Source of the DNA: Reclinomonas americana ATCC 50394
Taxonomy: Eukaryota
Length of the DNA stretch: 42,535 nucleotides
Direction: 5' to 3'
Assembly (NCBI GenBank): GCA_048213135.1
Contig: PS015452.1
Span: 2,336-44,870 of the forward strand
The position numbers and the translations under genes were made by a program. Positions 1 to 42,535 of the stretch are shown piece by piece. The notes below the pieces were generated by a model that had not been told where the DNA came from, did not search any database, and saw only the letters and a list, made by a program, of their open reading frames with translations. How positions within the stretch are numbered: the first letter of the stretch is position 1; the number at the start of each line of letters is the position of its first letter.

Positions 1-2
1 GC

Positions 3-1022
3 AGCACTGGAAGATTCAAATGGACCCCCTGGACTTTTAGACACGTTTTTGCAAGAATGCTGCACCTCGTCACCGGCTCACCCTACTTGAGCGCAACTTT
101 GGTAATATGTTGCGAAGGCACCATTGGACGCACCTGGAAAGTTTCAGGTCAAGGGTGTCCGAGTGCCGACCTGTGCGAGCAAATCACCACCAAACACAAC
201 CACGTAACACCGGGAATTTTTTTACCGTTTCACATCTCCCGAGTTATCGGCGGGTCTTGGTGGCGCTTGCCTGCCATCACTATGCTCGCCAGGATGTAGC
301 GCACATGGTGATATGTCGCAATGCAAACGGCTGTGTGTGTGGCACGCGAGGAATTTTGCACACTCTCAACGGCTCTGCGCACCGTTTCCGCCGTTTTTGC
401 AGAGAAGAGAGAGAAATCATGCCGGAAGAAGGCAGCGACCGCTGCCGACGCAGCTGGTACCAGCACCGACAGCAGCAGTAGCGACGAGCAACCCCGCGGC
501 CGGCGCAAATCGCCCGCCGCGAGGAAGAAGGTGGCTGCCGCCGCGCGCTCTCGTCAGCGGCAAGGCGAGGCAACAGAGGCAAGTTCGAGCTCCAGCAGCG
601 ATGGCAACGCAGCCGACACCGAGATCGGGGAGGGTGGAGACGATTCGGACGACAGCAACTCGAGCGATGAATCGGAATCTTCTGACTCGAGCTCGGACGC
701 GAATGGGCGTGGCCGGCGGCGACAGCTGGTGTACGACGACGACGTTGCTCTCAGTGCTGATGAGGAGGCGAAGCGGCAAAAGCGCCAGAAGGAGCGCATG
801 GCCAACGTCTTGTCCAGCAGGGCCGCAAGAGCTCAGAAGTCCAAGGAGGAGGCGGACAGAATGTTGGCTGCAAGCGTGGCGCGCAAGGCAGCCAGAAGAG
901 CGGCGAGGCGGCCAGCAACAACGGAGCTTGATGCAGCGCCAGCGGCTGCTTCGTCGCGACCGAGCTCGAGCTGGTTCGCGAAAGCGATGGAGAGCGAAGA
1001 CGAAGAGGAAGATGAAATGTGA
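3..1022 (+). CDS. 3' part of a spliced gene (5'-truncated by window edge); possible tyrosine-recombinase C-terminus plus Ser/Asp/Glu- and Lys/Arg-rich tail
   Basis: Frame 3 is open from base 3 and reads STGRFKWTPWTFRHVFARMLHLVTGSPYLSATL (3-101), resembling the YR box-II 'PHxxRHxFAxxL..G' helix (H replaced by W). Terminal exon starts after ttttgcAG (403) and runs to TGA 1020-1022 as an acidic/basic low-complexity tail (NLS-like RGRRK, KRQKR). Internal exon structure at 102-402 is ambiguous. Confidence 0.4.
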
Positions 1023-1550
1023 CAAAATAAAGAACACCGCCGGCGTGGCACATGTTGCAGCGTGTTTCACTCAGCATGCACACAGCTTCTCGGTTGCGGT
1101 CAGTGCTCTTAGAGAGTCGCGGATACCACGCCGGAGAGCTTGTCACAGAGCGCTCACCATCGTCACACCACCGCACCTCGTTCACGCCGCCCTCGTCCCT
1201 GCGCTGCGGCTCGACGGCTGTGAGGAGGCGCCAGCTTGTGTGACAGGAAGAGACACAAAAAACAGCGGAGGAGAAGCACACTGGTGGATCAATAGCCCAT
1301 ATAGGCGTGAGTAATGTGAAGCGCGCGTAGTGGGACGAGAGAGCGAGTGCAAACGTGACACGTAATTTTCCGACTGAGTGACCGAATGCTCAGAAATTCG
1401 TCGTTCGGCTGGTCAAATCAGTCGACGCAGTTCTCGTCAACGGCGCAATCACCAACTTGGCGGAGCAGTGCTACCTGCTCACTGATGGTCACGCTACACT
1501 ACCACCGCAAAAAAAATGAACTCGGCCGGCGATCAGAGCCTGAAACATCA

Positions 1551-2706
1551 ATGGACCCTTTTTTTGTACGGAACGAATGAAATCATTGACGATTTCGCAC
1601 AAACTTGGCAAGGGGNNNNNNNNNNNNNNNNNNNNNNNNNNNNNNNNNNNNNNNNNNNNNNNNNNNNNNNNNNNNNNNNNNNNNNNNNNNNNNNNNNNNN
1701 NNNNNNNNNNNNNNNNNNNNNNNNNNNNNNNNNNNNNNNNNNNNNNNNNNNNNNNNNNNNNNNNNNNNNNNNNNNNNNNNNNNNNNNNNNNNNNNNNNNN
1801 NNNNNNNNNNNNNNNNNNNNNNNNNNNNNNNNNNNNNNNNNNNNNNNNNNNNNNNNNNNNNNNNNNNNNNNNNNNNNNNNNNNNNNNNNNNNNNNNNNNN
1901 NNNNNNNNNNNNNNNNNNNNNNNNNNNNNNNNNNNNNNNNNNNNNNNNNNNNNNNNNNNNNNNNNNNNNNNNNNNNNNNNNNNNNNNNNNNNNNNNNNNN
2001 NNNNNNNNNNNNNNNNNNNNNNNNNNNNNNNNNNNNNNNNNNNNNNNNNNNNNNNNNNNNNNNNNNNNNNNNNNNNNNNNNNNNNNNNNNNNNNNNNNNN
2101 NNNNNNNNNNNNNNNNNNNNNNNNNNNNNNNNNNNNNNNNNNNNNNNNNNNNNNNNNNNNNNNNNNNNNNNNNNNNNNNNNNNNNNNNNNNNNNNNNNNN
2201 NNNNNNNNNNNNNNNNNNNNNNNNNNNNNNNNNNNNNNNNNNNNNNNNNNNNNNNNNNNNNNNNNNNNNNNNNNNNNNNNNNNNNNNNNNNNNNNNNNNN
2301 NNNNNNNNNNNNNNNNNNNNNNNNNNNNNNNNNNNNNNNNNNNNNNTTCACCCATCATAACTTGTCGTCACGTGCTCCGTTGGCACCAAACTGCGAGTCA
2401 TTTTGTAGGGGATTGTCTCACGTCTTCTATGGACCCCTTTTGCAGGACTGAATCAGTCCGCCTCGGCTGTTCACTGCGCCACTCCGAACGGACCCCAAAA
2501 ACAGGCGAAATCAGTCCAAAATCTGGCTTGTGGTCCGAACTTTCACTGCGCAAGATCTTGCGACTGAGAAATCCCTGCGATCCACTGAAGGTGCCCCCGT
2601 GTGGAGTGTATGGCGCAGATCCCATTGGACCCCTTTTGTACCCCCTGAAAATCAACCGTTCCGTTTCTATACGTGAAGCGAAAAAATTTCGTCCAAAAAG
2701 GGGTCC
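1551..2706. repeat. Dispersed motif GGACCC(C)TTTT(T..)G: three direct copies and one inverted copy
   Basis: atggaccctttttttgtac 1551-1569; atggaccccttttgca 2429-2444; ttggaccccttttgtac 2625-2641; inverted caaaaaggggtcc 2694-2706. The region is non-coding-looking. Confidence 0.55.
1616..2346. other. Assembly gap (N run)
   Basis: Run of n. Confidence 1.
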
Positions 2707-3637
2707 GGACATATGACCTGTGCTGCGGCACATTGACCCTGGGGGGGCACGCAGTCAGAACAAGGCTCGCCAGAGGCCACGGTACCCCAATTAAATAATG
2801 AGAAAGAGTGCAGTACCCCACGAGGATGAAATTTCGGTTCAACGCGCGCACAGAGAGTGAGAGACCGAGAGGAGAGTGTGTGTGTGGTGTTCTTCCATCT
2901 CTCCTCCGATCCCCAAGCTCACCTTTCACCTGCAGGGTATCGGAACGCGGCAGAAACACGAACGTTTACAGAAGGAGATGCACAAATGTGGTGAGTATAC
3001 GTATTATACCAGTTTCTCGAGCACAGCCCAAAAACGACAACGCAACTATTTTTCCTGTTGATCGGAGAGAGAGAGAGAGGCAACGTAGGTGAGTGTCATG
3101 TGCGCAAGGTATCGAATCAAATACTGATGTGAAAACTCGGTACGCACATAAAGTCTGGAGACACTCCTTGGTGAGAAACCGCAACAGGATGCAGGTAGCC
3201 ACGCGCAGTGCACAGCCATGAACTTACACCGTCAGTGCGATGGTTGCCGCAGCAAAACGCAGTAGCGGACTCGGCACTACGCGGAGAAGCATTAGCAGGT
3301 GCACACACATGCACAACATGGACATTGATCCGCATGTCACTCACCCAAGTGCCGAACAGCCGCTGCCGCTGCGTCACCAACGAACACCGACTTGGTGCTG
3401 CTAATTACCACCCGATAGTGCCGCCCCGCTCAGATGAGCAGAGAGACGCCGACCGGGACAGCAGTGCCTCATGAACAGACTAAAGAACAAGCAAAAGAAG
3501 ACCACCTGGTCACCACACTCAAAAAAAACACACATAATCGCCGGTGGAGCCACGGGGCTGCAGGACTCGCGTCGCACTTGCTGCAGGGAATATGAATCAG
3601 GAGAGCAAGAGCATGTACGGAAAGAGTCCAAGGCAGT

Positions 3638-3790
3638 CAAACACACAAACGCAAACAAGCAAACAAGCAAACAACCAAAAATCTAATGATCACAACAGCA
3701 AAACAGACGAAACACACAACAAACAACAAACAAATAACAAACTAAACAAGCTAATTAAGACAAGAATAACAAGAAAACCCAATAAAAATC
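3638..3790. repeat. A/C-rich low-complexity tract (AAAC/AAC-like)
   Basis: aaacacacaaacgcaaacaagcaaacaagcaaacaaccaaaa...aaacaacaaacaaataacaaactaaacaag. Confidence 0.8.
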
Positions 3791-4392
3791 AGGAGAAATT
3801 GTAGAAACGTGTCGCGATAAGCTGCGTGCACTTGCCGACTCGCCCATGCCGGCAACCGACACACGTCCGCAATGCAAGTGCGTGCATTCCACGACAGCCC
3901 TCCGTGAAGGACGACGAGCGTAACGCCTCGCAGTGACAGACATGCCGCGACGGACAAACGACGAGCGCACCCTAAGAGTGAGCAAATCGAATGAGACGCA
4001 CGCGCGCAGTGAAACCACACATGCTGTGGTGTTATCTCGTTTCTCTCTCCTCTCTCACACACACAGAAACACACCTCAGCACTCAGTCGTCGTCGAGTCA
4101 GTGATGTGCATGCACCAACAACAACTCATGCCGGTCCATCTGAAGCAAGCGACCGACTGCGACGGAAACGGAGACACACACCACTGTGATCTGGACAAAG
4201 ACACTCATGATCAGCGAAAAATGACAGTACAGATATCGATGATGAATGCACAAAACATGTCTCACCTGCAGCACACCGCGGTACCGCAACCGAGCGGTGA
4301 CGTCCACGCAGTGAGGCACGACATGTGCAATGTAACCAGCTGCTGGCCGCCTGCACCGTGGCTACGTCGCCCATCCTCTTCGCGCGCGCATC

Positions 4393-5210
4393 CTACTCAC
4401 GCGCGTCTTCGCTTGTCTTTTGGTTCTCCGTCATCCGCGGCCGTGCCGCGAAGACGCTTGCTACCGCAGGTGCTGCCGGTGGCGGTGGCGGTGGTGCTGC
4501 TGCTGCTGACACCGCAGGTGCTGCCGGTGCTGCTGCTGCTGCTGCTGCTGCTGCGAGCGCTGCTTGCACTCCTGCCGGTGGCGGTGGCGGTGGTGGGCGC
4601 CGAGCTGCTGCCGCTGCTGCTGCTGCTGCTGCTGCTGCTGCGAGCGCTGCTTGCACTCCTGCCGGTGGCGGTGGCGGTGGCGGTGGCCGAGCTGCTGCCG
4701 CTGCTACTGCTGCCGCAACAAGCACACCTGCCGATGGCGGTGGTGGTGGCCTGCGAACCGCGGAAGCAGTGGGACACAATTGCAACGGAACACGTCAACC
4801 ACAACAACCAGTCTCCGACCAATCACTCACCCAGCTGCGCCGGCTGACAGCCACGCTTCAAAACGTGACCGGAATTCTAACAAGACGAGCTGCGCTGTTT
4901 CTAATGCCGTACGTAGCGGTGGTGCCGACGGAGGCGGTGGTGGTGGTGGTGGGCCGGCGCCGCCACCTGACGGCGGCACAACTCCAACATTTAGACAGGC
5001 AATGGTTGTCACAGAACTGGGGTCCCGAGAGACTTCCTTGCCGCCCAGGGGGCATTGCGGGTTCTGACACGTCATCTCCGTATCTGGTCCTGGCGGTGGA
5101 TCATAAGCCCAACCGCATCTGCACAGGCGAGTCGAGTTTCTCTCTGACGGACGCGGATTGTTGATAGCGTGCAAGCCGATGAGATCGCGTCGTCCATTGA
5201 CTTTCTCCAC
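4393..5210 (-). CDS. 3' exons of a spliced gene with TnpB/Fanzor-like C4 zinc finger and RuvC-III-like RD motif, followed by a Pro/Ala-rich tail
   Basis: Exon 5210-4831 (acceptor ttttgtcgcgcAG; donor GG|GTGAGT) reads VEKVNGRRDLIGLHAINNPRPSERNSTRLCRCGWAYDPPPGPDTEMTCQNPQCPLGGKEVSRDPSSVTTIACLNV... It splices in phase 2 to exon 4750-4393 (GPPPPPSAGVL...EDARE*; a possible further donor GTGAGT lies just before the stop). The 5' part is lost in gap 5295-6013. Confidence 0.5.
4466..4705. repeat. Internal tandem duplication (~87-bp unit) of GCT/GGT-GGC triplet blocks encoding poly-Ala/poly-Pro
   Basis: (gct)n-gcgagcgctgcttgcactcctgccggtggcggtggcggtgg occurs twice (~4530-4594 and ~4612-4686); caccgcaggtgctgccggtg is also repeated. 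Confidence 0.85.
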
Positions 5211-5294
5211 CTGCGCGACAAAATGAAAACGAGGGAATGGTTGGACAATAATAATCCGACGTTTCACGCACACACACATACACAGCGACGAAGA

Positions 5295-6013
5295 NNNNNN
5301 NNNNNNNNNNNNNNNNNNNNNNNNNNNNNNNNNNNNNNNNNNNNNNNNNNNNNNNNNNNNNNNNNNNNNNNNNNNNNNNNNNNNNNNNNNNNNNNNNNNN
5401 NNNNNNNNNNNNNNNNNNNNNNNNNNNNNNNNNNNNNNNNNNNNNNNNNNNNNNNNNNNNNNNNNNNNNNNNNNNNNNNNNNNNNNNNNNNNNNNNNNNN
5501 NNNNNNNNNNNNNNNNNNNNNNNNNNNNNNNNNNNNNNNNNNNNNNNNNNNNNNNNNNNNNNNNNNNNNNNNNNNNNNNNNNNNNNNNNNNNNNNNNNNN
5601 NNNNNNNNNNNNNNNNNNNNNNNNNNNNNNNNNNNNNNNNNNNNNNNNNNNNNNNNNNNNNNNNNNNNNNNNNNNNNNNNNNNNNNNNNNNNNNNNNNNN
5701 NNNNNNNNNNNNNNNNNNNNNNNNNNNNNNNNNNNNNNNNNNNNNNNNNNNNNNNNNNNNNNNNNNNNNNNNNNNNNNNNNNNNNNNNNNNNNNNNNNNN
5801 NNNNNNNNNNNNNNNNNNNNNNNNNNNNNNNNNNNNNNNNNNNNNNNNNNNNNNNNNNNNNNNNNNNNNNNNNNNNNNNNNNNNNNNNNNNNNNNNNNNN
5901 NNNNNNNNNNNNNNNNNNNNNNNNNNNNNNNNNNNNNNNNNNNNNNNNNNNNNNNNNNNNNNNNNNNNNNNNNNNNNNNNNNNNNNNNNNNNNNNNNNNN
6001 NNNNNNNNNNNNN
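5295..6013. other. Assembly gap separating the cadherin-like array from the zinc-finger exon
   Basis: Run of n. Confidence 1.
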
Positions 6014-9000
6014 CCAGAGATGTTGAACATGGCCGCATTCGCTCCACCAACAATCGAGTACGTGAATGTCTGCGCCGAGTTGCCGTCTGTGGTGGACAGA
6101 GTGCCCACCACGACATTGGCAGTGGTCGGCGGCGTGTACATCGTCGACGACAGTGCAATGTCCGACGGAGGGACGTTGGCTGCGGACCATTCGCAACAAT
6201 TAACCAGTTGCCGAACGCAACAACAGCTCAATCAAACTATCTTGCTCCGCACCTTCATCAATGACAAGCGTCTTGTCAAAGAACAGCGACCCGCTACCAC
6301 TATCGGTGGTGCGCACAATAACCACCAGTCCATTGCCCGTCTGCCCAGCCGCAGTGATGCGCAGCTGGTCGCCAGAGATGTTGAACACGGCAGCATTCGC
6401 TCCGCCCACAATTGAGTACGTGTACGTCTGGCATGAATTGGCATCAGTCGTCGACAGCCTGCCAACAACCATATTAGATGTGGACGGCGGCGTGTATGCC
6501 GCGATCGATATTGTGATGTCCGTGGGTACGACATTGGCTGCAATTGCAAGTATCGACGATGAGTGGGCAAGCACATGCGCACAACATAGATCTGCAAGCA
6601 CACACCTTCGTTAATCGTGAAGGTCTTGTCAAAGAACAGCGATCCACTGCCGCTGTCCGTCGATCGCACAATCACAACCAAGCCAGTTCCATTCTGCCCG
6701 CCGGTTGTGATGCGCAGCTGGGCGCCAGAGATGTTGAACATGGCAGCATTTGCTCCGCCCACAATCGTGTATGTGTACGTTTGGCACGAGTTGGCGTCCA
6801 CGGTGGAAAGCGAACCGACGGCCACATTGGCCGTGGTCGGCGGCAAGTACGTCACAGACGAAAGCACAACGTCCGTCGGCACAACATTCACTGTACAGGA
6901 GACGTGCGTGAGACACACGACGAGCAAAATCACCGGTGAATTGCCTGCAACAACACACCTTCGTTGACTGTGAATGTCTTGTCAAAGAACAGCGATCCAC
7001 TGCCACTGTCCGTCGATCGCACAGTCACCACCAAGCCAGTTCCATTCTGACCCGCAGTTGTGATGCGCAGCTGGGCACCAGAGATGTTGAACATGGCCGC
7101 ATTCGCTCCACCCACAATCGTGTACGTGAACGTCTGCGCCGAGTTGGCATCGGTCGTCGACAGGCTACCAATCACAAGATTGGCGGTGGTCGGCGGTGTA
7201 TATGTCGTCGCCGTCAGTGAAATGTCCGTCGGTGCAACATTCACTGCAATGCGCCGCATAAGGACCGGTCAGCAGAGAAAAACAGAACACAAAACATACC
7301 TTCGTTGATCGTGAATGTCTTGTCAAAGAACAATGATCCGATGCCGTTATCCGTCGATCGCACAATCACCACCAAGCCGGTTCCGTTCTGCCCAGCAGTT
7401 GTGATGCGCAGCTGCGCGCCAGAGATGTTGAACATGGCCGCGTTCGCTCCGCCCACAATCGTGTACGTGAACGTCTGCGCCGAGTTGGCATCGGTCGTTG
7501 ACAGGCTACCAATCACAAGATTGGCGGTGGTCGGCGGCGTGTACGTCGTCGACGACAGTGCAATATCCGACGGAGGGACATTGGCTGTGCGTCATTCGCA
7601 ACGCTTCATAAGTCGCCAAACGCAACAACAACTCAATCAAAACTCTCTCGCTCGTACCTTCGTCAATGATAAGCGTCTTGTCAAAGAACAGCGACCCACT
7701 GCCACTGTCGGTGGTGCGGACAATAACCACCAGTCCACTGCCCGTCTGCCCAGCCGCAGTGATGCGCAGCTGGTCGCCAGAGATATTGAACACAGCAGCA
7801 TTCGCTCCGCCCACAATCGAGTACGTGTATGTCTGGCACGAGTTCGCATCCACTGTCGATAGCACACCAACAACCATATTTGCGGTGGCCGGCAACGCGT
7901 ACTGTGTTGCCGACAACGTGATATCCGTGGGCGTGACATTGGCTGTAATGATAGTCGATGAGTGACCACGCCGATGAATCAAATCTCCCTCTCATACGCA
8001 TTCTCTCTCCACTGCACACAAATAGCAAGAATCGCAGCACAAACCCTCGTTGACCGTGAATGTCTTGTCAAAGAACAGCGATCCACTGCCACTGTCAGTT
8101 GATCGCACAATCACCACCAAGCCAGTTCCATTCTGCCCGGCCGTNNNNNNNNNNNNNNNNNNNNNNNNNNNNNNNNNNNNNNNNNNNNNNNNNNNNNNNN
8201 NNNNNNNNNNNNNNNNNNNNNNNNNNNNNNNNNNNNNNNNNNNNNNNNNNNNNNNNNNNNNNNNNNNNNNNNNNNNNNNNNNNNNNNNNNNNNNNNNNNN
8301 NNNNNNNNNNNNNNNNNNNNNNNNNNNNNNNNNNNNNNNNNNNNNNNNNNNNNNNNNNNNNNNNNNNNNNNNNNNNNNNNNNNNNNNNNNNNNNNNNNNN
8401 NNNNNNNNNNNNNNNNNNNNNNNNNNNNNNNNNNNNNNNNNNNNNNNNNNNNNNNNNNNNNNNNNNNNNNNNNNNNNNNNNNNNNNNNNNNNNNNNNNNN
8501 NNNNNNNNNNNNNNNNNNNNNNNNNNNNNNNNNNNNNNNNNNNNNNNNNNNNNNNNNNNNNNNNNNNNNNNNNNNNNNNNNNNNNNNNNNNNNNNNNNNN
8601 NNNNNNNNNNNNNNNNNNNNNNNNNNNNNNNNNNNNNNNNNNNNNNNNNNNNNNNNNNNNNNNNNNNNNNNNNNNNNNNNNNNNNNNNNNNNNNNNNGGT
8701 GATGCGCAGCTGGGTGCCAGAGATGTTGAACATGGCCGCATTCGCTCCGCCAACAATCGTGTATGTGTACGTCTGACACGAGTTGGCGTCCGCCGTTGAT
8801 AGATCTCCCACAACAAGGTTGGCTGCCGTCGGCGGAAGATATGTCGCAGCCGATAGCACAACATCTGTTGGTGCAACGTTGACTGGTGCAAGGAAACAGG
8901 CGTCGCGGTGAGGAGCAGCAACGAGAAAAGAAATCACACCGATGACAACAGACCTTCGTTGATCGTAAATGACTTGTCGAAGAATAGAGGCGATGCGCCG

Positions 9001-12000
9001 TTATCCGTCGATCGCACAATCACCACCAAGCCAGTTCCGTTCTGTCCAGCTGCTGTGATGCGTAGCTGCGCGCCAGAGATGTTAAACATGGCCGCATTCG
9101 CTCCGCCCACAATCGTGTATGTGAATGTCTGCGCCGAGTTGGCATCGGTCGTTGACAGGCTACCAATCACGAGATTGGCGGCGGTCGGTGGCGTGTACGT
9201 CGTCGCTGACAGTGCAATGTCCGTCGGAGCAACATTCGCTGAACGAGAAAAAAAGGAGTGAGAAATCACAGATGAGAGCACGCAGCTCCGAGATAATACG
9301 AACCCTCGTTGATCGTAAATGTCTTGTCGAAGAACAGAGGCGATGCACCATTATCTGTCGATCGCACAATTACAAGCAGACCGGTTCCATTCTGTCCAGC
9401 CGTCGTGATGCGCAGCTGAGCGCCAGAGATGTTGAACATGGCCGCATTCGCTCCACCCACAATCGTGTATGTAAACGTCTGAGCCGAATTGGCATCGGTC
9501 GTTGACAGAGTGCCCACCACGACATTGGCGGTGGTCGGAGGCGTGTACGTCGTCGCCGACAGAGCAATATCCGACGGCGAAACATTTCCTACAATGCAGA
9601 AATATCGATTACGGCGTAATCATACAAAAAACTAAAAAGAGTAATCAAACACACCTTCGTTAATCGTGAAGGTCTTGTCAAAGAACAGCGATCCACTGCC
9701 GCTGTCCGTCGATCGCACAATCACAACCAAGCCAGTTCCATTCTGCCCGGCGGTTGTGATGCGCAGCTGAGCGCCAGAGATGTTGAACATGGCTGCATTC
9801 GTTCCACCCACAATCGTGTACGTGTACGTTTGGCACGAATTGGCGTCCACGGTGGAAAGCGAACCGACGATGACGTTGGCCGTGGTCGGCGGCAAGTACG
9901 TCACAGACGAAATCGCAATGTCCGTCGGCGCAACATTCACTACAAGAGAATGTGTTATCATTAGAGAAGCATACACGCGAGTACCAAAACAAGCAACTGA
10001 CCTTCGTTGATCGTGAATGTCTTCTCGAAGTACAGTGATCCACTGCCGCTGTCGGTCGTCCGCACAATCACCACCAAGCCAATTCCATTTTGTCCGGCTG
10101 CCGTAATGCGCAGCTGGGCACCCGAGATGTTGAACGTGGCCGCATTCGCTCCCCCCACAATCGAGTACGTGAATGTCTGCGCCGAGTTGGCATCCGTCGT
10201 CGACAGGCTACCAATCACAAGATTGGCGGTGGTCGGCGGTGTATATGTCGTCGCCGTCAGCGCAATGTCCGTCGGTGCGACATTCGCTGCAACGGAACGC
10301 ATAAGATAACCGATCGCCTGTCAGCAGAGACAACAAAACACAAAACATACCTTCGTTGATCGTGAATGTCTTGTCGAAGAACAATGATCCGATGCCGTTA
10401 TCCGTCGATCGCACAATCACCACCAAGCCAGTTCCATTCTGACCGGCTGTCGTGATGCGCAGCTGCGCGCCAGAGATGTTGAACATGGCCGCATTCGCGC
10501 CGCCCACAATTGTGTACNNNNNNNNNNNNNNNNNNNNNNNNNNNNNNNNNNNNNNNNNNNNNNNNNNNNNNNNNNNNNNNNNNNNNNNNNNNNNNNNNNN
10601 NNNNNNNNNNNNNNNNNNNNNNNNNNNNNNNNNNNNNNNNNNNNNNNNNNNNNNNNNNNNNNNNNNNNNNNNNNNNNNNNNNNNNNNNNNNNNNNNNNNN
10701 NNNNNNNNNNNNNNNNNNNNNNNNNNNNNNNNNNNNNNNNNNNNNNNNNNNNNNNNNNNNNNNNNNNNNNNNNNNNNNNNNNNNNNNNNNNNNNNNNNNN
10801 NNNNNNNNNNNNNNNNNNNNNNNNNNNNNNNNNNNNNNNNNNNNNNNNNNNNNNNNNNNNNNNNNNNNNNNNNNNNNNNNNNNNNNNNNNNNNNNNNNNN
10901 NNNNNNNNNNNNNNNNNNNNNNNNNNNNNNNNNNNNNNNNNNNNNNNNNNNNNNNNNNNNNNNNNNNNNNNNNNNNNNNNNNNNNNNNNNNNNNNNNNNN
11001 NNNNNNNNNNNNNGTACTCGATTGTGGGCGGAGCGAATGCTGCCTTGTTCAACATCTCTGGCGACCAGCTGCGCATCACTGCGGCTGGGCAGACGGGCAG
11101 TGGACTGGTGGTTATCGTCCGCACCACCGACAATGGCAGTGGGTCCCTGTTCTTTGACAAGACGCTTATCATTGACGAAGGTACGAGCGAGAGAGTTTTG
11201 ATTGAGTTGTTGTTGCGTTTGGCGACTTATGAAGCGTTGCTAATGACGCACAGCCAATGTCCCTCCGTCGGATATTGCACTGTCGTCGACGACGTACACG
11301 CCGCCGACCACTGCCAATGTCGTGGTGGGCACTCTGTCCACCACAGACGGCAACTCGGCGCAGACATTCACNNNNNNNNNNNNNNNNNNNNNNNNNNNNN
11401 NNNNNNNNNNNNNNNNNNNNNNNNNNNNNNNNNNNNNNNNNNNNNNNNNNNNNNNNNNNNNNNNNNNNNNNNNNNNNNNNNNNNNNNNNNNNNNNNNNNN
11501 NNNNNNNNNNNNNNNNNNNNNNNNNNNNNNNNNNNNNNNNNNNNNNNNNNNNNNNNNNNNNNNNNNNGTGTACGTCTGGCATGAGTTGACATCGGTTGTC
11601 GATAGCACACCAACAACCATATTTGCGGTGGCCGTTAACACGTATTGTGTTGCCGACAACGTGATATCCGTGGGCGTGACATTGGCTGCCAGGATAGTCG
11701 ATGAGTGACCTCTCACACTCATTCTCTCTCTCTCTCTCCATTGCACACAAAACGCAAGAATCGCAGCACAAACCCTCGTTGATCGTGAATGTCTTGTCGA
11801 AGAACAGCGATCCATTGCCATTGTCAGTTGATCGGATGATCACCACCAAGCCAGTTCCATTCTGGCCAGCTGTCGTGATGCGCAGCTGGGTGCCAGAGAT
11901 GTTGAAGAGCGCCGCATTCGCTCCGCCAACAATCGTGTACGTGAATGTTTGACACGAATTGACGTCCGTCGTTGACAGACCTCCTACAACAAGGTTGGCT

Positions 12001-15000
12001 GTCGTCGGCGGGACGTATGTGGCAGCCGATAGCACAACGTCAGTTGGTGCAACGTTGACTGGTCAACATTGAAGAACGAAGCAGTGAGTAAAGAAAGCGA
12101 GAACAACGAGATCCATGACGTCGCAGACCTTCGTTAATCGTGAATGTCTTCTCGAAGAACAGCGATCCACTGCCACTGTCAGTCGTCCGCACAATCACCA
12201 CCAAGCCAGTTCCATTCTGTCCGGCCGTGGTGATGCGCAGCTGTGTGCCAGAGATGTTGAACATCGCCGCATCGGCACCACCCACAATCGTGTACGTGTA
12301 CGTCTGAGCCGAGTTGGCATCGGTTGTCGTCAGACTGCCAATCACGAGATTGGCAGTGGTAGGCGGCGTGTACGTCGTCGCCGACAGNNNNNNNNNNNNN
12401 NNNNNNNTGTCAGTCGGTGCAACATTCACTGATCGATGGAAGAAGGCAAAGGAGTGAGAACATTAGATGGCATGGAGAACTTGCCATATAGGAGGACAGA
12501 CAAACCTTCGTTGATTGTAAATGTCTTGTCGACAAACAGTGATCCACTGCCGTTGTCAGTCGATCGCACAATTACCACCAAGCCAGTTCCATTCTGCCCG
12601 GCCGTGGTGATGCGCAGCTGTGTGCCAGAGATGTTGAACATGGCCGCATTGGCTCCGCCAACAATCGTGTACGTGTACGTCTGAGCCGAGTTGGCATCGG
12701 TCGTGGACAGGTTACCGATCACGAGATTGGTGGTGGTCGGTGGCGTGTACGTCGTCGCTGACAGCGCAATATCCGTCGGTGCAACATTCACTGATCGATG
12801 GAAGAAGGCAAAAGAGTGAGAACATCAGGTGGAATGAAGAACTCGCCATCTGGGAGCACAGACAGACCCTCGTTGATTGTGAATGTTTTGTCGAAGAACA
12901 GAGGTGATGCGCCGCTATCCGTCGATCGCACAATCACAACCAAGCCAGTTCCATTCTGACCGGCTGTCGTGATGCGCAATTGTGCGCCAGAGATGTTGAA
13001 CATTGCCGCATTCGCTCCGCCCACAATCGTGTACGTGAATGTCTGAGCCGAGTTGGCATCGGTTGTCGACAGATTGCCTACCACGAGATTGGCAGTGGTC
13101 GGTGGTGTGTACGTCGTCGCCGACAGTGCAATGTCCGTCGGGGAAACATTGGCTGCGAAAGTACGAGAGAAGATGAGGCCTCTTCGAACGTTGTGACGAT
13201 TAGTGAAGCCACCATGACCGTACCTTCGTCAATGACAAGCGTCTTGTCAAAGAACAGCGACCCGCTGCCATTGTCGGTGGTGCGCACAATAACCACCAGT
13301 CCGCTGCCAGTCTGTCCAGCCGCAGTAATGCGCAGCTGGTCGCCAGAGATGTTGAACAAGGCAGCATTCGCCCCGCCCACAATCGTGTACGTGTACGTCT
13401 GGCACGAGTTGGCATCGGTTGCCGAGAGCGATCCGACGACAATGTTGGCTGTTGACGGTGGTGCATACGTAATCGATGTCAGCGCAATATCCGTCGGCGC
13501 CACATTCACTGCACGATAGAAGAAGGTGACTGGGTGAGAACGGCAGGTAGTGTGTGAAGCAAACGGCGACTGACCTTCGTTGATGGTGAATGTCTTGTCG
13601 AAGAACAATGGTGATGCACCGTTGTCTGTCGATCGCACAATCACGACCAGGCCGGTTCCATTCTGCCCAGCTATCGTGATGCGCAGCTGGGCACCCGAGA
13701 CGTTGAACATGGCCGCATTCGCTCCACCCACAATCGTGTACGTGAACGTCTGCGCCGAGTTGGCATCGGTTGTGGACAGACTGCCAACAATAAGATTGGC
13801 GGTGGTCGGTGGTGTGTACGTCGCGGCTGACAGCGCAATATCCGTCGGCGCAATATTGACTGAACAAAAGAAAACGAGTGAATGAGAAATCACAGATGAG
13901 AACACGCAGCTCCAAGATAATACAAACCTTCGTTGATCGTAAATGTCTTGTCGAAGAACAGCGGTGATGCACCACTGTCCGTCACTCGCACAATCACCAC
14001 CAACCCCGTTCCATTCTGTCCGGCCGTCGTGATGCGCAGTTGCGAGCCAGAGATGTTGAACATGGCCGCATTAGCTCCACCGACAATCGTGTACGTGAAT
14101 GTCTGGGCCGAATTGGCATCAGTCGTCGACAGAGTGCCGATCACGAGATTGGCGGTGGTCGGCGGCGTGTACGTCGTCGCCGACAGTGCAATGTCGGTCG
14201 GTGCAACATTGACTGCACATCATCAAGAGCGGTGTAAGTTTTGTTGACGCAACAGAAACAACAAAGCGTGACACAAATTGCAGTACCTTCGTCAATGACA
14301 AGGGTCTTGTCAAAGAACAGCGATCCGCTGCCACTATCGGTGGTGCGGACGATAACCACCAGTCCATTGCCCGTCTGCCCGGCCGCAGTGATGCGCAGCT
14401 GGTCGCCAGAGATATTGAACAAGGCCGCATTGGCTCCGCCCACAATCGTGTACGTGTACGTTTGACACGAATTGGCATCGGTTGTCGACAGGTTACCAAT
14501 CACGAGATTGACAGTCGTCGGCAGCGTGTACGATGCAGCCGATATTGTGATGTCCGTGGGCGTGACATTGGCTGTAATGATAGTCAATGAGTGACCACGC
14601 CGATGAAGCTCTCACACTCATTCTCTCTATACACTACACGTACAGAGAGAGCAAGAATCGCGTCACACACCTTCGTTGATTGTGAATGTCTTGTCGAAGA
14701 ACAGCGATCCGCTGCCACTGTCAGTGGATCGGACAATCACCACCAGCCCCGTTCCATTCTGCCCGGCTGTCGTGATGCGCAGCTGCGTGCCAGAGATGTT
14801 GAACATGGCCGCATTCGCTCCGCCAACAATCGTGTACGTGTACGTCTGACACGAATTGCCATCCGTGGTTGACAGAGTGCCCACCACGACGTTGGCGGTG
14901 GTCGGCGGCGCATATGTCAACGACGACATTGCAATGTCCGTCGGCGCAAGGTTCACTGTACAGGAGGCCCGTGTGAGACATAGGATGAGTAAAGTCACCT

Positions 15001-17484
15001 GCACATTGCTTGTGGCAACACACCTTCGTTGATTGTGAATGTCTTGTCGAAGAACAGCGACCCACTACCGCTGTCCGTCGATCGCACAATCACTTGATAG
15101 CCATCGCCGAGGACACCCGCTGCTGTGATGCGCAGCTGAGCGCCTGAGATGTTGAACATGGCCGCATTCGCTCCGCCGACAATCGTGTACGTGAACGTCT
15201 GCGCCGAGTTGGCATCCGTCGTCGACAGGCTACCAATCACGAGGTTGGTGGTGGTCGGTGGTGTGTATGTCGTCGCCGTCAGTGCAATGTCCGTCGGCGC
15301 AACATTCACTGAACGATGGAACAAGGCGAATAAGTAATCAACGGCTGGGAGAATGGAGACTTTGCCAGACAAGAACATAAACCTTCGTTGATCGTGAATG
15401 TCTTGTCGAAGAACAGCGATCCTATGCCGCTGTCCGTCGATCGCACAATCACCACCAAGCCAGTTCCATTCTGACCGGCTGTCGTGATGCGCAGCTGAGC
15501 GCCCGAGATGTTGAACATGGCCGCATTCGCTCCGCCCACAATCGTGTAGGTGAATGTCTGTGCCGAGTTGCCGTCTGTTGTGGACAGAGTGCCCACCACG
15601 ACATTGGCAGTGGTCGGCGGCGTGTACGTCGTCGACGACAGTGCAATATTCGTCGGCGGAAGGTTAACTACACGTTCATCGAGAGCGACATATAAGCTAC
15701 CAAAGAAATGGACACGTAGACAAAGTCTAGCACCGCCGCACCTTCGTTAACGACAAGCGTCTTGTCAAAGAACAGTGATCCACTGCCACTGTCAGTCGAG
15801 CGTACAGTCACCACCAGTCCACTGCCGGTCTGCCCGGCCGCGGTGATGCGCAGCTGATCGCCCGAGATGTTGAACAAGGCAGCATTCGCACCCCCCACAA
15901 TCGTGTACGTGTACGTCTGGCACGAATTCACATCCGTTGTCGACAGCGAACCGATGACAACATTGGCTGTTGACGGTGGTGCATATGTTGTTATTGATAT
16001 CAAAATGTCCGTGGGTGCGACATTTGCTGCGATTACAGTTATAAGTTAATAAATTCATACATGAAGAAGGCCAACAAACACGCACCTTCGTTGATGGTAA
16101 ATGTCTTGTCGAAGAACAGAGGTAATGCACCATTATCTGTCGATCGAACAATCACCACCAAGCCGGTTCCATTCTGTCCGGCTGTCGTGATGCGCAGCTG
16201 GGCACCCGAGATGTTGAACATGGCCGCATTAGCTCCGCCAACAATCGTGTACGTGAACGACTGGCCCGAGTTGGCATCGGTTGTGGACAGACTGCCAATC
16301 ACAAGATTGGCTGTCGTCGGAGGCGTGTACGTTGTCGCCGTCAGTGCAACGTCCGTCGGCGCAACATTCACTGCGTATTACAGCAACAGTCAGTGAGACA
16401 CAGAATTACGAGACGCAACTGACTCCGTCAGCCGTACCCTCATCGATGGTAAATGTTTTGTCGAAGACCAGCGATCCACTGCCGTTGTCAGTAGATCGCA
16501 CAATCACCACCAAGCCAGTTCCATTCTGGCCGGCTGTCGTGATCCGCAGCTGCGCGCCAGAGATGTTGAACAAGGCAGCACTAGTGCCGCCCACAATCGT
16601 GTACGTGAACGACTGGCCCAAGTTGGCATCGGTCGTCGACAGCGCACCGACAACCATGTTGGCGGTGGTCGGTGGCGCGTACGTCGTCGCCGACAGTGCA
16701 ATGTCCGTTGGAGAAAAATTGACTGACGTGGCACGGGTCAGACAATGTAACACAGTCCAAGTAGCACACAACCACCTGCCATACCTTCGTCAATGACAAG
16801 CGTCTTGTCGAAGAACAGCGACCCGCTGCCGTTATCCGTCGATCGCACAGTCACCAGTAGTCCACTGCTTGTCTGCCCGGCCGCAGTGATGCGGAGTTGG
16901 TTGCCGAGAATGTTGAACAAAGCAGCATTCGCTCCGCCCACAATCGTGTACGTGTACGTCTGGCACGAGTTGACATCCGTGGTCGACAGCGAACCGACGA
17001 CGAGGTTGGCTGTCGATGGTGGCATGTATGAAGCGATCGAAATCGTGATGTCAGTGGGTGCAACATTGGCTGCACACACAAAGAGGAGAGTTGGAGTGAG
17101 GAGGAGACACGCAGGCGCAATGAAAGTAGGTGTCGGGCAGACCTTCGTCGATCGTGAATGTCTTGTCGAAGAACAGCGACATGTTGCTGTCAAGCGTCGA
17201 ACGTACAATCACCACCAGGCCGGTTCCATTCTGACCGGCTGTGGTGATGCGCAGCTGAGCGCCAGAGATGTTGAACATGGACGCATTCGCTCCCCCCACA
17301 ATCGTGTACGAGAACGATTGACCACCGACGGCACTCGATGACGACAGGGTGCCTATCACGAGATTGGCGGTAGTCGGTGGTGTGTACGTCGTCGCCGATA
17401 GTGCAACATCCGTCGGCGCTGGACTCGCTGCATCGCAATTGATGATAATGAGTGAGGAATGGCATTCACCCCAATCGCGTGTGC

Positions 17485-17517
<33 letters not shown>

Positions 17518-18171
17518 AGAGTTGGAGGAGGAGGCGGATGAGGAGAAGGAGGAGCGGATGAGGAACGGGAGGAGGACGAGGACGTGGAAGAAGGAGGGAA
17601 GAAGGGAGGAAGAAGACGAGGGTTGAGGAAAAATCAAGTCTGCTCCCTCTCTCCCTCTCTCACTTCCGCGCGCGCAAGTTGCGTGTCACCTCTCTCGCTA
17701 GTTCACGCACGCCAGCACTCTGACTCTTTGAAGGGCAGACAAACACACATCGTAGAGAGAGAAAAAGGCGGGAAAAATGTTTGGTAACGGAGAAAACCGA
17801 CTTCGCAGCGGATTAGTGCTCGGAAGCTCTCTTGCCCTCCTTGTGTGTATGACATGGCTCTGTGTGTGTGTGCAGTGTGCCGCAAAGTGTGCGCAACACG
17901 CATGCCTCGTGCATTTTTGTCGAGACACGCATTGATGAGAGATTGCGCGGCAACAATGTGGGGAAAGATGAGTACATATGCACACACGTGCACACACACG
18001 CACAGACTCTATACTGTCTGCTCTCACTGCATGTGTGTGTGATTGCGCGCGTGCGTGTGTGTGTGCGTGAGAGGGGAGAGAGAGGGGGGTTTGTGCGTGT
18101 GCGACATGCGCAACGCGGAGAGGAAACTCCAAACAGAGATTCGCGTGTGTAGCACGGCGGCGAACAGCGCG

Positions 18172-18221
<50 letters not shown>

Positions 18222-18422
18222 AGAGAGAGCGACGGAGAGAGCGATATCACGTCACATAGAAGTCCTCTTCACCGACTGTTCTACGATGCAAATGTGCGCA
18301 GGAGGCGGGAAAAGCAAAAGAGAAACGCAACCGGCGGAGGCAATAGAGGCCATCAACAACAGCAGCAGCAGCCACGGCACGACTGACGTGTGCCACGGAG
18401 GGCGAACTCTTCTCGTGCCCAT
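6014..18422 (-). CDS. Giant secreted/surface protein with >=29 tandem cadherin-like (bacterial-type) domains, one per exon; 3' end lost in gap
   Basis: Signal exon 18422-18332, then 285-nt AG|..GA(A/G)G|GT exons: 17427-17143, 17069-16785, 16722-16438, 16370-16086, 16026-15742, 15667-15383, 15308-15024, 14955-14671, 14571-14287, 14212-13928, 13859-13575, 13508-13224, 13152-12868, 12790-12506, 12428-12129 (20-N gap), 12058-11774, 11685-11568 + (11014-11180 inverted), (11254-11371 inverted) + 10517-10351, 10286-10002, 9939-9655, 9588-9304, 9238-8954, 8882-8698 + 8144-8045, 7942-7658, 7584-7300, 7243-6959, 6890-6606, 6537-6253, 6179-<6014. Consensus: (A/V)NVAPTDIALSATTYTPPTTANLVIGSLSTTDANS(A/C)QTFTYTIVGGANAAMFNISGAQLRITTAGQNGTGLVVIVRSTDSGSGSLFFDKTFTINE. 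Confidence 0.9.
8145..8697. other. Assembly gap inside repeat exon 23
   Basis: Run of n; flanks (185+100 nt) add up to exactly 285 nt in frame. Confidence 0.95.
11014..11371 (+). other. Small contig of the repeat gene in opposite orientation (3' part of exon 17, intron, 5' part of exon 18)
   Basis: Repeat sequence on the + strand between gaps 10518-11013 and 11372-11567; when flipped it completes both neighbouring partial exons to exactly 285 nt (118+167 each). Confidence 0.9.
17485..17630. repeat. (GA)n microsatellite and purine-rich tract in intron 1 of the array gene
   Basis: agagagagagagaggagagagagaga...ggaggaggaggcggatgaggagaagg. Confidence 0.9.
18175..18219. repeat. (GT)n microsatellite
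   Basis: Perfect GT run. Confidence 0.97.
18332..18422 (-). CDS. Signal-peptide exon of the cadherin-like array gene
   Basis: ATG at 18422; MGTRRVRPPWHTSVVPWLLLLLLMASIASA (basic n-region, Leu h-region, A-S-A cleavage motif), then G|GTTGCG donor in phase 1, matching the phase-1 acceptors of all repeat exons. Implies a 904-nt first intron if spliced directly to 17427. Confidence 0.75.
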
Positions 18423-18858
18423 TGGGTGAGTGCCGGCTCGTTGTGTCCGCTGGATTGGTCGTTTCCAATCCGATAAATCGCATGCACGACAGCGAAAATT
18501 GTGGCACGGTCGCATTGCGCGTGGTAAACATCAAACAACAACAACTGCATTCACCAACAATCAGGCACCAGCTGTCTTGATGACAAAGTTCAACCGTATT
18601 GGACACTCGTCTGAATGAGGGGCCAGCTTTGTCACTTGATTGCGTGCGGGAGTTGGGAAACTGATGTGCGTGCAGTGTGATATTGTACGTTCGCTCACAG
18701 AGATCCGATGGCATGTGCACACAGCGTGAGGCGGACGCCGTTTACAGTGCGTTAGTCACGCTGCAAACACCTCGGCAAATCATGTGCCACCCAGTCGCGT
18801 GAAGCAGAGTATATTTTTCCACACGCCATCCTCAATCGGAACCCATCGTGCCATCGCC

Positions 18859-20489
18859 TCACACGCCAATGGCCTCCTCTAGCACAGTGAAGCTGGCAGC
18901 CGATCCACGCATGACCCACGCACTGGCATAGATGATGAGCAGCGACGGAACAAATGTGTAGCGAAGCAACTCGTACGCCGTTGCAAAGAGCACCAGGCGC
19001 GACACTAGAGTCAAGCGATCGACCGTCTGCTCGCAGTGAATGAATGAATACACATGTCATGGATGCGCGCGAATGCGACCGCGAGTCACAGGCACGTACC
19101 AACATGCTGTCGTGCGACATGCCGAGTCGTGCCGCCACACGCGCGAACCGGGAGTCGTCCGATGCCAAGCTCACTGCGTGGTACGCCACCAGCGAGAGCA
19201 GACCCAGCCAGCGGCCGCGGGCCAGCACACGACGTGCTTGCTGTGTGAATAGCTGTCGCTGTACCGGTGACGCCTCTGAAAGGTGCCGCCGAGCGTGCAG
19301 TGCCAGGCTCACTCGGTTTCGCAACGCCACCCACGGAATGGCCACGATGCCCGAGCCAATGCCAAACGCGATGCCAAGAAACATGGGTGAATGTTGCGTG
19401 AAGAGGATGTCGTCGCTGCTGAGATGGGGCTGCGGTAACGGCTTCGGCTTCTGCGCCAGCAAACCCCCCACACCGGCTCAGTCAGTCGCACAGAGCGTGA
19501 AGTGGAGAACAACTCTTCGTGCCGCAACTGCGGTGGGTACTGGCAGCTTATCCAAGTATGGAGCACACAAGGCTGCACGGATTGCAATCAGCAATGCACG
19601 AAGACTCGGAAAACGTCGCAATATCTGCCAGCAAACACGTACGAAATCTGCGTAAGCCAGCCACAAGGGTGGCGTAGAATTCGGCATCGTACTTCGCTGC
19701 GGCGGCGGGGAGCTCGTGGCGACAGAGCAGTAGCGCAAACTTCTCGCTCACGCGGTTGCCGTCGTCTGCACCGGGTCTTGTCATTGCGTGCGATGCAAAC
19801 GATCAATGCAGCAGGGCGCAGCTCACCATTCAGAGGCGCCAGGATGGTCCGCATCAGCGTCTCCAGCAGCGTGTCGCGACGAACTGGCCACGTCTCGTGC
19901 AGCGATGCCGTGTGCACCTCGCTGGCCTCGTACGGCACCTGCGTCCATGCAACCTCCTCACGTACACTGAGCGGCACGGCGGGGGGCGTCGCAGGCGGCG
20001 CCGCAAGGCGCGCGTACACAGCCACCAAGGAGCCCACTAATCGATCGCCCAGCTCGCTGACCACAAGTGGTCCCGCGAAAGCCGCCGCTGCAAAGGCAAC
20101 GCAGTGAGTCGCGCGCTGCAGGCAGAGCGAGCGGCAGCCGGCAAACCTCGTGTCTCTCGCGTGCTGCTGAGATACACGCGTGATTTCGTGCGACGGGTCG
20201 TGCCGTCGTCTTCTGTGGTGTCTTGCTTGAGCAGCACGTAGGGGCCGCACAACGTGAGAGCTCTCTCGACCCAGTGCAAGGCGCGAATGAGCGGTCGCTC
20301 GTCCACAGTGGGTGCCGGTGGCACTTCCGTAGCCGCCGCCTCGATCGCCTCCAGGTGTTGCTGTGAAACAGACCGCGCGTCGGGATCGGTGGGCCAGAAG
20401 AAGTACCCGAAAGTCGCCAGACCACCGAACAAGTACGGGCGGAGGGGGCCTGCGAGCAAAGGAGCGTGTGCGGTCGTGTGAGCGTGTAC

Positions 20490-20521
<32 letters not shown>

Positions 20522-20742
20522 CTCGTCTCCGCCTCCTTCTCACTCTCGCACGCACGTTGTCTTACAGCCTGTGCACTGACAGTGGGCAGAGTCGCTCCAG
20601 CTGCGCTGGCGCCTTCCGCAGATGACGTTGGCGGAGGCTTTGGCGGAGGCGCACCAGTCGAGAGGAATCGTCGGAGGGCATTACCTCCACTTCCGGTGCC
20701 GAGAAACACACGGCGAAGTGCAGAGAAGGCGCCGAGGAGCAT
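18859..20742 (-). CDS. Multi-exon hypothetical membrane protein with a putative mitochondrial targeting peptide
   Basis: ATG 20742: MLLGAFSALRRVFLGTGSGGNALRRFLST (Arg-rich, no acidic residues, RRFLS cleavage-like); TM-like PYLFGGLATFGYFFWP; later hydrophobic segments MFLGIAFGIGSGIVAIPWVAL, WLGLLSLVAYHAV, VSRLVLFATAYELLRYTFVPSLLIIYASAWV; TGA at 18859-18861. Exon boundaries are only partly resolved. Confidence 0.6.
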
Positions 20743-20938
20743 CAAAGACGCGCGTGTTCGACGGATGATGATGGTGGTGTGGGACGTGCGGTCGCGACGG
20801 ACGTCATGTTTATTGAGGCCTTCTCAGCTGTGCTCGTGTGTGTGCTGTTGGTGGTGGTGGTGGTGGTGGTGTTGATGGTGATGACGATGTTCCACACCTG
20901 CGCCTGGCTGATGCGAAGGTCGATCCCATTGTGACGAT

Positions 20939-23029
20939 TCACCGTGCTCCGGCTGTGTTTGTGTAGTTGGTTTTGGTCAACTGCTGCGCACAACAATCCC
21001 CCCCCCCCCCCCCCCCTCGCATGCTCGTATGTGCCGCACCTTGGCTTCGAGTATCCGACGGACAGCCGCCTTGTCGACCATGCGCGCGGTGAAGCTGGCA
21101 CACAGGTACACGGTCTCCATCATCGACAACTTGTTGGTGGCGTACGTGGTCTTGACCATTTCCTCCCGCTGCAGGAACCCAATGAAATCGTGCCGAGTGT
21201 AGTACTACGCTTGTGCATGGCCACTCACCTCCATCTCAAACCCGTATGCGAGCATGACCTCGCGCAGCTCCTCGTATGAAATCTCAATGGACTCGCCTGT
21301 CTCTGCGTAGTGGAATAGGAGCGGACCTGCACTTGCACACCGTCGTTGGTGAGCACACGTCTACACCACCATGGAATGAAAAACGACTGTGGCCACACCG
21401 AAATTGATCCACACGCCGCCGGCACGAAGCACGTTCTGTGTGCACCGACCAGGCAATGAGCGGTTCTACTGTGGCCGAGGCACAACTGCCGTCCACCTCA
21501 CCGCCAGTACTTCCACGTACTCGACCACGTTGCGTGCAGTGTCAAGAAAGAAACACGTGAGTACGGCGGCGTACTCATCTGCCCGAAAAAAACAAAAGAG
21601 TGAGTGGGGTGCACAGACATCCTTGCACTTTTGCACTCCCCACCATCCTCTGGGCTTTGCACTTCCCTCTCGAGCTCTCACTCACCTGCGGAGTCCACGT
21701 ACACATCCACAAAATCGCCGGCGCTCATCGACATTTGCCCTACGGTGTCGCCCGCCACATCAATCTCGCTGCCTGGATGCACATCGGGCACCATGACCGC
21801 TCGCAGCTGGTCCGACACCTGGAGCACGTTGCACGTTTGGTGCACAAATGGGTAGATGGCCACCGGTTCACGCGATATTCTATTATTGGAGTGAATCGAC
21901 AAGCACGGAACGCGATCGTGGAGCACAGAGAGAGTAGAGTCACCTGTTCAGCACAAAGTTGCTGCCCAGCAGCATGTGCATCGACCATTCGTTGCCTTCG
22001 CTCGCGAAACCTTCACCGCATACCCAGGCACACTCAATTCCACTGTCGCTCACCGGCCACACCGCTACGCGTTCGGCACTCACCACGCATCGCCACCTCG
22101 TATGTTAGCCGGCCGAGTCCGGCACCGGGAGTGAGCACGCGCAGCTCCTGCCTGGTCGCCGTCTCTCGGGGATAGACACGCTCCAGCTCGCGAAGCATTA
22201 CACCATACGTCGCCTCACGCTCCGCGACACCCTGCGCCACGCAACACGTGAGCGAAGAAGACAGTCGAGGGACAGCTGCCGTGCCGACCGACCTCGCCAC
22301 TCCAGTCGCGCACGAACTGGCGTAGAGTACTGCGCACCTTATCCATATCATCGGCTCGCACAATCTGCTCCCCTCCCCGCACACATGGAGTCACCACCAG
22401 CGAGGGTGGCACACAAACACACATTGCCGACTTTGTATCGTACATACATCGATCGCCGACACGACTCCCCCGTAGTGCTGCACATCTCACATTGCACACT
22501 TGTCGTCAGCACGCGCGCTACTCCGCGAGTTCACGAACGCGCATCGCACCTGTGGCTGGTTGTGAAACACATCGGTGTCGCCAATGATATCGTTGAGGAA
22601 GGCTTGATTGCGTTGAATCGCCGTCTTTGTCTGCTCCGCCTTGAAGCTGTGTGCGCACGCAAGCGCGTGGGTGAGACACGTAGTGACGCCTGCGCGGAGA
22701 ACTCGCCGAGACTCAACTCGACTTGTCGTAACACCGCCAGGTGACGCGCCGGTAATCGTCGGAACTCGCTCTGCATCTGCTCCAGCACACGCAACGAGTG
22801 ATTGGCGTACAACATGAACGAGCGCACTGTCTTGCGAAAGAGTCGCGCTTCCTCGGCCTCGTCGTCGTCGTCGGCGGCCACTGCCGCCTCGAATGCACGT
22901 TGCTCCTGTGCAATGTCATCGCCATCGCCCCGCTCTTGCTGCGCGTGTGCACGGCTTGAGCTGCAACGCTACACCGATACGAGAGGCGCGCTTACTCGTA
23001 CGCACCTCCGCGCGCTCCGCCTCCGCCAT
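20939..23029 (-). CDS. CARNMT1: Carnosine N-methyltransferase-like (N2227 family SAM-dependent methyltransferase), multi-exon
   Basis: Exon peptides DMDKVRSTLRQFVRDWS, RVLTPGAGLGRLTYEVA (SAM motif I), GNEWSMHMLLGSNFVLN, IYPFVHQTCN..DQLRAVMVPDV, MSMSAGDFVDVY, VLTCFFLDTARNVVEY, WINFG/PLLFHY, SIEISYEEL. Inferred start MAEAERAE|RCSSS (ATG 23029); inferred stop 20939-20941. Confidence 0.9.
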
Positions 23030-23098
23030 GTGCTATGCCGCGTGTCATGCGTCGGTCGGTCGGTGTCCTGCTGCATGCTCCGTAGTCAAGTCGTGCTC
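23030..23098. promoter_or_regulatory. Very short divergent intergenic region (putative bidirectional promoter) CARNMT1/GT61
   Basis: Inferred ATGs at 23029 (-) and 23099 (+; alternative 23075) point away from each other, 69 nt apart. Confidence 0.5.
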
Positions 23099-25860
23099 AT
23101 GGATCCGTACGCGCCCTTCCAGCGCACGCCCACTGGCAGCGCACCGCCAACAGGAGTGGCCTCACCAGCCACCCGCGGGCATGCATCTCACCATCACCTG
23201 CAAGCACAACAACAACAGCAACAGCAACAACAACAACACAGTCCACTCAGCAACCGCGCTGCTGCTGGTGGCATCAACGACGACGGCAATGGCGTTGACG
23301 ATGATGACGAGGAAGAGGGCGCTGTCTCGATCGGTGCGGGCGGTGTGCGCCGATCAAGCACCAAACTGCAACGACACAGTGAGCGTGTGGCGTCGTCGTC
23401 TTCGTCGTCGTCGGCATCGTCCACGCGCACGTGGATGTATGCAGTCGGCGCAGCGGCAGTGTTCCTCCTGCTGCTGTGGTTCACGTTTGGGGATCCACTG
23501 AACTCAGCAGGGCGGCGGCCGACTGCCGCGCAGATTGCACGCATTGTTGCGTCTCTCTCTCTCTCTCCTCTCGCTTCAGGTGCGGCTTATGAGACTGACG
23601 TGCGTGTGTATGTTGACAGAGGTACTTGGAGAGTCAGGCGTCCACCTTGTCGCGACACATTGCCGCACGAGAAGGCGAGTTGCATGATCTGAAGGCTCGT
23701 GCTGCGGCCCCGCCACCACCGCCTCCACCTCCGCCTCCACCGCCTCCACCACCAGCCGCTCTGCCTCCGGCGTCACCTAAACCATCGCCACCACCTCCTC
23801 CGCCGCCTCCTCCTCCTCCTCCGCCGCCGCCTGCGCCTGTTGCGCCTGTTGCACCGGCACCCACTCGCATCGACAGTCGCTACTTGAACACGCACATGCC
23901 TTCCACGGAGTTCTTGCAGCGACTGGGCGGTGGTCTCTCCAAGTTCGAGGCCGAGTGCGACAAGCACCTCGGATTCGGACTCATTCGCCGGTGGCAGGAG
24001 GCCGCACAGACGTACTGCTCACCTCTCAGCGGCGGTAATCCTTGTGTGCTCGTGCTCGATACCACCACGTCCAATCTGAGTGCTCACCGTTCGTACGTGC
24101 CAGCTGCCATGCTACCGTCGAAGCTCACCTGCCATCCACTCTGGCAACTGCGGCACACGGGTATGGATCCATTCTGTCACTTCTCCAACGTGATGCTGGA
24201 TTTCGAGCGACTGCGCAGTTGCGACAGTGGATGTTCTTTTTCGTGGTCTGCTGCCGGCACATACTGGGAAGCTCACCTCGCGACGCAGCTCGGCGAGGAG
24301 GCATTGCGGCCAATTGCGAGTTGTCCCGTGACTGGTGGTCACTCCCGGTGAGCGTTGTAGTATGGAGACCGCGCGTGAAATCAGCCGCTCGCTGACCACG
24401 CTCGTGCAGCGCCCTCTGCAAATGGGTAACACGTTTGCGAACTTTGCGGCGGTGAACGAACCACTGGCAAGCCGATGCACCAAGACAGTCGACACGCCAG
24501 TGCTCATTGTGTATCGCGAAAACGACGACAACTACTTTCATCGTTGCGGGCAGCCGCCACTCGCACGCAGCATCTCCGTTCACTGACAATGCATTTACCG
24601 TGGCAGGAATGGCCGAGTTCATCAACGCCTACATTGCGTACGCCATTATGGACTTGGATTTCGGCGAGCCGCAAGTGCTCATTATCGACGACCTGGGCGA
24701 CGGCAACTTCATGCAGCTGTGGTCCCATTTGTCGCGTGGCGGAAAGGTGCAGCGACTGTCGGACTTTCGAGGTCTGTCTCTCAGGCGTCGGGCGACCCTA
24801 CTTTGTGTTTCTCACACGCTGCCAAACAGACTCGGATCGCATCTGCTACAAGACAGCCATGGTGGCGCTTCCCGGAGGCACCAATTTCATCTGGAAAGAC
24901 CTGTACCGACCTGCCGACTGCCTCGACAGCCCGCTGTTGCAGGCATTTGTGCGCTTCATGCTCTCCAAGTGCGTCGGCACACGCATGTGGAGTCTTATTC
25001 GTTGGCTGACGTGTGCGTGCGCCTCCTTGGTGGTAGAATGGGTTTGTTGGAGGAGGACGAAGAGAACGCACATCACCTGGCCGATCGCCCCATCCGCATC
25101 ACCTTTTCTCGCCGCTCGTTTAAGCCCAACCAGCACATTTCTCGTAAAATCGTCAACGAAGAAGTGCGTGAGCAAGTAGCGCTGCACGGCCGCTCCCTCT
25201 CCCTTGTTTCTCCTCATCTCTTTGTGACTGGATATGCAGGACCTGGTGAATCTGGTCAAGTCGACGACCAATGCGGTGGTGACGACGGTCGACTTTGGCA
25301 CGATTTCTCTGATGGAGCAACTGAAACTGGCTCGCAACACCGACTTGTTTATCGGCATGCACGGTGCCGGCATGACGCATGTCATCTGGATGCCCGAAGG
25401 CAGCGTGGTCATGGAGATGTTCCCGCTGGACTTTTGGACGCAGTCCGCCATGCGGAATCTCAGCAGGTAAAGTAATTCACTCCGTGGTCTGTCGATGGCG
25501 ACTTGACATCATATTGTCTCTTTTGTTGGCCGCACAGGTATACACGCAAGCAGTACATCAACTGGCGGAATGTTCACCAGAAAAATCACTTGGTCCGCCA
25601 CGATCTGAAACCAAGTGCGTCGCAGTGCGATACGCTCCCCGCTTTCTCTGTTCTTCCCCTCGTCGACTGACACCTGCTTTTTGCCAGTCGACCCGCCGCG
25701 CGACACGATTGTCGACATTGATGAATTCCGGCACGTGTTCAACACGGCTGCACAGCTGGCGCGCCTGTACCGTAACCGCCGCGGCTTCTGTGGCATCGAC
25801 TGCAAGAATGACGAGGCCGATCAGATCACGTGGGAGAGTACCGTGTACGCGCCTCCGTAG
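23099..25860 (+). CDS. Glycosyltransferase family 61 (EOGT/POMGNT2/xylosyltransferase-like), type II membrane protein, multi-exon
   Basis: N-terminal tail, TM WMYAVGAAAVFLLLLWFTF, coiled-coil and poly-Pro stem, then NYFH..MAEFINAY, RKIVNEE and EQLKLARNTDLFIGMHGAGMTHVIWMPEGSVVMEMFP (GT61 'GxHGAGxTH' signature), DTIVDIDEF; TAG 25858-25860. Confidence 0.85.
23708..23834 (+). repeat. CCN repeats encoding two poly-Pro runs in the GT61 stem
   Basis: APPPPPPPPPPPPPPPAALPPASPKPSPPPPPPPPPPPPPPPA. Confidence 0.9.
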
Positions 25861-25936
25861 AATTGCACTCGACAATAAAAAAAGGAGAAAAATACCGGCT
25901 GTACACTTTCCACATACACACACGCGCGCCTGCGTG

Positions 25937-27529
25937 TCACCGCCGACTGGAAGACTTGCGCCGATACGAATGCCTTCGCGGATTGGCCTCGTCTCCGTTG
26001 ATGACAATTCGGCGACCTCCCACCTCGACCGTAATTGGCGGATAGCCTCCACCACCACCGCCGCCATGATCGCGATGTCGGCGAGAAGCCGAAGACGAGC
26101 GTACGCGACTCTCCATGGCCACTCCGACCTCCGAGGAGCCGCGAGCCGATACTGGTCGGCTGCCCAGCTGATGTCGCATGTCGGCACGCAACGACTGCAG
26201 CCAGTTGCCGTGACTGCGAAGAACGCGACGGGCCGAGTCACGCTCGTCATTCCATCGAATCAGAGCCGACCGCAATCGCTGGTAGCTGGGATCGCCGTAC
26301 AGGCTAGAGCCGTATAACCTGCGCGGGAAGATGACGACGATGATGATGAGACACAACTTTGTCAGCTGCCGCTCTTTTGTCTTCCTCACCTCGGCACGCC
26401 ACGATGCTCTGGAAGCCACGACTCCGGCAAGTAGCTGACCCAGTGCGATGGCGTTCGCCTGTCTGGCGGTGTGGCGCCAGCAAAATGCCGCATGCTCAAC
26501 ACCTCCCGCATGTGCCGCAGGTGCTCGTCGGTTGTGCTGTCGAGTGCATCGGGCCGCGAGTGCGCAGACTTCTTGCCGCGCAGCGTGTGCACAAGCTGCT
26601 TGATATCACGCTCCAGTGCAAAGATGTGCTGCAGCAACGGCGCAGGAATTTCGCCAGGCTCTGCAGCTGCACCACCGGCGCCAGTACCATCCGGTCCATC
26701 AGGTGGCGTTCGTCTCCACTCATCGTCCGACATGACGGACTGCACCATCGCCACCAAAGTCAGTACCAACATCTCTCATTCCCGATCCCTAGCTTCTCTC
26801 TCTCCCTCATGGCACGTACCGCATCGGCTTGCGACAATGAGTCCTCGATCAACTTGAGTCGCTCACTGCGCAGTCGGGCCAGCTGCTGAATCTTGGCCAC
26901 GTGTCGCGCCTCCTTGTTCAACTGCTGTGCCTCGCGCTCGAGCATGCGCTTCACGTCCTTCATGGCCTTCTTGTATGCCTCGTACGAATCCGGTGGCAGG
27001 TCGCTCTGCAGGGCGCGCATGTCGGTGGCCCACGTCGCTCGTGCCTCCTCCAGACTGCGCTGCCGCTCACGAATCATGTCGCGCTGTCTGTTGATAAACG
27101 CCATGGCCTGGTCTACGCTCTCACGCTCGTCGTCCACGTAGCTGCCACTGGCGGCACCGTCCTCGCTCGGCGGCGCCCCAGTGTCACCATGCTCTCCTTC
27201 GACCACGTCAACAGCAATGCCCACGTTCTCCTTGGAACGACGCACTTCGCTAGATGCAGCGGCCGTACCAGCACCTCGGCGAGTACTGCTCTGCTGAGGC
27301 GCGCCAGTGGTCACCGGCACGAATGCAGAGTCGTCAGACATGGCCAGCGCACCTGTGGCGCACTCTGCCGATGAGCAGCGGAGCCTCGAACATTACGAGA
27401 CGCATTTTTATCTGCAACTTACCATGTGCATGCCCGGAACTCTTCTTGGGCGACGACTGCGCGACACCACCACGTGGTGATGGTGCACGGTTGGCAGACA
27501 CGGGACGCAAGATGCCCGCCGGAACAGCT

Positions 27530-27560
<31 letters not shown>

Positions 27561-30500
27561 GCAGCGCTTCCTCACGTCGATTCGCCTCTGCCGTTTGAAT
27601 CTCCTGCGCGTGGGTTCCATGAGTGTGCTTGCCTCACACAGTGAGGGGGGCGATCGACGTACCAGTTCACGCAAAACGCGATCACGCTCCTCTTGCTGTT
27701 GTTGAAGAAGTTGCTCGCGTTCGTCGAGTTCTTGACGACGCTGTCGCTGTTCCTCGGCGCGCTCTCGCTGCTCAGCAGTCAGCACCGACACTCAGCATCG
27801 AACCAAGCAGCACAGACACAAACCAACTCCTGCTCCATACGATCGCGCTCCTGCTGCTGTGCGTCGAGTGTGTGCTGGAACTCTTGTTCCCGCTGCTGTC
27901 GCTGCTGTTGCGTCATGGCGACCTCGGCAGACTTCATCTCCTGCGAAAAGGAATGCAAAATGAGGTGAGCGCGCGCGCAGGGAATGACAACTCTCTCTCT
28001 CTCTTTCTCTGTCTTCCTACTCACCAACTCTGCCCGCATGCGCGCTTGCTCCGCCCGCTGCTCCTCGATCAACTTTTCGTGTGCGCGCTCACGGGCCGCC
28101 TGCTGCGCTTGCATCGCGGCCAGTTCCGCCCGCTGTCGGCCAACAACGTCCTCCTGCTGCTGCAACTCCTGCTGCAGCTTCCGCTGCTGCTCCAGAAGTT
28201 CCTGCTGGCGCTGCTGTGCCGACTTGAATCGTTGCTCCTCTCGTCGCTGCGACTCTTGCAATGCGGCGAGTTCCACACGCTGACGCTCGAGTTCCTGCTC
28301 CAGACGCAGTTTTTCCAGCTGCGCAGAGAATAATCAACGTCAGACAGATTGTGTTTTTCTCTATTCGCTCTTGTGACGACAACAACGACAACGAACATCG
28401 GCTTCGTGCTTGACGCGCTGCTTTTGCAACTCGAACTCGCCGCGAGCGCGCTGATACTCGTGATCAATCTCCTGCTTGACCCGAGCTCGTTCCAGCTCGA
28501 TTTCGGCATTGACGCGATCCCGCTCCTTGGCCACGGTGCGTTCCAGTTCCTGCATTCGCAGCAGTCAATCTCCAGGGTCGCGTCCGTTTTCATCTCTCTT
28601 GTCTCTTTGCCCATACACGTACCTCCTTCTCACGTGCCGCACGCTGCACAGCCTGTTGCCGCTCCTCCTCCAGTCGCTGCATGCGCACCTTGTACTCCTC
28701 ATTGGCACGACTGAGACGTTCTTCCATCTCGGCGCGCCATTTCTCTTCACGAGAGCGCGTCTGCTTCTCGGCCTCGCGTTCCCACTCGGACTTTTGCGTA
28801 ACCCGCTGCGCGGCCTCAGCTTCGAGCTGAGAGCGCAGATCGCGAAGCTGCCGCTGGTACTCTTCGGCCTCGCGTTGGAAATCAAGGTCGCGCTGTCGGC
28901 TCTCAGACTCAATCTGCACACCCAAGTGGAAGAAGCGAGTGAGCGCACTGACGACTCCCATGGTATATCCCGTCACCTTCCCAAGCCCCCCCCCCCCTCC
29001 TCCCCTTCCCCCGTCTTCCTTCCCTCCCCTTCCCTTTGCGTACACGCACCTTGTCCTCCTCAACACGAAGCTTCCGCTCCAACTCACTCCGCTTATTCTT
29101 CTCCATCTCCTCCAACTCTCGCTTGATAGTCTGAATACGCCGCTCGCGCTCGTCCAACAACCGCTGCTCCTCGGTGGCCAGCGACTGCAGATTGGTCTGG
29201 AAGGTTTTCCGTTCGCGATCCTCCTCCTCCGTAAATTGGCGTTTCAATGCGGCGATTCGCTCCTCATAACGCCGCCGCTCCTCCTCGTATCGCTCCTGGA
29301 GCAACAGAACCAGCACAGTGAGCACAATTAATGAAAAAGCATCCCCCTTCCCCCCCACGAATGTCCCTGCACGCACATTTTCTCGCGACTGCAGCTCCAG
29401 CAGCGCCTGCTCGGCCTTCAGCCGCAGCTCACTCTTGCGTCGCTCCAATTCGGTCTCCATGCGGGACACGTCGAGCTCTTCGCCGGCCACCTTTTCCATC
29501 TGCGACGACAGATTGGTGCGTTGCGAGTTCAACCTACATGCACAGCAACGCATCCGGAGATCAACAACGAGAACCACGACCACCACGAACTCTTCCCGCG
29601 CGTGCGCGCACGCCAATAACGCACCGTTCCCTCTGCTGGCGCTCAAAGTCCTGGAACTGCTGCTCCATGTCGTCCAGCAGCCTCTGCTTGCGCGCCTCCA
29701 GGTCACGCAACACCGAGGTGCGGGCCTCCTCCTCCAGCTGTTCGCTCTTGCGGCGCTTTTGCTCTGCATGCTGCTCCTCGCACTGGCGGAGCTGCGTTTC
29801 GAATTCGCGCTGCCGTGTGCGCAACTCGTCGGCGAATCTGCGATGCCATGAGACGGGTGCAGACAGCTACAAGGCAATCCCAGCGGAACCCAACTTGCGC
29901 TCCACTTCGCTCTTCTCACTCGCCAGTGCATCCTTCTTCTTCTCCAGCTCCGTGCGCAAGCGACTGATAAGCTCCTCTTGCGAGCGGAATTCGTCGGATC
30001 GCAGCTGCAGAAAGGGTCAGCTATTCAGCACGACAGCATCGCGTAACGCCCCTGCATTTCGTACAAACCTCGACCTGCAAACCGAGTCGCTCCTTGGCGG
30101 CCTGAATGCGGCGGTCACGCTCCGCACGCATCTCGGTCTCGTAGTCGGCCACTTCTTTCTCCATCTGTGTACGTTGGAGAGAACACGAGAGGAGGAGATA
30201 ATGTTGAGGACTTGCATACAACCGCACTTCCACCTGCGAGCATGCTCACCTGGCTCATGATTCGCTGCCGCTTATTCTGCCGCTCCTTCTCAACATCATC
30301 CTGCAGTCGCTGCTCCATCTCCTCCAACTCACGCTTGCATGAATTCTGTGCAGGAGACGTGAGAACTCAATACAACGCGCTAACTGACGCCACGCCGTAC
30401 CTGCAGATCGCGGAGTTTGCGCTGATGTTCGTACTCTTCCCGTTGCATGCTCTCCTGCAGCTCACGCTCACGCTATACCGAGATTGACAAAATGAGGCAC

Positions 30501-32872
30501 AGCAACGCACACATTCACAAACATACAACTGCTTGCCCACACCTTTACGCGCTTCGACTGCATATCGGACTCCAGTTCCTCCAACTCGAAATCCAACTTG
30601 CTCTTCAGCTCGTTGCGTCGGCGCTCTGTCTGCGCGGCGAACTCGCGCTCCAGCTTCTCCACCGAGTCCTTGCTCTGCGACTCCAACAGACGTCGTTTCT
30701 CACCGTCGAACTTTTGCAGCTCTTCGGCTTCCAGGCGGCGACGGCGTTCTTCGTAGTCACGCATGAGTTGCTCGCGGTAGCGACGCATTTCCTCGTCCAA
30801 CTCGCGGCGGATGCGCTCCTTCTCCGACTCCTGGCGCGATCGCTCCTGCACGCGCACACAGTGTGTCAGTGACGGTGGCAGTCGTTGCGTCTTGTCCCTA
30901 CAATGCAGACGCACCTTGGAGGTCTCTTCGCGAGCGCGAACCTCCAGCTCCCTTCGCTCCTCCTCAATCTGCTGCTCGAGACGCCGACGTTCGCGATCCC
31001 ACTCCAGGCGCTTGCGGTCGAGCTGCGACTGGAATTCCTCCAACTCCTGCCGCTCTTTCTGCGCGGGGAGCATGGTTAGGATACAGTGGAATGGATTGAA
31101 GACCGCAGTCAGACCAACCTCTTGCAATCGTTTCCGCTCAAACTCACTGCTGACCTTGGAGGACACCTCCTCCTGCCACTCCTGTTCGACTGCGGTCACC
31201 GAAGAAGATGATCAGCACGTTGTTTTCTTCGCGAGCATCGGTGAGAGGGGCAGTAGCGGTGCACAGACGCACTCTTTTCGGCACGCTTCAGCACCGGTTT
31301 TCCACCAACGACAGCCGTCGTCAGCGGCTCCTCTGCGGAAACATCGATTCGATCTCGCGGTCTCAAACTGCCGACAGTGCCCGTCAGCTGATTCGTCGGT
31401 GCAATGGCAAGAGGCGACGATCCGCCCGACGATGCCAGCGGCCCTCTCACACTGGCTGCCGCCGACGACTGTATCCCCGAAGACACTGCCATTACTGGCG
31501 ATGCGCCAATCGCCACAGCAGGAGCAGGAGAACCCGCAGCGGGCGCCGATGCTGGTTGTGGATCGGTGCGGCGGACGAGCGGACCTCCCACTGCCGTATT
31601 CACTCCGGGACCCGTGCGGATGGTGGGCTTGGCCTTGGCCTTCGCAATACCAACGTGTGAGACTACAGAAGCACACGGACAGTGCAGTGCACACAATGTA
31701 CGAACCGCGTCAACCACGACTTTTGGCTGAGAGTTCTCTTGCGTGCGCTGTGGCATGATGAGATCCTCGGAGCCACTCATCGACACGGGCTTCGAGACGG
31801 AGCGCTGCGGCACTGCCATGGCTTCACCGACTGTGACAGCAGGAGTGTTGTTGTTGTTGGCACAATGACACACTTGCTAGCGTGCGCATATCTCTCTCTT
31901 TCTCTGTGAACGCAACGAGCAGCACCAGTGCCACTGTCCAGTGGCCCGATGGAACCGAGCGGCTTGCGATTGTTCAGATTGCCCATGGACGGCAACGGCT
32001 GCAGTTTGCCACCTTTCGGCAGCTGGTGCACGGACGAGAACATGAGTGCAACGCTCTTCTGCAACGAACGCATGGAGGGAGCACACGCAACTCCGCCTAG
32101 TGACGATGGCGAGGCAGCGGCGCGTGTAGGCGAGCCCAATTGTTGCTGTGGAGTACGACGAGAAGTGAGAAGGTGAAGAGAGAAAGTGTGTGACGATGAG
32201 TGGAAAACGTACTGTCGGCGGCTTGCCACTGGCCGAAGTACGTGAGGCTGCTCCAGGCCCTCGTTGTGCCTGACAGTACGCCACGTGAGACAACCGCTCG
32301 CATGTGCTACTCCACATAACACACAAACGCAACTTGATACCGCTTCCCGTGCAACTCGAACATTTTCTTCTCCTCCTTGGCCATGTCCTTGAACTGCTCA
32401 TCCAGCGGGTGATCCCATATACTCTCACCAGTGACGCAGTTCCAGTAGTAGATCTCATCCTTTTCCGTTTTGCTGTGCGCGACAGCGTGCGATGAGCTGC
32501 TTGTTGTCGTCCCTTGATCTCTCTCTATCACAGACGCAAACCAGCAAAACGCACCAAGCCTTCCAGTTATCAGGCAGTGGCGCCTTCAGACCCTCGCGTG
32601 CGATCCACAGCAGCTCCTTGTGAATGTCGGGATCGAGATCCAACCAACGCGCATACTCGGCAATCTCTGCACACGCAACGCAACACAGTCTCAGAATAAA
32701 ACACAATCACACTTCTCTTTCTCTCTCTTTCACACACACACACGTACCCTCAGCTGTGGGCTCATAGTGCTGCACACACGCCAGCAATCAATTCATCACA
32801 ATCATCACAATCATCACTCACTGACGAAGGAAACCAAACCTCCAAATCCTCCTCCAGGATGACGTTGGCCAT
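25937..32872 (-). CDS. CEP164: Centrosomal protein CEP164-like (N-terminal WW domain, long coiled coil), multi-exon
   Basis: Spliced N-terminus MANVILEEDLE|HYEPTAE|EIAEYARWLDLDPDIHKELLWIAREGLKAPLPDNWKA|..KTEKDEIYYWNCVTGESIWDHPLDEQFK matches the CEP164 helical-bundle/WW signature; followed by a Ser/Pro-rich linker, extensive E/R/Q/K coiled-coil exons (27400-31200) and a terminal exon ending TGA 25937-25939. Confidence 0.88.
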
Positions 32873-33027
32873 CGCAATCAACAGGCTCACAGACAGGCAG
32901 ATTAAATGAGAGAAAAGAAGAAGAGAGAGGCCCACGCCCCCCCAACGGTCAAATTTCTCCTTCCCGCCAATTGCAAGTTGCTCTGCGCATTTGTCTTTGT
33001 CCACGCCGTTTACTGACGGAGCGAGAG
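32873..33027. promoter_or_regulatory. Divergent intergenic region (putative bidirectional promoter) CEP164/EFCAB5-like
   Basis: ATG 32872 (-) and ATG 33028 (+) are 155 nt apart; contains ccaattg (~32967) and a C-run. Confidence 0.5.
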
Positions 33028-36000
33028 ATGCAAGACGTCAAAGGTCCCCTCGCCTTGTCTGCCTCTCACACACTCCTTCTCTCTGCCTCTCGCTCATCTC
33101 CTCTTCGCTGCAGACCAATATTATCGGTTCGTGAGTGAGCCGCATGAGGAGGTCAGCGAGGTCTTCCTCGAGGCCGTGAGCAGCGCCTCTGCAGGAGACG
33201 CAAAGAAGGACGAAGCAGCGACGCAGACACTGACTGAGGTCTCACGCGTGGTGGCCCCGTTGCTCGGCCAGATGCTCGAGTACTACAATGGGTGTGTGCT
33301 GTGTGCTCTTGGAAGCTACTGTGTGTGTCGTCGCTCACTCGTTGCGATGACAGTCTGAGTGCGGAGCGACAGGCGCGTTTCGATCCCATCAAGTGGCTGG
33401 GAGCGACACTGATGCGTGAGAATCCCAAGTTTGTGTCGCACACGCATCGCCATGAGCAGCGGGTGGCCGAGTTCGACGATTACCTTCTCCAGCAAGTGTT
33501 GCGTGCTGGCTGTGTTGTGATGTGTAGGATGGGCGGTGTTTGCTGAGGTTTTCGTCGCCAGTGAGCTGTTTGAGACGGTGTTCCAGCGTCGTCGCGATCG
33601 CTTTGAGAGCCTGAAGCGCGATGCCACGGACTGCACGAGCACCAAGGATGTGTGTTTTGTGGCCTCGATGGCACTGCACTTTCTGCGTGAGAACACCAAG
33701 CTGCTGTTTGGCGACATGGAGGTCTTTATTGCCGACACGGATCAGACGCCGTTGCAGGCGAGCTTGGTTGGTGAGTGGAAAGGCGACGAAGAAGAGTGCT
33801 CGGTTCGTAGACTTCCCACAGCTCACGACCTCGCAGACAAGTCGTTCTTCAATGGCTCTGTGGATCTAGTGGGCGTCTCCCGCGATCAGTGGCGCTGCTG
33901 CTGGTCCAAGAACAACAAGCCGGGAGCTGTCGGTCGTGTCTTGTCCAGCTCGGGCACAGCTGTGCGCGATGGCGATATTCTTCTCCTCTCCACCATGCGA
34001 TTGTGCTATGGTGTGTGTGAGAGAACGCGCGCATGCACGAGAGTGTCTGTGCACGCATTGCTGATGCCAGTCGTCGTACAGGCTCGCGCACGATTCAGGT
34101 GACGCGACATGCGTCAACCGGGCATGAGTTGTTGGTGGCACCGGTGTTTGGATCGACGGGGCATCTGAGGATGGTGGTGGCGGCCACGGTGGAACGTTCA
34201 CTGGGAGCCGAAGTGTCCACGTTTGCCGTCGACGTTTCCGACGAGCCACTCGACAAGTTGGAGGTCACTGGGCTGGAGACTGATGCGGCACTCGCTGCCA
34301 AGGTTTTCAATTTGTTGCAGGGTGCACTGCGATGGTACGCTCGCGTGCGCGCGTGTGTTTGTGTGCCCTCTTCTTCTTCCCTGGTTTGTGCAATTCACAC
34401 ATCTCGTGACAGCGGCGAGGAGGCCTGCATGCAAGCAGCTGTACGATCGTGCCGCACCGCCGTGCAACTAAAGCAGCGACCGCGAGCCGATCTCTTCCGT
34501 CTCGGTCACCAGCTACTGTTGCAAGCCACCATGCCGAGTCCACACGAGGATCTGGTGGTGGTGAGTTGACAGATGTTGTTGTGGTTATGGGGAGCTCCGT
34601 CCTCCTCGTCACGCCTGCTGACCATTGTCGCGGCGGTCACACAGGGTGCAGAACGCGCTCGCTCCTACGCAGTGGTGTTCCCGCACGCATCCACTGTGGA
34701 TGTGCCACGCGGCAGAGCGGACTGTCTGCTGCTCGGTGCCGATGGCGTTGATCAATTCGTCGGTGCGGTTCTTGTATTTGCTTTGTGCTCGTCGAATGTG
34801 GATTGTCGTGCCGACAGCTTGTTGCCTGCAGAGTTGGACACCTTGGAGGCTGGGCCAGCTGTCGACAAGTGCCACGAGCAAGCCGAGGCGCGACACGTGG
34901 TCGACGCAGACGGTATCGATTCTATCAATGTCGACGCTTACCGCATCGCGCTGAAGGGTGGCGAGACGGTGGCGGTGTTGGTGGTGGAGACGTTGCAAAA
35001 TGGGAGCTACTTGTGCGTCGCTCTGTTGAGTCACAGCAAAAATCTGCGTGCCACTCACTCCTCGTGTGTGTGCGTGTGTTTGTGTAGGGTGGAGCCACGC
35101 TTGCCCGTTATCCACAGTGTCGTGCGCACGATTGCTGATGCAGCGCAGGGTCTGGCCGACTATGTTTCTCTGTCGCAGGTGTTGTTTGATGTCGGCAAGG
35201 TGTGGTTCTCTCTTTCCAGCAAGCGTGTGCATGCTTCGGTGCAGCTGACATGAGGCTTGGCGTGTTGTTAGACGTCGGTTGTGGTCACACGAGAGCGAGT
35301 GTTCCAGGAGAAGGAGTCGGTGCTGCGAGAGTTGCAGGTTTGGAACGGAGCACGCCATTTTTGTGTGACTCGGGAAGTACTGTTGCACGCGCACTCACGT
35401 GCGGGCACGCAGAGTTTGCACGAGGATGAGGTACTGGTGCGTGCCGGCATTCTCGACAGCATCCACATGAAAGAGAGGGTGCGTGAATGATTGTTTCATG
35501 GTTCGTAACCCGGTCCGTCCACTCATGCGGAGATCATCACTCGCCGCGCAGAAAATCATCAGTCCGGCCGTGCGCCAAAAAGCGATCGAGTCATTCGAGA
35601 TTGTGGATCAGCTGACAGCCGACTTGGATGCACTGGCGCGCCTGTGGGGCATGCCTTCTGCCGCCGACTCGGCCGACAACAAACCCAACTTTGTCGTCGG
35701 TTGCGTTCTTTTTTCTTACAGCACCTCCGTGCGCTTCGTCCACTCTGCTAAATCGTGGGACTGCTACTGTTGACAGAGCGCGAGAGTGCTGTCATTCGTG
35801 GCACACTGGATCGCTTCTTCGCGGTGTTTTCTAGAGCGTGTGCGATGCTTCAGCAGGTGCCGGAGCACGTGTGGGACTCGGTGGTGCACTTGCGCGCTGG
35901 CAATATGACGGCATTCTCAATCGTCAAAGCCAGTTGCGTCTGGAGGCTGGTCGTTGAGAAGTGCGCGCACGCAATGTGTGTGTCTGACACCACTTGCGCA

Positions 36001-36489
36001 GCATTAATGTTGGTGAATTTGTCGTCGGATGCGCTGCCGGACTGGGAGGCATGTCGCAAGGTGAGAATTGCTGCCGCCTCCATTCGACTGCTGTACCATC
36101 GCCAGCGTTGCTCATCACCGCGGGGGTTGTCGACAGATGCTGGCCAGCGGAGAGTTGCGGAGATTTGCCAATTTCGACGTGTCGAACTTGTCGACGCAGC
36201 CGCATGTCATTCGAGAAATCGGCGATCTCATTCAAGGTACACTCTCAAGCCGCCAACCTTTCCTAGAGCGCTTTCTCAGTTGCCTTTTTCTGCAGGTTAC
36301 ACGATGCACTTGGCCGCGGAAAAGGGCTCGGCGGGCGTCGGCTTGCTCTTTGTGTGGTGCAAGGTGTGCGCGTTTTCCGCGTTGTCAGTCACCGCTAACT
36401 AGTTTCACTCACTCACTGCGTGGCGTGTGTGGCTGCAGATCAATCATCTCATTGTGACGGAGATTCGCTCCGTGCTTGACAATTTGTGA
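33028..36489 (+). CDS. EFCAB5-like protein (Dpy-30/RIIa-like N-terminal motif, possible GAF-like middle, EFCAB5-like C-terminus), multi-exon
   Basis: MQDVK|DQYYRFVSEPHEE...VVAPLLGQMLEY..RFDPIKWLGATLMRENPK resembles the EFCAB5 'F.PI.WL...LMR.NP' motif; C-terminus DWEACRK|MLASGELRRFANFD...EKGSAGVGLLFVWCK|INHLIV..LDNL*; TGA 36487-36489. Family call is from memory of the motifs. Confidence 0.55.
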
Positions 36490-36604
36490 GCGTTTTGTGC
36501 AGTGTGTACCATGTTAGTTCACGTGCGTGTCGGTATCATAGTAAAAAAGGAAACAAGAAAAAACAGCAAGCAAGCGTATCTACTATGTACAATGTGCTAT
36601 TAGG

Positions 36605-39600
36605 TTACCAGCGACTGCGCCGTTGTGCCGAGTCCGCAATCATGCGATTCAGATCGTCCATGGCGCTGTCAATGGCATCGTCGAGCTTCTCCGACGGCGT
36701 CATAGATGCAGCATCGTCGTCCTGTGCCGCACCACCATTGGACCCTGGTCTCCTTTCGGCAAAGCCACCTCGAGACGCCTCTGGGGCCGCGGAGAGTGCA
36801 GGCCGAGCAACCACTGACACTTGCGGAGGGGTGACTTGTCTGGCTTGCGTTCCAGCCGACGGTGGTCGATGGGAAGGCGACTGGGCAGACTTGCCAGCAG
36901 CACTCCCGCGCCCAGCACCCGTCGGATGTCGTATCGGCAGTCGGGAGGAAGGCGTTGGAGCGGCAGCACGAGGCGGGGACGAGCGCGCGGCCACAGACGG
37001 AGGTCTGCGATGGAAATGAGTCCGGAGAAGCGAGTGGAGAGGTGAGACGGAATGCGAAAAACAAAAACGCAACTGTGGAATCGGTCGACGACCACCACCA
37101 CCGTGCCGCTGAGGCGACGACGGCAGAGTGTGCTCGACAATGGCCACTGGCGACTCATGTGCACGATTTCGCGGACGCCGAGACGGTGACGATGACAGTC
37201 CATCGGGTCGCACGCTTCCACGTGATCCCATGGGCTACACACGCACAACACCACAGCACGTCAGCTCCTCTGGCGGACAACTTTTTGGCATGTGAAGAAT
37301 GCGGACGAAACATCAGTGTGAGGCGTAAAGTACAAGTTGCTGCGACCGGCGGCGCCAAAGTCACCACTGAGGCTCTGCGAGAAGGCCATGCTGGATGCGG
37401 CGGAGCGCGCTGTGGTCGCATACAAGAACAAGGGTGAGTTGTGTGAGTCATGTCGGCAATACACCCGTGTGTCGAGGAGACGTACGATCAGCAGGTACCG
37501 GGGGCCGACCGTGTGCCGCATCGTAGCTGCCGAACAGGTCTTCTTGTGCCTGCGCGACAGAGCATCAGTTTCGTGGGATGTCCACATAAGCGCCATCAAA
37601 TACACAAACCCGCTGAGAACGGAACAAGTGCTCCTGCACATCGGTCTCCGCTCGCGTAATCGCATTGAGCATCGCATCAATGTTACTCATCTTGTCCTTG
37701 GCTGCCTGCAGCTGCACCTGATGCAGCATTTGCTGTGCATCCATGCTGTTTGTCGATACTGACAAGCTGGCGGGCGCATACCGCTGGCTTGGCGCATACA
37801 GAGTTGAGGGGAGTGGCGCTGACGATGGTGGCGGTTGCATTGCAGCTGCTGCTGCTGCTGGTGCATGCGCGGGGGCTGGTGCAGGAGCTGCGGGTGATGC
37901 CAGTCGAGCTAGCGGCTGGTCAGACGCATGCACGGGTGCACGCTCGCGCGATGGTGGCGAATGCACGTGGCTGCCGGGCCCGCGGCTACCGTCGGCACCA
38001 ACATCGACCACGCTGCGGAAGGATCGAGACGAGGTCATCACTGAGCCGAGCGGAATGCCCATGGCGGCCAGCGCCTGAGCCGTGCTTGCGGGTGGCACTA
38101 CTGCTGCTGCTGCTGCTGCGGTCGCATTGGAGGCAACTGGCACTTCTGCCGCGAGTGGTGCGGCGCGCGCCGGTGCAGGAGGATAGGCCAGTGGCGCGGG
38201 GACAGCGGCAGGCAGCGGGGCTGGCGCAGGCATCTGCGAGCAAATGCGACGGGAGCGCGCAAGTCAGTGATTTGAGCGCCTAGCAACACACACACACACA
38301 CTACGTTGTTGCATCACCTGCAGCGGCTGTCGCCCAGTATCCTGTTGAGCGCGGGGGTGAGAAGCACGTTAACACCGATAGTCCGACGCAGCAATATACA
38401 CATACCCGCTCCGGCGGCGTCGTGGAACGCACAGGTATCTGTGTCACGGTCTGCAAACTGGCCGCCTGTTGCTGCTGCACAGCAAGAATCTCCCGCAACA
38501 ATCTGCCGCGCCACGTCAGCGAGAGAAGGAGCAACGCGAAAGAGGCACTCGGAGTGAACGAAACGAAGTGAGTTCGTGTGTAGGATTAATTGCGTGAACT
38601 GGTGGTGCTTGTGGCGGTGGCGGTTGCGGCTGTGCATATGATGGAGGCTGGGCCGGTGGTTGCGGAGGAGCGCGCACGGGCGAAGTGACAGCATCGCGCA
38701 GATACGGCGTTGATGATGACGGAGGTGCAACCACCAGTGGTGCTGGCGCTGGTGCTGGTGCAGCGGCAGCGGCGGCGGGGACAGCGACAGCCGGCGTCGG
38801 TACATGTGCGACAGGTGCAGGTGGTTCGTATTCTGGAAACGAGGGTGGAGTCACAGGTCGCCGAGAGATATCTGTCCAGTCGGCCACAACAAGTGCACGT
38901 GAGAAACCAGCGCGTCGCGTGTGCTCTGTTGGACAGCATACACACCAATCGACTGGAACACCACGTGCGGATCCACATGAGGCATGTACACGGTGCCGTA
39001 CGACGGCGGCGGCGCCTCGCGTTGCAATCGCGCGTGTCGCTCCGCTACCGGGTCTTGTGCCTGAACAGCCAGTGAGTTTCCACTCTGCTTGGAGCAAACA
39101 AACGCAAGCATAACCAACTGACCGGCGTCGGTTCCCTCCACATGTCAGCCAGGTACAGCACTTCGGCTTCGGTGGGAGCACGAGCCACGGATGGAGGCGC
39201 GAACTCGGCGTACGCATCGCGCGGTCGGTCGGAATAGTGGTAGTCATCGCCATCATCGTAGTCACCGCCAAACGCGTGGCCGCCGTCACCACCAGTTCGC
39301 CGATCATACATTGGTGTTGGGGAGGCGCGTCGGGCGGCCTGCGCGGCCATCGGCAGCGGTCGCGCAGCACTCGGTCGAGCCACTGGCGGTTGTACCAACG
39401 CCATCTGCAGGCACGAGCACAGTGAGTCGGGATGCGAGGAAACCGCGGGTGGAAGGGGAAAATACCTGTCGCCATGGAGCGTCGTCGTCATTGCCTGCGT
39501 CGCGTCCACGAGGACGCTGAGAGGCCGACCAGCCGTCGTCGCCACCTTGTCCACCGACGGCATCGTCGTCGTCGTACCACTGTGCAGCGAATTGCTGTAC

Positions 39601-40034
39601 CAAACGCTCGTGATCCACAGTGCCTTCGTCGCGACCCGCTTGCCTCTGTGATACCACGGGCGGTGGTGCGTACAAGGGTGGAGGCGCTGCAGCCGGCTCC
39701 CTGGCAACGGCTGCTGCTACTCGCTGTGCAGGTCTCTCCACCTCCTGTGTGTCGTCGCCGGCCTGACTGGTGCGCGAAAGCGACGGCACTGTTGGTGGCG
39801 GTGCTGCTGCCAACAACGACGGCAAGCCTCCCATGTACTGCAAGTGAGCAGGCGGCATGCCGTAGTACGCCATGTGTGCTCCTCCATAATATGCTTGAGG
39901 TGCAAATGGCATGTGTGTGGCGTATGCGCCGCCCATGAACGATGCCGGTGGCGGATACCCTGCATACTGTGGCATGGCAGTTGGCGCCAGTGGTAGCTGC
40001 TGTAGCTGCTGTTGTTGTTGCTGCTGTTGCTGCT

Positions 40035-40068
<34 letters not shown>

Positions 40069-41462
40069 CTGCACTGGTTGTGACAGTGGTGCCACGCTCA
40101 TTTGCTGCGACGGCGGCTGTGACTGCGGCTGTGACTGCGGGTGGGAGTGAAGCTGCGATGCCGGCTGCGACGGCGCAAGCAGAGGCGAGTACGCTGGATC
40201 AGGCATAAAAGGATAGGAGCCGCCACTGTGTGGAGCCGTCGGGACGACTTCCAGAGGCATCTGCGTTAGAATATTATGTTTAGCGCGTCACGCGAGGAAA
40301 GTAAAAGAAGGCACACCACATTCGCCGAATACACACCAGTCGCCAGGGTGACGGAGGACGAGGAGCGTCTTCCAACGCAGGTGGGGGTACAATCGGTGGC
40401 ACGACCACAGCCTCTGGTTGTGGTGGTGGTGGGGGTGGCGGCGGTGGCGGCGCACTGTCAACCACTCTTGCGATTGACTGCGCAGGTGGAGGTGATGGGG
40501 GTGGCGAGGTGCCACGCGACACGACAGCGGGGGCTGCCGGTGCCGCAACCGGCGGCGGAACCACCAACGCTGCAACTTGTGGTGGCGGTGGTGGCGGCGG
40601 CGGCGGTGACGGTGACGGGAGTGCGCGTGGTGGTTGTGGTGGGGGTGGAGGCAGGTCGGCATCTTCGTGCGGTGCGGACCAGCTGTCGGCGAACTGTGCC
40701 AACGGGCCATCAATGATGCGGTCCACCGACACTGGCGTGTCGGCGGAGAAGTGCGAGCGCCCGCTATCCAGACCCATCAGCGGGCTGTAATTCGAGGCTG
40801 CCGGCGGCCTGCGCTGTGGTGGCGGTGTCACCGCGTCGAGTCGGAGGCCGGCCACGGAGCCTGTCTGCGCCTGCCCGCCAGTCGTCGGTGGTGGCGCATG
40901 AAACGAGTCGGTCGTCGGGTCGTAGAGATCCTGCCCACTGGGCGACGGACACAGAAACATGCTTGTTTTCAGCGAACCCGACAGACACAATGCAGCAGCA
41001 ACTACATTCAGCGCCGTTGGCGTAACAATTGAACATCCGACGAGTCGTCATCCGTCACCGAAGTCAAAATGGCGAACTCGGCATCCGCCGACAGCGGGCT
41101 GTTGGTGCCTCGGGGTCCGTTCGAGGCTCTGCTATCCGTGTCCTCGGCCATGTACGGAGTCGGAAACGTAGGCGACTCGGCGACTCGCTTTGTTGCTGCG
41201 CAGAACAGGGGAGGGGAGTGAGGTGAAACATTCAAAAATCCCGGTCAACGAGCACCCCGAAAGCAGACGAAACAACGCGGTGGAGGACGAGACGCAGGCG
41301 GCTTTGTGCGAGGTGACCACCGCATAGGAATCTCGCCGTCCTCGTTTTCGCCGTCGGCATCTGAGTCGCTGCAGGCATCATCGTGCGACGGCATGTACGT
41401 TCCAGGTCGACCTTTGCACACACAAGCCGTGGAGTGAGCAAGAGTTTCAACGCCACGGCCAC

Positions 41463-41499
<37 letters not shown>

Positions 41500-42232
41500 C
41501 GCCACTCTCCAGCACATCCGACGCCTCCTCCTCGTCGTCCTCAAACGACTCCATCAGGTAGACCTCTGTTCGGTGTGAGACACAAACCGCAATCGGCATT
41601 CAACATTGCAACGAGCAAGAACAGAACGCACCCGCTTCAACCACTTCAGCCTCGTCGTCGTCATCGGGATCGTCTTCAAACGACCGACGCGGTGCAGCCG
41701 ATGGCGAAGCATGCTGTACACGCGCGCGCGTAAACACAAAAAGACGAAAACATTCGCATCGACGATGTCCTCGTTGCACGCACCATCGGCACCACGGGAT
41801 CCATCACTTGTCGCAGAGTGCGCGGCTGCGATCGGTGGACTGCGCAAGCCGCACAAAAAGAAAACAAGGCATGCAATTAGCATTCGTGGAAACTCCACTT
41901 CGTGCTGCCACAGCGACGCAACGGGGAAGATGGCGAGCCTCCATGCACTGCAACAGATCGTCGACCACTCGGCGCGACAACATCACCGGTGCACCTTCGC
42001 CCACAGCACCATGCACTTTTCCGTCCACCGCATCGCTGGCACCACTCGGACCTGCGGCAGCTGTTCGCGTGGTGCAAAAGAGAATGGTGAGTCGCGTGTG
42101 TGCTGCCAATCGGCTCTCCTTCCACCACGTACCAGGATCGGTCACGGCCGTTGCAGAAACAACAGCAACAGGCTGCTGCTGCTGCTGCTGCGTGGCGGTA
42201 TGATGAGGTAGGACGCGGTCGGGTGGCGGCAT
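36605..42232 (-). CDS. Large multi-exon hypothetical protein, Pro/Ala/Gln-rich and mostly disordered, with short helical segments
   Basis: Chain of minus-strand ORF segments bounded by GT/AG sites: MPPPDRVLPHH...VMLSRRVVDDLLQCMEARHLPRCV; QDLYDPTTDSF; poly-Q exon; EAEVLYLADMWREP; MDAQQMLHQVQLQAAKDKMSNIDAMLNAITRAETDVQEHL; terminal EKLDDAIDSAMDDLNRMIADSAQRRSRW* (TAA 36605-36607). Start codon and single-gene status are uncertain. Confidence 0.55.
39996..40071 (-). repeat. CAG/CAA repeat encoding poly-Gln
   Basis: [26 protein letters not shown] in ORF 39304..40260. Confidence 0.9.
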
Positions 42233-42319
42233 CAGAGGCGTGACACCCGTTGTATTCGTGGCACGAGCGCGCGCAGTGGCATCTGAACAAAGGCGTCTGA
42301 GCGAGAGGAGCAGGGGCAC

Positions 42320-42322
<3 letters not shown>

Positions 42323-42414
<92 letters not shown>
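42323..42414. repeat. (AC)n microsatellite
   Basis: Perfect AC run of ~92 nt. Confidence 0.97.
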
Positions 42415-42416
<2 letters not shown>

Positions 42417-42535
42417 CGACGAACTACTACTACCTTACCGTTACCTTTACGTTTCGTACGTACGTACGTACGTACCGTACGAAACACGACGACGACGTAC
42501 GACGTACGAACGAGACACCTACGTAAGTACGGGTA

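Follow-up and report, generated by a model that had tools for sequence, protein, structure and literature searches.

Targeting of TA is a hallmark of IS630-Tc1-mariner and pogo transposons, starts in CAG are usual for pogo-type elements, and HxxR is a motif of the tyrosine recombinases. The pogo superfamily, to which the DD35D groups (Fot/Fot-like and Passer) and their non-autonomous derivatives belong (PMC7386202, PMC7325037), is recognised by an HTH_Tnp_Tc5/CENP-B-type DNA-binding domain in the autonomous partner, by a DDE_1 domain with a DD29-59D triad, by terminal inverted repeats and by a TA, TAA or TAAA target duplication. Fanzor proteins are known as passengers of eukaryotic DNA transposons, and their hosts are given target-site duplications (TSDs) of 2, 4, 6, 8, 9, 11-12 and variable lengths, again in the portions cited (PMC3627910, PMC10530073).

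Here we analysed a window of 42,535 nucleotides from Reclinomonas americana ATCC 50394 (contig PS015452.1) and concentrate on its positions 1-5294. These quite likely hold two separately repeated mobile elements lying 13 bases apart. One would be a defective, CG-flanked pogo-type transposon (element A, 2-2725) whose CG its insertion likely duplicated; the other (element B, 2741 onwards) is represented by its 3' part, in which lie the two final predicted exons of a gene likely to encode a Fanzor nuclease. Both copies at the locus are defective or incomplete, that of B being incomplete as assembled.

The family of A resembles the pogo DD35D groups in an HTH_Tnp_Tc5 plus DDE_1-like domain and a DD35D spacing (both in its relative C14), in short terminal inverted repeats (TIRs), in a palindromic 2-bp target and in copies with internal deletions, and differs from them in being flanked by CG rather than by the TA, TAA or TAAA that the consulted parts of the literature give (PMC7386202, PMC7325037), in imperfect TIRs and in long subterminal regions. 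The family of B shares with Fanzor passengers and with ApmFz2 (9b0l) the order of glutamate, zinc finger and RD motif, the introns, a gene placed upstream of a conserved 3' end and non-autonomous TIR hosts, as far as the cited sections go (PMC3627910, PMC10530073); it differs in a very divergent protein with long N- and C-terminal extensions, in 2 kb of spliced non-coding DNA ahead of the element's end, and in type-2 hosts with 5-bp TSDs and lengths up to 26 kb. To Crypton and DIRS elements, including the Crypton-Fanzor chimera MCi-2A, the likeness is a chance one of seven residues only; A has no recombinase, and it has TIRs and a flanking dinucleotide, both missing from tyrosine-recombinase elements in what we draw from PMC3627910.

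Results

Element A (2-2725, plus strand) is a non-autonomous pogo-type TIR transposon of the form CAG...CTG with ~1,993 assembled bases. Its left TIR (2-28, plus strand; CAGCAC followed by a GGACCCC box) and right TIR (2700-2725, plus strand; GGGGTCC ... GTGCTG) are identical over their first 7 bases and have the GGACCCC box in common, and are otherwise imperfect (14/28 ungapped). On the left, position 1 supplies the G of the target CG; its C falls in the gap that precedes the window, and the sequence ahead of that gap on the contig ends in C. The right CG stands at 2726-2727. The boundaries of A are sharp at six junctions. Two further candidates for left ends were discarded, C74 because it repeats A's subterminal unit in tandem and C265 because it is not an end, and the right ends rest on BLAST and not on a pattern search, because the pattern gave as many control matches (3) as real ones (3).

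The 5' subterminal region (3-418, plus strand) is common to C323, an element with a pogo-type DDE transposase, and to two short copies (67% identity); bases 1-425 match the 5' end of C323 at 94%. The transposase frame of C323 begins at the same ATG as that at 419 in A (ATGCCGG, 419-425, plus strand), where identity to C323 ends, suggesting a deletion or replacement breakpoint. In A, the transposase is missing beyond its start codon. An open frame at 312-1022 (plus strand), of low complexity, rich in Ser, Asp, Glu, Lys and Arg, out of frame with the ATG and lying in a region that is single-copy in the genome, is possibly a stranded C-terminal tail of the transposase; BLASTP of it against the tail of the C14 transposase gave no alignment.

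The 3' subterminal region (1337-2699, plus strand) carries GGACCC boxes and runs across an assembly gap of 731 N at 1616-2346. Related copies pass directly from the sequence at 1615 to that at 2349, so this gap probably holds next to nothing and A is about 2 kb long. The original prediction had described a gene-poor spacer of ~3.3 kb with repeated motifs. Since the gap is probably near-empty, the length comes down to ~2.6 kb, made of two element ends; the repeated motifs stood, with six occurrences of GGACCC/GGGTCC among the 1,996 assembled bases between 1 and 2727 (mean 0.72 and maximum 5 in 2,000 Markov resamples).

The transposase of the A family can be read through its relatives. The C323 frame is 42% identical to C14 (E 3e-34), and a C14 exon matches HTH_Tnp_Tc5 at 32 bits, above the cut-off of 22.2. 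Matches of C14 exons to DDE_1 and DDE_3 fall below the cut-offs (DDE_1 at E 0.0013, on a 48-aa exon), and the DD35D spacing is reached across one predicted intron. C323 alone, its catalytic part lying in a gap, had no Pfam match, and a homologue search with the C14 exon returned no outside relatives. These sequence features point to a pogo-type enzyme, and we file A as a variant that would work like pogo, because its flanking dinucleotide is CG and not the TA, TAA or TAAA by which pogo is defined.

CG stands at all six A junctions with known flank, the left ends reading CG-CAG in 3/3 flanked copies and the right ends CTG-CG in 3/3. Two independent empty sites already hold CG: C420, an uninterrupted paralogue, has it at the position of the C323 junction inside an open frame, and four of the five repeat units that match the flank of C15780 have it at the junction. 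The background of the window is 9.2% CG and 1.9% TA. From junctions and empty sites together, the A family likely makes a CG target duplication instead of the usual TA. For no single A copy did one contig include both flanks. Three other flank searches yielded no empty sites, that for the window site among them, and for C3893, C10402 and C8964 the relatives diverge ahead of the junction or the matches end short of it. No report of a CG target in mariner/pogo elements was found in the open-licence literature; Repbase and paper supplements could hold a precedent.

Element B starts 13 bases past A, after a unique spacer (2728-2740), and extends from 2741 to beyond 5294. A distance of 13 bases is close for pure chance. 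The rest of B, together with the end of a cadherin-like array, is concealed by an assembly gap at 5295-6013. The 3' terminal module, of type 1 (2741-2840, minus strand, 100 nt, ending ...GTGCCCCCC), occurs at 13 loci with unrelated flanks, and at six of the 13 a Fanzor-like gene of the same orientation lies upstream of it; C365 and C210 carry type-1 ends, yet no same-sense Fanzor match within 38-40 kb. Conserved non-coding blocks at 2908-3657 (minus strand), which include sites resembling splice donors at 2922 and 3344, are found in type-1 and type-2 relatives as well. No left end of type 1 with a CCCCCC terminus or matching flank, and no type-1 target duplication, was found in the stretches examined.

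Consensus helices of the module form on the Fanzor-sense strand only, where all one-sided changes retain G-U pairs, and 9 of 12 copies fold on that strand with z <= -1.3 against mononucleotide shuffles. The window's own copy folds no better than its shuffles (z -0.25), compensatory base changes are absent from the module, and Rfam gave no match to it beyond two chance ones. The module is a candidate either for an omega RNA or for transposase-binding repeats; if it is an omega RNA, the 13 nucleotides at 2728-2740 would be the first bases of the Fanzor guide.

The minus-strand Fanzor-like fragment of the original prediction was borne out and extended: an exon at 5210-4831 splices in frame to a predicted last coding exon at 4750-4393 with a Pro/Ala-rich tail and a stop at 4393-4395. 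The upstream exon carries the RuvC-II glutamate (SERNST), a CxCG...CxxxxC zinc finger and the RuvC-III aspartate (SRDPSS), which the alignment places in the rearranged order. The genome holds 15 matches to this exon. A profile of 11 of the 15 has the mimivirus Fanzor2 (9b0l, ApmFz2) as its best PDB match (E 0.048), over the glutamate, the zinc finger and the RD motif; six of the 11 exons, the window's own not among them, match Cas12f1-like_TNB (best E 0.0045), both E-values being weak. The RuvC-I aspartate is absent from the window, where a gap lies, but a RuvC-I 'DPG' motif lies upstream in the relatives C3794 and C2506; no WED or REC domain was identified. The window's own exon has no match among Pfam families, solved structures or Atlas clusters (none >= 0.9), and no outside homologues of a Fanzor exon were found. 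A search of representative sequences gave two long multi-stretch matches. A direct fusion of the cadherin-like and Fanzor-like genes was rejected on exon phases (phase 1 vs phase 0). Judged by these motifs, the gene in B is likely one for a Fanzor RNA-guided nuclease.

In the family to which B belongs, the type-2 members are transposons that have inverted repeats and 5-bp target duplications. For each of the four type-2 elements in which both ends are present, the 5-bp flanks are identical and the inverted repeats agree at 18-25 of 32 positions; type-2 hosts are 1.4 to 26 kb long, with CAG ends and 5-bp TSDs near ACAGT. The window's B end is of type 1; the TSD and TIR were observed in type-2 relatives. 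Among 30 frames of C111 and C3794, the 26-kb element included, none gave a convincing Pfam match to a transposase domain. A Fanzor with 5-bp TSDs likewise went unreported in the open-licence literature, with Repbase and paper supplements as possible sources of a precedent.

Discussion

A and B are best taken as neighbours and not as one composite, because each occurs without the other: C15780 is 100% identical to 2349-2727 with a different flank, and C8964 matches 2741-2890 at 97% identity and lacks an adjacent A. The original prediction had put forward a single composite element with a tyrosine recombinase and a Fanzor, its alternative being two abutting element ends, and it is the alternative that holds. 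In favour of the composite, the 'TPWTFRH' stretch, within an open frame at 3-299 that encodes ...WTPWTFRHV..., is reminiscent of the HxxR motif of tyrosine recombinases, and Crypton-Fanzor chimeras such as MCi-2A are documented in the part of PMC3627910 cited. However, what was taken for a recombinase motif at 3-101 proved to belong to a pogo-type DDE transposon, as its left TIR and 5' non-coding sequence; the stretch starts at the element's first base, and copies share no coding DNA upstream of it. The motif and the gene ending at 1022 had been read as one, but they lie in different frames and neither matches any Pfam family; a Pfam search of three frames of the window matched none. The frame of the motif is broken in C323 by a 1-nt insertion, and bases 1-418 were judged non-coding in every frame, the region showing no codon bias and even substitution over codon positions (43/41/52, p 0.47). 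Of 13 Phage_integrase (PF00589) matches in the genome, a count that could miss exon-split genes, none lies on C444, the contig of the window. We give the composite next to no credence. Two independent insertions in a repeat-rich region are the most likely origin of the pair. An A transposase tethered by the GTACCCC boxes of the B module (~2781-2788 and ~2814-2821), near-cognate to A's GGACCCC, could have drawn A to B's end and would fit the 13-base distance; the chance of this is slim, given that the other five A junctions all lie away from B ends and that repeat-to-repeat contacts are frequent in this genome (e.g., C33, C14495 and C579).

Two further readings concern the elements singly. Were the ends of A GCAG...CTGC, a blunt insertion that separates C from G and duplicates nothing would leave the same sequence as a CG duplication, and the predicted patterns of the two are identical. 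Against it, CAG starts are usual for such elements, and the transposase is of pogo type, a group that makes TA-type duplications in the portion of PMC7386202 used here; we regard it as quite remote and favour CG duplication. For B, it is a serious contender, though somewhat short of an even chance, that the module does no more than provide repeats for transposase binding, the Fanzor-like exon being a decayed passenger that lacks a guide RNA. The missing covariation and Rfam match would agree with this, as would boxes that recur in both orientations and a 5' part of the gene that, if as long as in relatives, is too long for the 719-N gap. The strand-specific helices with their G-U pairs and the folding of 9/12 copies speak against it, as do the retained glutamate and aspartate and the in-frame splicing of the exons.

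We propose that a DDE enzyme of the kind found in C323 mobilised A in trans. This enzyme would recognise the GGACCCC boxes at either end, cleave at CAG/CTG and, to judge by junctions and empty sites, choose CG over TA for insertion. As a passenger, the Fanzor-like protein would take RNA from the element's 3' end and flank as its guide, and guided cutting of empty sites may favour the element's retention, by analogy with known Fanzor/TnpB biology. A bolder picture, which we consider improbable, adds to a first CG-targeting pogo family giant Fanzor transposons with surface-protein cargo (here the cadherin-like array, and an FN3-like gene in three other copies), whose guide RNA is released from a terminal intron with its donor within the element and its acceptor in flanking host DNA.

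A CG-using family, if true, would be a natural switch of TA specificity, in a genomic setting where CG is ~5x commoner than TA. It would also give direct access to the way in which such enzymes recognise their target dinucleotide, a point of relevance to transposon vectors. For the giant intron-rich Fanzor-like genes, ends, target duplications and a guide-RNA candidate are now given, which makes their activity testable.

Two elements at the left of the window

The original prediction proposed that the first 5,294 nt of the window may be one composite element, a possible tyrosine recombinase (YR) convergent with a Fanzor-like gene, or else two abutting element ends. Our data favour the latter. 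A non-autonomous pogo-type transposon with CAG...CTG ends and CG flanks occupies 2-2725 on the + strand (element A), and a second repeated end, that of element B, starts at 2741; B runs beyond 5294 with Fanzor-like exons on the - strand. Contig C8964 matches window 2741-2890 at 97% identity in another flank with element A absent, and C15780 carries A's end with B absent, which argues that the two move apart. The assembly comprises 108 Mb in 16,441 contigs, and the window is C444:2336-44870. On the evidence of the frames and the separate ends, we reject the composite YR+Fanzor element.

The supposed recombinase at 3-101 does not hold up. Its frame opens with element A's very first base, and window 1-425 is matched at 94% identity by C323:54064-54489, on a contig with an A-like 5' end and a transposase frame; C3894 and C10402 match window 1-363 at 67%. 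In C323 an unrelated exon immediately precedes the shared stretch, which runs as far as ATGCCGG, the start of the transposase frame; these seven bases are common to both copies, which diverge directly after. A 1-nt insertion in C323 disrupts the YR frame, and its mismatches with C3894 by codon position (43, 41 and 52, p 0.47) are without codon pattern. None of the three plus-strand frames matched Pfam, and a genome search for Phage_integrase gave 13 matches, none on C444. Another frame, ending at 1022, is single-copy and of low complexity, and the ATG at 419 lies in a different frame. A stranded tail of the transposase is one possible origin, but BLASTP against the transposase tail of C14, a contig with a related gene, gave no alignment.

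The window DNA is intron-rich and eukaryotic as judged from its splice signals, and a 1,197-N gap lies immediately left of base 1. The first two contigs, C1 and C2 (C2 >2 Mb), carry strong unspliced Phage_integrase matches, which suggest bacterial DNA within the assembly. Because C3893 overlaps C3894 and 5-bp flanks match across C6953/C6954, we infer that consecutively numbered contigs are neighbours.

Element A and its target

Three relatives pass directly from sequence at 1615 to sequence at 2349, so the 731-N gap inside A is probably near zero, giving a length of ~1,993 bases. The C323 transposase frame and the C14 gene share 42% identity (E 3e-34). Exons of the C14 gene give a 32-bit match to HTH_Tnp_Tc5 (cut-off 22.2), and their matches to DDE_3/DDE_1 stay under cut-off; once one predicted 56-nt intron is removed, 35 residues separate the second Asp from the third. 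That gene (L060:6570-9055) is a spliced, apparently complete pogo-type DD35D transposase gene with CG-CAGTG upstream.

A's two ends agree in the seven outermost bases and each has a GGACCCC box (ungapped identity 14/28). Left ends read A-CG-CAG in C323 and C3894 and C-CG-CAG in C10402; right ends read CTG-CG-G in the window and C3893 and CTG-CG-C in C15780. The window itself starts G-CAG, and the contig piece preceding the left gap ends in C. Without its leading bases the left-end pattern occurs at eight places in the genome (control 0), comprising four left ends, two units of a C74 tandem array, one non-end and one further match, while the right-end pattern returned the three known ends plus three control matches. 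Four older right-subterminal copies lacking an intact terminus (C33, C14495, C506 and C3776) did not enter the tally of junctions. The C74 array (L185:1-1620) has a ~190-bp unit derived from A's right subterminal region, each with facing GGACCCC/GGGGTCC boxes. A very abundant short inverted-repeat family (window 18534-18599, also L014, L015 and L026; dozens of matches) has two copies flanking a piece of A's right end.

An uninterrupted paralogue of the C323 flank, C420 (93%), reads GCCA-CG-CTGG in an open frame versus GCCA-CG-CAGT at the C323 junction. The C15780 flank is a tandem repeat, counted as one empty-site observation, with CG at the junction in four of five units examined and AG in one. 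CG makes up 9.2% of window dinucleotides (TA 1.9%), and from the CG frequency we calculate a chance of ~0.008 for two CG agreements; three further flanks yielded no empty site for A. Junctions and empty sites look as they would if insertion duplicated the 2-bp target CG. Blunt insertion between C and G would leave indistinguishable sequence, but a pogo-type enzyme is less likely to act in this way. Element A would differ here from described pogo elements, for which the accessible text of Gao et al. (PMC7386202) names TA, TAA and TAAA only and that of Dupeyron et al. (PMC7325037) gives TA as the shared target; a search of literature text, as far as it was available, returned no report of a CG target. 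We consider it quite probable that this pogo-like family targets CG.

Element B and its relatives

The type-1 end of B occurs in 13 loci (11 by pattern, with 0 control matches, plus the window and C8964), with a sharp - strand boundary directly after GTGCCCCCC. Six lie downstream of a same-sense Fanzor-like gene: the window, C40, C9557, C3793/94 and C5513/14 by profile match, and C7421/20 because its DNA matches the gene of C40 at 91% identity. The long scaffolds C365 and C210 have the end without such a gene, and the remaining five loci are on short contigs.

The predicted Fanzor-like gene fragment was supported. Exon 5210-4831 (- strand) has 15 matches in the genome, and 11 aligned members keep four zinc-finger Cys, a Glu and an RD motif. 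In the PDB the best match to their profile is mimivirus Fanzor2 (9b0l; E 0.048), Cas12p coming fourth, and 6/11 members match Cas12f1-like_TNB; the window exon by itself matched nothing in Pfam, solved structures or Atlas clusters. It joins in frame by splicing to a Pro/Ala-rich last exon. RuvC-I is absent from the window, and relatives C3794 and C2506 have an upstream DPG motif. Since the relatives' gene extends several kilobases upstream, exceeding the 719-N gap, the window copy is truncated, mis-joined or inside a larger gap. Viewed by eye, C648 (L053:2500-5200) has a HAP2/GCS1-like gamete-fusion gene just downstream of its Fanzor-like gene, and a non-LTR-retrotransposon-like 3' region present in several copies (C365, L028:6119-7500; C40; C18) has zinc knuckle and restriction-like endonuclease motifs.

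Blocks of 2908-3657 recur in other loci at 70-81%, with frame-breaking indels; a motif resembling a splice donor is conserved at 2922. Many of these loci are among the 18 with a type-2 terminus, which has CAGTCAGAA in common with type 1, the latter having 11 extra bases outside. The 13 parsed type-2 right ends (one further row being a left end) are followed by ACAGT (6), TCAGT (2) or variants (5). In each of the four elements for which both ends are present, identical 5-base flanks stand on either side and the inverted repeats have 18-25 of 32 identities. Three, on C579 (L026:5077-6485, 1,409 nt), C73 (L127:7434-9677, 2,244 nt) and C6953/C6954, are short non-autonomous 5-bp-TSD members with strong target preference near ACAGT; the fourth, of 26,329 nt on C111, encloses a giant spliced Fanzor-like gene. 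This 26.3 kb element (C111:101092-127420; L054/L055/L125/L126) has imperfect TIRs and TCAGT each side, and its gene an apparently altered RuvC-I motif (VVESG, by eye). Among 30 frames of C111 and C3794, none had a recognisable transposase domain, and the type-1 stretches examined yielded neither a left end nor a duplication.

A guide-RNA candidate

Fanzor RNAs arise from conserved DNA at the element 3' end, according to the text available of PMC10530073. In 12 aligned copies (truncated C210 excluded) the 100-nt module of the type-1 end (2741-2840 in the window) can fold into a closing 7-bp and an inner 5-bp helix, with 98.6% of cells pairing and the consensus helices confined to the Fanzor-sense strand. 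On that strand 9/12 copies have z <= -1.3 against mononucleotide shuffles (window copy -0.25). No module pair showed two-sided compensatory change, shuffles equalled the observed values, and Rfam gave no match; it is just as plausible that the boxes are repeats to which a transposase binds. Both in the window and in C40, a splice donor and a pyrimidine tract precede the module, and no obvious acceptor follows before the end, hinting that the RNA may be carried in an intron.

Adhesin genes and Fanzor context

The window's cadherin-like array (6014-17420; also L068, L183 and L184), with one domain per exon, has paralogues on C8965, C75, C379, C2098-2100 and C4435-4439. C8965, the contig that follows C8964 with its near-identical B end, carries the array in window orientation at 85% over 4 kb. 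A gene labelled FN3-like by eye lies ~15-18 kb upstream of the type-1 ends in C40, C3796 and C5515; this surface-protein gene (C40: L164/L165; L077; L173) precedes three type-1 Fanzor loci that differ in their outer flanks. Such arrangements hint at adhesin genes as cargo of B-type elements, but the arrays on C75, C379 and others lacked a type-1 end or Fanzor match in genome searches, and the joins lie in gaps. A direct cadherin-Fanzor splice was rejected on exon phases, which do not fit.

B would represent an as yet unassigned Fanzor-carrying transposon family. Known Fanzors are, according to PMC3627910 and PMC10530073, intron-bearing passengers of many transposon types, a Crypton chimera included.

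Follow-up and report, generated by a model that had tools for sequence, protein, structure and literature searches.

A tandem array of 285-nt cassette exons in Reclinomonas americana, predicted to encode a chain of bacterial-type cadherin-fold domains

The window analyzed here, a stretch of 42,535 nt from Reclinomonas americana, most likely holds on its minus strand a single eukaryotic protein-coding gene made of tandem 285-nt cassette exons at one domain per exon. We favor, with fair though not full confidence, a product in the form of a secreted or surface fibre, made by constitutive splicing and built of calcium-independent cadherin-fold beads, probably bacterial in ancestry and expanded by exon-plus-intron duplication. 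In this arrangement a signal-peptide exon would form the N-terminus and be followed by about 30-34 tandem cassette exons. Full splicing would yield a secreted or surface-exposed beads-on-a-string chain of roughly 3000 residues, which may serve as an adhesin, a coat or a matrix protein. The first-pass annotation had put the protein at more than 2700 residues, which is likely provided that all cassettes are spliced in.

Anatomy of the array and of the gene ends

We scanned the entire minus strand of the window for AG followed by 285 nt open in phase 1 and GT. The scan returned 53 stretches: 24 in-register repeat exons, 5 out-of-register overlaps within the array and 24 elsewhere. Because the last are unrelated chance ORFs in a GC-rich window, the bare AG-285-GT pattern is non-specific. 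The in-register exons lie within 6253-17427, and each of the 24 is exactly 285 nt long, bounded by AG and GT, in phase 1-1 and open. A profile of the 24 translations, searched against the six frames of the window, gave 32 matches, all within 6010-17419, which comprise the 24 complete exons, one exon with a 20-N gap (12129-12428) and seven fragments ending at N runs. Visible cassettes number at least 29 and at most 32, the minimum counting fragments that face each other across a gap as halves of one exon. The 8 further exon edges, visible in the fragments, all carry the expected AG or GT. The repeat region is poorly assembled, since five N gaps lie inside the array and a 358-nt contig (11014-11371) is inverted relative to it, probably as a scaffolding artefact. 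The cassette introns, 28 in number, are all GT...AG; 20 lie between complete exons (56-99 nt) and 8 beside fragments (64-102 nt). The first-pass annotation had described at least 29 cassettes, complete repeat exons of 285 nt with phase-1 AG/GT sites, one domain per symmetric 1-1 exon and introns of about 55-100 nt. The profile count and the exon scan uphold the first two, the scan and the fold described below bear out the third, and the introns measure 56-102 nt.

The same annotation had called a 91-nt phase-1 signal exon upstream, and the exon found there is a plausible signal-like candidate. It opens with ATG and spans 30 codons plus 1 nt up to a GT donor, and its peptide has a basic RRVR, a Leu-rich core and small residues at its end. 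By hydrophobicity it ranks first of 112 ATG-to-phase-1-GT candidates in the 3 kb upstream of the array. Its donor (CCG/GTTGCG) is weaker than the cassette donors (GAAG/GT), and the putative intron 1 measures 904 nt, against 56-102 nt for the cassette introns.

The 3' end of the gene is lost in a 719-N gap (5295-6013), and with it the position of any anchor, further domain or stop. Read in phase 1, the candidate last exon (5101-5210) encodes a 36-residue hydrophilic tail with its stop at 5101-5103, and another frame of the post-gap region is open to 4830. The open frame 4830-5210 has no Pfam match at E<=1 and a best ESM Atlas score of 0.78, and GC3 gives no means of choosing between the two candidate tail frames. 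Downstream of the array, coding-like sequence shows no credible membrane span, the gene end lying in or beyond the gap, and no bacterial tail domain was found within the window. Hydrophobic stretches at ~3680-3790 were rejected as a membrane span, being T-rich low-complexity non-coding sequence. In the neighbourhood, the sole eukaryotic family piece is CARME PF07942 at 22037-22390 (Pfam, 18 and then 148 neighbouring ORFs), for which a homologue search gave one match.

Table 1. Features of the array in window coordinates. Complete repeat exons are 285 nt; the low-coordinate end of each is its high-coordinate start minus 284 nt.
Feature	Coordinates	Strand	Basis or remark
Putative first coding exon, signal-peptide-like	18332..18422	-	top hydrophobicity among 112 upstream candidates
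Putative intron 1, 904 nt, GT..AG, CT/CA microsatellites	17428..18331	-	inferred only from frame match of signal exon and first repeat exon
Repeat exon 1, most divergent, begins SPAPTD, phase 1-1	17143..17427	-	exon scan, profile
Repeat exon 2, B type	16785..17069	-	exon scan, profile
Repeat exon 3	16438..16722	-	exon scan, profile
Repeat exon 4, structure-model query	16086..16370	-	exon scan, profile
Repeat exon 5, B type	15742..16026	-	exon scan, profile
Repeat exon 6	15383..15667	-	exon scan, profile
Repeat exon 7	15024..15308	-	exon scan, profile
Repeat exon 8	14671..14955	-	exon scan, profile
Repeat exon 9, B type	14287..14571	-	exon scan, profile
Repeat exon 10	13928..14212	-	exon scan, profile
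Repeat exon 11	13575..13859	-	exon scan, profile
Repeat exon 12, B type	13224..13508	-	exon scan, profile
Repeat exon 13	12868..13152	-	exon scan, profile
Repeat exon 14	12506..12790	-	exon scan, profile
Repeat exon split by 20-N gap 12388-12407, both splice sites present	12129..12428	-	profile, exon edges
Repeat exon, 15th complete	11774..12058	-	exon scan, profile
Fragment, first 40 codons of repeat exon, cut by gap 11372-11567	11568..11685	-	profile, exon edge
Inverted contig: repeat-exon end (to 11180), 73-nt intron, next exon start (from 11254)	11014..11371	+	profile, edges
Fragment, codons 39-94 of repeat exon, cut by gap 10518-11013	10351..10517	-	profile, exon edge
Repeat exon, 16th complete	10002..10286	-	exon scan, profile
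Repeat exon, 17th complete	9655..9939	-	94% DNA identity to 6606-6890
Repeat exon, 18th complete	9304..9588	-	exon scan, profile
Repeat exon, 19th complete	8954..9238	-	exon scan, profile
Fragment, codons 1-62, cut by gap 8145-8697	8698..8882	-	profile, exon edge
Fragment, codons 61-94, cut by gap 8145-8697	8045..8144	-	profile, exon edge
Repeat exon, 20th complete, B type	7658..7942	-	exon scan
Repeat exon, 21st complete	7300..7584	-	exon scan, profile
Repeat exon, 22nd complete	6959..7243	-	exon scan, profile
Repeat exon, 23rd complete	6606..6890	-	exon scan, profile
Repeat exon, 24th complete, B type	6253..6537	-	exon scan
Fragment, codons 1-56 of further repeat exon, cut by gap 5295-6013	6014..6179	-	profile, exon edge
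Candidate last coding exon beyond gap; pyrimidine-rich acceptor ending at 5211	5101..5210	-	sequence reading

Fold, relatives and calcium-ligand positions

The cassette domain is 95 residues long. Structure prediction from the 24 window repeats alone was poor (pLDDT 54.8) and was replaced by a prediction from a 75-row alignment (A2) with repeat exon 4 as query. The resulting AlphaFold2 model has seven strands, pLDDT 93.3 and pTM 0.85, a confidence that leans on the bacterial rows of A2. Its fold agrees with that of the cadherin (EC) domain superfamily, a seven-strand Greek-key beta-sandwich of about 100-110 residues whose two termini lie at opposite ends. The first-pass annotation had proposed a cadherin-like beta-sandwich and named Foldseek as a check; all matches listed against the PDB are cadherin, protocadherin or desmosomal cadherin (best E 8e-4, TMq 0.74-0.77). 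Likewise, 8 of the 10 ESM Atlas neighbours shown are Cadherin clusters (score 0.95-0.96). The proposal is backed by this predicted fold and by profile homology through bacterial intermediates, and on the structural model each cassette encodes one cadherin-fold beta-sandwich.

The Pfam Cadherin model found no match at E<=1 in the four cassettes tested, and the environmental homologue P0193 has no PF00028 match at E<=0.01. Single-cassette Pfam matches to Beta-tre_PLH30 and HigB_toxin (E 0.04-0.1) were rejected as sub-threshold chance; the latter also appears as a zero-stretch match on bacterial cadherin proteins and is therefore a compositional echo of the repeat type. The profile of the 24 repeats matched 7077 proteins at E<=1e-3, and all those inspected were bacterial. 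Every top match scanned (13/13) carries Pfam Cadherin PF00028 plus bacterial secretion or anchor domains, and the nearest relatives are bacterial cadherin-domain giants, 40-47% identical over 98% of one cassette. Single bacterial segments matched PF00028 at E<=0.01 in 11/12 cases, 4/12 above the gathering score, against 0/4 window cassettes. When searched against PDB sequences, the window-only profile found no cadherin at E<=10, and its only match, a VP4 chain (E 0.72), was rejected as unrelated. The mixed profile A2, in contrast, recovered 107 PDB sequences at E<=0.01 (best 1.9e-35), and the 60 listed are all metazoan cadherins, a significant profile homology to recognised cadherin domains. 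Furthermore, the motifs FNISG-x-QLR and TFTYT are common to the window repeats and to segments from Planctomycetota, Bacteroidota, Chloroflexota and Bdellovibrionota. A metagenome scan gave 17 loci at 39-48% identity, the same range as bacterial genome loci, and brought no information over and above those loci. By its sequence, the cassette domain belongs to a bacterial-type cadherin subfamily.

Cadherin calcium motifs are named x-E-x near strand A, D-x-D, D-R-E / D-x-E and the D-x-N-D-N-x-P linker; as an inter-domain set they are not found in the window repeats. Where the bacterial relatives have conserved acidic residues, at positions that we take to line the calcium sites between cadherin domains, 24/24 window repeats show a replacement or a deletion. 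Because these acidic calcium-binding residues are lost, the fibre is probably calcium-independent. In 51 bacterial segments, D, E or N makes up 75-96% at columns that read P16, P17, V2 and Q36 in the window repeats, where the P16 and P17 columns are acidic or amide in 0/24. The x-E-x position near strand A is P in 22 repeats and L in 2, the linker E/D position is V, L or another non-acidic residue (D/E/N in 0/24), the second D of D-x-D is N in 23/24, and the D-x-E stretch that precedes strand F is missing or reads Q. Ligand-type residues that are kept are D31, D78, D87, E94 and N1; the four acidic positions that remain could still bind metal.

Duplication, splicing and alternative readings

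Across 276 exon pairs, mean DNA identity was 0.78, median dS 0.82, median dN 0.13 and median dN/dS 0.155, with no pair above 1 (0/276). The cassettes are old and constrained by purifying selection. Six of the 24 are of B type; they recur at intervals of 3-4 units and group as a single clade (SH-aLRT 99). A quick tree places the 24 repeats together with one environmental homologue in a clade of their own (support 100). Introns have diverged among units, and some intron pairs are still alike. The array probably grew as exon-plus-intron units, and blocks of several such units, were duplicated time and again. We consider it very unlikely that the array is an unexpressed, decaying pseudogene, or that an assembly artefact has inflated and scrambled a much shorter gene. 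The five N gaps and the inverted contig in its interior would suit such a reading, as would the lack of any >50%-identity homologue among representative proteins. However, each of the 24 complete cassettes is open and has both splice sites intact, a dN/dS of 0.155 at dS 0.82 across many distinct copies implies long-lasting purifying selection, and a DNA divergence of 6-34% between copies speaks against collapsed or duplicated reads of a single unit. An environmental assembly, moreover, holds a unit of 69% identity whose exon borders coincide with those of the cassettes.

The inter-domain linker carries the phase-1 intron, between INE and NVAPTD, at a residue that reads A, V or G. GC content is 0.556 in exons (GC3 0.666) and 0.471 in introns. 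Intron length is divisible by 3 in 3/20, and only 1/20 could be retained without stop or frameshift. No separate promoter or leader exon was seen before the cassettes, which start in phase 1 and have no ATG leader. Judged from sequence features, constitutive inclusion of all cassettes is most likely. A combinatorial surface-protein system, in which subsets of cassettes are skipped and isoforms differ in length and in A-type/B-type order, seems to us highly improbable. The 24 complete cassettes are all symmetric and of equal length, and therefore the frame would survive any skip; since two sequence types alternate (6 B among 24), isoforms would differ beyond length. Against this, short GT-AG introns (56-102 nt), 19/20 with a branch-point-like motif, are the pattern of intron-defined constitutive splicing. 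In a weak test limited to exact matches, no 8-mer is common to more than 3 of 20 introns, and complementarity of cassette introns to the long intron 1 is no better than in 1000 shuffles (longest complementary stretch 7-11 nt, versus mostly 6-9 and up to 13). Because the cassettes differ little (mean column identity 87%), there would be little identity to encode. PMC6335736 reports that bilaterian animals skip exons far more often than all other groups of eukaryotes do. We give hardly any credence to the fuller scenario, a bacterial-derived cadherin gene with a linker intron and more than thirty-fold amplification, in which regulated skipping varies the length and A/B order of a calcium-free fibre.

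The gene is probably of bacterial ancestry by gene transfer, as suggested by its closest sequence relatives. As to origin only, an old, vertically inherited eukaryotic cadherin that looks bacterial through divergence from the metazoan type, with no transfer, is a less probable account that still deserves weight. It is favored by the long branch of the window clade (0.62) and its moderate support among bacterial segments (SH-aLRT 82), in a quick tree that included no metazoan or choanoflagellate domains, and by cadherins reported from several non-animal eukaryotes (PMC4265756). It fits poorly with a repeat profile that recovers thousands of proteins at 40-47% identity per domain, bacterial in all inspected, yet no PDB cadherin at E<=10 where A2 finds 107 at E<=0.01, and with the subfamily-specific motifs common to four bacterial phyla. 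We also find it unlikely that the product is a true cadherin-type receptor, membrane-anchored for calcium-dependent adhesion or prey capture as in choanoflagellates, with transmembrane and cytoplasmic parts in or beyond the gap 5295-6013. The cadherin fold, the signal-like first exon and the unseen gene end would allow it, and PMC4265756 reports cadherins in choanoflagellates, filastereans, Thecamonas trahens and Pythium ultimum. Nevertheless, the calcium-site acidic positions are replaced in every repeat, Pfam Cadherin does not match the cassettes (4 tested), coding-like downstream sequence holds no hydrophobic span, and the phase-1 continuation past the gap stops after 36 hydrophilic residues.

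Comparison with known systems and significance

Giant bacterial cadherin proteins (P0008, P0010, loci L001-L019), from Planctomycetota, Bacteroidota, Chloroflexota and Bdellovibrionota, join PF00028 repeats to T9SS tails, SLH, dockerin or sortase signals. They resemble the window array in domain length (94-102 residues versus 95), in the motifs NxAPTD, FNISG-x-QLR and VR-TD, and in their long tandem arrays (5-33 domains). Their genes, however, are intron-free with prokaryotic secretion or anchor modules, whereas the window frame is broken by 28 GT-AG introns, and they keep E16, D33 and D-x-E, absent from 24/24 window repeats. Metazoan cadherin-23, protocadherin-15 and FAT/CELSR likewise string many EC domains into long chains that follow a signal peptide (putative here), and some metazoan cadherin linkers are also without calcium sites. 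They differ in having no direct sequence similarity to the window profile and in their membrane span and cytoplasmic tail, no span having been seen downstream of the window array. To our knowledge, metazoan genes do not as a rule give each EC domain its own exon, and in the clustered protocadherins a single large exon holds the ectodomain.

Symmetric phase 1-1 domain exons and tandem duplication are familiar from titin Ig/FN3, extracellular-matrix modules and the sponge aggregation factor. In these, as in the window gene, each domain has its own symmetric exon and exon duplication accounts for the growth; their extracellular location is also predicted for the window protein. They are animal genes with other domain types, whereas the window gene has a bacterial-type cadherin module, very short introns and ~30 cassettes of exactly equal length. 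Cadherins outside animals were found using standard cadherin domain models, and such models miss the window repeat (Pfam, 4 cassettes). As in the window, cadherin-domain proteins occur in unicellular eukaryotes and the domain is not limited to animals (PMC4265756). Dscam and the clustered protocadherins also hold arrays of similar cassette exons for adhesion-type domains. Dscam makes a mutually exclusive choice through docking/selector RNA pairing, and clustered protocadherins have one promoter per variable exon. The window cassettes, in contrast, are consecutive with 56-102 nt introns and have no conserved element or above-shuffle complementarity in an exact-match test.

Cadherin-fold repeat proteins are central to ideas on adhesion before animals, and cadherin surveys depend on standard domain models. 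The present locus indicates that an entire eukaryotic cadherin-fold family can evade such models (Pfam without a match at E<=1 in 4 cassettes). It is a very clean non-animal example of domain-repeat growth by exon-plus-intron duplication, with equal-length phase 1-1 cassettes, old copies under purifying selection and a higher-order A/B pattern. If the bacterial ancestry is true, it would record how a transferred gene gained an intron at a linker position that is structurally neutral. The skipping-based reading, if true, would mean that cassette-based surface diversity was invented independently outside animals. With its calcium ligands uniformly lost, the array could serve to test what cadherin chains do without calcium. 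Current views are not overturned; what the locus contributes is a divergent member and a tidy model.

Anatomy and growth of the array

Tandem Repeats Finder places arrays with a period of 350-359 nt across 6014-17419, and their coding sense lies on the minus strand. We scanned the whole minus strand for an AG, 285 nt open in phase 1 and a GT. The 53 resulting stretches comprise 24 in-register repeat exons (cassettes, each coding for one domain), 5 out-of-register overlaps within the array and 24 unrelated chance ORFs elsewhere, indicating that in this GC-rich window the bare AG-285-GT pattern is not specific. The profile built from the 24 aligned cassette translations (alignment A1; 94 columns, with 87% identity per column on average) is specific: a six-frame search of the window yields 32 matches, every one within 6010-17419, namely the 24 complete exons, one exon with a 20-N gap and 7 fragments ending at N runs. 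The window contains six N runs, five of them within the reported interval or at its boundary. Wherever the edge of a fragment is visible, the expected AG or GT is present. The count is 29 if gap-facing fragments are halves of one exon and 32 if they are separate exons, confirming the first-pass annotation's observation of at least 29 cassettes of identical length. The spacing implies about 32 units in the interval, and two more could be concealed in the 719 N of the last gap. One inverted contig most probably reflects a scaffolding error in a repeat that is difficult to assemble, since once flipped it would fit its neighbours and join the flanking half-exons.

Features of the window, listed from high to low coordinates
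Feature	Position	Strand	Remarks
(AC)46 microsatellite	42323-42414		near window end
CARME (carnosine N-methyltransferase, PF07942) ORF piece	22037-22390	-	E 1.5e-11
Candidate signal exon	18332-18422	-	ATG start, phase-1 GT end
(GT)22 microsatellite	18175-18219		putative first intron
(AG)19 microsatellite	17485-17575		putative first intron
Inverted contig	11014-11371	+	358 nt, gaps both sides; exon end, 73-nt intron, next exon start
Last visible cassette fragment	6014-6179		enters gap
Gap	5295-6013
Open frame after gap	4830-5210	-	several Cys, run of eight Pro
GCN-rich low-complexity DNA	4495-4713		87-nt unit x2.2, 95% matches; several frames open, both strands

Introns measure 56-99 nt between complete exons (n=20) and 64-102 nt where they adjoin fragments (n=8). 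All 28 start with GT and end with AG, and the exon side of the donor reads GA(A/G)G in every case. A YTNAY motif lies 14-41 nt from the intron 3' end in 19 of 20, and G+C is 0.471 in introns versus 0.556 in exons (0.666 at exon third positions). Intron length is divisible by three in 3/20, and read-through without a stop or frameshift is possible in one of the 20. The codon split at each junction encodes a single residue (A, V or G), so that the repeat period is 95 residues.

Pairwise comparison of the 24 exons (276 pairs) gave a mean DNA identity of 0.78 (range 0.66-0.94), with a median divergence of 0.82 at synonymous and 0.13 at non-synonymous sites. In none of the pairs is dN/dS above 1, and its median is 0.155. 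Judged from these comparisons, this pattern together with divergent, length-variable introns is the signature of old duplicates under purifying selection. There is strong indirect evidence for predicted splicing, that is, removal of the pieces between cassettes.

Six of the 24 complete cassettes (2nd, 5th, 9th, 12th, 20th and 24th) belong to a second sequence type, B, marked by G-D-Q-L-R-I-T-A-A-G-Q-T-G and K-T-L-V-I-D-E; we call the remainder A type. B-type cassettes recur every 3-4 units among the complete cassettes of 6253-17427, are closer to one another than to their neighbours and group as a single clade in the tree (SH-aLRT 99). Some introns far apart are still similar, and the exons at 9655-9939 and 6606-6890 are 94% identical. 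The recurrence of the B type, the alike distant introns and this exon pair point to growth by duplication of both single units and multi-unit blocks. The most divergent cassette is the first. Exactly one Cys occurs in 10/24 cassettes, at position 35 in every B-type cassette and in four of the A type; one unpaired Cys per domain could form intermolecular disulfide cross-links. The 24 cassettes hold 54 N-x-S/T sequons, and 23 of the cassettes have N-I-S at position 52. Glycosylation is possible, and the N-I-S motif may be structural, as it is also common in the bacterial sequences aligned with the cassettes.

At the 5' end, the 30 residues encoded by the candidate signal exon include a basic stretch and a leucine-rich core, and they finish in small residues. 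The 3 kb upstream of the first cassette contain 112 ATG-to-phase-1-GT candidates, of which this exon ranks first by its most hydrophobic window. The cassette donors are stronger than its own, and it would be followed by an intron of 904 nt. First proposed from the sequence alone, it is a likely candidate for the first coding exon. The putative first intron carries two microsatellites.

At the 3' end, a pyrimidine-rich acceptor after the gap puts the exon start at 5210. Phase-1 reading from there gives 36 hydrophilic residues and then a stop at 5101-5103. A second frame is open over 127 codons and would have to be entered in phase 0 or through an AG lying nine bases beyond; neither Pfam (E<=1) nor the ESM Atlas (best score 0.78) offers a match to it. 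This frame may belong to the tail of the gene, read in a different phase, or to a different gene, or it may have arisen by chance in GC-rich DNA. We looked for a credible membrane span downstream of the array and saw none. Among 148 ORFs scanned outside the array, the CARME piece was the only one recognisable by Pfam, and its homologue search returned one 425-aa protein with 56% identity.

Fold and relatives of the cassettes

The Pfam Cadherin model gave no match in 4/4 cassettes tested at E<=1, and a search of the PDB sequences with the window-only profile (E<=10) brought up no cadherin, the sole match being an unrelated VP4 chain (E 0.72). Searched against 1.84 billion representative proteins, this profile matched 7077 at E<=1e-3 and 704 at E<=1e-30, with a best per-domain identity of 40-47% across 98% of the cassette. 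All 13 top matches scanned carry many Pfam Cadherin (PF00028) repeats, and most also carry bacterial modules (Por_Secre_tail, CHU_C, SLH, dockerin, Cadherin_4, Big_9). Matches with an organism in the source name are bacterial: entries named "cadherin domain-containing protein" come from Silvanigrellaceae, Chitinophagales and Paenibacillus, and further named sources are Bacteroidota, Rhodopirellula, Flavobacterium and Lysinibacillus. Cadherin-bearing clusters make up 8/10 of the listed ESM Atlas neighbours of a cassette (score 0.95-0.96).

Nineteen bacterial genome loci yielded 54 full-length domain segments. The loci belong to Planctomycetota, Bacteroidota, Chloroflexota, Bdellovibrionota, Pseudomonadota and Campylobacterota, the last with short partial matches only. 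Scanned singly, 11 of 12 bacterial segments match PF00028 at E<=0.01, 4 of the 12 above gathering score. The alignment of the 24 cassettes with 51 bacterial segments (A2) reaches 107 distinct PDB sequences (E<=0.01); the 60 of these that were listed are without exception metazoan cadherins, led by CELSR1 (1.9e-35). AlphaFold2 with A2 produced a confident seven-strand model (pLDDT 93.3, pTM 0.85); a poor model (pLDDT 54.8) resulted when the input was limited to the 24 paralogues. Among the PDB matches listed by Foldseek there are solely cadherins, protocadherins and desmosomal cadherins (best E 8e-4, TMq up to 0.77). The cadherin-like fold called in the first-pass annotation is supported by the model, the Foldseek matches and the bridge through A2 to metazoan cadherins. 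The model covers the entire exon translation, which places the intron in the inter-domain linker.

P0193, a predicted 141-aa protein from a 741-nt contig of an environmental assembly, is the sole entry that the search among proteins of similar length returned. It is 69% identical over the whole cassette, Pfam gives it no match, and on both sides its ends run into would-be flanking introns. It also shares traits specific to the window: no E-N motif, T-D-A-N-S and a shortened A-G-Q-T-G-S-G stretch. The match, the traits and the intron-like flanks show that the cassette unit is not confined to this array but occurs in a further gene or organism. In a quick tree P0193 is sister to all 24 cassettes (clade support 100, branch length 0.62), which group together with support 88. 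No protein with >50% identity turned up among the 1.84 billion representatives, which suggests that the array gene is not annotated in public protein sets.

The window clade falls among bacterial segments, closest to Planctomycetaceae, with only moderate support (82) in a quick tree that was built on 99 columns and holds no eukaryotic cadherins. Similarity is strong to a phylogenetically broad bacterial set and absent to metazoan cadherins, an asymmetry that favours acquisition from bacteria. Vertical descent from an old eukaryotic cadherin is the less probable alternative; PMC4265756 reports cadherins in choanoflagellates, filastereans, Thecamonas trahens and Pythium ultimum, so that a protist cadherin-fold gene is not new in kind. 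We lean, on balance, towards acquisition from bacteria, after which the linker would have gained an intron and the unit would have been amplified.

Loss of putative calcium-ligand positions

We compared the window and bacterial rows of A2 at positions that are strongly acidic or amide in bacteria.

Residues at selected positions of alignment A2 in 51 bacterial and 24 window rows
Position	Bacterial rows	Window rows
1, 31, 78, 87	N1, D31, D78, D/E87	kept
2	E/D after linker N	V, L or other non-acidic; D/E/N 0/24
16	E 48/51	P 22, L 2
17	N	P 24/24
33	second D of D-x-D	N 23/24
36	D/N	Q 24/24
Insertion without window residue	D-N	absent
Before strand F	D-x-E	deleted or Q
94 (linker)	V, I or L	E, invariant

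The lost positions are, we assume, the x-E-x, D-x-D, D-R-E and D-x-N-D-N-x-P calcium ligands of cadherin structures. Thr and Pro abound in the segment that stands in place of the E-N motif. Loss of these acidic positions explains why the Pfam Cadherin model misses the cassettes, and we infer that linkers between cassettes would bind calcium weakly or not at all.

Splicing and the predicted product

The first-pass annotation had read the array as cadherin-like with possible combinatorial splicing. This reading is partly supported: the fold agrees with the model and the Foldseek matches, and the splicing idea finds no positive support in the sequence. Exon symmetry permits any combination of cassettes; however, the introns are short and uniform and have no common elements, their complementarity to the first intron is not above that of shuffles, and the cassettes differ little from one another. 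Moreover, the abstract of PMC6335736 describes exon skipping as far rarer outside bilaterian animals. We regard combinatorial splicing of cassettes as very improbable.

The best-supported reading of the sequence is a gene that would be constitutively spliced, its product a secreted or surface chain of ~30-34 cadherin-fold domains and roughly 3000 residues. An extended cadherin-fold domain measures ~4.5 nm; if extended, the chain would form a fibre of >100 nm, which may act independently of calcium as an adhesin or as part of a coat or matrix. The gene is a divergent, bacterial-type cadherin-fold repeat gene without calcium ligands and with a remarkably regular layout of one exon per domain. 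Protist cadherin-domain proteins and repeat proteins made by exon duplication are kinds already known, and the Reclinomonas americana gene is a variant of these.
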